Assembly: GCA_977017575.1 (NCBI GenBank)
Contig: CDRNVI010000003.1
Span: forward strand, 744,001-808,000
Length of the DNA stretch: 64,000 nt
Origin: Paramoeba atlantica
Taxonomy: Eukaryota > Protista > Discosea
Direction of reading: 5' to 3'
The notes under the pieces are model-generated. The model saw only the letters and a program-made list of their open reading frames with translations. It ran no database searches and was not told the DNA's origin. This document shows positions 1 through 64,000 of the stretch, piece after piece; the first letter of the stretch is position 1, and the number at the start of each line of letters is the position of its first letter. The position numbers and the translations under genes were made by a program.

Positions 1-1372
1 CGTGCAAAGGTAGGTGAGCGTCGTGTGCCTTGGCTAGCCGTGAAGAGCGGCGTGCACAAACAACGGAGTGCCTGCGAAGGTAAGGCACTTCCTCGAAGCA
101 CTTTGCCACGTGCTCCGAGGTTACAGCACTGGGAGACGTGCTGAGACTCTCTGCGTCCCGAGAGCCCTTGCCGTTGTAATACTGCTTGCGTTGTAGCGCA
201 ACAGTGATTCGACGTTGAGGTGTTTCGTGAGGTTCTGGACGTCCTCCATCCTGAGATTCCCGAGGGAGATCTCGTGGAATAGGTAAGTAATTGCACCTCT
301 TTTTATGGAATGTGTTCCATACCCCGGACCGAGAAGTTGATTCATCCTGTGGTCCATCTCCCGGACCGTCGTGTAACACAGGCGCTGGCCTGGTCTCAAA
401 CTTCCCACAAACTGAGCCAGTTCGGGTGTCCCCGGTCCAGTCACTATCGCGTAGAGGTACGGCCGGTAAGGATTCAGACGGGTTGTCTTGGTCCCCCTGC
501 CCCAATAAATGATTACCTCGTGACTGGCCACACTCACGAACTGCTCCCGCCTCAGGTCGGCGGTCTCGGTCCATCTCGCAGCGGCTTTCCAACACAGGAG
601 GCAACACATGCTCTCCTTTACGTCGAGATGACGTCTCAGCTTCTTTAGAAGAAGTGGCGTGATTGGTAGCATCTGCCGCGTGGGTTCTAGCCCCCCCTGC
701 GCTTGCAGGGCCTTTACGTAGAGACTCAATGGGGTACCTTCGATTCCCATGAGCTCGAACAGAGTCCTCAATGCCCCTGCGTACCCCATGCGCGTCGAGG
801 TAGCGAGAGGCAGAGTCTCCAGGAAGAGCACCGCGTTTGCAGGATTCGCGGTGATTCCCTTCGCCTGGCAATACTCGCGCAGGCGGAACCACAGTCGCTC
901 CCTTGTGGCCCACGTGGCCGTTGCCCACATGGGCTGGAGCGCCTCGCCCAATTGAGTGGCGCGCGGGTCCTCGGGGGGCATTCGAAGAATCGCCCTCAGC
1001 AGCTCCTGGCGGCGTCCTCCTGGAGGCTGCGCGGCGTCGGCGGTTACGACGGCAGCGGTTTTGGCGGCGGCGGTCTTGGCGGCGGTGTAAACGGGAACGG
1101 GAAGCCGGGGTAGAGGACGGATTGGGAGGGAGACGCTTCTGCGCCTTAGACGTAACGGGGAGAGAGGGCGGGGAGGAGGAGTAGTGCCACGCACGCGTGG
1201 CCGTCTTTCGCGCTGGCGGAGAGACGGGGAGGAAACGGGGGTAAGAATATCCACCCGTCGTCGCCTGGGACGACGGGCACGAGCAGTAATTGGGGTGGGG
1301 GGCATTTCCTAGTGGAAAGCCCGTGTTGCGCCGTAACGGTTGGCGCCGCCCACCACCCCGCCGCGAAAATCC
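1..1372 (-). CDS. Pol (RT/RNase H) frame, N-terminal part overlapping YR; runs off the window
   Basis: Bases 120->1 translate to SEHVAKCFEEVPYLRRHSVVCARRSSRLAKAHDAHLPLH, matching the pol ORF at 17956-20868. I did not check every codon of the frame. Confidence 0.75.
121..1305 (-). CDS. Tyrosine recombinase of YR retrotransposon
   Basis: Catalytic R (ARWTE), HxxR (HSIKRGA), H (LTKH) and Y (LLRYN). Confidence 0.9.
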   Translation of the reverse strand: MPPTPITARARRPRRRRVDILTPVSSPSLRQRERRPRVRGTTPPPRPLSPLRLRRRSVSLPIRPLPRLPVPVYTAAKTAAAKTAAVVTADAAQPPGGRRQELLRAILRMPPEDPRATQLGEALQPMWATATWATRERLWFRLREYCQAKGITANPANAVLFLETLPLATSTRMGYAGALRTLFELMGIEGTPLSLYVKALQAQGGLEPTRQMLPITPLLLKKLRRHLDVKESMCCLLCWKAAARWTETADLRREQFVSVASHEVIIYWGRGTKTTRLNPYRPYLYAIVTGPGTPELAQFVGSLRPGQRLCYTTVREMDHRMNQLLGPGYGTHSIKRGAITYLFHEISLGNLRMEDVQNLTKHLNVESLLRYNASSITTARALGTQRVSARLPVL

Positions 1373-2712
1373 TGTTGCGGGGTGCGTGTGGTACGGAACT
1401 GCCCCCCCTGCTGTTGGGACGCTTGGGGGCAGTTCGATCGGAGGTGGCCTGGCTGATGACAGCCAAAACAGAAAGGTCCTTGGCTGCGTCGACGAGGAGC
1501 ACGCTGCGCAGTCCGGCCCCTCAGTTGCTCGTCGACCACAAGCTGACCGTAGCGGTCCTGAGGGTCGTCGTCACGGTGCAACTGCTGTTGCACACGTTCG
1601 ACTGCAACGCCCGCCGCAGCCCAATAATGGTTGCGAAGCTCTTCGATGATGAGAAGGGCTACGGCGAGGTTGTGCTTCTCTAGCCATCCCTCCGTATTGC
1701 ACGCAGCGTACACCCATTCAGTTAACATCTTGAACAGGCGCTCACGCTGCGGCGGAGGGTTGAAGCGTACCCCAAGCTGCGGAGCTTCGCGCAGCTCACG
1801 GATGAGTTCACGTGGCTTGAACAAATCATCCGTGTCGATCCACGGTTGCCAAGTAACCGGATCGTAGGGGGAGAAGCCTTTCGGGTCCGTAATACGGACG
1901 CGTTCAAACGTGGGGATCAGATCTTCAACTGGTTTCCCACCCGGCATCTGCGCCCGAACATGGGCCAGTTCCAAGGAGTGGTAGTTGATCTCGGGATGGG
2001 GAAAACGATAGGCAGTGTTCTTGTCCCCATCCCACTCGGCGAACAACTCAGTTGAGTTAGGGTCCTTAGGATGCGTCATATGCACCAACCCTATAACCGT
2101 CTGCCGTAGGCCGTCACGGGGAAGGGACCATACAGCCTCGACGGTGACCTCGTAGTCCTTGCGCAGAAGCTCAATCACTTTCGTGATGAACTCTTCTTTG
2201 CTGGATTGTGTCATGATCCCACGCGCATCACAGCGTGAACGCTGAGGCAACTCGACGTGGTCAATGTCAAGGGCCTCGTAACGGCGCGGCGAGCGAGAAG
2301 CCTCAACCTGGTCGGGGTTAAGGGTTCCTCTTCGTCGCATATGGGGCTCGGGAGCCTCCAGCGGAAAAGGGTACGGGCTAGGGAGGGAGCTCGCAGGCAA
2401 ACTGGGAAGGTTGGAAGGGAGAGGGCTAGGCGGTTCGCGGGCGGGGCTGAGTGCTCTTCCTGAAGGGCGTACCTTTCGGCGCGCTGGGACAGGAGTAGGG
2501 GGAATCGGAGGAGGTCGCGCGGATACCTGCGGAGCCGGCTGCGTGGGGAGAGGGGGGAGAGGGGGGCGCACGGGAGGGCACGAAAGGGACTGACGCTTAG
2601 AATGGTCTTGGACGGAGGAGGTCTGAATGGGTGTCGGCGCCCTATTCCGCTTCGGTGATCTATCGCGCTCCTGGCGTGGCTCCGACGGAGCCCGTAAACG
2701 TTGGGATCTCAT
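1309..2712 (-). CDS. Gag-like protein, likely start MRSQRLR
   Basis: C-terminal CFGCHQPGHLRSNC (CX2CX4HX4C); homologous to ORFs 7838-8965 and 20715-21779. The upstream part of track ORF 1309-2922 is only the terminal repeat read in frame. Confidence 0.85.
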   Translation of the reverse strand: MRSQRLRAPSEPRQERDRSPKRNRAPTPIQTSSVQDHSKRQSLSCPPVRPPLPPLPTQPAPQVSARPPPIPPTPVPARRKVRPSGRALSPAREPPSPLPSNLPSLPASSLPSPYPFPLEAPEPHMRRRGTLNPDQVEASRSPRRYEALDIDHVELPQRSRCDARGIMTQSSKEEFITKVIELLRKDYEVTVEAVWSLPRDGLRQTVIGLVHMTHPKDPNSTELFAEWDGDKNTAYRFPHPEINYHSLELAHVRAQMPGGKPVEDLIPTFERVRITDPKGFSPYDPVTWQPWIDTDDLFKPRELIRELREAPQLGVRFNPPPQRERLFKMLTEWVYAACNTEGWLEKHNLAVALLIIEELRNHYWAAAGVAVERVQQQLHRDDDPQDRYGQLVVDEQLRGRTAQRAPRRRSQGPFCFGCHQPGHLRSNCPQASQQQGGQFRTTRTPQQDFRGGVVGGANRYGATRAFH

Positions 2713-2891
2713 ACACAAAACTTTAAACGTAACAAAATAACAACCTAACAAGAATATAACAAACGAGTAAACACCCCCCTCCATGCAATTAGAGAATACT
2801 ACATCATAATTTGAGAAAATTATGTGCCCCGAAGGGCCAGCAGGCAAATATATAGCCGCCCCTCGGCTAAATTTCAAAACGTGAACTATTA

Positions 2892-4109
2892 AGGGTGGAT
2901 CGTGGCTGCGCACGCAGAGCACTCATAGTAACTGAACTGACGAGGTTCACGTTCACACGGCAAGCCAGCTCGGAGGCATAGCTCGTAAAGGTAGCGAACA
3001 AGGGCATGATGCTTCGTAGTTACATTGTGTCCTGCACATTTGACGCATCCAGGTATGTGGGTTAGCGCTTCCGAGGAGCTTAGGAGCTTTTTGCATCCCG
3101 GGCATAGCAACGAGTTTGGCAGTTGTGGGTGGCTTATTTTTAGTCGTGACATGATGTTTAGCGTGTAGATGTGCGAAGGAATGATTTTGCGATTCCCGAT
3201 AAGCCATTCATAGCTCCCTTTCTTGCTGCAAGCTTTAATCGTCGGAGCCCACTCCTTGTTTTTGAGAAAATTTGTCTGGATTTCTGTGGCTCTTTTGGTC
3301 TCCGTCACCACCTCGTCCTCAGGTGTCTTATGTGATTCCTCCAACGTCCCTGCAGGTGCTGGCGGTTCCATGCGTTGTGCCATCCGAGCTGAAAAGGTTT
3401 TTTGATGCTCAAAAACGGCATGTCGCGATGAAGTGTACGCAGTGTTCCGCAAGGGTTCTGTTGCTGGAATACCCAATCCCCCTTTCTTTAAAGGTAGTCT
3501 TGCTATCATTTCTTGCTCTGGACTCAGAGGTCCCAACCACGATGTGACGACATTCTTGATCTCGTGGTCAAATTTTTGCGCTAGCTCAAGTGAGGCCTCT
3601 GGTTTATGTACCCGTACGTGATAACGGTGCCGAACGTTTACGCTGCGCGATAGCAAAAGCAGGGACGCGTTGTTGGCACCCATCTTTTTAAGACGTCTGA
3701 ATATCGTATGGTGTTTTTCCAGCGTTCGGATTAATTCGGATCCTATGCGCTGTTCCTGCCCAACGAATGCACCCAGTACTTTAATGACTTCGCTCTCTGT
3801 ACGCACACCTTCTTCTTTGAGTGTTGATGGAATGGGGGCGTCGCTTTTCCCTTCAAACCAGATGCATTTTTCGTTATTGAGTTGAATTCCTTTAGTGAGA
3901 AGCAGGGTTTGTAACCGGTGGTATGCCGCCTCGACCTCTTTTCCACTAGGAGAAGTGAGGCTGACGTCGTCGACGTAAGCTAGAACTTTGACGTTTGGAA
4001 ATTCCTGCGCTATGGTCTCCAACATGGGTTGCAGAAAGCAGCAAAAGAAAACCGTCGACAGTGGGGAGCATTGACGAACACCTGCATTGCTCTCAAGTAC
4101 GCTGTACAA
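2892..4109 (-). pseudogene. CRE-like non-LTR RT fragment (CRE-B), internally deleted and cut by YR-A
   Basis: GVRQ(C)SPLS, YVDD, LPLKKGGLGI and CPGC..H..GC motifs. Confidence 0.85.
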
Positions 4110-4148
4110 GGAGATGACATATTAGTTAACCGTTTAACGAAAAATATT

Positions 4149-4183
4149 CAACAAGGTACAGAAGTTTCAACAAGGTACAGAAA
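4149..4183 (-). other. Two tandem 3' fragments of the SL exon
   Basis: The minus strand reads TTTCTGTACCTTGTTG-aaa-CTTCTGTACCTTGTTG-aatattt, with no GT donor after either copy. Confidence 0.75.
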
Positions 4184-4254
4184 TTCATAAAGAATATTTT
4201 CTTGTAGCATATAAAAAGGGGGGGAGGGATATAAAAGGGGTTAAAAAAGATAAG

Positions 4255-4957
4255 GAATTGCTCATCATCCGATGGTAGAAAGGTAACAAAAATAAACTCT
4301 CAAAACTTAACAAACATACACTTTCTATAAAGCTCACACTACTGTTCGAAACCAAGAATCCATATTCAAACACTATAATTAACTCATAAACAAGACGTCA
4401 TGACTATAACCAAAGAAAACAAAGTAACCTTCCCATCACACAACTTCTCACCTCTCAGCTTGCGAACGGGTCACGCGGGGAGTGGTTTGGGGGTTGGTGG
4501 GTGGGGAAACTTTAATCGCGAATAAATCAAACAGACGCTAAATGAATCAAAATCTCAAATTCAATGTCAAATATATATCATCACTATATCATCTTTCGCC
4601 ACTATATCATATTATATTTCGTGGACAATAATTCGGGGGGAGATTTGTTTCGGGGGGAAAACCCCCGGTAGGGGGCATCCTGAATAATGACGTCCCATCT
4701 CCTTTGATCAATTCTTATCGTAAACTTTAAGAATTGCTCATCATCCGATGGTAGAAAGGTAACAAAAATAAACTCTCAAAACTTAACAAACATACACTTT
4801 CTATAAAGCTCACACTACTGTTCGAAACCAAGAATCCATATTCAAACACTATAATTAACTCATAAACAAGACGTCATGACTATAACCAAAGAAAACAAAG
4901 TAACCTTCCCATCACACAACTTCTCACCTCTCAGCTTGCGAACGGGTCACGCGGGGA
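4255..4957 (-). repeat. 3' split-repeat block B1-A2-spacer-B2 of YR-B
   Basis: Direct sequence match between the paired repeats; 24-bp spacer at 4482-4505. Confidence 0.9.
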
Positions 4958-5147
4958 CCACCCATTCGCACGTACTCCAATCACCCAATCGCTTGTATGG
5001 CAGATAAATCCGGTGCCTACTCCAGACGTACCTCCCATTACAAAACATTTTTAATATTTATATATAAGAGATATAGATATAATATGAACTATATGCTAGA
5101 ACTACTTTTTTTTTTTTTTTTTAATTTCATGTTGTCCAAAGTCTCTG

Positions 5148-7889
5148 CTATAATCTACTATACGGATCCGCAGGGTTATCCTCAGAACGAATATACTGCG
5201 CTTGGACTGCGATACCTCTCTTCTGCAAATAATTCAACAACCTACGAAGCTCTTCCGTGATCCCATCCGAGCTTGATACTTTCCGATTGACTGCAGCAAC
5301 GCAAGATGTATTATCCACAAACAGGTCTACACACGTTCCTTTCTCAAAATGTTGCCCGTACTTTTCAAATGCCAATCGCACTGCGCGGGCCTCCGCTCTG
5401 TTTACTTCATACTCAAATTGCTGAGGCCACTGTGCACCTGTGCACAACATCTGACCGTAGTCAAGATACAACACTGCGCCCCACCCCGTGGACGATGCGT
5501 CAGTACACAAAACATGCTGATGCGGAACTGTGTCCGGATGACACGGTGGATCAACAGGAGGTCGATGTAATAGAGCATCACGCCATTCCGTAAGAGTAAC
5601 CCGCACAGGGGTCGGTAAAGGTACTTGCTGGTCAAGAAGAGACGGTTCTCTGTTCAGCCGATTAATTCTACGGCGTACAATTTTTAATTCGAGATGAAAC
5701 TGTGGTAAATGCATACCCATCACCGCTGACGCAAAAATCATTCGACCCACCGCTGACTCCAAAGAACCATACGTTGCTGTAGCAAAATCGTCCTGCGTTA
5801 GACGGCGCGTTAATTTTGGACCTAACGATACCTTTCCTAGGCCATGGTGATACGTGATACCATTAAACGTGTAGGTCTGCGATGGAGGGGCTCCGGCATC
5901 CTTAAAACGCGCATTGACTTCCCTAGCCCGGTTGTCTACGAACCTGACGTATTGTTCAGCGATCACTTCGCTCCCCGCAAAACGGATACCATCTATATAA
6001 ACATCGGCATTATCTGAAGAAAACGCGGCATCCGCGGTACAAAATTGCTTATCCCCTGCCAGCGTCGCTGTTAGTACATGCATTATTTCGGGTGCACACC
6101 GATGCCCCATAGGCATTACATTCATTTCAAACAAATCGCCTTTCGCATCCTTAAATCGAAACTTCTCTCTACATGTTAAAGGAATAACCACTTGCCAAAA
6201 TCCACACGCTAAGTCGCGCTTCACCGCCGTTTGTTCTTTTACACGATGCAAATAGTACGCTGCATGCTTTAACTCAACATGAGGATGATACGTTTCCTTA
6301 ATTCGCTCGTTGTCACCTTGCGTCCAAGCAATGAAACGCCGTCGCTCCGACCCATCTTCGGCGGGCTCAACAACCGTAAAAGGAATTACCCAATCCCGCG
6401 ACGGGCGCTTTGCAGCCTCGGCGGTAGTAACTCGTGTAATGAAGCCTTGGGCTTCCAACAATTCTACGTCACTAGCTGGTAAAAAAGATTTAAATTTCGG
6501 AGCGGGAGCTCGCTCATCGGGAACTTCTAACATCATTTTCCACGTCTGATCAAAACACATACGTTGCTCTTCGTTCATCATTCCTCGTAGTTTACGAATA
6601 TCCATCTGTGGAATCCCACTTTTGATATGCAAAGGAAGACCAAAATCTTTCGCGGTCGCCGCTTTAGACGTGCGACGCGTGCGTGTTATAGTATGTCTTA
6701 CCTTTTCTGCTGGAACATCATCAATGTACTTGCTAAAAACAAGTTCCTCTTCTACCATATGTGCAGCTTTCTGGTCGCTTTCTGGGTCCCGAGGGCTAAC
6801 GCCGTTGTCACTGGGTCGGAATTGTACCGGAGTAACGATTCGATTGACTGGTGCTTTGCGAGGTGCTGTACCTCGTCGAGACGGACGTTGCCGTCGGCAA
6901 CCTGCTTGAACAACTGCGTAATGGCCCCACGCTTTGCCGAATGAGTCCCGTATCCGCTGCCGAGAATTTTGCGTATCTTCGAATCCGCCTCCGTCACCGT
7001 TGCGCGTGACATTGGTTGGAGGTGTCCGAGTTTGTGTATGTATAACGCCAGGCGATGTGTTCCCTCGCCCTCTACCACCGTATACATTGAGGGCCGATAC
7101 GGGTTCAGACGGGACGTCTTTGTCTTCCGTCCCCACCAAATTACAATTCGCGTTGCGGATACCTCGTAAAAACGATCCCTGGTGAGCGTTGCTGTCTCCG
7201 TCCAACGGCTTGCCGCTTTCCAACACAGCAGCAATGTATGTTTTTCGCTTGACGGTAGGTGGATCCATAACATGTTCAATTGCGTGGGGGTGAGGGGAGA
7301 CATCTGTCGGAACGGCTCTGCCGCTCCCTCGGCCATGAGGGATTTGATGTAAAAACGCAGGGGATTGGTTTGCATGCCGGCCATGCTTAGTATCGCCGCT
7401 ACGCTCCGCGCGTAAGTCAACTTTCCCTGAATTTTGATCGGCATTTCGGCGATGAAAGTCACGGCGTGCAACGGAGTTATTGGAATTCCCTTCCAATTGC
7501 AGAATGTTGTTAGACGCTCCCACAGCCTGGCTCTGGCCTGCCACGTGGAGACGCTCCACATCTCCGACATTGCGTCCAATGCAGTGCGTACTTCTGGTGT
7601 GAGCACATTCACTCCCATTAGCAACTTCATGAGGCTTAGTCGCGCTGGAGCGGTCTGTTGAAGACTCAAAGTACCGTTGTATAATTCTCCTGAGGTGATC
7701 AATCTCCCTTTTAAGTTCACCGAGTTGGGCGTATACTCCATGCTGCTTATTTTCCTTCTCTTCATCACTTGCGTAGAAATTACTGTAATTCGACGTTTGA
7801 ATTTTATGACAGTACTGGCCGTTAGGGTGGGGTCGTTTCAAAGACTCTTGCTGCTTGAAGCAGGGCCAGCCACCCGCGCCCGAAAACCC
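5148..7889 (-). CDS. Pol: reverse transcriptase + RNase H (DIRS/VIPER type), N-terminal third overlapping YR
   Basis: KRDLACGFWQ, MPMGHRCAP, YIDG; RNase H motifs TDAS..GWG, NRAEARA, FVDN, NPAD. Confidence 0.9.
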   Translation of the reverse strand, partial: GFSGAGGWPCFKQQESLKRPHPNGQYCHKIQTSNYSNFYASDEEKENKQHGVYAQLGELKREIDHLRRIIQRYFESSTDRSSATKPHEVANGSECAHTRSTHCIGRNVGDVERLHVAGQSQAVGASNNILQLEGNSNNSVARRDFHRRNADQNSGKVDLRAERSGDTKHGRHANQSPAFLHQIPHGRGSGRAVPTDVSPHPHAIEHVMDPPTVKRKTYIAAVLESGKPLDGDSNAHQGSFLRGIRNANCNLVGTEDKDVPSEPVSALNVYGGRGRGNTSPGVIHTQTRTPPTNVTRNGDGGGFEDTQNSRQRIRDSFGKAWGHYAVVQAGCRRQRPSRRGTAPRKAPVNRIVTPVQFRPSDNGVSPRDPESDQKAAHMVEEELVFSKYIDDVPAEKVRHTITRTRRTSKAATAKDFGLPLHIKSGIPQMDIRKLRGMMNEEQRMCFDQTWKMMLEVPDERAPAPKFKSFLPASDVELLEAQGFITRVTTAEAAKRPSRDWVIPFTVVEPAEDGSERRRFIAWTQGDNERIKETYHPHVELKHAAYYLHRVKEQTAVKRDLACGFWQVVIPLTCREKFRFKDAKGDLFEMNVMPMGHRCAPEIMHVLTATLAGDKQFCTADAAFSSDNADVYIDGIRFAGSEVIAEQYVRFVDNRAREVNARFKDAGAPPSQTYTFNGITYHHGLGKVSLGPKLTRRLTQDDFATATYGSLESAVGRMIFASAVMGMHLPQFHLELKIVRRRINRLNREPSLLDQQVPLPTPVRVTLTEWRDALLHRPPVDPPCHPDTVPHQHVLCTDASSTGWGAVLYLDYGQMLCTGAQWPQQFEYEVNRAEARAVRLAFEKYGQHFEKGTCVDLFVDNTSCVAAVNRKVSSSDGITEELRRLLNYLQKRGIAVQAQYIRSEDNPADPYSRL
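6752..7837 (-). CDS. Tyrosine recombinase; frame open from the gag stop, first ATG at 7768
   Basis: ASRWTE, HSAKRGA, LAKH, LLRYN. In frame with gag. Confidence 0.9.
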   Translation of the reverse strand, partial: NDPTLTASTVIKFKRRITVISTQVMKRRKISSMEYTPNSVNLKGRLITSGELYNGTLSLQQTAPARLSLMKLLMGVNVLTPEVRTALDAMSEMWSVSTWQARARLWERLTTFCNWKGIPITPLHAVTFIAEMPIKIQGKLTYARSVAAILSMAGMQTNPLRFYIKSLMAEGAAEPFRQMSPLTPTQLNMLWIHLPSSEKHTLLLCWKAASRWTETATLTRDRFYEVSATRIVIWWGRKTKTSRLNPYRPSMYTVVEGEGTHRLALYIHKLGHLQPMSRATVTEADSKIRKILGSGYGTHSAKRGAITQLFKQVADGNVRLDEVQHLAKHQSIESLLRYNSDPVTTALALGTQKATRKLHIW

Positions 7890-8965
7890 TGCTGGAAACG
7901 TTTTGGGCAATTACGCCACAAGTGCTCTGGGGATTGACACCCGAAACATAATAACTTGCGTTGAGAGAAATTAGACGGACGCGGCTGGGCTTGACCATAA
8001 TGTGCGGTAGAATAAACGTGAGCAGATGAATGAGCGACTGCGCGGGAGTGTTGCTTTTGACGTTCCACCAATTGTTCATTTACGTGGTGGTAAAACTTAT
8101 CATTGGGCCGCACTTCTTTTTGCAGCTTCTGGTGAACCAATTCGACATCTACCTGGCGAGCCTGCCAATACGCATCGCGAAGAGTCTGAATGATTGCACG
8201 TCCCATTTCCAGATAGGGTCCTTCGTTCCAATTAGGGATCATCCGGGCAAAAAGAATCCACTTGCAGAAAACATTATTAAAAAATCGCTCCTGGCGTATG
8301 ACGAATCCTCGATCCTGGTAATACTGATTTACACGGAGTCCATATTCCGGCGCGTCGCGGAGCTCACGCATCAAGTCTCTCGTTCGAAAGCCTCCATCAT
8401 CGAAATAATTAATCCACGGACCAAAAGTAATAGGCTCATACGGATCTAATGCGTTAGGATCAACTCCTTCCGGGATTTGTGCATTGGGATCGCTACTCAG
8501 TTGCGACGTTGGACATATTGGCCGTGCCCCCAGTTCTTCATGTAGCTCTTGGGTCGGAGGTTCATTTACATCCTGCGCTTCCTGAGCACTTAGGGGTCTT
8601 CGCCGAGACAGCTTTCGTTGTTCAACGAGATTCACTTCAAAATAATCTAAGTCGGGGTGTGGAAACTCGTACTCCTTCGAAGGCTTATCTTCCCATACCC
8701 CCCATAACTTTAAGCCCTCCTTACGTAACTTACCATATAACGTTTGTCGCTTGCCGGAAACATCATCCTTACGACGAAAGGTAGCCATCACATGGGCCGA
8801 CGGATTATCTCCCTGCATACCTGTCAATGTTTCGCGGGCCATCGTGGCAACTAAACTAAGCTCTTGCGGATTAAGCGGCTCGGTAGGCTCGAGCTGCTGC
8901 CCCGCCGGGGAAGAACTACGGGAAGATCGTAAGGTACGGGTATCCGGACCGTCGATGAGCGGCAT
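7838..8965 (-). CDS. Gag-like protein
   Basis: CFGCQSPEHLWRNC knuckle; YDPY/PITF..W region shared with the other gags. Confidence 0.85.
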   Translation of the reverse strand: MPLIDGPDTRTLRSSRSSSPAGQQLEPTEPLNPQELSLVATMARETLTGMQGDNPSAHVMATFRRKDDVSGKRQTLYGKLRKEGLKLWGVWEDKPSKEYEFPHPDLDYFEVNLVEQRKLSRRRPLSAQEAQDVNEPPTQELHEELGARPICPTSQLSSDPNAQIPEGVDPNALDPYEPITFGPWINYFDDGGFRTRDLMRELRDAPEYGLRVNQYYQDRGFVIRQERFFNNVFCKWILFARMIPNWNEGPYLEMGRAIIQTLRDAYWQARQVDVELVHQKLQKEVRPNDKFYHHVNEQLVERQKQHSRAVAHSSAHVYSTAHYGQAQPRPSNFSQRKLLCFGCQSPEHLWRNCPKRFQQGFRARVAGPASSSKSL

Positions 8966-9260
8966 AAAGAAACTTTAATCGCGAATAAATCAAACAGACG
9001 CTAAATGAATCAAAATCTCAAATTCAATGTCAAATATATATCATCACTATATCATCTTTCGCCACTATATCATATTATATTTCGTGGACAATAATTCGGG
9101 GGGAGATTTGTTTCGGGGGGAAAACCCCCGGTAGGGGGCATCCTGAATAATGACGTCCCATCTCCTTTGATCAATTCTTATCGTAAACTTTAACTGGCTG
9201 CTCGCGCTCGATCTGGTCAAATCTTCGGATTTGACTTGCGTGCTGCGTGGCACGGCTCCT

Positions 9261-9686
9261 CCAAATCCAAATCATTCCGGATTGCTCCGGATGGTCACTG
9301 GCAAGCCAGACCCTTCACAGACAGATTTGGAAGTTCCGAGGCCGACGTCCTCTACCAGTTTCCGCTTGTCCAAGGCGGCACCAACGTGCTGTTGCCAACA
9401 CGCTGCGTCGACGAACTGTACGTCAACACGGCTTACCCAAGAGGTGTAAGCCGGGTAAGGGAGCTGGTTCCCTGAGGGGAGGGTCCGGGACGGTCCTCCG
9501 AGTACTGGGCCTAGTCGGTTATCAGCCCAGCCTCTTAGAGTGAGGCCGCCGGGAATATTTCGATGAGCGGGTTTGAACTCGCCGTCTGAGCACCATGTGC
9601 TTCAAACTTTGAATTCTTGCCACTCCGCCACCCCCGCCCACTCCGCCACCCCCGCCACCTCCGCCCACTCCGCCACCTCCGCCCTA
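9261..9686 (-). mobile_element. tRNA-headed SINE, copy 1 (head tandemly duplicated)
   Basis: A box TGGCGGAGTGG, B box GAGTTCAAACC, (TTTGGA)n tail; 12-bp TSD GGCACGGC(T/C)CCT at 9249-9260 and 9687-9698. Confidence 0.8.
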
Positions 9687-10175
9687 GGCACGGCCCCTAG
9701 CAAGCGATAAGGGGGGGCTTTTCCTATGGAGGTAACATCTCCTCGGAGATATATTGCCTAAAAATCATCATCAAAAAAAAACTAGGCGTGATAACGGTCA
9801 CCCAGACATCGCAGCGTGAGAATGACACCGCCCGGTACCGGATATAACAAGGTACTAAGAAACTAGGGTGGGTGTCATTCAGCATAATCTTTGGTCATTT
9901 CTTGGAGGCATTTCTCCTGTGAAATCCTATGACAGGAAGCCACGGGCGAAACATCACCTTCCCCCCTTCTCTCGTGAGAGAAACTACCTCCAAAAATAAC
10001 TAGAACAGAACTTACAAGTAAATGAATAAATAAATAGATAAATAAATACGCTAACCTGGAAATGTCTATAAGTATTTCGTATTGGCGCTACCCCCCATTG
10101 TATGGGGGTAGTTCTAACTAAGCTTACGCGTCTTTGTAAGCTAAATCTTATAATTCTATATATTTAATATTTGAC

Positions 10176-12202
10176 CTACGATAGTGCTTTGCTCATTTGA
10201 GAACACAGCACAGTGCCGTTTAACTCCTGGAGGTGCATTATGAAATCTTGCACAACGATATCGCGATCACGCCCGCTAGCATCGGCCAGAGATTTCAGGA
10301 GAGCCAGGCCACTTTTGTTCATTGCTCCTCCGGCGAGTATTGATACGCATGTAAATTTTTCATGAGGTATTAGATCCGAGTTAACATACGTGTCGACTTT
10401 GCGTTTTTCGGCTTCCTGCATTAGCTGATTGCTCCGTTTACCGAGATTCGTCTTGGATATTTCATTTATGATAGTGAGGTCATAGAATATCTCACCGGAC
10501 GCCCAGTAAATTGCTAAGTCTGGTCCGCTGCGATGGAATGATGCGGTTCCACACTTTTTCTGATGTTCATGTTTGCGCTGTTCATTCACCGATTCATTAC
10601 ATTTCAGGCATCGATAAGTGGTGAATTGTCTCGGTTCCCGCTCGCATGGGACTCCGGTCTGAAGACAGAGGTCGTAAATATGACGAACGAGAGCATGATG
10701 TCGCGTTGTCGCATTTGCGCCTGTGCATTTAACGCAACCGAGCAAGTGTGCTAGAAAGTGTTTTGATTCGAGAATCATTTTGCATCCAGGGCATATGATT
10801 TTGTCCGGCATACTCTTGTGCGCAAGACCAAGTCGTGCCATCACCATTAGAGAGAATTGAGATGATGGAATATATCTCGTTTTTCCTTGCAACCAATCGT
10901 GATTACCCTTTTCACTGCACGCCTTTACCAAAGGTGCCAACTCCTCGTTTTTCTTTGTCAGCTCTTGATACGTCTTCTGATTGAGCACAGCCTCCGTTGC
11001 GGGGCCATCATTTACTGATTCGCTGTCCTGCGCTATACCTTCGTCGCACGTTAATCGAGCTGATTTTGGTTTACATTGCTCAAGAGAAACGCGTTTAGAA
11101 GAGTTGTACGCGGACGTACGAGAGTCAGTAGATGATGGCAGGCCGAGCCCACCTTTCTTCAGCGGCAACCGGCACCAAGCGATGTGTTTATCTGTCATTT
11201 TGCCAAGCCATGTGTTCAACACCGCTTCAACATCGCTGTCGAATTTTTTGCATAGTTTTTCCGATGCTATTGGTGTGTGTACCCGGGTGTGGTACCTATG
11301 TCTAATGTTTACGCTTTTCGATAGTAGAAGTAGTGATATGTTGTTTAAACCCATGCGCTTGAGACGTCGGAATATGGCTTCGTGCTTTTCAAGCTTCTGT
11401 GTCAGACATTCACTGACTACTTCGTCGTTGCCTATGTATGCACCTAGGGTCTTTGTCGCTGAATGCTTGATTTTCACTCCTTCTGCTTCAAGTTCTGCTG
11501 GGATTGGTATATCATGCTTTCCGCCAAACCACACGCATTTGTGTTTGGCCATTTTGACTCGTTTCTCCGCTAGGAGGCCGTGTAGACGACTGAATGCATC
11601 AGCTAACGCTTGTTGGTCCTCAGATGCTAGGTTTATGTCGTCGATGAATGCGAAGATTTTTACTTGTGGAAATTCCATTGCCAGGGTTTCTATGATAGGC
11701 TGCATAAATGCGCAAAAGTACAAGGTAGATAACGGAGATCCTTGTCGTACTCCAGCTGAGCTATATATCGTCTCGTAATGCTCACCGTTTTTTCCGTAAT
11801 ATAAAAGCTCAGAGGCCTCCGAATATTCCGCGTGAAAGAATCTACGAAAAGGGCGCAATGTGCATAGGCCGAAAACGACTTTTGCGATGTCGCTACGCAT
11901 AGGCGAGTTAAAGGCATTAGCGAGATCGATTGATAGAATGGCTTTGCCTTCTTGATAATGGCCATGAAGACGGTGCACTACTTTTTCGCATCCAGACTGT
12001 ACAGATACTCCAAATTGTAACGGGGCGAAGAGTTTTTCGAGTGTATGTTCGTGCCGTGCTACTAATACGATTCCCGCCAGTTTCAGGAAGACTTCGCCTA
12101 CGCAGATTGGTCTGACGCCTTTGTCTGCCTTTGGTAACGCTACCAAGCGTGCTCGTTTCAGACGATTCATTACTTGTTTTGACAGAAGTCCATTTATCAG
12201 AT
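10176..12202 (-). CDS. CRE-B ORF C-terminal part: RT, Zn knuckle, restriction-like endonuclease
   Basis: IDLANAFNS, GVRQGSPLS, FIDD, LPLKKGGLGL, CPGC..H..C, GPDLAI..FYDLT. Confidence 0.88.
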
Positions 12203-13621
12203 GGCCAGGGGGGGCATTCGATGAAAATTCATCGAACGCACGGTGCGTTCGATGAATATTCATTGAACGGCGTCCCGTTCGATGACCAGGCGTCCCGTTC
12301 GATGAATATTCATCGAACGGGCAGTGCGTTCGATGAATCATTCATCCAACGGCACTGCTGCACGAATTTTTCGTCTCGATTTTTTTTGGGGGGAATTTGA
12401 ACATTACCATCTCGTTTACATGTCTGGAGGCAAGGCCCAACTGTCAGCGAAGCCCAAGTGTGCAAGCAAGGCCCCCGTCTGCGAGCAAGGCCCAACTGTG
12501 AGCGTAGCCCGCTTCTGGAGGCAAAAGCCCCCCTTTGCGAGCAAGGCCCAACTGTGAGCGTAGCCCTGGGACATAATTATATTTTTTGGCGACCCGCGCG
12601 CTCCATGCGGAGGTGGTGGATATTAGCACGGCGGGCGGATGAGTTGGCATCACGGCCTTCTTTTTCCATCGGGCACGAGGGAGCGGCAAAATCTCAGGAG
12701 CTACTCCTGATTCTTTTGCTTTGGAGCGTGTGAACACTCCCATGAAAGGTAAAAAAAGTAAATAATCAACAAGGTACAGAAACTGTATCTTTATCGTTAA
12801 AGATTATTGTAAGTGTGCTTCTCTCTAGATTCGTGGGAAGCAATTTGCGAAGCCCAGCTACCTTGATAACAAATTTTAGTACCCATTTTGGCCGCGCGGG
12901 GGCCCCCGCGTGAGCGGGGGTGCGCGCGGCCGCGAAACGGCGAGGGCCCGCGTGAGCGGGCCTGAGCCGTACCCCGCGTAGGATTCCCCTGTGCGTCGTT
13001 AGTGGGAAGCAATTTGCGAAGCTCACTGAATTTCGTAGTTTTCGCTACGCAGGCGTTGTCAACGTATATAGTGAAGTGTAGGATACTGAACGCACGGAAA
13101 ATGAAAATCAAAAAAAATTCTTGGGTGTTCCACAAAAGTCCTTGACATATGCAAAAGTCGTTGACTTGCACCGTAAATTTCCGTTCGTTGAGTACTCAAC
13201 GAAAATCCGGCAGTTCGTTGAGTACAACGAACGTACCCCCAACCCAATATTTTTTGGGTCGCGCACTGAGGACCTGTGTCTGCCACTTCCGCAGGTTTGT
13301 GTATTTGTAAGTTATGATTTCATCTTTGTAAACTTATGAGGCAATAGTTTTAAGAATCCTTCCGCTTTTTGATAACGTTTCGGATTTGTTTTTGTCTTAC
13401 GGATCAAGGTAGCAGCCAGGAGCATGATGCAGACCGAAACGAGCTTTTTTTTCACAAAAAAAAATGCGTTTTCATTCATCGAACAGGATGTCCTGTTCGA
13501 TGAATGATTCATCGAACGGGTCGTACTGCAATCCATTCATCGAACAGGATGTCCTGTTCGATGAATATTCATCGAACGCACTGTCCGTTCGATGAATATT
13601 CATCGAGTGCCCCCCCTCCCC
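12203..13621. mobile_element. Non-autonomous DNA transposon (1419 bp), GG-initiated TIRs, 8-bp TSD; Merlin-like
   Basis: TIR GG(cc/gg)AGGGGGGGCA(t/c)TCGATGAA; TSD TATCAGAT at 12195-12202 and 13622-13629; subterminal palindromes TTCGATGAATATTCATCGAA. Confidence 0.85.
12767..12802 (-). other. SL exon relic (nt 3-38) joined to the leader of a short MGVFTRSK.. ORF
   Basis: Exact match to the SL exon, followed by ATTATTT rather than GT. Confidence 0.9.
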
Positions 13622-15745
13622 TATCAGATCCCCAAACATATAACACATGGAGACGCAACAAATTTCGTCGTCCAAGAGGAGCCGAATTATTGTGTCAGTG
13701 GTTCCCGTAGGTCCTGGTGCCGATCCTTTGGCAAGACGCCGACCTGCGTCCCTGAGTTCTTCGGTGGAAATGATGGCTATCTCAGGAGAGTCATCCGGGA
13801 GCTCAAAGTTTTCATGATTCCGCGGATGCAGGTCCCGTAGTTTGGCGCATACATCGTCGTCTGTTAGTTCCTGTGGTCGCACTTCCTGATCTAGCACTTT
13901 TGTTGCCTTAGAGACACACCCTTCTAGGGCCAGGCGGGTCGCTTTTTTTATGGTGCGTGCTTCTGTTTTGCTCAGTTCCTCCGCATCTCCAGCGTTTTCG
14001 TCATCCGGGATCGGCCGTTTTCTTCTTCGCCGAATCGACGCGGTTCTCACTACTGTTAACGAGTGCTTCATTGCGGATAGGACCCTATTCCAAATGTCGT
14101 TTCTGTCATCATACGAGTTGGTGGCGTAATTCCGCATAATGTCCCGGTAAATGGCTACGACACATGGTGCGAAATCGGCATGAATCGCTCGGAGCTTCGG
14201 CATCGGCGCTAAATCCAAATCTTCTTCAGTGTGTTGTGTGACGGGTGGGCTAGCAACCGGTATTGAGTTCATATGTTTATCCATAGCGGACTGTTTTTTA
14301 AGCCACTGAATCTTATATATTCGAACATTCGCATGCGGGGGAAGAAAACCTTTGAAGGTGTTGTCGACCTTGTGACCTTGAACTCCGATATACTCCATAG
14401 ACAGCTTCGTTCTTACATTCCTGCGATTTATTGTAGCTACGGTACCTTTTGAAACACTCAACGTGGTTTGGCAATCAAAGCCCCAGGTCAGAAAACATAC
14501 ATCACCAGTTTTGGCATTGCCAATGGCATTGGAAATTCCTTCCGACGTCATTGGGAAGTTGTGTCGTGGGTCCATCGCGCTCGGGACTTCAGAATCGGGC
14601 TTCCTACTTACTCCGGTTTCGCTGGATAGATTTTCGGAGTCGGGATCGATCGGGTGTGGGGAGTGGCATTCATGAAAAACATGGGACGTATTAGGAGATT
14701 CGGTTTCGCTTTCGATGTCCTGTGGGATCGCGTGGGTATCAACTGGTAGCGGCGATGGGAGCCGATTTTCTTCTGCCGCGTTTTGCGCATGACCGGTAGT
14801 TTGTGGCGTCGCATTAACGTCTGCAGTTTCCGCGAAGATGTCAAAGGCGCGTACGTCGTGTACATAACCTTCCCCATTGTAGGTGTAGCCTCTACTCATC
14901 ATTTTCGTGTGAAATGCTTTGCGCTCGTGTGTCCAAGGAGATTCTCTTTGTGACTGAAGTGTTTCCGCAGGCTCGTTTCCGGTGTTGAAAACTGCTCCGA
15001 TGGCTTGTGCGGCGACAGCGCACGTCTTCTTAATTCGGATACGCCATTTTCCTGTTTCTTTTGGCTCTCCTGACGACAGCTCCGCGGGTGGTTGTTGCTC
15101 TGCGGACGGCAGCTGGGTCTCTTTGTTCGCAGGTGTTAGCGTTCGGTCTGTTCTATGTGTTATCTGTGGCGTGGGCGCCGACTGTGTAGGTTCCGATTGT
15201 GGACGTGGAGGTTCCGTTTGTGGAGATGACGGTTCTCGCTGATCTCGCGCTGGCCCTGGGGAAGGAATGAGCGGTAGACGGGGTGGTGATGGCGATTTCG
15301 GCGCTTCGGAATCGGCCGAGGACATCTGCAGAGCTCTCGTTCGCGCTTTACGCGAGAATGCGTGCATGCTGGGACGTGGGGCGGGTGGAGACGAGGACAG
15401 CACACCCGACGGAGGCGAAGTCGGTCCACATCGTGGAGGTGAAGGGTGCGAAGGAGATTGCACGTGGGGCGCAAATGGCAACTGTTGCGGAGGTGGTGGT
15501 GGCGGTGGCAGGGGCGATGGTGGTGGCGGCGATGGGGGCGGCGGTGAGGGCGGCGATGGGGGAGGCGGTGAGGGCGGCGATGGGGGCGGCGGTGAGGGCG
15601 GCGATGGGGGCGGCGGTGAGGGCGGCGATGGGGGCGGCGGTGAGGGCGGCGATGGGGGCGGCGGTGGCGGGTCCTTTGGGAGCTTCTTGCGGCGCGTGGG
15701 GGGAAGCGATTGAACAACGGGAGCTACCCCCGTATTCTTTTATTC
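13622..15745 (-). CDS. CRE-B ORF N-terminal part (Pro-rich leader and pre-RT region); no in-frame ATG at the start
   Basis: The frame is open from a TAA near 15747 through the Pro repeats to GSAPGPTG..DLI. Homologous to 34040-35212 and 40756+. Confidence 0.7.
15490..15670. repeat. 27-bp GC-rich tandem repeat encoding PPSPPPPSP in the CRE-B frame
   Basis: (GGCGGCGATGGGGGCGGCGGTGAGGGC)n, about 6 copies. Confidence 0.8.
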
Positions 15746-16715
15746 CTATCTTTGGAGTGTGTTGTGTTTTTCACTTCAAAAGAAGTGTTTTTTTTTTCAT
15801 AAAGAATCTTTTCTTGTAGTATATAAAAGGGGTTAAAAAAGATAAGCTGGCTGCTCGCGCTCGATCTGGTCAAATCTTCGGATTTGACTTGCGTGCTGCG
15901 TGGCACAGCTCCTAGCAAGCGATAAGGTGGGGCTTGTCCTAGGGAGGTAACATCTCCTCGGAGATATATTGCCTTTTTTCAATCAATTCAATCAAACTAG
16001 GCGTGATGCGTAGGGCCGTGTCAACAGTGACGCGGCTAAAAAACATTAAGGCGCTAACCGCAGAGCAAAGGAAACCTTTACTCATCTCTACCTCACATTG
16101 GGGAACCTTGCTTCCGAAAAAACAAGGCGTGAGAATAAAGAGCAGTTAACCGATTAACATCCATAACCTTCCAAAATTATAGGGACAACCTCCAAACCCC
16201 AGGACCCCGTCCGCTTTTTTTTTTTTTTATTAAGACAACGTTTTTGATGATTCTATGTAAAAAGTTTTTTTTTTTTTTTTAAATTATTTATGATTCTGAT
16301 AACAATAATAATAAAAAAGGAAGCAATCCACGCCCAATCCATCCGCGTGTTCCGGACCGGGTCTTTCGACCACTCCACGGCCTGACTTGTGAACCCTTCC
16401 CTTGCTATACGGGAGGGCGCAGGCGCGGGCCTGTGTCGACAGCGAAACGGTCGCGAAACAGGATGCTGGCCGACGGGGAGGAGATTCACTACCCGTGTAC
16501 TACCTCACTTGGGGTACCTAGCCCTGACGGACTAGGCGTGAGCATAGACTCTGTCGACCCGACCAGCACCCGTACCGGGGGTTTCCCACGAAAGTCACCT
16601 GGCCATACCCCTGGCCATACACAACGAGAGCCGGGTCGGCGTTTGCCGCGGGAAAACGTTGTATAGCGGCCAGATTTCGCAGGCGAGGAAGTCGTTGGGT
16701 GTGGCGAGTGATCCA

Positions 16716-17089
16716 CTACTCCTCGTTCCCATAGCCTAGGAGCGCTGAATCAGGACCCACAGCAGGCCGGCGTAGGACGAGCATGCGGGCTTGGGATCTC
16801 ATGAGGGTTACATTTAGGGATGTAAGCAACCGGTGTAGAGCATCCCCTTTCGGTAAAATATCCCCGGAATTGGCATTGGATGCCCTACCTGCAGCAACCA
16901 CCCTAAGGATCGACATTGCGCTAGGGCTCCACGAGCCAAACGATTCTACCACCATGGCGGTAAACTTCATTCGCGCCGCTTCAGCCTCTTCTCGTTGTTT
17001 AGCCTTGTTGGCGGTCGCGTATTGCTCCGCAAACGACCCCGCCGTCACCCAGTTAGCGTCACGGACTGTGTCCGTATATTTTTGTTGCT
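16716..17089 (-). CDS. CRE-A REL endonuclease C-terminus
   Basis: FTAMVVESFGSWS..LNVTLMRSQARM, matching 45930-46307. Confidence 0.85.
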
Positions 17090-17955
17090 GAAATCCACGC
17101 CGAGGGGCTCCCTGGAAACATATACACTGATAACATATATGAATAAATGAACAACTATGAAATCCACACCGAGGGGCCGCACAGGACATAAAAGAAAATA
17201 ACTATAAAGATGAAATAATAATTTATTTTCACATGAGTTCACCTATTCATATCATATACATGAAAAGCAAATTGAAACGTATGTAGCTTCTACATCATCT
17301 TGACAAAATAGGCTTTTCAAAACAAACAATATAAATTTATAATATATCACTATGTTAGCGGGTTGCACCCGCCAAACCCGGCGGCTATAGGATGGGGGTT
17401 TGGTGGGTGGGACAAAAAACGCGTAAAGGAAAAGGATTCTACAAGTAAGTAATCAGTAAATATGTAAATTTTCAGAATACATATTGTAGCTTTTATACAT
17501 GATTCAATTACAACCCCCTTTCGGGGAAAAGAACAATGAAAATTATAACCCCCTTCCGGGGCATTTGACCCGATATTAGCCCCTCGGTTAAATTTCCATG
17601 CGTAGACTTCTAGAAATCCACACCGAGGGGCCGCACAGGACATAAAAGAAAATAACTATAAAGATGAAATAATAATTTATTTTCACATGAGTTCACCTAT
17701 TCATATCATATACATGAAAAGCAAATTGAAACTTATGTAGCTTCTACATCATCTTGACAAAATAGGCCTTTCAAAACAAACAATATAAATTTATAATATA
17801 TCACTATGTTAGCGGGTTGCACCCGCCAAACCCGGCGGCTACCTGCCCACACACACGTCACAATATTTTCCCGAACACACAGTAATTTTTTTTTTCTCGA
17901 AAAGAACTAGGGAAGGATAACACAATAATAGATGACCGGTCTATTATCGTGCCCT

Positions 17956-20781
17956 TTACATCACACACTTTTCAATCTGTTTAATGTCAACTTCTTTACC
18001 CCGACTTATATGATCGGCCGGATTGTTCAACGTAGACACATATCTCGCCTCGACACAAATCCCATGTTTCTCAGTGTCTCGTATTATTTCTTTCAATTCC
18101 TTTGACACTCCTTCTGACTTCGATAATCTCCTGTTCAACGCTGCCTTACAGGAGGTGTTATCCACGAAGATATCCAAGCACGTTCCTTTGGGGGAGTGCA
18201 TAGCAAACTTTTTAATAGCTAAGCGGACCGCCATCGCTTCGGCCCGATTCACTTCATACTTAAAATTTTTCGGCCATGCCTCACCAGTAATTAATACCTC
18301 CCCAGAATCAAGGTAAATGATGGCCCCCCATCCCTTCGCAGAAGCATCCGTGTATAACTTGTGGTGGTGAGGAACGGTGTCAGGATGAGGAGGCGGGGGT
18401 CGGGGAAGATTGCATATCAATTCATTTCGCCATTCGGTAAGTGTAGAACGAGTAACTACCGGAAGATCAACTGGCTTGTCGATCAAATACGGACAGCGAT
18501 TTAATAAGTTGATCCTACGCTGCGCGACTTTCATCGCGAAATAAAAGCGTGGCATATTGAGCCGCAAGACTGCAGATCCATACAGAAGACGCCCCACCGC
18601 CGCCTCAAGATCACCAAAAGACAATTTATGAAATTTGTCTTTTTGCAGTTTACTGACCACTCTCAGTCCCAGGCAGACCGTATGAGTGTCGTGGTCGAAA
18701 GCCACCCCATTGAAAACATACTTCAAAGCAGGGGGCTGTCCGGCGTCTTTAAAGAGGCCGTTTGCTTTGGAACACCGCTCGTCAATAAAGCGATCGTATT
18801 CGACGGCATCGTTCGCTGTCCCCGAAAAACGAACTCCGTCGACGTAAACGTCAGTGGCACCTCTGTGAAACGAGAAACGCTCCTGACACACCGACCTCTC
18901 GCCGGCAATTGCGGCGGTAACAGTGTGCATGATTTCTGGTGCGCAGCGATGACCCATGGGAAGAACGTTCATCTCGAAAACTTCGCCCAATGTCGATCGA
19001 AATCTAAACTTGGGCCGTGCCTTCAAGGGAATACTAATTTGGTAAAAACCACAAGTGAAGTCGCGCTTCACTGCCATAGCATCATGTGCTTTGTGTAGAT
19101 ATTTGGATGGGTGATACAGCGCAACTTCCGGTTCATAATTTAAAAGCCTGTTGTTGTCATCTCGTGTCCAGGATATAAACCTGCGGCGTTGATTACCTTC
19201 ATCGTCGGTTTCAACCACTGTAAAGGGGATCATATATTGCATGGATGGTCTTTTGAGTAGGTCCTTCCCCGAAACCTTGCTTATAACGCCGGCGTCCTCA
19301 AGTAGACGTATGCCTTCCTCGGGCAAAGAATCACGTACCGAAGGCTCGGGGTACGGGCCTGTAGGAACCCATAAAAGTTCATTTAGTACCTTGCGAAAAC
19401 GTGTGGCTGCCGCAGGATTTAACCATTCCTTCACTTTGTCCAATTTAATCACCGGGATTGACTTTTTCACATGGAGGGGTAGACTCATATCCTTCGGTAT
19501 AGCGAGCCGCGAGCTACGGCGGGCACATATAACGGAGTGCCTACGGAGATAGGGGACTTCGTGAAAACACTTTGTAACATGAGAGGTTGTTAAAGTACCG
19601 GAAGGAGTGCAGACACTCGTTGTGTCCCGAGGGCCCGTGCCGTTGTAACGCTGCTTGCATTGTATCTGAGCAGTGATTCTATGTTCTGGTGTTTTGTTAG
19701 GTTTTGAACCTCCTGCATGCGGAAATTTCCGAGAGAGATTTCGTGAAACAGAAGTGTGATTGCCCCCCTTTTGATAGAGTGCGTCCCGTACCCCTGACCG
19801 AGTATTGATCGTATTTGATGGTCCATCTCGCGGACTGTCGTGTAACAGAGTCGTTGCCCGGGGTTCATGCTTTGGATATGCTGCGCGAGTTCTGGCGTTC
19901 CTGGCCCAGTTACAATGGCGTAAAGGTGTGGTCGAAAAGGGTTTAGGCGTGTGGTCTTTGTCCCCCTCCCCCAATAAATTATCACTTCGCAGCTTGTTAC
20001 ACTCACGAACTGTTCTCTTCTTAAATCCGCGGTCTCGGTCCAACGCGCCGCTGCCTTCCAGCATAGGAGGCAACACATGCTCTCCTTCGGATTCAAGTGT
20101 CGGCGTAGCTTTTGTAGAAGAATGGGGTTGACGGGCTGCATTTGGCGCGTGGGCTCTAGCCCCCCCTGTGCTTGCAGGGCCTTTATATATAGTTTTAAGG
20201 GAGTCGACTCTTCCCCCATTAACTGAAATAAAGTTCGCAAGCCTCCTGCGTAACCCATTCTCGTCGAGCTGGCTAGAGGCAGCGAATGTAGGAAGAGAAC
20301 CGCGTTTGTGGAATTTGAAGGAACACCCTTTGCCGCGCAGTACTGCTGCATACGTAGCCAAATTCGCTCCCTGTTGGCCCATGTGGTCGTGGCCCACATC
20401 GGTTCGAGAGCGTCGCTCAGTTGTAGTGTGCGTGGGTCGTTCGGAGGAAGGCGAAGGATGGCTTGGAGAATGGCGTTGCGGTCTGCGGCGGGTTTTTCTC
20501 CTGCGGACTGGTTTAGTGCGCGTATGGGAAGGGACCGACTTCGCGGAGGACGAGTGGAAACAACATGAGGAAGGGGAGGATTGGAAGAAAGAGGGGGTCG
20601 AGGACGCCTCACCGGAGAGTCCCGTCGGGGTAAGCGCGTTTGTAAGGTTGGAGCGGTAGGAGCCCTTTGCCGCCTGAGGCAAGGGGCACGAGTAATAGGG
20701 GTGGGGGGCATTCCCTAGTGGGAACCCCGTGTTGCGCCGGCGTAACGGACGGCGCCGCCCGCCACCCCTCCGCGAAAATCC
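17956..20781 (-). CDS. Pol: RT + RNase H of YR-C
   Basis: KRDFTCGFYQ, LPMGHRCAP, YVDG, YTDAS.KGWG, FVDN, NPAD. Confidence 0.9.
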   Translation of the reverse strand, partial: GFSRRGGGRRRPLRRRNTGFPLGNAPHPYYSCPLPQAAKGSYRSNLTNALTPTGLSGEASSTPSFFQSSPSSCCFHSSSAKSVPSHTRTKPVRRRKTRRRPQRHSPSHPSPSSERPTHTTTERRSRTDVGHDHMGQQGANLATYAAVLRGKGCSFKFHKRGSLPTFAASSQLDENGLRRRLANFISVNGGRVDSLKTIYKGPASTGGARAHAPNAARQPHSSTKATPTLESEGEHVLPPMLEGSGALDRDRGFKKRTVRECNKLRSDNLLGEGDKDHTPKPFSTTPLRHCNWARNARTRAAYPKHEPRATTLLHDSPRDGPSNTINTRSGVRDALYQKGGNHTSVSRNLSRKFPHAGGSKPNKTPEHRITAQIQCKQRYNGTGPRDTTSVCTPSGTLTTSHVTKCFHEVPYLRRHSVICARRSSRLAIPKDMSLPLHVKKSIPVIKLDKVKEWLNPAAATRFRKVLNELLWVPTGPYPEPSVRDSLPEEGIRLLEDAGVISKVSGKDLLKRPSMQYMIPFTVVETDDEGNQRRRFISWTRDDNNRLLNYEPEVALYHPSKYLHKAHDAMAVKRDFTCGFYQISIPLKARPKFRFRSTLGEVFEMNVLPMGHRCAPEIMHTVTAAIAGERSVCQERFSFHRGATDVYVDGVRFSGTANDAVEYDRFIDERCSKANGLFKDAGQPPALKYVFNGVAFDHDTHTVCLGLRVVSKLQKDKFHKLSFGDLEAAVGRLLYGSAVLRLNMPRFYFAMKVAQRRINLLNRCPYLIDKPVDLPVVTRSTLTEWRNELICNLPRPPPPHPDTVPHHHKLYTDASAKGWGAIIYLDSGEVLITGEAWPKNFKYEVNRAEAMAVRLAIKKFAMHSPKGTCLDIFVDNTSCKAALNRRLSKSEGVSKELKEIIRDTEKHGICVEARYVSTLNNPADHISRGKEVDIKQIEKCVM
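19590..20711 (-). CDS. Tyrosine recombinase of YR-C
   Basis: ARWTE, HSIKRGA, LTKH, LLRYN. Confidence 0.92.
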   Translation of the reverse strand: MPPTPITRAPCLRRQRAPTAPTLQTRLPRRDSPVRRPRPPLSSNPPLPHVVSTRPPRSRSLPIRALNQSAGEKPAADRNAILQAILRLPPNDPRTLQLSDALEPMWATTTWANRERIWLRMQQYCAAKGVPSNSTNAVLFLHSLPLASSTRMGYAGGLRTLFQLMGEESTPLKLYIKALQAQGGLEPTRQMQPVNPILLQKLRRHLNPKESMCCLLCWKAAARWTETADLRREQFVSVTSCEVIIYWGRGTKTTRLNPFRPHLYAIVTGPGTPELAQHIQSMNPGQRLCYTTVREMDHQIRSILGQGYGTHSIKRGAITLLFHEISLGNFRMQEVQNLTKHQNIESLLRYNASSVTTARALGTQRVSALLPVL

Positions 20782-21779
20782 TGATTCGTCGGATGGGAGG
20801 GACGAAACTGGTGCTGGGCCTGAGCCATCTGCGGGCAGTCCGCACGAATGTGGCCCGGCTGGTGACACGAGAAGCAGAAAGGCCGACGACGGGAGGATCG
20901 AACTTGGGGACGACCTCGGAGTTGTTCGTCGAGAACGAGTTGCCCATAACGATCCTTCGGACCATCATCACGATGCAGTCGCTGTTGCACGCGTTCGACA
21001 GCAACACCCGCAGCGGCCCAGTAGAGATTGCGGAGTTCCTCGATTATGAGTTCTGCCACAGCAAGGTTATGTTTCTCCATCCAACCCTCCGTCAGGCGAG
21101 CAGCGTAGATCCATTCGATAAGGATCTTGAATAAACGGTCCCGCTGCGGTGGCGGGTTGAATCGAACCCCTAGCTGCGGCGCCTCCCGCAGCTCACGGAT
21201 GAGGTCTCGGGGCTTGAACAAATCCTCCGTGTCGATCCACGGTTGCCACGTAACCGGGTCGTAGGGGGAGAAGCTTTTGGGGTCTGTAATACGTACTCGT
21301 TCAAAGGACGGGATTAAAGATTCCACCGGCTGCCCTCCAGGCATCTTTGCCCGAACACGGACGACCGTCAAATCGTGATACGTAATGTCGGGATGGGGAA
21401 AGCGGTATGCCGTATTGACATCACCATCCCACTCAGCGACCAATTCTAAGGACACTGGGTCATTTGGGTGCTTCATGTAAACGTCGCCTATGACTGTCTG
21501 TCGAATGTCATCACCTGGTCGAGACCACACTGCCTCGAGTAAGGAGAGAGAGTAAGGAGAAGGGTGTACTGTGCGTCGGTTTCGGCCAGAATAGCGCAGC
21601 GAAGGAGCCGCGAAAGAGTCTACTGGCGAAGCTGGATCAGGACGAGATGGTCGCCCAGCTGGACAAGACAAGGAACGGCGTTTGTCGGGGTCCAAAGGGG
21701 AGAGAGGACGTGTTCGCTTAGGGCTGCGGTCTCGCTCATGTCCTGGGTTCGCCGGCACGCGAAGTCGCTGGGAACGCAT
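20715..21779 (-). CDS. Gag-like protein of YR-C
   Basis: MRSQRLR start; CFSCHQPGHIRADC knuckle. Confidence 0.85.
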   Translation of the reverse strand: MRSQRLRVPANPGHERDRSPKRTRPLSPLDPDKRRSLSCPAGRPSRPDPASPVDSFAAPSLRYSGRNRRTVHPSPYSLSLLEAVWSRPGDDIRQTVIGDVYMKHPNDPVSLELVAEWDGDVNTAYRFPHPDITYHDLTVVRVRAKMPGGQPVESLIPSFERVRITDPKSFSPYDPVTWQPWIDTEDLFKPRDLIRELREAPQLGVRFNPPPQRDRLFKILIEWIYAARLTEGWMEKHNLAVAELIIEELRNLYWAAAGVAVERVQQRLHRDDGPKDRYGQLVLDEQLRGRPQVRSSRRRPFCFSCHQPGHIRADCPQMAQAQHQFRPSHPTNQDFRGGVAGGAVRYAGATRGSH

Positions 21780-22335
21780 GGTAAACAAAAAACGCGTAAA
21801 GGAAAAGGATTCTACAAGTAAGTAATCAGTAAATATGTAAATTTTCAGAATACATATTGTAGCTTTTATACATGATTCAATTACAACCCCCTTTCGGGGA
21901 AAAGAACAATTAAAATTATAACCCCCTTCCGGGGCATTTGACCCGATATTAGCCCCTCGGTTAAATTTCCATGCGTAGACTTCTAGAATAGCTCAATCGT
22001 AATTCAAAATGACACAACATATCATTCATTCATTTCACACGCACAAAGATGGAAAAGAAACAAGCCTGCATAAAACAACACAATCAATGTCACTCTGTTA
22101 ACGGGGTTCCCCCCCACCGGAACCCTCGGCCAAATGGCTGGGGGCTCGGTGGGTGGGCACAAAACTTTAAACGTAACAAAATAACAACCTAACAAGAATA
22201 TAACAAACGAGTAAACACCCCCCTCCATGCAATTAGAGAATACTACATCATAATTTGAGAAAATTATGTGCCCCGAAGGGCCAGCAGGCAAATATATAGC
22301 CGCCCCTCGGCTAAATTTCAAAACGTGAACTATTA

Positions 22336-25300
22336 GGACATGAGTGACAGCGAAGTCGAGTACGAGGGCCTGACCGCGACCGAAACTTCGGATGAATACG
22401 TCCCCAGGTCTGGTGAGTGCGCCACCCGGACCTATGTTCCCCAAACTCACTTCTCTTTGAGGGGCAAGCCCGGCCTTTGAACATTCCGCAGAGAATTGGG
22501 ATACCAAGGCACTGTGCCGAGCAGTGACCCCGTGCCCGCATTTGCATGCCAGTGCGTGTTCACCCCCTGGGCCTAAGGGCTGTTTGCACTTTTCCATGGG
22601 GCAGGGACGGAGGCCCGGGTAGATGGTTTCCCCCAGCCACCAACGGATTAACATGCGAAACTCCGTGGGGGCGTACGCAAAGCCGTTCTTTTTGGACGGC
22701 AACACGAAAGCCCACTCCGACGCCCCTTCTCCCGTTTCCGAGCTCCACCGAGCCCTCGTGCTTGGATCAGCGTGGGCGAGTGCGTGTTCGAACGCGTGGG
22801 ATGAAATAGCATGGCTCAGGTCCCTTTGTCGAGGTATGACCAATTTATTGTCTATTTCTTGGATCGGATTGGTTTGAAAGGGTTGGTGCTCTGAAACGGC
22901 CGAGCTTTGTAGAATTTTGCCCGTTTCATTGTCAACGATATTCTTCCCTGCGCGTTTGTTCACGTCGATCACTGCCTCATCGAAATCTTTTGCGTCCGTT
23001 GGATCCCAAAAGTCTTTCTCCGCTGCGAAGGCGACTGAGGCCACATAAGCGGAGGCAGAATGCTCCTCAGCTGAACGGAGTCCCAAGCCACCAAACCGTT
23101 TGCCTCTCTGTGCTTGGCGCCTTGCTGCGTCGCTGAATGGCCCGAAAAAGTGTGAGGTAGCGTCTTGCACTGCGTCGTCGAGACGTCGGCAGAGATCCTG
23201 GAGCTCCGACGTTGGGGTAGTACGGAGTGAGTAGACCATCTGACAGAAGCCCGTGCAATGCCGAATAAGTGAAAGGGCTACCTGGGGGTCCTCGAGGTTG
23301 GTAATGGCTTCCAGCGAGTCCTCTGCGTGTTCAATGGCGTTGTCAAGGAGAAATTGACGGCGGAACTCGGTTGTCCCTACAGGGCTACCTAACATATGGA
23401 AATTACCCTCAGTGTTTTTATTCGATCCAGGTAGGTCGGGGAAGACAGAAGAACGATGAGACGATGCGGGGTGCGCAGCGAGTTCACATTTCGCAGCATT
23501 CAGATGTAAACCCCATCGCGGGCCGTTTAGTTCTAGCACATCAAATGCGTGTCGTACATCGCATGATGCGCCCGCCAGTATTCCGTCATCTAGATACCAT
23601 AGATTCAGGTCTAGTTTCGGTGTTGCCGCGTGGATTTCCGAAGCAAGCTCCCTCATAACCAGTGAGAAGAGGAGGGGGCCAAGGGGGTCGCCTTGTTGTA
23701 CCCCTTCAGAAGACTTTACCGTACGCGTACCGAATGTGAGTAAACTTTCTGTAGAATAACACCACTCTGCATAATGACTGAGTTCGGGAAAGTGCATGCG
23801 CGTTAAATCAGTGAACCTGTCACGGGACACCTGGTTGAAGGCATTCCGGAGGTCTATTTTGCATAGAAGGAAGTCGTCATCGTCTACGTGGGCCGCGAAT
23901 GTCTGACGGCAAAGATGGTCTAACGGCAACACGTTCCGCCCCGGCCGGTGTAGCGACCCCGTATTGGTGTCCCTTAAAAAGTTTTCGGGCTCTGGTTTTG
24001 GCAGAGAAGCAAGCAACTTTGCTGGCCAAGCGGCGAAGGGTTTCACCAGCGGCGATCGGGCGTACGTCGTGTTCCCCCTTCTTCAAGGCACACAATCGAC
24101 CTCCAGCGTAGTGGCTTTTGACTTCTAATGGTGCTTTTCCGGCTAGCATGTGATTGGTGAACTTTGTGAGTATTTCCAAAGGACCGGTCTGACCATCGTG
24201 ATGACCATGTATAGCAACTTGCACGTGTTCCGGCCCCAGACCAAAGGCACCCCCGGAGGAACCCCGATGAAAAGTCGAGAGTGCCGCCGATACTTCATCC
24301 TCCGTCACTTTAAGAGGTTCCACGTCCACTGATGGGCTGGGTGTATCTGATGCGGAGAGTCGGGGGGGATGCTTTGCCTGAAGCTTTGCGTAAGTCTCAT
24401 CATTGTCCGGAGCGAGTGGCGCAGATGTCAGTGCGGTCATGGCGCGTGAGAGCTCCCCGTCACGTACGAGTCTTTCGGCTCGTAGTGCGGATTTTTTCTC
24501 TTCTTCTTCGAGACTCTGCGCTTTCTCCACGCTTCTCTTCTTCTTGCCCGTGACGCTCTTGACAGCTTCAGCCCAGAGCGCCAGGAACTCTTTCTTGGAC
24601 CAGCGAGAAAGGCATTTCCGTACGTGGGAAGCATACGATGTTTTCGCCCGGCTACCTCCTCGATGGGGGGCAGGTATAACGCATTTGGGCAGCATAGCGA
24701 GGAGAGTCCACGCTTCAATGGTATTCTCTCGGATTACCGAATCTAGACACCCGCAAAGCGCCTTTGCCCACTCGGGTCGGCAGCTGTTGGGTATATCTTT
24801 GCAGGTGGTAATGGGCAAGGCGCATATGGAAAAGAGACTTGGAAGGGGTGTGTCACTGTTCATTATATAGGTTTCGTCGGTAGTGTTCTGGTCTGCCTGT
24901 GCGTCGGATATTTCGTTTTTCTCTAGCGGCACGTCAGCACTCGAGACAGAAGTGTCGTCACTCGGTGTGGGGTTCCGTTGAGTGTGCGTCGAGGAAGCGC
25001 GGAACGAGCAATTCTTAATATGAGCGTCCTGTTTGCTTAGATCATAATGTTTTTCACATTTTCGGCATCGAAATCTTCCTTCCCCTGTCCACCAGCTGTC
25101 CGGAGCTTCGTCTCCATGTCTGTGGGCTACGTGATTATAGTATGATTGCCATTGACCACCGTGCGGTCCCGTCGTCCAGGTACACCCCTCAATAGGACAT
25201 TTCCGGAACGTGTCACTTTGTGAAAGTGCCTTTCTGGGTGTAGCAACCACATTTCTGGCTGTATTCGGTTGGGTGTAAGCTTTTTTAAGGTCTTGATCGT

Positions 25301-25997
25301 GGCGCTTGCGCTTTCCTTCGGGGGGGACGGGGGTTTGGTCTTTCGGAGGAGAGTCTGTGACATCCCCGTCACTGCTATCACTTGTGGGAACACTACTCAC
25401 TTGAGAATACTGGGTGGTCTTAGAGCTCTTCTTCTTTTTTCGTCTTCCTGGCCGTGCGCTGATCGAAAAATCGAGGTCATTTTGAGTAAGGTCTGGAAAT
25501 ACTATGTCATTCTCGTTTTGTTGAGAGTCGTTCGGATTCGTTTTCCGGAGGACGCGTTCGCACTTCTCCTTTACAGCCTTATTTGATAACTTGGATTGGC
25601 TGAGCAAAGAAGAGTCAGAGCCTATGAATTGGAATCGAAAACCCCCGTTTTCCTCCTGAGCGCAATTTTTCTCCCCAAAGCGAGCACCTACATTTTCCTC
25701 CTGAAGGACATTGGAATGAATATCTGCCTCAGTCATTCCGTCAACGTGACCTGTGTCAGGTGTTGGGCCGGCAGGTGCGTTTGTTATGCTAAAGGCAATG
25801 TCTTCCGCTTGCTGTATCTTTTCAGGGGAAAGGTCCTGCGGTATTTCTGTGGTGTAAAGTAGTTCGTCGTAAGTACTCTTCCCGTTCGTTAGGTGTTCGT
25901 TAGCCTTAAATTGATCATACGACCCTACCTTGTGAGAGGCAGCTTCCTTCCCAAAGTTACAGTCCGTTCGTGTTTTAGAACGCGTTGACACGCCCAT
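22336..25997 (-). pseudogene. CRE-A ORF: C2H2-like fingers, RT, CCHC, start of REL endonuclease; one frameshift near 23930
   Basis: CPIEGC..HVAHRH, IDLRNAFN, GVQQGDPLGPLLF, WYLDDG, CPMEKC..HALACKC, RPGDVF..LDFAVTH. Confidence 0.88.
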
Positions 25998-26079
25998 GTA
26001 ATGGTTGAATGTAAGAAAGAAAAAATAATTCAACAAGGTACAGAAACTGTATCTTTATCGTTACTGTTATCTTTATCGT

Positions 26080-26779
26080 TTTTTTTTGTTTTTTTGGGGG
26101 GGGGGAGTAGTATTGATTCTAATGTTTATATCTACGTTTCGAACTTTCCACCACTTAAAACCTTTCACCCTACTTCCTTCCTTCCCCTACTTCCTTCCCC
26201 TCACCGCACTCACTTCCCTTCCCCCACTTACGCCCTACCGACTGACGCGTCCCTACTGACCGGCTCGCCCGCACTGTGGCCCATGTGGTCCAGGACCTCC
26301 GCTCCCACCCCGTTAGCAGTATCAGATACTTTGTGTTGCTGTACGAGGGTGGGAGACTTGAAGGAGACGAAACGCATAGCCGCCGTCACGCCGAGGGCAA
26401 AAAGCGGGAAGAGGGACATGGCGGGACGGACGCGGGGACAAGGAGAAACGGCGCCCGAGCCCATCGGTCTGGACCTCTGCCCCCACCTACAAGGGGACTA
26501 CCAGCAAGTATACAATACTTTGGGCTGCTGGCACGGGGGTGGTGGACGCAAGAGAGGAAAACAACAGAACGACAAGCGCGCTTACACGGAAGGTCGAGGT
26601 GGGGGGATACGGCGCAGGGGGATGATGGGACGAGAGAGGGAGGGGGGATGCCGACAAGAAAGTGTGTATTTGAGGGGGGTGCCCTCCCATGGTCTGGAAG
26701 ATGGTGTAGGGAAGAAAAAGGAAATAATTCAACAAGGTACAGAAACTGTATCTTTATCGTTAAAGTTATCGTTAAAGTT
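26080..26779 (-). pseudogene. Processed retrocopy of an unidentified SL-trans-spliced, polyadenylated RNA
   Basis: Full SL exon at 26730-26767 at the 5' end and an A-tract at 26079-26095 at the 3' end. No recognisable TE motif. Confidence 0.7.
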
Positions 26780-27038
26780 TTTTTTTTTTTTTTTTTGTCT
26801 TTGTCTTTTTTCTTTTTTTCTTGTCTTGCGCTTGTTAGGTATATATACGAGCTATGCTTGAAAGCTATATGAACTATGTGCTAGAACTACATTGTAAATG
26901 GAAATATTTGTGGTGCATTTGTAGGAATTTGGAGTATGCCAGACGCATACGTTTAAACTTTAATATAATAAAATAAAACATCATTTCTTCTTTCAGTTAA
27001 TGAAAATTCGTAACCAATTCGTAATCTTTACGGATTCT

Positions 27039-28316
27039 TTACGATTGCAGTGAACCCAGCCACGATGCTCGGGGTAGATAATCGCGCAGTTGCGCAACTA
27101 TTGTATATGCATTAAGCTTTTCAATCTCAAGTTGAAAAGCTTCTAGTACTTCAGGGACTTTAAGTTCGGCTTTCTTTGCTAGACAGGAAAGGAGATTTTT
27201 CGTATGGCCGGAATGGTGGAATGAACCAGATCCGCAAGTCCTTTGGTGTGACGCTTTATTTTCACCGTCAACAGTGGTACCGCACTTTCCGCAGGTGTAT
27301 GTCGCGAATTGTCTAGGTTCGAGCTCGCACGGAATGCCGGCCTTATACATAGCGTATAGAGTTGACGCACCATTCTGTTGTGTTTTGTGGTAGCGTTAAT
27401 CCCAGAACATTTAACGCATCCGGACACGTGAGCAATTGCGCTTCTGGAGGTGAGGAGAACGTGGCACGCAGGACATTTTTTTTTTTTTTGCAGGACATTG
27501 TACCTTCGATGGTAGCAACGGATGCTCTATTCCGAAACGGGGAATTATCGCCAACGTGAAAAGTCGCGAAGGAATGAATTTGGTGCAAGCGGTGAGCCAA
27601 TTGTAATTCCCTTTCGCACTAGCCACACGAATGATATCAGCCTGACCCTTGTCTTTCATCAAAGACTCGCGCACTGCATTGTGGTGGACTTCTTCCGTAA
27701 CCGCTTCATCAGTGAGAGGTCGTTGGCTGGAGAGCGAGTTTAGCGCTGGCAAATCCATTACAGTAGCGGGAGCTGAAAGATGAATTGGTCGCTCCATAGC
27801 TGCTCGTTTGGATTTGAAGAACGCTGCTTCGCGAATCGGTTCAGTTGGGGTGAACCCGAGCCCTCGTTTCTTCAGTGGTAGCCTCATCCATGATATTTGG
27901 TCTTCGTTGAGGTTCCCGAACCATGAACATAGCGTGTTTGCCACCTGGGAATCAAACTGCCGACTGAGTTCCAAAGACGCATCAGGATGATGCACGCGTA
28001 TGTCGTACCTGTGACGCATATTCACGCAGTGCGATAGTAAAACGATAGAGACGTTGCTGGCCCCCATGTGCTGTAGGCGCCGGAAAGCTGCTTGATGCTT
28101 CACAACTTTTTGGACTAATTTTTCGCTAACGCTTTCTTTCTCTCCGACGAAGGCCCCCAAAATTTTGGTAGCCCGGCTTTCGGATAAAACTCCCGCCTCC
28201 TGCAAGACGTGCGGAATGGGGATTCTTTCGATGCCTTCAAACCAGACGCATTTTGTTGGGGATAATTCCACTAGCTTAGCAGTCAATAAAACTCGAAGAC
28301 GTTTTTTTTTTTGCAC
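27039..28316 (-). pseudogene. Deleted CRE-B fragments (RT thumb to REL)
   Basis: LPLKKRGLGF, GCVKCSGINATTKHN, FQLEIEKL. Confidence 0.75.
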
Positions 28317-28379
28317 TAGACACGATCGCCAGGGTAGGCCCTCGCTGGGGCTTGCACTTGAACATGTCGAAGTGTGAAA

Positions 28380-29420
28380 TCATTACCTCCCCTGTGAAAT
28401 CCTATGACAGGAAGCCACGGGCGAAACATCACCTTCCCCCCTTCTCTCGTGAGAGAAACTACCTCCAAAAATAACTAGAACAGAACTTACAAGTAAATGA
28501 ATAAATAAATAGATAAATAGATAAATAAATACGCTAACCTGGAAATGTCTATAAGTATTTCGTATTGGCGCTACCCCCCGTTGTATGGGGGTAGTTCTAA
28601 CTAAGCTTACGCGTCTTTGTAAGCTAAATCTTATAATTCTATATATTTAATATTTGACCTACGATAGTGCTTTGCTCATTTGAGAACACAGCACAGTGCC
28701 GTTTAACTCCTGGAGGTGCATTATGAAATCTTGCACAACGATATCGCGATCACGCCCGCTAGCATCGGCCAGAGATTTCAGGAGAGCCAGGCCACTTTTG
28801 TTCATTGCTCCTCCGGCGAGTATTGATACGCATGTAAATTTTTCATGAGGTATTAGATCCGAGTTAACATACGTGTCGACTTTGCGTTTTTCGGCTTCCT
28901 GCATTAGCTGATTGCTCCGTTTACCGAGATTCGTCTTGGATATTTCATTTATGATAGTGAGGTCATAGAATATCTCACCGGACGCCCAGTAAATTGCTAA
29001 GTCTGGCCCGCTGCGATGGAATGATGCGGTTCCACACTTTTTCTGATGTTCATGTTTGCGCTGTTCATTCACCGATTCATTACATTTCAGGCATCGATAA
29101 GTGGTGAATTGTCTCGGTTCCCGCTCGCATGGGACTCCGGTCTGAAGACAGAGGTCGTAAATATGACGAACGAGAGCATGATGTCGCGTTGTCGCATTTG
29201 CGCCTGTGCATTTAACGCAACCGAGCAAGTGTGCTAGAAAGTGTTTTGATTCGAGAATCATTTTGCATCCAGGGCATATGATTTTGTCCGGCATACTCTT
29301 GTGCGCAAGACCAAAGACGGTTGTAAGCGTTGGCAATTAGTTCTGAGTCCTTTGATGCGAAGCTGATGTCGTCGATGTAGGCGTATATGCGTGTTATAGT
29401 ATTATTAGTTTGTTCAAATT
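28380..29420 (-). pseudogene. CRE-B 3' fragment, near-identical to 9915-10840, fused to a short YIDD fragment
   Basis: Direct sequence match; internal deletion junction near 29315. Confidence 0.8.
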
Positions 29421-29870
29421 GGTTTTTTTTTTCTTTTTTTTTTTTTTGCAATTAATAAGGGGGGAGAAGTATGAATCGCGGCATTGCCTCTATATTTTGA
29501 CCCAGTAGACGAACCAAGTACATAGTAGGTCCATTGGGGGGGGTATACGAGTTGAAAACAAGCAATCAAATTAGCAATTCTTTTTGTTTCCACAGATGTA
29601 CCTTTTGTTTTTTCTCAGCCCAAAACTAGCAATTTAATCTCCCCTAAGTATATACTACAAACAAGAAACAGTAAAAACTAAAACAAGCAATCCACGCCCA
29701 ATCCATTCGCGCGTTCCGGACCGGGTCTTTCGACCTCTCGACGGCCTGACTTGTGAACCCTTCCCTTGCTATATGGGAGGGCGCAGGCGCGGGCCTGTGT
29801 CGACAGCGGCACGGTCGCGAAACAGGATGCTGTTGGACGGGGAGGAGATTCACTTCCCGTGTACACTTCC
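29420..29870 (-). repeat. 5'-truncated CRE-A 3' UTR with poly(A)
   Basis: Matches 46440-46750 and ends TTATTAATTGC(A)n. Confidence 0.8.
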
Positions 29871-29879
29871 CGTTTTTTT

Positions 29880-31510
29880 TTTTTTTTTTTTTTTTCTGAT
29901 TCTCACTTCACAATGATAGTCTCCTAAATTTCCTCTCGTATACTTATAAAGAAATCAACTTAATATGCACTTGCGTACATCCCAGTCTTGCCTTGCGAAC
30001 TTCCCAGAAACTGGCGTAACTGGGCGTAGGCTTCGTTTCCATTTAAGTCTTGGAGTAATAACTTGAAGTCCATCTCCACTGTCTTCCTATCCAACATGGC
30101 TGCATCCGCAAGTGCATGTATCAGAAATCTTGTGTTCTGGTGGAGAGAACCGCAAGAAAAGATCGGAAGGCATTGAAACGCGAACTCTGGAATCATACCG
30201 GTTGTAACGTAGGTATCTTTCTTCCGTTTAATTACGTCTTGCATTAGTTTCACGCAAGTTTTAGATTGGTTCGATGGCGCAAGCTCGTGTATTATAGACA
30301 CGTCGTAGAAGATTTCTCCGGTGCTCCAGAAAATGGCCAGATCCGGCCCCGATCGGTAGAGCTGTCGACCGGTGCAACATTTTTCATGAGTCATTTTATT
30401 CTCGGGTTCGACCTTTCGGCTACACACACCACACCGCCACGTACTGAAGGCTATATGCGAAGTGCCGGGAATTCTGAAGCAACGATCTCTAAAATTGGTT
30501 GCATAAACGCGCAGAACATAATCGTGGACAACGGCGACCCCTGCCTCACCCCGGCTGAACTTTCCAAGGTGGCTCCAAGATTGTCGTTGCTCCCGTAATA
30601 AAGAAGTTCTGATGGACTGGAGTATTCGGCATTAAAGAGAAGCTGAAAGGGGCGGAGACCGTGGAATACGAACACGGCTCTTGCAATTTCATCCCTGGCT
30701 GGTGAATTGAAGGCGTTTCTGAGATCAATAGCCAGAATGGCGCATCCCTCTGTGTATTTCTCGTTAAGCTTATGCACGACATGCTCGCAGCCAGACTTTA
30801 TCATAACACCAAACTGATAAGGCGCAAAGAGCGGGACAAGCTGTTTCTCGTGCCGCTGCAGAAGGACGATTTCGGCAAGCTTCAACCAGACCTCCCCCAC
30901 AGCGATTGGACGAATTCCGTTTCCAGGTTTGGGAATCGCTACAAGTCGCGCTCTCTTCACGCGTTTCATTACTTCTTCAGACAGTGATCCATTAATCAGG
31001 TCGGTAATCATGTGACACAAACTTAACGAGCACACCTCGTCGTCTAACAGGATGCGCAAAATTGAATCCGTTGTGCCTGTTGGTCCTGGCGCCGCCCCTT
31101 TGGCCATGCGTCTTCAGGCCTCCCGAAGCTCGATAGGCGTAATACACGCTGTCATCGGAGCATCTTGCGGGAAGCGAAATGTGGTGGGGAGATCTGGATG
31201 CAAAGCACGAAGTTTTTCAATGGTTTCCGAGTCGCTGAGTGTTCGTGGTGTAATTTCCTGGTTAATAACTCGGGGCGCTTTGGAAACACACCCGTCTAAT
31301 GCCAGACTAGTTGCTTTCTTGATGGCCCGTTTGTCATCTATAAGACGTGGTCCGTTGGCGGTGGAGGTGTGTCCGTTTTGAGATTCGCCGTCTTGCAATG
31401 ACGAAAAATCGCGCGGGCGACGTCGACGTCGTTTCGCCGTTGCCTTCCGAATTGTGGCAAGAGAATGTTTCATGGCTGATAACGTTCGATGCCATATGCG
31501 AGGGCTAAAG
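29880..31510 (-). pseudogene. CRE-B fragments (pre-RT, RT, REL) with poly(A)
   Basis: GAAPGPTG, GVRQGSPLS, GPDLAIFW; A-tract near 29873-29896. Confidence 0.78.
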
Positions 31511-31514
31511 TGAT

Positions 31515-31770
31515 TTTTTTTTTTTGCAGTTAATAAGGGGGGAGAAGTATGAATCGCGGCATTGCCTCTATATTTTGACCCAGTAGACGAACCAAGTACA
31601 TAGTAGGTCCATTGGGGCGGTATATGAATTTAAAACAAGCAATCAAATTAGCAATTCTTTCTATTTCCACAGAAGTATATTTTCTTTTTCTCAGCCCAAA
31701 ACTAGCAATTCAATCTCCCCTAAGTATATACGACAAACAAGACACAGTAAAAATTAAAACAAGCAATCCA
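31515..31770 (-). repeat. 5'-truncated CRE-A 3' end with poly(A)
   Basis: Matches 29450-29700. Confidence 0.75.
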
Positions 31771-31774
31771 GGTT

Positions 31775-34700
31775 TTTTTTTTTTTCGTCGTCGTCTAACG
31801 GGACATTCTCGGAGGCATTTCTCCTGTGAAATCCTATAAGCTCACTACAGCAGGAAGCCACGTAGGAAAATGAGAAATGTGCTCCTTCCCCCCTTCTCTC
31901 AATTTTCGAAGAGAAACTATCTCCGTATAAAATAGAAAATATATAATATTTAGATGTCAACGGATATTATCTCTCAGCTATTTCACCATTATAGAATATT
32001 TCTAAAATCTATTACTTGTCTTCGAGGTGCTCCCGAAGTTGGGAGTATACCACGAGGCCGTTGAAGTTTTGCAACAGTAGCTTGAACGAGAGTTCCGTCT
32101 CGCGGGCGCTCAGAAGACAAGCGTCTGCCAAGCCTCTGATCAGATTGCGTGTGTTCGCGTGTAGTGATCCGGAGGATAGAATCGGAATGCATTGGAACGA
32201 TTCTTGGGCGATCATTCCCGTTGCGACGTAAGTTTCCATTTTGCGATGAATGACGTCACGGATCAATTGAGAGCTTTTCTTATTTATGTGGGAAGGTGTC
32301 ATCTCGTGCACGACGGTAAGATCATAAAATATAGCTCCTGTGTCCCAGTATATCACAAGGTCTGGCCCAGATCGATGAAGGTGCCGTCCTGTACATATTT
32401 TACTGTGCGTAGGTTGGCTTTCTCGGCTTACCACATTTCTACACGTAGTGCACGTCCAGTTACTGAATGCTCGAGGTTCACTCTCACATGGTATCCCTGC
32501 GCGCATGCAAAGGTCGTGCAAGAATTTCACCAGCATGTTGTGCTTCACGGAGGCATTGATACCAGAGCATTGCGCACATCCACTGATGTGAGTGAGAGCT
32601 GATCTGTTGTCGAGTATGGAACGGCATCCTGGGCATAGCAAGCTTTTCGGCAGGCGCGGATGTTCTATCCCCAATCTCGGCATTATGGCTAATTCAAAAA
32701 CGTGGGGTGGAATATATCTCGTATGTGACATAAGCCAGTCGTAACTCCCTTTGGTGGTAGTGGCCCTCAGGATTGGTGCTATTTCTGGATCGTTAAAGAG
32801 TTTGTTCCAGGCATGTTCGTGGAGTTTCGCAGCTGTGGCGAGTTCGTCTGTAGGGGGGGGTGACGTATTTTTCTGAACTGAATTTACGCTGTCGGTGCAC
32901 CTGGCTTCCGTTGACGTGGCTCGAGCTGAAAAGGATTTTCTTTTCTTCAGAGCCGCGTGTCTGGACGCATTGTATGCTGCTTCTCGCGTGTGGTAGCATG
33001 ACGTGAGACCCAACCCTCCCTTCTTAATTGGTAGACGTGCGATGTCCATCTGTTGTTTTTGCAATTTACCCAACCAGGTTTCTAGGACTTCTTCCACTTG
33101 ATTGTCGAAGATCTGTGCGCATTTTTCGGTGGCCGCTGGGCTGTGCACTCTCATGTGAAATTGCTGTCGTACATTGACACACTTCGACAGGATTATAAGC
33201 GATGCGTTGCTCATGCCCATCGATTTCAGTCGTCTGAATATGTCCTTGTGTTTGTCGACTCGCTGTAGTAACTTCTCACTTATCGTTTCCTCCTTCCCTA
33301 TAAACGCTCCAAGAATTTTGGTCGCATCTTCTTCATTCCGGACCCCCACTTCCTTCAAGCTCGTTGGCATCTCTGTACCTTGCAGTCCGCCGAACCATAC
33401 ACATTTCTGAGCGGAGAGCTCAATGCTGCTCTCTGCCAGTAATGCTTTCAGGCGTTCAAACGCTTTTGCTATCTCGGAAGGCGTATGTGACGTGAGATTG
33501 ATGTCGTCTATGTATGCATGGATTTCGATCTCTGGATGTTCAGCTGCCAGGGTTTCGAGGATCGGTTGGAGATATGCACAAAAATACAGCGTCGAAAGTG
33601 GCGAACCTTGTCGTACTCCGGCTTCGCTAAGAACTTTTCCTGCGAGCGTGCCCTCACTTCCATAAAACAGCAATTCAGAGGCTTCAGCATACTCGGCTAG
33701 GAAGAAACGTTGAAAGGGCTGAAGAGTTGAGAGTCCAAATACATGTTTCGCGATGTCGGCCCGTGACGGTGAGTTGAAAGCATTTTTTAGATCAACCGAG
33801 AGGATCGACTGACCTTCGCAGTATCGTTCATGCAACGTGTGGACAATTTTTTCGCAACCTGCCTTTGCCATAATACCTTGTTGCGTAGGGGCGAATAGCG
33901 GCTCAAGCGCGTTTTCGTACCTTTGGAACAAGACTATGCCGGCTAGCTTTCCAAACACTTCGCCCATCGCAACTGGACGAACTCCCCCGTCCGCTTTTGG
34001 TATGGCAATTAGTCGGGCCCTGTTTAGGCGTTGTAGTACTTAACGAGATACAAAACCGTTTATTAAGTCGGCGATCATGTGGCAAAGGTTCAAGCAACAC
34101 ACTTCATCGTCGAGAAGAAGTCGAAGAACGCTATCCGTCGTTCCCGTGGGACCTGGGCTCACGCCTTTGCTGAGCCGTCGCCCAGCTGCCCTCAGCTCCT
34201 CCACCGAGATACCAGCGATTATTGGGGCTGCTTCCGGAAGATGAATTTTATATTCGTTTTTCGGGTGCAGTGCCTGCAACTTTTCCAACACTTGTTCGTC
34301 AGAAAGCTCTAGTCTTCGAAAGGGTTGATCAAGCACCTTAGTCGCTTTGGAAGTACACCCTTCCAGGGCTAGCCGTATCGACTTTTTGATCGCTCGTCTG
34401 TCGCCCGTCGAGCTATCAAGGTCTGCATCCGTTCTGTCCTCTCCTTCGGCTTTTTGTGAATTTATGGGCGTTCTCCTTCGTCGTCTACCATTCGCAAGTC
34501 TTACAGTTGCAAGGGACAATTTCATCGCAGACATCATTTGATTCCAAATCTTGTTCCTCACAGGATAATCGCTTTTCCCATATGTACTAATTATGTCACG
34601 ATAGGTGGCGAGCACGCATGGAATGAAGTCTGGTGAGAAGTTTCGGGCGGTTGGTATCGGTAGGTGATCGACGTCCTCTTCCGGTGCACGTGTGGCTTCT

Positions 34701-35212
34701 CCCATTGAAATACACTCTTGAGTTGCATTTTCTGGTGAAGCATAGTCGATAGGAGGTGGTGCGCAATGCCACAAAACTTGGTACACGCGAACGTTTTCTT
34801 GCGGTGGCAGGGATCCGCTGAACTCCTCTCCTGTTTTGTGTCCGTGTAAGCCATTGTAGGTTATGTTCAGCTTCCCTTTCCCTCCGCGCTTATAAGTTTT
34901 AGTTACCTTCCCAAGAGACACGTTGAGCGTTACTTGTCGGCCCCAAGTCCACGCTACCGTACATGCAGTTCCCTTTTTCACCATGTTCGACTTTAGCCAT
35001 ATCTCTTCAGGGGGAAAAGGGAACTGGGATATGGGCTTCGTGTTTTGCATGAGATTTAGAGCTCTGTACCGTGCTTGTTCGACGCCGCTGCCTACGAATA
35101 GAACGGCGCTGCGTTCCGCAATACGATGAGCGTTTTGTGCGTCTCCGCCCATGTTCTCTGTCATATCCTCGCTCATGTTCCCGGCCGCATCCTCGCACTC
35201 AAAGAAAGACAC
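31775..35212 (-). mobile_element. 5'-truncated CRE-B element with one in-frame premature stop at 34040
   Basis: ORFs 34040-35212 and 32012-33967 are in the same frame; complete RT and REL motifs; A-tract near 31773-31785. Confidence 0.85.
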
Positions 35213-35259
35213 CTCCCCTCTTTCACGCCCTGGGCTTTCCGTCTGCCCCTTATCATTGC

Positions 35260-35423
35260 TATCATCGCGTGAGGGCGCCGCCCGGACCCCTGTTTCCCAG
35301 AGAGACTTCTCTCTGTGGGCTCAACCCGGCCTTGCTGCATTCAGCGGAGAATTGTTCCGCTAGGGCGTTGTGCCTTGTAATGATTCCGTGGCCGCACTTG
35401 CAGGCTAGCGCATGGTCCCCCCC
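35260..35423 (-). pseudogene. CRE-A fragment (GGDHALACKC..GALTR), the continuation of 47352-49640
   Basis: Translation matches the CRE-A CCHC region. Confidence 0.75.
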
Positions 35424-35816
35424 AAAAAATCCAAAATCCAAAAAAATCCAAATCATTCCGGATTGCTCCGGATGGTCACTGGCAAGCCAGACCCTTCACA
35501 GACAGATTTGGAAGTTCCGAGGCCGACGTCCTCTACCAGTTTCCGCTTGTCCAAGGCGGCACCAACGTGCTGTTGCCAACACGCTGCGTCGACGAACTGT
35601 ACGTCAACACGGCCCACCCAAGAGGTGTAAGCCGGGTAAGGGAGCTGGTTCCCTGAGGGGAGGGTCCGGGACGGTCCTCCGAGTACTGGGCCTAGTCGGT
35701 TATCAGCCCAGCCTCTTAGAGTGAGGCCGCCAGGAATATTGCGATGAGCGGGTTTGAACTCGCCGTCTGAGCACCATGTGCTTCAAACTTTGAATTCTTG
35801 CCACTCCGCCACCTCC
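35424..35816 (-). mobile_element. tRNA-headed SINE, copy 2, abutting the 5S 3' end
   Basis: Near-identical to 36103-36490. Confidence 0.8.
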
Positions 35817-35822
35817 ACTTTA

Positions 35823-35941
35823 AGAGTAAAACACTCAGGGTTCCCGAGCGATCGCTCACCTCAGTACTAACTGAGCCTGACGGTGCTTAACTTCACAAAG
35901 CGAACGGGATGTGGTGTTTTCACCGTAGTATGGTCGTACCC
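35823..35941 (-). rRNA. 5S rRNA (one mismatch near the 3' end; T-tract terminator lost)
   Basis: GGGTACGACCATAC...GTGTT(T)TACTCT, 119 nt, kinetoplastid-type ends. Confidence 0.92.
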
Positions 35942-36102
35942 GGCGTAACTTGTGAAATCCCCACTATGAAAGAAGTATTTTCCACGACAATCTGCCTCAT
36001 CCTGAGTGTCCCACAGAGGCGCTACTCACCATGTTTACGCTAGCGCAGTGGCTTCCGGGGTTTTTATCATTCGAAAAGGTCACACGGGCTGAGGATCGAA
36101 CC

Positions 36103-36490
36103 GAAAGAGCGGAGGTGGCGGAGTGGCAAGAATTCAAAGTTTGAAGCACATGGTGCTCTGACGGCGAGTTCAAACCCGCTCATCGCAATATTCCTGGCGG
36201 CCTCACTCCAAGAGGCTGGGCTGAGAACCGACTAGGCCCAGTACTCGGAGGACCGTCCAGGACCCTCCCCTCGGGGAACCAGCTCCCTTACCCGGCTTAC
36301 ACCTCTTGGGTAAGCCGTGTTGACGTACAGTTCGTCGACGCAGCGTGTTGGTAACATCACGTTGGTGCCGCCTTGGACAAGCGGAAACTGGTAGACGACG
36401 TCGGCCTCTGAACTTCCAAATCTGTCTGTGAAGGGTCTGGCTTGCCAGTGACCATCCGGAGCAATCCGGAATGATTTGGATTTTTTTTTT
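36103..36490 (+). mobile_element. tRNA-headed SINE, copy 3 (388 bp)
   Basis: A box 36116-36126, B box 36166-36176, T-rich TTTGGA tail; perfect 10-bp TSD GGATCGAACC at 36093-36102 and 36491-36500. The empty site is present at 37945-37954. Confidence 0.88.
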
Positions 36491-36560
36491 GGATCGAACC
36501 TCCGTGCAAGTGTTTTGACATTCAGCACATGGCTACAGTTTGCCACGTGTTGCGAAAATT

Positions 36561-36636
36561 GACGGGGCGGGAATCGAACCAGGAGTTTGGTTCGTCAGCC
36601 TCAGAAAAGCACGCCCTGCCACTAGACAAGTTTCCA
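36561..36636 (-). promoter_or_regulatory. Degenerate tRNA-like element (A box and B box) between SL and 5S
   Basis: TGTCTAGTGG and GGTTCGATTCC followed by TTTT; no complete cloverleaf. Confidence 0.45.
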
Positions 36637-36728
36637 GGTTACATTTTGGGCTAAGACTCGTGGAACAACAAGTTCATCAGTTTGACAAAAGCGAACAATG
36701 AGCTCTGGTGGTTGGTAAAGCCCTTGTT

Positions 36729-36836
36729 AACTTTAACGATAAAGATACAGTTTCTGTACCTTGTTGGTATGAGAAGCTTCGAACTCTAAGTTCGCTTGAA
36801 GGCCCCGGTTCCCGAGAAGGGAGCTGGGGCTTATTT
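36729..36836 (+). ncRNA. Spliced-leader RNA gene (38-nt exon 36729-36766, GT donor)
   Basis: AACTTTAACGATAAAGATACAGTTTCTGTACCTTGTTG|GTATGAGAAGCTT, then two hairpins. The 3' end is estimated. Confidence 0.92.
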
Positions 36837-37670
36837 GCGTTACAATAACTGTCAACAGGCAGTCTGACTCGCAAAATCGGACTCCACCGATAAATAGGCA
36901 GGATGGCATGTTCATTAACGTCTAAAAATATGCGGCACCGCAATTTAAATCTGCACCCATCCTAACACATCACACAATATATCAACCAATCTTGTTGGTC
37001 ATCCGCAATCCCGGTCAATTCTTCCTACAAAGATCTCAACGACACGGCGCCCGCACATTGATAATGCATACGACCGGCTCCGAATACGCGGAACGCTTCT
37101 GCCCACACCTTTGTCTGCGGGGGAAAACCTCCGAATGCGTTGTGAGTCGATCAGTAAACGGAAATCTTCCTTAGATGGGAGCTTACGTGTGTTAGGCTAT
37201 CTGTTCGATACACCGCAGCAGCAAGGTGACACCTCTCGATGCCAGAGGATTCCGCTTCCTCGGTTTGCAGACGTTACATCCATCCCACCACCTGCTCCAG
37301 TAGCGTGGCACCGCACTTCCTAACGGGGAGTATGGGGATGTAAAGGCACTTATGCCATATCGATACTCCACAGAGTATCGACCGTTCAGCGACCAGGCAC
37401 TTTCCTCCAAGTTTCCCTGCCTTCTCAGGGGAGGCGACATCATTGAACAAGGGTAACCGCCTGTTTTACATACATTCATACATACAAAGGCATCTATGCG
37501 CCCTGTATTATAAAGCCGTACGTAAAAATCACAGCGTCCCGAGGACTCAATGCCGATTCGAAACGCAACTAGGCCCTTGAGGTGAGAGAGGCAAAGACGA
37601 CATTGAAGAAAATCTCGTGAAACGTCGTGAAAGGTCGTCGAAATCTCACCACCTGATTCCTCTTGCATTT

Positions 37671-37674
37671 AAAA
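37671..37674 (-). terminator. Pol III T-tract after 5S
   Basis: TTTT immediately 3' of GTACTCT. Confidence 0.6.
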
Positions 37675-37793
37675 AGAGTACAACACTCAGGGTTCCCGAG
37701 CGATCGCTCACCTCAGTACTAACTGAGCCTGACGGTGCTTAACTTCACAAAGCGAACGGGATGTGGTGTTTTCACCGTAGTATGGTCGTACCC
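37675..37793 (-). rRNA. 5S rRNA
   Basis: 119 nt, GGGTACGACC...GTGTTGTACTCT. Confidence 0.95.
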
Positions 37794-38014
37794 GGCGTAA
37801 CTTGTGAAATCCCCACTATGAAAGAAATATTTTCCACGACAATCTGCCTCATCCTGAGTGTCCCACAGAGGCGCTACTCACCATGTTTACGCTAGCGCAG
37901 TGGCTTCCGGGGTTTTTATCATTCGAAAAGGTCACACGGGCTGAGGATCGAACCTCCGTGCAAGTGTTTTGACATTCAGCACATGGCTACAGTTTGCCAC
38001 GTGTTGCGAAAATT

Positions 38015-38090
38015 GACGGGGCGGGAATCGAACCAGGAGTTTGGTTCGTCAGCCTCAGAAAAGCACGCCCTGCCACTAGACAAGTTTCCA
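38015..38090 (-). promoter_or_regulatory. Degenerate tRNA-like element, second unit
   Basis: Copy of 36561-36636 at +1454 bp. Confidence 0.45.
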
Positions 38091-38182
38091 GGTTGCATTT
38101 TGGGCTAAGACTCGTGGAACAACAAGTTCATCAGTTTGACAAAAGCGAACAATGAGCTCTGGTGGTTGGTAAAGCCCTTGTT

Positions 38183-38290
38183 AACTTTAACGATAAAGAT
38201 ACAGTTTCTGTACCTTGTTGGTATGAGAAGCTTCGAACTCTAAGTTCGCTTGAAGGCCCCGGTTCCCGAGAAGGGAGCTGGGGCTTATTT
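38183..38290 (+). ncRNA. Spliced-leader RNA gene, second unit (exon 38183-38220)
   Basis: Matches 36729-36836; repeat period 1454 bp. Confidence 0.92.
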
Positions 38291-38639
38291 GCGTTACAAT
38301 AACTGTCAACAGGCAGTCTGACTCGCAAAATCGGACTCCACCGATAAATAGGCAGGATGGCATGTTCATTAACGTCTAAAAATATGCGGCACCGCAATTT
38401 AAATCTGCACCCATCCTAACACATCACACAATATATCAACCAATCTTGTTGGTCATCCGCAATCCCGGTCAATTCTTCCTACAAAGATCTCAACGACACG
38501 GCGCCCGCACATTGATAATGCATACTAAGCGGCACATTGATAATGCATATAGCACATTGATAATGCATCCAAATCCAAATCCAGTAGCATGGACGTGGGA
38601 CCGACAAACGACACTCAACATTTCGCTAGGAAAAGTGGT

Positions 38640-40747
38640 GGCAGAAAAGGCAAACCTTAAAATCAATGTTGGTCCACGGAAAACGGCTTGGATGACACTT
38701 GGAAAGGTGAAGGATGATAATACCGCCCTAGAAATAGACGGATTGGGGGAAATTCCTAGAGTACAAAAGTACAGATATCTTGGCAGCACACAGAACACCG
38801 AGGATACCTGTACGTCCCCCAAGGAAAGACTGCGACTAGGATGGGGTGTAATGCACAAGCTTCGCGCCATATGGAAGTCCTCTATCTCCTCTCATTGCAA
38901 ATTTCAAATTTTCAAAACACTCGTTCAATCCGTCGTGTACTACAACCCTGGCACATGGAATGTCAATCAGGCAGAACTTCACGATATTCAAGTTCAAGTA
39001 AATAGAATGCGCAGAATTGTATTTGGCGTAAAAAGTGCTTGTGACTCTCATCTCAGAACGGAATCGCTTTATCCTACTGACTTAAAACCGGAAACAGTAA
39101 TTAAGACACAGAGAGCTTCCTTGATAGGGCATCTTGTGCGCCATCCTACACCGTTTACTACAGCAGTACTATGGAGAACAAATGATGAGGCCTCTAAACC
39201 AACATTGTCCGAACGGTGTGCCCACGAACTACACTCTGATGTTACTGAAATTCTACAACTTGGACAAGATCGCCCCACATGGCGGAAGAAACTGGAAAAA
39301 CTACAGGTGGAGCTGGAACCACGGCCTTCTTACACAAAGTCTTGTTCTCGTGCTTGGGAAAAAAGTATTAAAAAGATATTGGAAAACAAGGACTACCAAA
39401 CTCTACAGTACGTGGAAGAAAGTAGCACCCCTTTTCCCATAAGCGACTCGGAAACACACTTATATACGGATGGGTCGCTCATTCCGGGTACAAAGAAACA
39501 ACTCCAAGGATGCGGCATAGTAATAATACGAAACAACGAACGTACATTATTCTACGGGACAAGACCTCCGGAAAAATTCTGTGATTCCATACAATCTATA
39601 GAGGCATATGCTGTTGTCGAGGCAATTTCTCTGGCTAGCAACTACGAGGGAGATGTAATACTTCACACGGATTCAGAGTACATATGGGATTTCTTCCACG
39701 AAACTGTGCATCGGTATCGGCTCATTGGGTTCCACTCATTCAAAGGGTGCGAAGTAATGAGATCCCTTCAAAACGCTTACTACAGTACAAAACATACTAA
39801 AAAATTCTACTGTATCAAGGTCAAATCACACAATGAAAATATGTACAACGATACCGCAGATTATTTAGCCAAAAAGGCGTGCAAGCTGGAAGGAAATGAA
39901 CTAGCTATAAAATACTACGGAGATATATTGCACGGCAATGCAAAGAGGAAATCAGAGCAAAATAATACCTCAAGATGTCGTAAAACTCAGAGGACTAGAA
40001 AAGGCACAAACCAAAGAGCAGTACCTGTATCTACGGGGCCCCCTTTGTCGGAAAACTCAAACGATTCACGCTCAACGAAACAACCCAAACGGAGCATTCG
40101 AATAAATGAAAAGAGGACGAAATCTCCCATACGCAAAGCTTCTTTACACAAGAAGACAAAGGGTATCAACTTAATTTCCATCCCCCCACAGATAACCAAT
40201 TCGAACGTAAGCATTGAGGTGAAACGAAATAAACCGCAAATGAAGCGTCTAAAAGATACAAGTTTGGACTTATCATCATCCCAGACAAAGAGTGAACCAG
40301 AAAATGAAAAGGAGTCACAAAAGCGAGTGAAAAGGACATCAAAGAAAAAACCTTGTTTTACAGCTAAAGGGAAAGACAAGAGTATAATTGATGTAAAAAA
40401 GCATGGAAATAAGCGGGAGAATTAGCCTTACGACATTAACTTTCCGATTTGAGAGATGCTATTGGAGCCTATGCTTCTGTTATATTTAAGTTAATTACCA
40501 TCAGATTTGGTGAATTAAAGAATTACGTTCGCTGACGTGATTGCGACGGTGAGTTGTCTTATAGTGTTCAAAAGCTAAGTACTAATGGTTCATAGAGATC
40601 GATTGATTAGGAGGCTTGAAATTGAAAGTCTGTTTGTTTTTGAAAAAATTTCTGTAAGTGTGTTCTGTGTTGATATTTTGAAGGTGGAAATATTTAGGGG
40701 AAATTTTTGAATCCTTTAACTGGGCTAACATCTCAGTGTTGGTTGGT
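38640..40747 (+). mobile_element. 5'-truncated APE-type LINE (RT C-terminus + RNase H) with (TTGG)n tail
   Basis: 13-bp TSD TAGGAAAAGTGGT at 38627-38639 and 40748-40760; YRYLGS, YTDGS, HTDS, VKSH..N..AD; homologous to 54308-56130. Confidence 0.88.
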
Positions 40748-42648
40748 TAGGAAAAGTGGTAAAAACGTACAAACGGGCATCCAAAGGTAAACTTACTATT
40801 CAATATACAGGAGTCGTTGGATATAAGGCAGGAGAGAATTTTGATGGATGTATCCCACCACAAGAAAACGTTCGTGTCTTTCAAATTCTGTGGCACTGCT
40901 CCCCTCCTCCGATAGATTTTACGACACCGGAAGTGCTTGAATACACACCGCCGGTGGGAAGCACCCAACAAACAGCTCCTGACGAAGACGTAGACCACCT
41001 ACCAGTGCCAACGGCGCGCAGCTTCTCCCCTGAGTTTGTGCCGTGCGTAGTTGCGGTGTACCGGGATATTATGTTCGCCTATGAAAAAAGCGAGTACGCT
41101 GGGCGCCACAAAATCTGGAATCAAACACTTTCAGCTATGAAAGTCTCTCTGGCAACAATTCGAAGCTCTAGCGGACGACAACGACGGCGGAAACCACACA
41201 AGGAGCACACGAGCCCGCAGGACGGCTCATCAGAAGAGGCAAAGACAACTGCCGATGACGTGCGAGCAGTAAAGAAAGCGACAAGACTCGTGCTTGAGGG
41301 GTGCTCCACTAAAGCGGCCAAGGTCATGGGTCAGATCTTCACCCGCAACAAGCTGTCCGACGCCGAAACGCTGGAAAAATTGCGAATGCTTCACCCTGCA
41401 CAAACATGTGACTTCAAACTGCCAGATGACGCGCCAATCATCGCCGGGGTCTCTCCAGAGGAGCTGCGTGCAGCAGGTCGAAGGCTAGCGAAGGGAGTCA
41501 GCCCAGGCCCAACGGGAACGACTGACAACGTGCTACGACTTCTGCTGGACGATGAAGTGTGCTGCACGAGCCTTTGTCACATGATGGCCGATCTACTGAA
41601 CGGTTTTCTTTCGCGACAAGTTTTACGGCGGCTAAACAGAGCGAGGTTGTTCGCTATCCCGAAACCAGATGGAGGCGTTCGGCCAGTTGCTATGGGAGAC
41701 GTTTTTGGAAAGTTAGCGGGAATCATTCTTTTTCAACGCTATGAAAATACCCTGGAGCCACTTTTTGCGCCAATGCAGCAGGGGATAATGTCAAAAGCGG
41801 GCTGCGAGAGGATAGTGCACACCCTTCACGAAAAATATTTGACAGGCCACTCCATCCTATCCGTAGACTTGAAAAATGCGTTCAACACCCCTTCCAGGAA
41901 TGACGTCGCAAAGCATGTTTTCGGTATCGCAACGCTCCGACCCTTCCAAAGGTATTTTGCGGCTGAATATTCCGAGCAATCTCAGCTTCTCTTCTACGGC
42001 AGCGAAGGTAAATTGGTCGACACAGTATCAAGTTCCTCAGGAGTAAAACAGGGATCGCCACTATCCACGCTGTATTTCTGCACATACCTACAACCTGTAT
42101 TGGAAACCCTTGCAGAAGAATTTCCTGGCATCAACATACATGCGTACATCGACGATATCAATTTGACATCCGAAGATCCGAATCAGCTCACGAACGCTTT
42201 TAAAAGGCTGAAGGCACTTGTCGCATCTAGCAATCTTGCACTATCGGCGCATAAATGTGTTTGGTTTGGTGGCATCCTCGGCAAGTCCATTCCAGAAGCT
42301 CTTCAAGCCGAAGGAGTACAAACCGAGAGCCAGGCCACTAAAGTACTGGGGGCTTTTATTGGAGAAAACGACGCCATCAGTCAAAAATTGCTCCAAAAGA
42401 TCGGCAAACAAGAAGTAATATTCCGCAGGCTAAAGCCAATGGGCATGAGTAACGTATCCCTCATCCTTTTGACAAAAAGTGTGAACGTTCGTCAACAGTA
42501 CTACATGAGGACACACAACCCCAAGGCCACGGATCAAACATGTAAACGTTTTGATAGCGAAATCGAGAACGTACTTCAAACATGGATGGGCACATTGCAG
42601 ACTAGACAAATTGACATAGCAAGGTTACCCCTGAAGAAAGGAGGACTT

Positions 42649-43224
42649 ATAAAGATACAGTTTCTGTACCTTGTTGGTACATTTTCCCTTTAGTTCATCT
42701 TTTCTTTCCCCGGAAACGGGCATAATCTTACTGTTTTATATGCCCGTTGCCGGCCGGCACTAAGGCCGAAACTGTCCCTCTTTCTCGGCGAAGTAGGGGA
42801 CGCGCTTCCACCCCATCACCCCTCCCGGGCTCACTCCTTGAGTGGGTTTTCTTCCCTCCCCGGCTTTCTTCCCTTCGCGCCCTTTTCTTCCCGGGGAGCC
42901 ATGCGCCATGGTGGCCTCCCTTGAGGACCACTGGGCGTGGCTCTGCCTCGCATTATCGCGAGGCAGCGGTCGGTTGCAGTGCGCCCCTCCGGCTGCGTAA
43001 AGAGGTGGTGAGTTGCCTGGGCCACCTCTACCGACTGGGACCGAGTCGGTTGCAGTGCGCCCCTCCGGCTGCGTAAAGAGAGGGCGAGTTGCCTGGACCC
43101 CCTCTACCGACAGAGTCCGAGCTAAACCCCCTTGGTGCGACATCCGTCAATACGGATTGTGCCGATGATATCGGCTGTCGCATCAAGGGCTGTATCTCTG
43201 CGCCAACGAGCGCATGAACATCAA
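42649..43224 (+). other. SL-headed insert (SL nt 11-38 plus about 550 bp GC-rich sequence)
   Basis: Interrupts CRE-B at LPLKKGGL|..ITACHP; contains two ~65-bp internal repeats. Confidence 0.7.
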
Positions 43225-44328
43225 AATCACGGCGTGTCACCCAACGCGCGCGGCAGCTTATGAAGCTTCCCGACACGCAGCTTTTGAGCATATAAAATCT
43301 TTTTCAGCTCGAGTTGTGCCGTCACAGTTTCATAGCACTGAACACGCTGGGACAGCAAATGAACAAGAACTCGCTCGTCAAAAACCACCTACTGACGAAA
43401 TTACCGCTGCAGCGAAACTTCATGAGGAAGCATGGAACAAACTCGTAAGCGATCCACAAATGGCCGGGACGTTAAAAGCAACCTCCAATAAGTGGAGTTA
43501 TGACTGGCTACTGTCCAATGTAAGATATGTACCACCGCACTTATTCGAGCTAGCAGTCATGCCCCGTCTTGGAGTACATCACCCGAGACTTCCTGATGCT
43601 ATGACGTGCCCTGGATGCCGAACATTGATGGATGCAAACACTGCACTAACTCACATCCCCGGATGCGTGCAATGTACAGGTTTCAACGCCACAGCGAAGC
43701 ACAACATGTTGACCAAGTTTCTGTATGATCTTTGCATGAAAGCTGGTATTCCATGCGAAAGAGAGTCGCGTTCTTTTAGCACGTGGAGTTGTCTAACATG
43801 CGGAAATACAGTCGACTACAACAATCAGCATCTCCACCACAAAACATGCGGAGGACGGCAGTTTCATCGCTCAGGCCCGGATCTTGCGATCTACTGGAAC
43901 AGTGGCGTGGTGTTCTACGACCTAACTGTGGTGCACGAGCTCGCGCCTTCCCATCGGAATAAAAAGTGTTCCCAACTCGTGCGAGAAGCTATACAGCGGA
44001 AAAATGAAACATATGTCAATAGTGGCATGATTCCGGCGGAAGCTTTTGAGTGCCTTCCTGTCTTGTCCTGCGGGTCTTTAAATAAGAGCACACGGGGCCT
44101 AATTAAATCACTGACGGATGTCTGCTGTTGGATACCCAAAAAACCGAACAGGCATTCAAGTTGCTACTCCAAGAGCTGAACGGATCCGAAGTATACGCAC
44201 AGCTCCGACATTTTTTGGAGCCTCAAGACTATCAGAAAAGCACTATTCTTTAAGAAATCAAAAGTACAGAAAAGATACAAATTGGAATTATAAAGTCTGC
44301 GAAGAGATAGACAAAAATCAGTACTAAA

Positions 44329-46752
44329 ATGAGAAATAATGAAGAAAATGAGAACATAACGTTCTGTAAGGTGGATCTTCGGAACGCCTTTAATAACGTG
44401 AGCCGACCCGTCTTCATCTTTCTCACACGAAAGCATTTCCCTGAACTATCCCCATGGGTAGAATGGTGTTATGCCAATCACAGCTGTCTCACATTCGGCA
44501 ATGATTTTATCCCCTCGGCAGAAGGAGTGCAACAAGGAGACCCTCTGGGGCCACTCCTCTTCTCCTTGGTGTTAGCAGAGGTAACAGAAGAAATTGCATC
44601 AAATTCTAACCTACGAACACAATTATGGTATTTAGATGACGGTGTGCTTGTAGGTGAGCCCAAAGAAGTCCGTAAAGCCCTAGACGTCCTCGACGAGATA
44701 GGACCGAAGTGGGGACTCTTCCTGAATCTCTCCAAGTGCGAGATCATTACCCCCCCAGCATCAGCTCATACCTCCGTTTTCTTTCCTGACATCCCCAGTG
44801 ATAAAATACGGTACGACGGGAACTTCGACATTCTTGGAAGCCCAATAGGCTCTGCGGAACACTGTGCGGAGTTTCTCATGACACACGCGATTGAACCAGC
44901 CCGCGAAACATTAGAAGCCACTGCTGTGTTAGAAGGTCCCCAAATAGCTCTCGCACTAATACGGCAATGTTCGGGGTTTTGTCAGATGGTGTACGCACTG
45001 CGCACCACTCCTCCCCAAGCCCTTGGAGAATTATGCCAAAAACTTGACTCTCATCTAGCCCAGGCCGTGGAGCACGCAATTTCTCCCTTAGGCGTCGCCG
45101 CTCGCGACCAAATACAACGACCAAAACGCCACGGCGGGTTCGGACTTCGCTCATCAATTCTCCACCCGTCAGCAGCCTACGTCTCTTCCTTCGCGCACGC
45201 CGCTAGCTTGGACAACTGGGACCCCACAGAAGCTGAGGGATTTTCCAGCTCAGCACATGACATAAATGACAAAGTTGGGACTGATCTGGTTGATCCATAC
45301 ACTGGACGCATTACCAAACCTAGTGTGCCTGGTGAATATCATGCAAATCGGAGCATCCTTTCCCGCCCAGCGAAAAGAAAACTCGCACAATCCCTCAATC
45401 ACGCCCTTCTCCCCGTCTCGACGGATCAGGAAAAGATCATCCCGAGGCAAAAACATCTCAGCCAAGCTATCTCGGATAGGGAATTTCAAACGGCATATTC
45501 AAAGGCAGACGCAAGAACGCGGGCGCGATGGATCTCGCAGTCCGGAAAAGGGGCCGGAAACTGGGCTTTCGCAACTCCCTCCAAGACCAGAGGCTACGCT
45601 TTCACCCACACGGAGTTTCGTACCCTAACACGCTGGTGGCTAGGAATGGACGTCTTCCCCGAAGATCGGCCTTGCCCAGCTGACGGGTGCACCCTTCCCT
45701 TGCTCAAGAATGGAGAGCATGCTTTGCTCTGCAAGAACGGCCATGTTATCATCTCACGGCACAACGCTCTGGCCCAACAATTTACATCGTTCTGCAGCAG
45801 AGCCTTCCTGGCGCCACAGAGAGAGAAGAGTTTGGGAAATCGGGGTCCTGGGGGGCTCTCACGAGACCAGCAGACGTATTTCTGCCAACTGCCTCCATCG
45901 CCAAAGGATCTTTAGCGCAAGGCATGGTCCTAGATTTTGCGGTCACTCACGCACAGCAAACAAAGTATTTGGACTCAGTCCACAATGCTAGCTGGATGAC
46001 CCCGGGGTCTTTTGCCGAGCACTTCGCGGAGACCAAGGCGCGACAGCGACAAGAAGCAGAAAAAGCAGGACACCTCTTCACAGCGATGGTGGTGGAATCC
46101 TTTGGTTCCTGGAGCGAGAGTGCGCTAGCGTTACTCCGGGACATCGGAACCCAACGGGCGAATGCATCCAAAGGGCTCCTTTCACGAGACCAAGCGCGAA
46201 ACGATCTCCTAACAGATCTGAACGTGACGCTAATGCGTTCTCAAGCCAGGATGATGGTTTCGCGCATCCGCGAAGAGGACCCAGCGAATCCTTTGGTAGA
46301 GGCTTAAGCCTCTACTGACAGTCCTATTTCAGCACGAAGACGCCATGGTATCCAGGACGGGTGCTGGTCGGGTCGACAGAGTCTATGCTCACGCCTATCC
46401 CGCGAGGGCTAGGTACCCCAAGTGAGGTAGTACACGGGCAGTGAATCTCCTCCCCGTCGGCCAGCATCCTGTTTCGAGACCGTGTCGCTGTCGACACAGG
46501 CCCGCGCCTGCGCCCTCCCGTATAGCAAGGGACGGGTTCACAAGTCAGGCCGTGGAGTGGTCGAAAGACCCGGTCCGGAACGCGCGAATGGATTGGGCCT
46601 GGATTGCTTGTTTTTATTTTTACTGTGTCTTGTTTGTCGTATATATTTAGGGGAGATTGAATTGCTAGTTTTGGGCTGAGAAAAAACAAAAGGTACATCT
46701 GTGGAAACAAAAAGAATTGCTAATTTGATTGCTTGTTAAAAAAAAAAAAAAA
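44329..46752 (+). mobile_element. 5'-truncated CRE-A element (RT, CCHC, REL with a frameshift near 45850, 3' UTR, poly(A))
   Basis: VDLRNAFN, GVQQGDPLGPLLF, WYLDDG, LDFAVTH, VVESFGSWS. Confidence 0.88.
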
Positions 46753-46753
46753 A

Positions 46754-47125
46754 CAAATCCAAATCATTCCGGATTGTGCCGGATGGTCACTGGCAAGCCA
46801 GACCCTTCACAGACAGATTTGGAAGTTCAGAGGCCGACGTCGTCTACCAGTTTCCGCTTGTCCAAGGCGGCACCAACGTGCTGTTGCCAACACGCTGCGT
46901 CGACGAATTGTACGTCAACACGGCCCACCCAAGAGGTGTAAGCCGGGTAAGGGAGCTGGTTCCCTGAGGGGAGGGTCCGGGACGGTCCTCCGAGTACTGG
47001 GCCTAGTCGGTTATCAGCCCAGACTCTTAGAGTGAGGCCGCCAGGAATATTGCGATGAGCGGGTTTGAACTCGCCGTCTGAGCACCATGTGCTTCAAACT
47101 TTGAGTTCTTGCCACTCCGCCACCT
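46754..47125 (-). mobile_element. tRNA-headed SINE, copy 4
   Basis: Near-identical body, A and B boxes present. Confidence 0.8.
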
Positions 47126-47190
47126 TCAATGCATATAGCACATTGATAATGCATATAGCACATTGATAATGCATATAGCACATTGATAAG
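47126..47190. repeat. 20-bp tandem repeat GCACATTGATAATGCATATA (about 3 copies)
   Basis: The same motif occurs once in the SL spacer (near 37055) and repeated at 38507-38567. Confidence 0.75.
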
Positions 47191-47351
47191 AGTGACAAAG
47201 ACATCCGATTCTTATCCATAAATGTGCGTCCTTTATATACGCGACCCCCGCTAAATAGGGGGGGAAGGTGGTAGTTGTGGGGTATGGAGCCTTCACGCAA
47301 CACCGGGGCCTCACCGGGAGCAAAGGTGAATTTATTGGGTACCTCGGCCCC

Positions 47352-49640
47352 ATGGTCCCCCCCAGGGCCGAGTGGGAGGCGACAATTCGGAATCGGGCAG
47401 TTGTGACCTTGAGGGTATATACTCTCCCCGAGCCACCAACGAATCAGAGTCCGAAATTCAGTAGGGGTGTAGGCATGACCGCAGAGAGTCGAGGGAACCG
47501 TGAAGGCCCAGTTGGATGCCCCGTCGCCCGTTTGTGAGAGCCACCTAGCCCGAGTGCGGGGATCCGCTCTTGCGTAATCTTCCTCAAAGTCTCTCGCTGA
47601 TATCGCATGACTGAGATCGCGTTGTCGAGGAATCGCCAAATCTTGAGAAAGGTCAATATCGGGGGAGGGCGAGAAGGAGCATCTCTTTATGATGGAGTCC
47701 TTGTGGATTTTCCCGGTAGATTTGTCCACCATACACCCCCCTACACGCCGGTTAATGTCCTCCACGGCGTAAGAAAAGCCCTCAGCCTCATTTGCATCCC
47801 ATCGATCCTTGTCGGAAGCGAAAGCCACTGAAGCTACGTACGCTGAGGTGGCATGCATTTCCGCTGAGCGAAGGCCGAGACCGCCGAACTGTTTATTTCT
47901 TTGTGCTTGTCGTCGAGCCATGTCACTCAGTGGGCGACAAAACGTTTCAACCGTACGCTGAACGGCGTTGTCGAGTCTGCGACATAAGTCCAGTAGTTCG
48001 TCCGTCGGCGTCGTGCGAAGGGAGTAAACCATCTGGCAAAACCCTGTGCACTGTCGGATGAGAGAGAAAGCGACCTGAGGGTCCTCCAGTTTCTCGATCG
48101 CTTCAAGGGATTCCTCCGCCTGGGAAATCGCGCTGTCGAGGAGGAACTGACGGCTGTACGTCGTAGATCCGATGGGGCTTCCCAAGATGCTCAGATTACC
48201 TTCCATGTTGATGTTGAGCCCGGGAATGTCAGGAAAGTGGGTAGTTTGATGAGATGAGGAAGGGTGTGTGATTATTTCGCACTTGGACGGATTGAGGTTC
48301 AGACCCCACTTTGGCCCTCCAATTTCGATGATATCTAGTGCGTGACGTACATCAGAAGCCTGGCCTGCAAGGGCGCCATCATCAAGGTACCAGAGATTGA
48401 GATGAAGATCAGGAGCTCCGGCCTTAATTTCTGCGGCCATTTCTCTCATGACGAGCGAGAACAAAAGGGGTCCGAGCGGGTCTCCTTGTTGTACGCCTTC
48501 AGAGGATTGAACTACACGTGCGCCGAATGTCAGGTTACTGTCCGAACTGTAGCACCATTCCACGAACGGGCTCAACTCAGGGAAATGATGCCGTGTCAAG
48601 GCCATAAAGCTATTTCTTGAAATGTGATTGAAAGCGTTGCGAAGGTCAACCTTGCATAGCACAAAATCCTCGTTATTGATGTGGTGCGCAACCAGGCGCC
48701 TGCAAATGTGGATAACACGTTCGGCTCCTGCTGGCGTCGCCACTCCATATTGTTGATCTTTGAAGAGCGTTCTGGATTTAGCCTTTGCAGACAGACATCC
48801 TATCTTGCTCGCTAGTCGGCGGAAGGTTTCCCCTGCGGCAATGGGGCGGACATCACCCTGACCCTTGTGTAAAGCACATAAGCGTCCGCCGGCGAAGCAG
48901 TGTTGGACTTCAAGTGGTACTTTGCCCGCTAGCATATGACGAATAAGTTTCGTGAGCGTACCGAGCGGATCTGTCCTGGCGTCGTGATGGAATTGCACTG
49001 CTACTTGTAGGTGCTCAGGCCGAAGTCCGAGAGCTCCCCCTGAGGAACCTCGGTGAAAGCTGGAAAGCGCCGTAATGATGTCCTCTTCGGTTGCGGTGAT
49101 CGGTTTAATATCCAAAGAAGGCGTGGTAATCGGACTTGGACCCAGAAGTCGAGACGGGTGTTTCGCCTGGAGCTTTCGATAAGTCGTGTCATCGTTTGGG
49201 GCAAGTGGTTCGGACGTCAACGCAGTCATTGCGCGGGAAAGTTCACCATCTCGCACGAGGCGTACTGCTCGGAGCGCAGCTTTCTGATCCTCCTCTTCAA
49301 TGCTCTGAGCCTGTGGAGAACTTTTCCGCTTACGCTTCAGGCTTGACAACGCCTCGTTCCAAAGTGGTAGAAATTCCTTGTTCTTCCATCTGGAAAGGCA
49401 TTTGCGGACGTGGGAGGCGTATGAGGCTTTACCCTTGTCCCCTCCGCGTCGTGGTGCTGGAATTACACTTTTAGGTAACATAGCCAGCAGGGTCCAAGCC
49501 TCGATGGTGTTGTCACGTACGGCCGCCGCCATGCATTCGGTAAGTGTTTTCGCCCATTCAGGCTTACAGCTGTTTGGGATATTTTTGCAGGTATTGACGG
49601 ACAAGGCGCATACTGATGATAGGGACGGCAGTTTTATCAC
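47352..49640 (-). pseudogene. CRE-A pre-RT and RT region, broken at GGDH
   Basis: Open ORF with all CRE RT motifs. Confidence 0.88.
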
Positions 49641-50398
49641 ATAATTCTTGGAGGCATTTCTCCTGTGAAATCCTATCCATGCGACTAGCTACCATGCGGG
49701 GTGGTGACTACGCAAACTACATTCAGGCCCAATATGCAGTATCCCGTGATCCTGCTGATTCCCTCGGAAATATGTTGTACCGAAGCATCGACTATGCACG
49801 TACCCATCCTCCTCTTACTCGCCCTACAACTTACACCCCCTATTCTTCTGCACGCGCATATATACCGCAGGGCCGAGGCCGAGGCACATCAGACCTTACA
49901 TTCCGAAGGGGGCGCTCAGGAACAGGTTTCGCACGCCGTCCGGTTTTTCACCGAGGGGGGTATGGCATACAAGGACGCTAATAGACGGCCACCTCCCGCA
50001 CCCAAGCCAGTTTACAACAAGTATAACTCAAAGCCAGTGCGTCCTTGGCGCTCATGCAATCGTACCTACGCAACTCAAGCGAACACAGGACCAGAACCAA
50101 TCCAAGGCAAAACGATTCAAGCTTTTTCCCGCTCAGGCAAATCTAGCCCTATGTCAATTAACACCGGTTCCGCAGTCTCGGTTCCACCTACCGGTCCAAA
50201 CAAGCAATCCCGCAATTCGGACACAGTCCTCGATGAACAGAAACATACCACAGACGGAAATCCCAAAACCAATAAATGTCGCGGTGCGACCAGAAGAAAG
50301 GGACTGGAGGGATCAAGCCGATTTTCTGTTAAGGGCAGTGCTCCGGATCACGGATCCAACAATTCGGCAAGCGTTACTAAACCTCTGGTCACCTCGAA

Positions 50399-51846
50399 TA
50401 TAAGTATACGTTTAGAAATTTAGGATGATTGATATAATGGCCCTTCGGGGCACATAATATTTATATTACGAGATATGATTTGTTTGTTTTGTTTATAAAC
50501 CCCCGCTCACGAAAAGTGACCCCTCTCTTTTTTTTCGTACAAATGTCCGTTTGAGCTGATTTTTGTTGCATTTTGCAGATCTCAACACAAGGACTTTGCG
50601 CGTGAAGAAATGAGACAAAAAGAAACGAATACGCACAATTTAGAGAAGAATTAACATTTTTTCACTTTTTCGCCCTTCAATCTTATACGCTCCTTAAGTC
50701 GAGAATCAAAACTTAATACTGTTTTGTCGATCACTTTTTGAGTTAAAGAAGACCATGCTTTACGTACACATCGGATACGTGAAGGCTTGTCCGATGGGGT
50801 TTGTTCGTCTACCGCCTCTTGGACCATAGACCAGACGTTTTCTATGGGGGAAAGGTCGGGCGAGTTGGGGGGCCAGTTTCTTAGAACATCACTCATTCAA
50901 TTCTCAATATACTCTTTGGAGGCACGGGCAGTATGTGCCGTTGCCCCATCCTGTTGAAATACACTATTAGGGGGGAAATCTACCTGTTTTGATGTTTCTA
51001 TGTACGTCTTACTTGTAATAGATGTGTCATTTGGTAGAATAAACAAATACCTCCACCCACAGGACTCAAAGTGTATTCCCCGCTAGATTTTTTTTCGTTC
51101 AGATATTTTTTGATTATCCTTCTAGAGACGTTAAAATCACGGGATAATTGTTTTATCGGAACACCTTCTGCATGCCTCATCTTCAAAAGAACCTTACCAC
51201 TATCCGTAAGCCCCCCTTTTGGGAGCCGATATGGTGATTTGGTCATTTTTGGAAAAAAAAGTTGAAAAGCCAATTATTTTTTTTGACTAAATTTTAAAAT
51301 TTTAAAATGAGCTAAAAACAGCGGGAACGTGCAGATCTCGAAATTTTGAACGAAACAGTGGTATGATAACCCACCCACGCCCCCATGTGCAAAAAATAAG
51401 GGGGGGTCACTTATTCGTGAGCGGGGGTTTATAAGTGTACGTTTAGAAATTTAGGATGATTGATATAATGGCCCTTCGGGGCACATAATATTTATATTAT
51501 GAGATATGATTTGTTTGTTTTGTCTAGAGATTTCATTTATTTAGTTTGGTATAGTGACACTCCTTCTCTAACCTTTTTATTGCGCCCGCCCTGGGCTGGT
51601 TCGCGGAGTTGGCGGACGGGATGCTCGTTCGTAAGTAAAGGAGTTTGTTGTGGATTTGTTTCAAATACTGTAAGTTTGATTGAAATGGCCAGGTACCTTA
51701 ATTTCTTTTCATGGATAGGTGGTGAGGATACTAAAGCAGTTGAATTCTTTGAATTGCTTTATGAAGAAAGATATTACATGATTTAGTAATTGGTTTCATT
51801 TTATTTATTCTTGTTCATTATGTGTGAGAAAGAAGACGCTGATTTC
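50399..51846 (+). mobile_element. Probable solo A-B remnant of a YR element, containing a Tc1 insertion
   Basis: Starts TATAAGTATACG..GAAATTT, has the GCCCTTCGGGGC hairpin as in the YR-A A repeat, ends GATTTC; no TSD. Confidence 0.65.
50496..51431 (-). mobile_element. Internally deleted Tc1/mariner DNA transposon
   Basis: ~30-bp TIR TAAACCCCCGCTCACGAA(A/T)AAGTGACCCC flanked by TA; HTH-like N-terminus, FQQDGATAH, WPPNSPDLSPIENVW. Confidence 0.85.
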
Positions 51847-52619
51847 CATGGGAAACCAGAACGCGCCTAATCAAAGCAATGTCCCAAAAAGGTTACCCCC
51901 TCTCAGAAAGCGGTACCATCGCGTTTATTCGACAAACCTCGGTATCGCTCCAGACCAAGCGAATCTACCTTCGGCACCTTATTTCAATTTTAAAAAAATT
52001 GAACCATCCAACCCAAAAATCCGAAATGTATTGTCAGGTACTGACGAGGCAAGGGGCAACACAACCGATACATCAAGCTCATCCATTACATCCATCCCAG
52101 ATTCCACGCTTGATAAAAGCCATGTCACGGCCCATGAACATCGTAACGATGATCGCGTACAAAACAGCATCACGCGCCGGCGAAGTAGCGCATCTCACAA
52201 GACAAGACATCATTCTAAACACTCCCACGCGAATAATCATTTATTGGGGGCGCAAAACGAAAACCACCAAAACCCAGCCTTATCGGCCAGACAGCTTCAC
52301 AGTGATCGAAGGCGAGTACACTCAACAGATCTACGAATACATCGCGACCCTCCGGCCGCGCCAACGGATCGCCGATATCACAACACAACAAATTACGCGA
52401 GTCATGCAACAGGTTCTAGGCCCCAAATACTCCAGTCATTCAATAAAACACGGCGCAACTCATACGTTGATGCAGTCCGTTGCAGCGGGACAAGCCGATC
52501 TGGAGCACGTGATGCGACTGACACATCACAAACATCTCACAACGCTACTTCGTTACTCCGGCGTAAACGAAGCAACCGCAATCGCTCTGGGCACGCAAAA
52601 CGTAACCCGCCTCCTATAA
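51847..52619 (+). CDS. Tyrosine recombinase of YR-D (3' part)
   Basis: ASRAGE, HSIKHGA, LTHH, LLRYS. Confidence 0.8.
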
Positions 52620-53499
52620 AAAGCGAGCTAGATACGCACAATAGTAAGTTTGAATTTTCGACGAGCATATGGATGCATGATGATGCTAAAGCAATCTGGG
52701 CTCCTCGTCGAAGCATTGGTAGAAATGAGTCAGATGAACCGAGTATTAGCTCTATGGATATTAAAGAACTAGTTCGCACGGGTATTATTCGGCAAGTATC
52801 AGTGGAGCAAGAAACCGAAAGACCAACAAAAGGAGTGGTGAAACCTTTTACTACTCTTGAAGTCCGTGATGATGGCCCCAGACGAAGATTCATAGTCTGG
52901 CCGCACTCTGTTGCATTTTTTTCTTTTCCCTACTCAGTTTATATTCATGGTTTGTGGGGGCAGTCGCCCCAGTTGGAGTGAAGTAGGCGAGACGATTCCC
53001 ACACATGCCACATTCGTCGAGAAAGCGCGTGTTCACTCGGATCTCTTCTTTTTGCCCTTCACCTCGAGCGCCCAAACTCTGTTTCAGCTCGGTGGGGGTT
53101 TGACGGAGATGGACGATAAATGCGTGCGAGGTCGCAAGCGAATTCAGAGCTCCTCGATAAGCAATCCAGGAAAGAATGCGATGCGTGAGCAACCGAAAGC
53201 CAACGTCAACACCTTCATCTTGAGCGCCCTAACTCCCTTTCAGCTCGGTGAAGGAGAGACGGAGGAGTTCGGAATTGTGCCCACCAACGACGAGAGCGGT
53301 GAACTCTGTTTTTACAAGCGACATCTGGACGACCGCGTGGAGTGTGAAAACGAAGCCATGGAGTGCTAAGGGACAAACGCCCTAAGAAGGGCAATCAAGG
53401 GGAGAAGTGCTGTAGAAAGCATCGGGAATTAATAGACTTAAAGGATATGATTGTTTTAAGAGTTCTACTAGAACAAAAAAGCCAAAAAAAAAAAAAATA

Positions 53500-53953
53500 T
53501 CAATCCTTAGATGGGTTGGGAAGCATCGCGCCTCATGTTCCCAGGGGACTCTATCTCAAGAAGCAGCTACCCGTCAGCTGCTTCAAGAGCTTAACCTCAC
53601 CCTGATGCGTTCTCAATCGAGAATGCTTGTCTCACGCATGCCGGCTGAAGATCCACAACCGGCACTTATTTTGCAGTAGCCTAAACCAAGGCTCGCGGAT
53701 CCCGGCATGTTCGAAGGCTGAGGGTGCTGGTCTCGTCGACAGAGTCTATACTCATGCCTAGTCCGTCAGGGCTAGGTACCCCAAGTGAGGTAGTACACGG
53801 GTAGTGAATCTCCTCCCCGTCGGCCAGCATCCTGTTTCGCGACCGTGTCGCTGTCGACACAGGCCCGCGCCTGCGCCCTCCCGTATAACAAGGGAAGGGT
53901 CCACAAGTCAGGCCGTGGAGAGGTCGAAAGACCCGGTCCGGAACGCGCGAATG
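53500..53953 (+). pseudogene. CRE-A 3' fragment (LNLTLMRSQSRML*) and structured 3' UTR
   Basis: Homologous to 46200-46600; starts after an A-tract. Confidence 0.78.
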
Positions 53954-54307
53954 GTTGAGGAGCCAACCAACCAACCAACCAACCAACACTGGGAGAATTT
54001 GCCCAGTTAAAGGATTTACAATTTTCTCCTGAACATTTAACCTTTCAGTCCAACCGCGCGGAACTAACTTGCAGAAAATTTTTCGAAAACAAACAGACTT
54101 TTTATTTTATGTATCCTAATCATTCGATCCCTATGACACTTCAGTACTTAGCCTTCGTCTGCTGTATAAGTCACTTGCCGATGTGAGCACGACAGCAAAC
54201 GGTTCAATCCACTTTTTCTGAAACTTGCAACGATACAAAGAAAAATATTGGAACTAAATGCACCTCCTATGTGAAATTCATTTTTGCATAAGCATTAGTA
54301 TGAAAGG

Positions 54308-57306
54308 TCACTTTTCATGCTCTGTCACGTTTACTTTCTTATTGCCCGTAGTTGATCGCGAACTTGACAATATCTTCGTTGTCTTATTGATTTCCGTAGT
54401 CTTCTGTCGACTTTCGTTGTGTTTTTCGCCTTTTGTCACTTGGGTATCTTCCTCTCCTGTATCTTTTAATCGCTTCTTTTGCGAATGATTCGAACGCGCT
54501 TTTTCTAATATAATTGTATTTGGTCTGACTGTCCGTGAAGGCTCGGGGGCAGAATCTTTATTTTTATGCTTTTTTGTGTTTAATACAGTTGAAGTCATGT
54601 TGCGCGGTGAATTCCTAGATCTTTTGACTGTATTTTGATCACTAGTTTCCTGATTATCGTTTTCATTGGACTTGCTACGGTTTCCGCGTATTTTAGATTT
54701 TGTAGCTGGGGGTTTTACGGTCGTTGTTTCCATTGTTTGAGATTGTTCTATTTTGAAACCTTGTCGCCTACATTGGGTCTTAGTTAAGCGGGGTCCCTGA
54801 TTCAGACCTGTCTTTCTTTTACTTTCCAGCATCAGTACTTCCCCGAAATACTTAACTGAGACTTCACGTTTTGCTAGTTCACATGCCTCTTTCGCCATGG
54901 AGTCGGCTGTGTCGTTGTATGGGTTTTCGTTATGGGATTTTACTTTTACGCAATAGAAATTTCTGTTCGTCTTAATATCAAAATAAGCGTCTCTCAGCAA
55001 TTCCATGGTTTTACGGTTTTCGAAAGATTGATACCCAATGAGCCTATATTTATGAACTATTTCGTGAAAGAATTCCCATAGGTACTCCGAATCTGTGTGT
55101 AAGATAACATCTCCCTCATACGCCTTTGCCTCTTCTATGGCCTCAATTGCAGCATATGATTCGATCGATTGAATTGAGCTGGAATATTCGGGAGGTGGTT
55201 TCATTCCTCTAAATTGTATGCGCTCGCGTCCTCGCAAGATTACCATACCGCATCCCTTGAGTTGTTGATTCTTTTTAAAGATAAGCGATCCGTCAGTGTA
55301 AATATGTGTTTCGTTCTCTCTAATGGGAAACGCCGTTTTTCCTTCTTCGATGAATTGTAGCTCTTTATACCCACTGTGGTGAGCGATTGACGTTTGATAG
55401 CGTTTATCCCAAGACGTTGAAGATACTTTTATGTATGAAGGACGTGGTTCCAGCTCTTTCTGAAGTTTTTCCACCAGCTTGCGCCAATCAGATCGACTTT
55501 GGCCCAATCGAAGTATTTCGGAAACATTAGAGTGTAGTTCAGCTGCGCATCTTTCAGACAAGGAAGGTTTTGAAGTTTCGTCATTCGTCCGCCACATTGC
55601 AGCCGTAAGAAACGGTTGAGAATGCCGTATCAAGTGCCCTATGAGAGAAGCGCGTTGTGTCTGGACCACCGTCGCTGGTTTTAAGTCGGTTGGATATAAA
55701 GAGGTTTCTCTAAGGTGGATGTCCTTCGTATTCTTTACACCGAAAACAACTCTTCGCATTCGATTAATCTGAACCTGGACGGAGTGAAGCTCATCTTGAG
55801 TAATGTTCCAAGTTCCCGGATTATAGTATACCACCGATTGGATTAAAGTTTTAAATATGTGGAATTTACACTTTGAAGAAATAGGAGCTGCCCATAGAGA
55901 TCTCAGTTTGTGCATTGCACCCCATCCTAGCCTCAATCGCTCTTGTGGAGAGGTGCATTTATCCTCCGTATTTTGGGGGCTTCCGAGATATCTATATGAT
56001 TCCACCTTAGGAATCTCACCTAAGCCTTCAATGGTCAACGGTTCACCATCATCTTGCAACTTTCCTAGGATCATCCATGCAGTTTTGTGTGGCCCAACAT
56101 TGATCTGAAGATTCGCCTTTGCTGAGGATAAAAATATATTGTTGATCATTAGTTTTAGCTCATTTTTCGAGGATGCGAAGAACACAATGTCATCTGCATA
56201 GTTGATATCGGAGACCCGCAGTTCTTTTAGTCCCCGACTTCTGGTGCCCGAAGAGTGCGTAACAAGCCCTAGCTTATGCCTGTCTATAGCTTCAACTAGT
56301 ATGCGATCTAAAACCATGATGAACAGGTATGGCGCTAGTACATCTCCTTGTAGAGTGCCTTGTGTGAGAGAAAATTCTTCAGTCTTTCCATAAGGGGTGC
56401 GAACATGGGATCGTAGGTTCTTGTATATTGACATGATGGCATTCGAAAGATTGATAGGTATGTCAAACGCTAGGAGAGTGGCCTCAATTGCAGCGAAAGA
56501 TACTGAGGGAAAGGCTTGTTTAAAGTCGATGAAGCATGCGTACACCCCCGAGCCCCTCTTGGCTTTTGTCGCTATTTCCATAAAAGTCGCTTGAGCGCCT
56601 GCAGTTGAACGATTTGGCCGAAAACCGAATTGATTGCATCGCAAAGAATTTTCTACGGCAGGTTGTATTCGATCGAGGATCATTCGGTTCAATACTTTTG
56701 CAATGTGATTGACAAGGCAGATGGGGCGCCAATTGGCTAGCAACTTTAGATTTCCTTTCTTCGGCAGAGGGACTTGCATTATAGATTTCCATGATTCGTC
56801 CGCACGCCCAGTATCAAGGACGTCGTTCATGATACCAAGAATTATGGCTAGCAGTTCACTGTCATCAGCTATAGCCCTGAGGGCCTCCACCGGTATGTTG
56901 TCATCCCCGGGAGCTTTACCTGTTTTAAGTTTATTCAGTGCGGAGATTATCTCATCTGTACGAAATCTACAGCCGTCAATCTTTTCCAAGCGTTTGGGGG
57001 CAGGAGAAAAAGTTATGGGTTCATTGGTTTTTGTGTCGGCTCTTCCTATTTCGCTGAAATGTTCGCGGACAAGTTTAAGGCTATCGTTTACTGACCCTCC
57101 GAATAATGTGAATTCAAGCCTATTTTCTCCGACTATATTCCGTATAGTTCTATACGCAGACTTAGGAATGGTTTGCAGTTCTTTTTCTAAGTTCTCACAT
57201 TCAGTTACTATACAATGTTCTACGCGGCTTACGTGCTCCTTGGATAGGCGGAGGAATTCCGTTTTATTATTCACAACTTTCATCAAGTGTGTCAAGCTCA
57301 AATTTT
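54308..57306 (-). CDS. LINE RT + RNase H
   Basis: WRPICL, QFGFR, FIDFKQAF, GTLQGDVLAPYLF, YADD, YTDGS. Confidence 0.92.
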
Positions 57307-58722
57307 GGCTAGGGGGGACCTTCGATGAGTACTCATCGTAAGTTGTAGACTTTCGATGAGACTCACGGAAAGTTGTAGACTTTCGATGAGTACTCATCGG
57401 CCCAAATGGCTAGGGGGGACCTTCGATGAGTACTCATCGTAAGTTGTAGACTTTCGATGAGACTCACGGAAAGTTGTAGACTTTCGATGAGTACTCATCG
57501 AAGGTGTTTTTGACTTTTTCAATTTTTCGTATTTTATCAATTTTTTGCGAAGGGCCAACTGTGAGCGTAGCCCTGGGACATAATAATATTTTTTGGCGAC
57601 CCGTGCGCTCCATGCGGAGGTGGTGGATATTAGCACGGCGGGCGGAGGAGGAGTTGGCATCACGGCCTTCTTTTTCCGGCGGGCAGGAGGGAGCGGCAAA
57701 ATCTCAGGACTACTCCTGATTCTTTTGCTTGGGAGCGTGTGAACACTCCCATGAAAGGTAAAAAAAAGTAAATAATCAACAAGGTACAGAAACTGCATCT
57801 TTATCATTAAAGATTATTGTACGTGTGCTTCTCTCTAGATTCGTGGGAAGCAATTTGCGAAACCCAACTACCTTGATAACAAATTTTAGTACCCATTTTG
57901 GCCGCGCGGGGGCCCCCGCGTGAGCGGGGGTGCGCGCGGCAGCGAAACGGCGAGGGCCCGCGTGAGCGGGCCTGAGCCGTACCCCGCGTAGGATTCCCCT
58001 GTGCGTCGTTAGTGGGAAGCAATTTGCGAAGCTCACTGAATTTCGTAGTTTTCGCTACGGAGGCGTTGTCAACGTATGTAGTGAAGTGTAGAATACTGAA
58101 CGCACGGAAAAGGAAAATCAAAAAAAAATCTTGGGTGTTCCACAAAAGTCCTTGACTTCCACCGTAAATTTCCGTTCGTTGAGAACTCAACGAACGTACC
58201 CCCAACCCGTCTACCCCTTCCGCAGGATTGTCCAGAGGCAAGGCCCAACTGTGAGCGTAGCCCTGTTGTTTTTTGTAAGACGGATTCTTCAGCTATTTTG
58301 CCGGTTTTAACGTAGGTATCATGTTTCCGTTACGTTGATGGCCATCAGACTATGAGTAGATCATATGTTTTCTTTTTGTAAATTATGCAGTCTGACTTAG
58401 CTTCTATTATCGATTAGGAGTTCGGATTCTCTTTTGACCATGGGACATAATAATATCTTTTGGCGCCCCGCGCGCTCCAGCACGCGGGTAGCGCACTGGG
58501 AACCTGTCTACCCCTTCCGAAGGATTGTGAATTTGTTTTATACAAACGCTTCAGTTTGTTTGCCACAAACGCTTCGGTGAGTAATAAAAAAACCTCGAAA
58601 ATCTCTATTAGAGTCGCTCAAAAACGCTTCGATGAGTACTCATCGAAAGTTGTAGACTCTCGATGAGACTCACGGAAAGTTGTAGACTTTCGATGAGTAC
58701 TCATCGAAGGTCCCCCCTACCC
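57307..58722. mobile_element. Non-autonomous DNA transposon (1416 bp), relative of 12203-13621
   Basis: TIR GG(c/g)TAGGGGGGACCTTCGATGAGTACTCATCG; 8-bp TSD CAAATTTT at 57299-57306 and 58723-58730; left end tandemly duplicated; interior shared with the other copy. Confidence 0.85.
57777..57812 (-). other. SL exon relic (2 substitutions) inside the DNA transposon
   Basis: Homologous to 12767-12802. Confidence 0.85.
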
Positions 58723-60237
58723 CAAATTTTGAACTACGGTCTCGGAGTAGAAGTTCATTTCTGTATTTTTGGATTGTCTTTTAGGAAGGGACAAGGAGGA
58801 ACGTTCTATTGCCTTGGACAATTTATCCCACGTTATTTTCTTTGAGTTATCAAGATCGGGCGAAGTTTCCTCAGTAGTTTCATTCTCAGAACGATTTCTC
58901 TTGGGAGCTTGTTTTAGAGATCGCTTCACATTTGCTACAAAATTGCTTTTAACATTATCATTCTTTAATGCTCTCCAAAAAGGAGGTTGCACAGTCTTCT
59001 CTTGCGCTTTCCATCGGAAATTAAATACTGCAGAAAGAGCACAGTGTCGTGAGAGAACCGGGGCGATAGTTGCTTTCTGTGCTCGGATGGAAGAGAAAAA
59101 ACGACGGTTGACAATAATGTGATCAAGTTGTTTGGTAAAACCTTCTGGGTATTTTTTGGATCTAGGGAAGCGGTAAGTCCATTTTCTACGTGCGCAACAT
59201 CCTTCGTGCGTGGATTTGGCTCCTAGTGAATTTAAGAACTGTCTCAGCCTCTTGGCTCGTTTTGTGTTGCACTTCCAGCCTTTCGGGGTAAGCAAAGGTG
59301 CGTTCAAATCCCCACAAACTATTTTGACAGGACTATCATCCCCATGCCAAGCGTCAAATAAAGAATCATCAAAAGAGTCTTGTATTGTCGTATTCGCTGT
59401 CGCCGTAGGCGAATAAACGTTGATTAAGCATGCCTTGCTGTTTTCAAGGGTAAAGTTTGCTTTCATTATGCGATTGCTAATGCTTTCAACATAGAGAGGT
59501 TTTGTGCTAATTAGTGCCATTCCGTTGTATCCTTTTATTGCACTCATCAGATAGAGGTGAATCGAGATACCGTTTATATGAAGCTTTCGATGTAAAATCA
59601 GTTCGTTGCCTTCAAACGTCAGCCTTGTTTCCTGCAGTGCCATAATTTCAATGCGTTGACTCCTCATAAAACCGGCCACCTGATGCAGTCTAATACATTT
59701 TCTTAGTGCAAATGAATCCGTTGCTTTTAGTTTCAAGGTGTCTACATTCAAGGTACCAATTGTAAATCCCTCTCTCATAGCGCTCATCTTGGGATGCTGT
59801 TTCCGGTAGCCACTCCGGAAACAGTTTTTGCGCTTCCTATTCTTTCTTACCTTTCCAATTTTTCCCGACAGGCCTACTCTGCCACCTGTTATAATAACGC
59901 GGGGATCCTTCGGAGGGAAGGGAAGAAGACGATCATTAACCACATCGTACTTGACAATGCGCGTGCCATCATCAAGGACAGATTTAACTACCCCCTCCCA
60001 AACCCTCGTACTGGTATCATATGTTTTACACCAGGTTACGGCAAAGTGCTTCCCGGGCATCATCAGATTGGTCATCCTGAACAGGGCACGCGGTCGGAGT
60101 TTTGATACTCCCCATTCCTGCTGCGGAGGCAGGAAAAGGTTTCCCCGACAACACGTGGCCGATCGGAGTCTTTGTTTGATCGCTTCCAAAGCTCCGAACG
60201 GTCCGGACGCCCCCGGCCATTTTTCATTAAAATTCAT
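58723..60237 (-). CDS. LINE N-terminus with AP endonuclease; likely start MNFNEKW at 60237
   Basis: IGTLNV, LQETR, NVYSPT, GDLNA, LDHI, SRHCAL. Confidence 0.88.
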
Positions 60238-61760
60238 TAATAAAAAGTGTTGTCTTAATAAAAAGTGTTGTCTTAATAAAAAGTGTTGTCTTAATAAAAA
60301 GTGTTGTCTTAATAAAAAGTGTTGTCTTAATAAAAAGTGTTGTCTTAATAAAAAGTGTTGTCTTAATAAAAAGTGTTGTCTTAATAAAAAGTGTTGTCTT
60401 AATAAAAAGTGTTGTCTTAATAAAAAGTGTTGTCTTAATAAAAAGTGTTGTCTTAATAAAAAGTGTTGTCTTAATAAAAAGTGTTGTCTTAATAAAAAGT
60501 GTTGTCTTAATAAAAAGTGTTGTCTCAATAAAAAGTGTTGTCTTAATAAAAAGTGTTGTCTTAATAAAAAGTGTTGTCTTAATAAAAAGTGTTGTCTTAA
60601 TAAAAAGTGTTGTCTTAATAAAAAGTGTTGTCTCAATAAAAAGTGTTGTCTTAATAAAAAGTGTTGTCTTAATAAAAAGTGTTGTCTTAATAAAAAGTGT
60701 TGTCTTAATAAAAAGTGTTGTCTTAATAAAAAGTGTTGTCTTAATAAAAAGTGTTGTCTTAATAAAAAGTGTTGTCTTAATAAAAAGTGTTGTCTTAATA
60801 AAAAGTGTTGTCTTAATAAAAAGTGTTGTCTTAATAAAAAGTGTTGTCTTAATAAAAAGTGTTGTCTTAATAAAAGGTGTTGTCTCAATAAAAAGTGTTG
60901 TCTTAATAAAAAGTGTTGTCTTAATAAAAAGTGTTGTCTTAATAAAAAGTGTTGTCTTAATAAAAAGTGTTGTCTTAATAAAAAGTGTTGTCTTAATAAA
61001 AAGTGTTGTCTTAATAAAAAGTGTTGTCTTAATAAAAAGTGTTGTCTTAATAAAAAGTGTTGTCTTAATAAAAAGTGTTGTCTTAATAAAAAGTGTTGTC
61101 TTAATAAAAAGTGTTGTCTTAATAAAAAGTGTTGTGTTAATAAAAAGTGTTGTCTTAATAAAAAGTGTTGTGTTAATAAAAAGTGTTGTCTTAATAAAAA
61201 GTGTTGTCTTAATAAAAAGTGTTGTCTTAATAAAAAGTGTTGTCTTAATAAAAAGTGTTGTCTTAATAAAAAGTGTTGTCTTAATAAAAAGTGTTGTCTT
61301 AATAAAAAGTGTTGTCTTAATAAAAAGTGTTGTCTTAATAAAAAGTGTTGTCTTAATAACAAGTGTTGTCTTAATAACAAGTGTTGTCTTAATAAAAAGT
61401 GTTGTCTTAATAAAAAGTGTTGTCTTAATAAAAAGTGTTGTCTTAATAAAAAGTGTTGTCTTAATAAAAAGTGTTGTCTTAATAAAAAGTGTTGTCTTAA
61501 TAAAAAGTGTTGTCTTAATAAAAAGTGTTGTCTTAATAAAAAGTGTTGTCTTAATAAAAAGTGTTGTCTTAATAAAAAGTGTTGTCTTAATAAAAAGTGT
61601 TGTCTTAATAAAAAGTGTTGTCTTAATAAAAAGTGTTGTCTTAATAAAAAGTGTTGTCTTAATAAAAAGTGTTGTCTTAATAAAAAGTGTTGTCTTAATA
61701 AAAAGTGTTGTCTTAATAAAAAGTGTTGTCTTAATAAAAAGTGTTGTCTTAATAAAAAGT
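60238..61760. repeat. 18-bp minisatellite (AATAAAAAGTGTTGTCTT)n, about 85 copies
   Basis: Directly visible, with few variant units. Confidence 0.97.
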
Positions 61761-61929
61761 GTTGAGGAGCCGCCTGCAGGCCGGGTGAGGCGAAGCTGAG
61801 GGAGACTTTACCCCCCCTGAAAAGTTGAAAAGTTGGGTAGGGGAAAGCAGGAAAGTAGGGAGAAAGGTGGGAAAAGTATGTCAAGAGGTGAGAAAGAGGA
61901 GAAAGAGAGAGAAAAATTTTCTTTATTTG

Positions 61930-63167
61930 CATAAAAACAATATAAAATTGCTAATTTGATTGCTTGTTTTCAACTCGTAAAAAAAAAAAAAAAAAAAAAA
62001 AACGCCATAATATCCAGGACGGGTGCTGGACGAGTCGACAGAGTCTATACTCACGCCTAGCCCGCGAGGGCTAGGTACTCCAAGTGAGGTAGTACACGGG
62101 TAGTGAATCTCCTCCCCGTCGGCCAGCATCCTGTTTCGTGACCGTGTCGCTGTCGACACAGGCCCGCGCCTGCGCCCTCCTGTATAACAAGGGAAGGGTT
62201 CACAAGTCAGGCCGTGGAGAGGTCGAATAAAAAACGTTGTCTTAATAAAAAACGTTGTCTTAAATATCCGTAGTCGGTACTTGGGCGGGTCATCATATGT
62301 TGGACCACATAAAACAGCATAAAACAGCATGGATGACACTTGTCCCCTCGAAACCAGCAAAGCCTCAAAGTAAAAAAGAACAGTTCCCGGATCAATTATT
62401 GTATACGCGCCAATTGTTGTCAAACGTGATGAAGAATCAATGCAGAAGTAGCAGTATCTAATATATTCGAAAGGACCTAATATATTCGAAGGCAACTAAT
62501 CAATACTTATTTGTACGGAGATATACGTGTGGTAGTGAACTCTTTTAGAGTCGTAAACTCCCAATCCACTTTTCATCGGTGATGTAATCTCGGAGTTGAG
62601 ACACTACCGTGTAAGCCGATAGCTTTTCAAGTTCCAGCTGAAAAGCCTCACGCACGTTTTCATATTTTCGAAAGACCCGGTCCGGAACGCGCGAATGGAT
62701 TGGGCATAGATTGCTTGTTTTTATTGTTATTGTTTTTATTGTTCTTATACTTACGGGAGATCGAATTGCTATTTTTGGGCTACAACATGTGAAATTGCTA
62801 ATTTGATTGCTTGTTTACAAATCATATACCCCCCCCAATGGACCTTCATGGTTCATGTATTGGGTAATATAGAGGCAATGCCGCGTTTCATACTTCTCCC
62901 CCCTTATTAATCGCAAAAAAAAAAAAAAAAACCGGAACGCGCGAATGGATTGGGCATAGATTGCTTGTTTTTATTGTTATTGTTTTTATTGTTCTTATAC
63001 TTACGGGAGATCGAATTGCTAGTTTTGGGCTCCAAAATATGAAATTGCTAATTTGATTTCTTATTTTAAAATCATATACCCCCCCCAATGGACCTACTTG
63101 GTTCGTCTAATGGGTCAAAATATAGAGGCAATGCCGCGATTCATACTTCAAAAAAAAAAAAAAAAAA
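61930..63167 (+). repeat. Head-to-tail chain of CRE-A 3' UTR copies, each ending in poly(A)
   Basis: A-tracts near 61979-62002, 62915-62930 and 63150-63167. Confidence 0.8.
62228..62667 (-). pseudogene. CRE-B 3' end inserted in a CRE-A UTR, ending in 18-bp-repeat variants
   Basis: Translates VREAFQLELEKLSAYTVVSQLRDY..*, similar to 27039-27150. Confidence 0.7.
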
Positions 63168-63216
63168 CGATAAAGATACAGTTTAACGATAAAGATACAG
63201 TTTCTGTACCTTGTTG
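63166..63216 (+). other. Partial plus near-full SL exon capping a CRE-A element
   Basis: AACGATAAAGATACAGTTT-AACGAT...CCTTGTTG|AATTATT. Confidence 0.9.
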
Positions 63217-63261
63217 AATTATTTTCTATTTCATCTCTTTCCGAGGTACGGGTTACTCTCA

Positions 63262-64000
63262 ATGTCTGGTATCAGCCCACACGAAGAGACACTTCCCCTC
63301 ATGGACGACGATACATTCCTACAAGAGGAATCCATACATCTACCTGGATCTTGGGACCAATTTGCTGGAAACGCACACCTCATCAAGCATCCAAGCACGT
63401 ATAATGATCTGCTATATACAACTCCGATTCCTGCGAATGTCCCTAATGACTGGTGCGCGAATGCCGCCTCCATCTTAACTCAACAACAAACGCCTGATAC
63501 AGGATGCGAAAATGGAGGCGACGAAGAAACGAACCACTCACGTGTTCTCATCAGATCGAATCTCGAAGTTGATACCACACAGCTTGATAATAATTCCATG
63601 GCTAAGAAATTCCCTCGTCGAAGAGCTTCCGCCACACCTCCGAGTTCTAAGGGTCAGCTTCGGGGCGCTACGAAACCTCAGAAGGCCCGAGAGAAAGCCA
63701 ATACAAGAAAAGCGGAAACCGCGGACTACAAGACCACGCGGGGCCCCCACGTTCTCGAACCTACGGAAAACGTATCACGAGTGACCACTCCTCAGGCCCC
63801 GACCCTGGCAAGTGACCAGGTTCCTGCGACCCCGCCCATTTCTGAGGAAGATCCGCCGCAACGAGAGTGCCCTGCAGATGGGTGTACCTGGAAGACGCAA
63901 GCCCACGGAGGGCAGTGGCAGTACTATTACCACCACGTGGCCTACAGGCATGGGGAAGCAATTTCCAGTGTTTGGTGGGAGAAAGAGGGCCGCTTTCTGT
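63262..64000 (+). CDS. CRE-A ORF N-terminus, runs off the window
   Basis: Open from MSGISPH; STYNDLLYTT and CPADGCTW..HGGQWQ..HVAYRH are homologous to the 25997 ORF. Confidence 0.85.
   Translation, partial: MSGISPHEETLPLMDDDTFLQEESIHLPGSWDQFAGNAHLIKHPSTYNDLLYTTPIPANVPNDWCANAASILTQQQTPDTGCENGGDEETNHSRVLIRSNLEVDTTQLDNNSMAKKFPRRRASATPPSSKGQLRGATKPQKAREKANTRKAETADYKTTRGPHVLEPTENVSRVTTPQAPTLASDQVPATPPISEEDPPQRECPADGCTWKTQAHGGQWQYYYHHVAYRHGEAISSVWWEKEGRFL

Follow-up and report, generated by a model that had tools for sequence, protein, structure and literature searches.

SINEs are familiar from animals and plants, in which the tRNA-derived class (SINE2/tRNA) includes rodent B2 and ID, salmonid SmaI and HpaI, and plant Au or p-SINE1. 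In the eel, the partners UnaSINE1 and UnaL2 form a SINE/LINE pair that depends on a 3′ simple-repeat tail and a nearby stem-loop. Small structural RNAs also enter such elements: human U6-L1 and 5S-containing chimeras are LINE-mediated chimeric retrocopies, and zebrafish SINE3 is derived from 5S. Only four clades of transposable elements (INGI, CRE, VIPER and TATE) were recognized in trypanosomatids by a 2025 survey, all of them also present in Bodo saltans (PMC12278014). Within trypanosomatids, the short non-autonomous forms are RIME, NARTc and SIDER (PMC12278014; PMC2323293). The B. saltans genome paper reports the same four clades and makes no mention of SINEs (PMC4728078), while an earlier B. 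saltans paper leaves retroposons unmentioned. Merlin DNA transposons have been described in Bodo and Perkinsela (PMC8101967), and the Diplonema genome paper names SINEs only as an analogy for rRNA fragments. A first-pass annotation of the DNA considered here took RIME, NARTc and SIDER to be the known short retroposons and knew of no tRNA-derived SINE beside them, in agreement with the literature searched (PMC12278014), which yielded no paper describing a tRNA-type SINE in kinetoplastids.

The repeat described here was recognized in a window of 64,000 nucleotides, this being the whole stretch of DNA that was analysed. It resembles tRNA-derived SINEs in being short and non-coding, with a 5′ head that carries Pol III boxes at tRNA positions, a unique body, a variable 3′ tail, target-site duplications, hundreds of copies and a probable dependence on LINEs. 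It departs from them in that its head is too decayed for a covariance-model tRNA call, its tail is T-rich, (T2-17GGA)n, rather than A-rich, its 3′ body is not common to any of the LINE families discussed below (LINE-A, -B and -C), and its host is a kinetoplastid. A 36-nt head probe gave four matches in the window against none expected by chance, and the copies, at ~375-390 bp, are near-identical on alignment with scattered differences, much as the first-pass annotation had described them. The reference copy (36103-36490, plus strand; 388 bases) consists of an 8-nt variable leader, the 372-nt element and a tail of TTTGGA followed by T10. Its A box (TGGCGGAGTGG; 36116-36126, plus strand) fits TRGCNNAGTGG and occupies nt 8-18 of the element, and its B box (GTTCAAACCC; 36168-36177, plus strand) fits GTTCRANNCC and occupies nt 60-69; the gap of about 40-41 nt between them agrees with the spacing of ~40 nt first reported. 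A short hairpin (TCCGGA-GCAA-TCCGGA; 36455-36470, plus strand), whose z-score is not significant on its own, is predicted 4 nt upstream of the tail (36475-36490, plus strand), which would double as a Pol III terminator.

The other three copies lie on the minus strand. The first (35424-35822) meets the 3′ end of a 5S rRNA gene in a head-on fusion and has a (TnGGA)n tail; the second (9261-9686) carries three reiterated pieces of its own first ~14-22 nt at its 5′ end and has the tail TTTGGATTTGG; and the third (46738-47127) ends in TTTG+T16 and sits beside a 20-bp x3 tandem repeat. All four copies hence carry the (TTTGGA)n or T-rich tails originally ascribed to them. The tandem repeat, of ~20 bp (TTATCAATGTGCTATATGCA), occurs at both 38507-38583 and 47128-47189. 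It adjoins the head of the SINE at 47128, and at 38569-38583 it adjoins a short (TCCAAA)2 run that sits at the 5′ junction of LINE-B.

Target-site duplications of 10 and 12 bp flank two of these copies, and the corresponding empty sites are both present in the window, as had been claimed. The reference copy is bounded by GGATCGAACC on the left (36093-36102, plus strand) and right (36491-36500, plus strand), and the same site is uninterrupted at 37945-37954 (plus strand) in the neighbouring repeat unit of 5S and putative spliced-leader RNA genes. Read on the minus strand, this empty site is GGTTCGATCC, a B-box-like part of a tRNA-like stretch. The copy at 9261 is enclosed by the 12-bp duplication AGGRGCCGTGCC (9698-9687 and 9260-9249, minus strand), and its empty site, AGGAGCTGTGCC (15902-15913, minus strand), lies inside a paralogous repeat (15902-15928). 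Inspection of their flanks revealed no clear target-site duplication around the 35424 and 46738 copies, which neighbour the 5S gene and the 20-bp repeat respectively.

The family extends well beyond the window. BLAST against the source assembly (45.7 Mb in 248 contigs) returned 497 first-look candidates, and the scored full-length copies were 95-100% identical to the query. The 3′ 21-mer of the element has 260 exact matches genome-wide. An exact A box-N40-B box pattern has 182, each listed match belonging to this SINE family; the boxes are thus conserved across the genome, and the copy-number search that had been proposed is answered by these two counts. The head and B-box region gave no copies in metagenome scans. 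Thirty fetched copies diverge from their own consensus by a mean of 1.24% (range 0.3-3.4%), a value that may flatter the family given that the copies fetched were the top BLAST hits. At 372 nt, the consensus has no ATG-initiated open reading frame longer than 52 codons, making it non-coding. The 372-nt element is a young, abundant, short, non-coding, dispersed SINE with at least ~260 copies. Independent insertions number fewer than 260, because some copies lie within larger tandem arrays (on contigs C10/C105, with a period of ~3965 bp, C12, 6485, and C21, 1995) and because some of the fetched loci are copies of one another (L004/L009, L007/L015 and L012/L013).

These arrays and mutually duplicate loci are what would be expected if the copies had spread mainly by segmental or tandem duplication of DNA. 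That reading is scarcely credible for the family as a whole, as the fetched copies mostly stand between unique flanks with duplications of their own, two empty sites were identified, and neither the length nor the composition of the tail is constant among copies. Of the 30 fetched copies, about half (15 on our reading) are bounded by exact repeats of 9-13 bp, and the duplicated target sites are diverse, with no obvious site preference among the fetched copies. Tails are (T2-17GGA)n or a plain T run in 28 of the 30 and poly(A) in the remaining two (L024 and L029:2786-3152), each of which has a 12-bp duplication; the poly(A)-tailed copies suggest occasional mobilization by a second, poly(A)-dependent route. 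The 5′ ends are equally variable: 0-8 variable bases precede GCGGAGG, one copy has a 22-nt leader, some reiterate the first 14-22 nt several times, and others bear an inverted copy of the first 26 nt (5′ snap-back). Ragged, reiterated and inverted 5′ ends of this kind are the expected outcome of end-jumping and snap-back by reverse transcriptase. The family has spread by reverse transcription at staggered nicks, a conclusion drawn from the dispersed copies, the 9-13 bp duplications, the two empty sites, the 1.2% divergence and the 260 matches of the 3′ 21-mer. The recent activity originally proposed for it is supported by the low divergence, the duplications and the empty sites.

Short retroposons in this group of organisms need not be SINEs of the Pol III type, and the element might instead be a deletion derivative or 3′ fragment of a LINE, as RIME, NARTc and SIDER are. 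It shares with these three a short, non-autonomous form, a kinetoplastid host and a likely dependence on LINEs. The window is moreover packed with LINEs, and two of its SINE copies lie just downstream of, and on the same strand as, open reading frames encoding reverse transcriptase. One of these two, on the other hand, was itself inserted there, as its duplication and empty site show, and all 30 fetched copies begin at the same head between unrelated flanks. A sensitive BLAST search of the SINE against the window with the four copies masked found no match, in keeping with the unique body noted at the outset; nor was similarity detected to the LINEs in the window and in the fetched loci, or to the 3′ untranslated regions of LINE-A, LINE-B and LINE-C. 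Genome-wide, the last 35 nt of the SINE occur in no non-SINE context, and the terminal 15-mer with a different base 20 nt upstream occurs at five places, all of which are mutated or truncated SINE copies. The body is thus not the 3′ end of a longer LINE, one of the two outcomes named earlier as refuting the SINE reading, and descent from a LINE fragment is highly improbable. RIME, NARTc and SIDER are truncated forms of ingi/L1Tc-type LINEs with a shared 5′ signature and poly(A) tails, whereas the present element contains Pol III boxes but nothing derived from a LINE, and its tails are mostly T-rich (poly(A) in 2/30). In place of their 77-79-nt 5′ signature (Pr77), it begins with a tRNA-like head that contains the A and B boxes.

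The ancestry of this head is less sharply defined than its promoter. Counted from GCGGAGG, the A box falls at nt 8-18, exactly the tRNA positions as measured from the first base of the element, and the B box begins at nt 60, within 1 nt of its position in the 81-nt tRNA-Ser(UGA) of the same genome, the genes for which were located by a loosened sequence pattern after a stricter first pattern gave no match. By our own estimate, the chance of both boxes occurring at such spacing in a random 372-mer is ~1e-6. In semi-global alignments against 22 tRNAs from the genome, the top matches are all to tRNA-Ser (class II), with a score of 11 versus 7.4 +/- 1.5 for shuffled sequences (37/1000 shuffles as high; p ~0.04). 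The first-pass description of the element as tRNA-headed is therefore upheld as regards A and B boxes that are conserved and lie at tRNA positions; it is not upheld by any tRNA model. ARAGORN finds no tRNA in the head, and Rfam returns nothing at gathering score, nor at E<=10 over 2.9 kb or 101 nt. Stringent local alignment of the head to tRNAs of the genome is not significant, it is predicted to fold not as a cloverleaf but as a rod, with pairing between the A-box and B-box sides (z = -2.7), and the head of a related family described below reaches only E ~7 with tRNA-clan models. The lack of TTTT in the SINE body is uninformative, a feature shared by 62% of shuffles.

These observations admit an alternative in which the element is a SINE whose boxes came from another Pol III type-2 template or arose by convergence, with no tRNA ancestry in the head. 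The silent tRNA models, the rod fold and the non-significant local alignment all speak for it; the exact register of the A box, the near-coincidence of the B box with that of tRNA-Ser(UGA), the uniform preference for class II tRNA-Ser and the low chance of random co-occurrence speak against it, and it is considered unlikely. The boxes, their tRNA-like positions and the weak best match to tRNA-Ser instead suggest a decayed class II tRNA-like head that has retained its promoter, descent from a tRNA being probable, though not proven.

Several features of the tRNA complement were recorded alongside. Long tandem arrays of tRNA-Ser(UGA) genes, with a period of ~1.48 kb (~3.05 kb in parts of C96/C106), are present on contigs C56, C57, C72, C96 and C106 of the assembly (G000; loci L065-L075), and the longer array units contain a LINE fragment with a 499-aa open frame. 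On each of the small contigs C108-C133 and C221 the same tRNA-Ser(UGA) is present, very rich in A and T and different from its nuclear counterparts; these contigs may represent an organelle, symbiont, virus or repeat. Contigs C137-C185 (loci L031-L060) each hold many identical class I tRNA genes, and their tRNA-Ser type differs from that on the low-numbered contigs; they could represent either a tRNA-rich compartment or another genome within the assembly.

The window is dense in retroelements, and candidate partners for the SINE are to be found among its LINEs and those of the fetched loci. LINE-A (53963-62000, minus strand; upper boundary approximate) has an APE open reading frame, a second encoding reverse transcriptase and RNase H, a 3′ hairpin and a TG(TTGG)n tail; an 18-bp unit repeated 85 times at 99% identity (60237-61764) overlaps its APE frame (58717-61932). 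LINE-B (38580-40745, plus strand) is a 5′-truncated relative of LINE-A with 54% amino acid identity, the same 3′ hairpin and a (TTGG)n tail. A third family, LINE-C, comes from outside the window (fetched locus L019, contig C26) and encodes an RNase H. Among its copies, amino acid identity is 95-100%, one copy retaining an open frame of 1664 aa, and the LINE-C 3′ end consists of a hairpin (ACCGAC-TTTAC-GTCGGT) followed by C and then TTTTGGA(TTGGA)n. The 3′ 18-mer of LINE-C occurs 41 times, about ten of the occurrences being dispersed and the remainder in a tandem array, and the tail TTTTGGATTGGA follows every LINE-C 3′ end listed except the C39 pair and one C58 copy. The unit of the C10/C105 array (period ~3965 bp) contains a SINE copy together with a LINE-C 3′ end on the opposite strand.

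The first-pass annotation named the (TTGG)n-tailed APE LINE as a candidate partner while noting that the two shared no 3′ body. The latter point is confirmed by the SINE having no similarity to the LINE-A 3′ untranslated region; the partnership itself is possible, but the (TTGGA)n tail of LINE-C fits the SINE tail better. The accompanying search for a LINE ending in (TTTGGA)n gave a divided result, in that a search for long (TTTGGA)n arrays found only one SINE copy and an unrelated microsatellite, whereas LINE-C ends in the closely similar TTTTGGA(TTGGA)n. One SINE copy has a (TTGGA)4 tail that matches the LINE-C tail unit. What the SINE and LINE-C share is confined to the tail unit TnGGA and a look-alike hairpin, and z-scores for the 3′ hairpins of the SINE and the LINEs are not significant. 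Like the eel pair, they have a tandem tail unit of varying number after a small hairpin; unlike it, they have the tail unit but not the 3′ stem-loop sequence in common. Because its tail follows the TnGGA pattern of the SINE, LINE-C is ranked as the most likely helper, with the (TTGG)n LINEs as second choice, among the three families whose 3′ ends were compared out of the dozens in the genome.

An additional record of reverse transcription is provided by fusions of the SINE to 5S rRNA. The 5S 3′ U-run is joined directly to the SINE leader at five places in the genome, which represent three independent junctions, one of the three events having been duplicated later; the fusions have not been amplified as a family. 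In the fusion at L005 (G000:C48:253324-256702), 5S and SINE together lie inside a single duplication, AAGGCGACC, and the 5S 5′ end appears twice more, as partial restarts, ahead of the complete 5S copy. This fusion is a template-switch chimera, and the three independent events show that templates were switched during reverse transcription. As in the human chimeras and zebrafish SINE3, a full-length Pol III RNA (5S) is involved and its U-run end is joined to the 5′ end of a retroposon in the same orientation, one fusion here falling wholly inside a single target-site duplication; the differences are that a whole SINE, and not a piece of a LINE, forms the 3′ partner, and that the fusions have remained unamplified. 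The window copy at 35424 has a fusion-type junction, the U-run end of the 5S gene at 35823-35941 (minus strand) being joined directly to the SINE leader, but its 5S keeps the native upstream sequence, and the DNA past its SINE tail is unlike the native repeat unit. This arrangement suggests that the 5S end of a cDNA paired with a 5S gene already in place, the DNA in between being lost.

The resident 5S genes (35823-35941 and 37675-37793, minus strand) belong to a tandem unit of ~1.45 kb that spans 35823-38460 of the window and pairs 5S (minus strand) with a putative spliced-leader RNA gene (plus strand). The sequence at ~36725 and ~38180 (plus strand) is what we take to be the kinetoplastid spliced-leader RNA gene, going by the conserved motif ...CAGTTTCTGTAC...TTG/GTATGAG. 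Between the 5S and putative spliced-leader genes lie two tRNA-like stretches on the minus strand (~36490-36640 and ~37945-38090) that have good B boxes and receive no call from ARAGORN or Rfam; one SINE copy is inserted exactly within the B box of one of them.

The 372-nt family also has a relative. A (TTC)n-tailed SINE adjoins one of the 5S-SINE fusions, and full-length copies of it are present in L008 and L014; the three stretches (L013:2005-2425, L008:2015-2510 and L014:600-1140, all on the minus strand) carry a head like that of a class I tRNA and end in (TTC)n or (TCTG)n. The two families have in common a segment of ~120 nt that runs from the B box into the core (score 25 vs 13 +/- 1.8 for shuffles), while the A-box half, the 3′ half and the tail differ between them. 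In sequence, the two look like a modular superfamily. A broader joint reading would see in them the first Pol III (tRNA-type) SINEs described in Kinetoplastea/Euglenozoa, forming a modular superfamily that combines a shared ~120-nt module with differing A-box halves, 3′ modules and tails, (TnGGA)n in one and (TTC)n in the other. The 3′ modules would each suit a separate LINE family, one with a reverse transcriptase that reiterates the final few bases of its template, and the 5S fusions would be intermediates caught on the way to compound SINEs. Taken together, this joint reading is plausible but tentative, its chances being put a little short of even.

The account that best explains the whole, and is held with high confidence, is that of a ~372-nt non-coding SINE whose RNA, probably made by Pol III, is reverse-transcribed, probably with the help of a LINE acting in trans. 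RNA polymerase III would transcribe the SINE from the internal A and B boxes of its decayed tRNA-like head, the transcript probably ending within the run of T residues that follows TTTGGA. An endonuclease and a reverse transcriptase encoded by a LINE would then act in trans on the SINE RNA, the reverse transcriptase priming on the U-rich UUGGA end and slipping there to yield the (TnGGA)n tails. The likely helper would be the young, RNase-H-bearing LINE family with a hairpin and a TTTTGGA(TTGGA)n end, and template switching between the SINE and 5S rRNA accounts for the fused copies.

Judged from its sequence, this kinetoplastid element is a real SINE, young and abundant, and carries a Pol III promoter of the tRNA type; it would move by the standard mechanism. 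The general mechanism is already well known, such that the gain lies in taxonomic range and a new system rather than in a new principle; the points of interest are the host lineage, the T-rich (TnGGA)n tail, the modular tie to a second family and the 5S fusions. If true, a young and abundant Pol III-type SINE would add a class to the mobile elements of kinetoplastids, among which the papers searched list no SINE (PMC12278014; PMC4728078; PMC8101967). In a free-living relative of trypanosomes, the family would supply insertion polymorphisms usable as markers. It would further serve the study of template choice by LINEs with short-repeat tails, of Pol III promoters outside tRNA genes under polycistronic Pol II transcription, and of the template switching that builds chimeric retrocopies.
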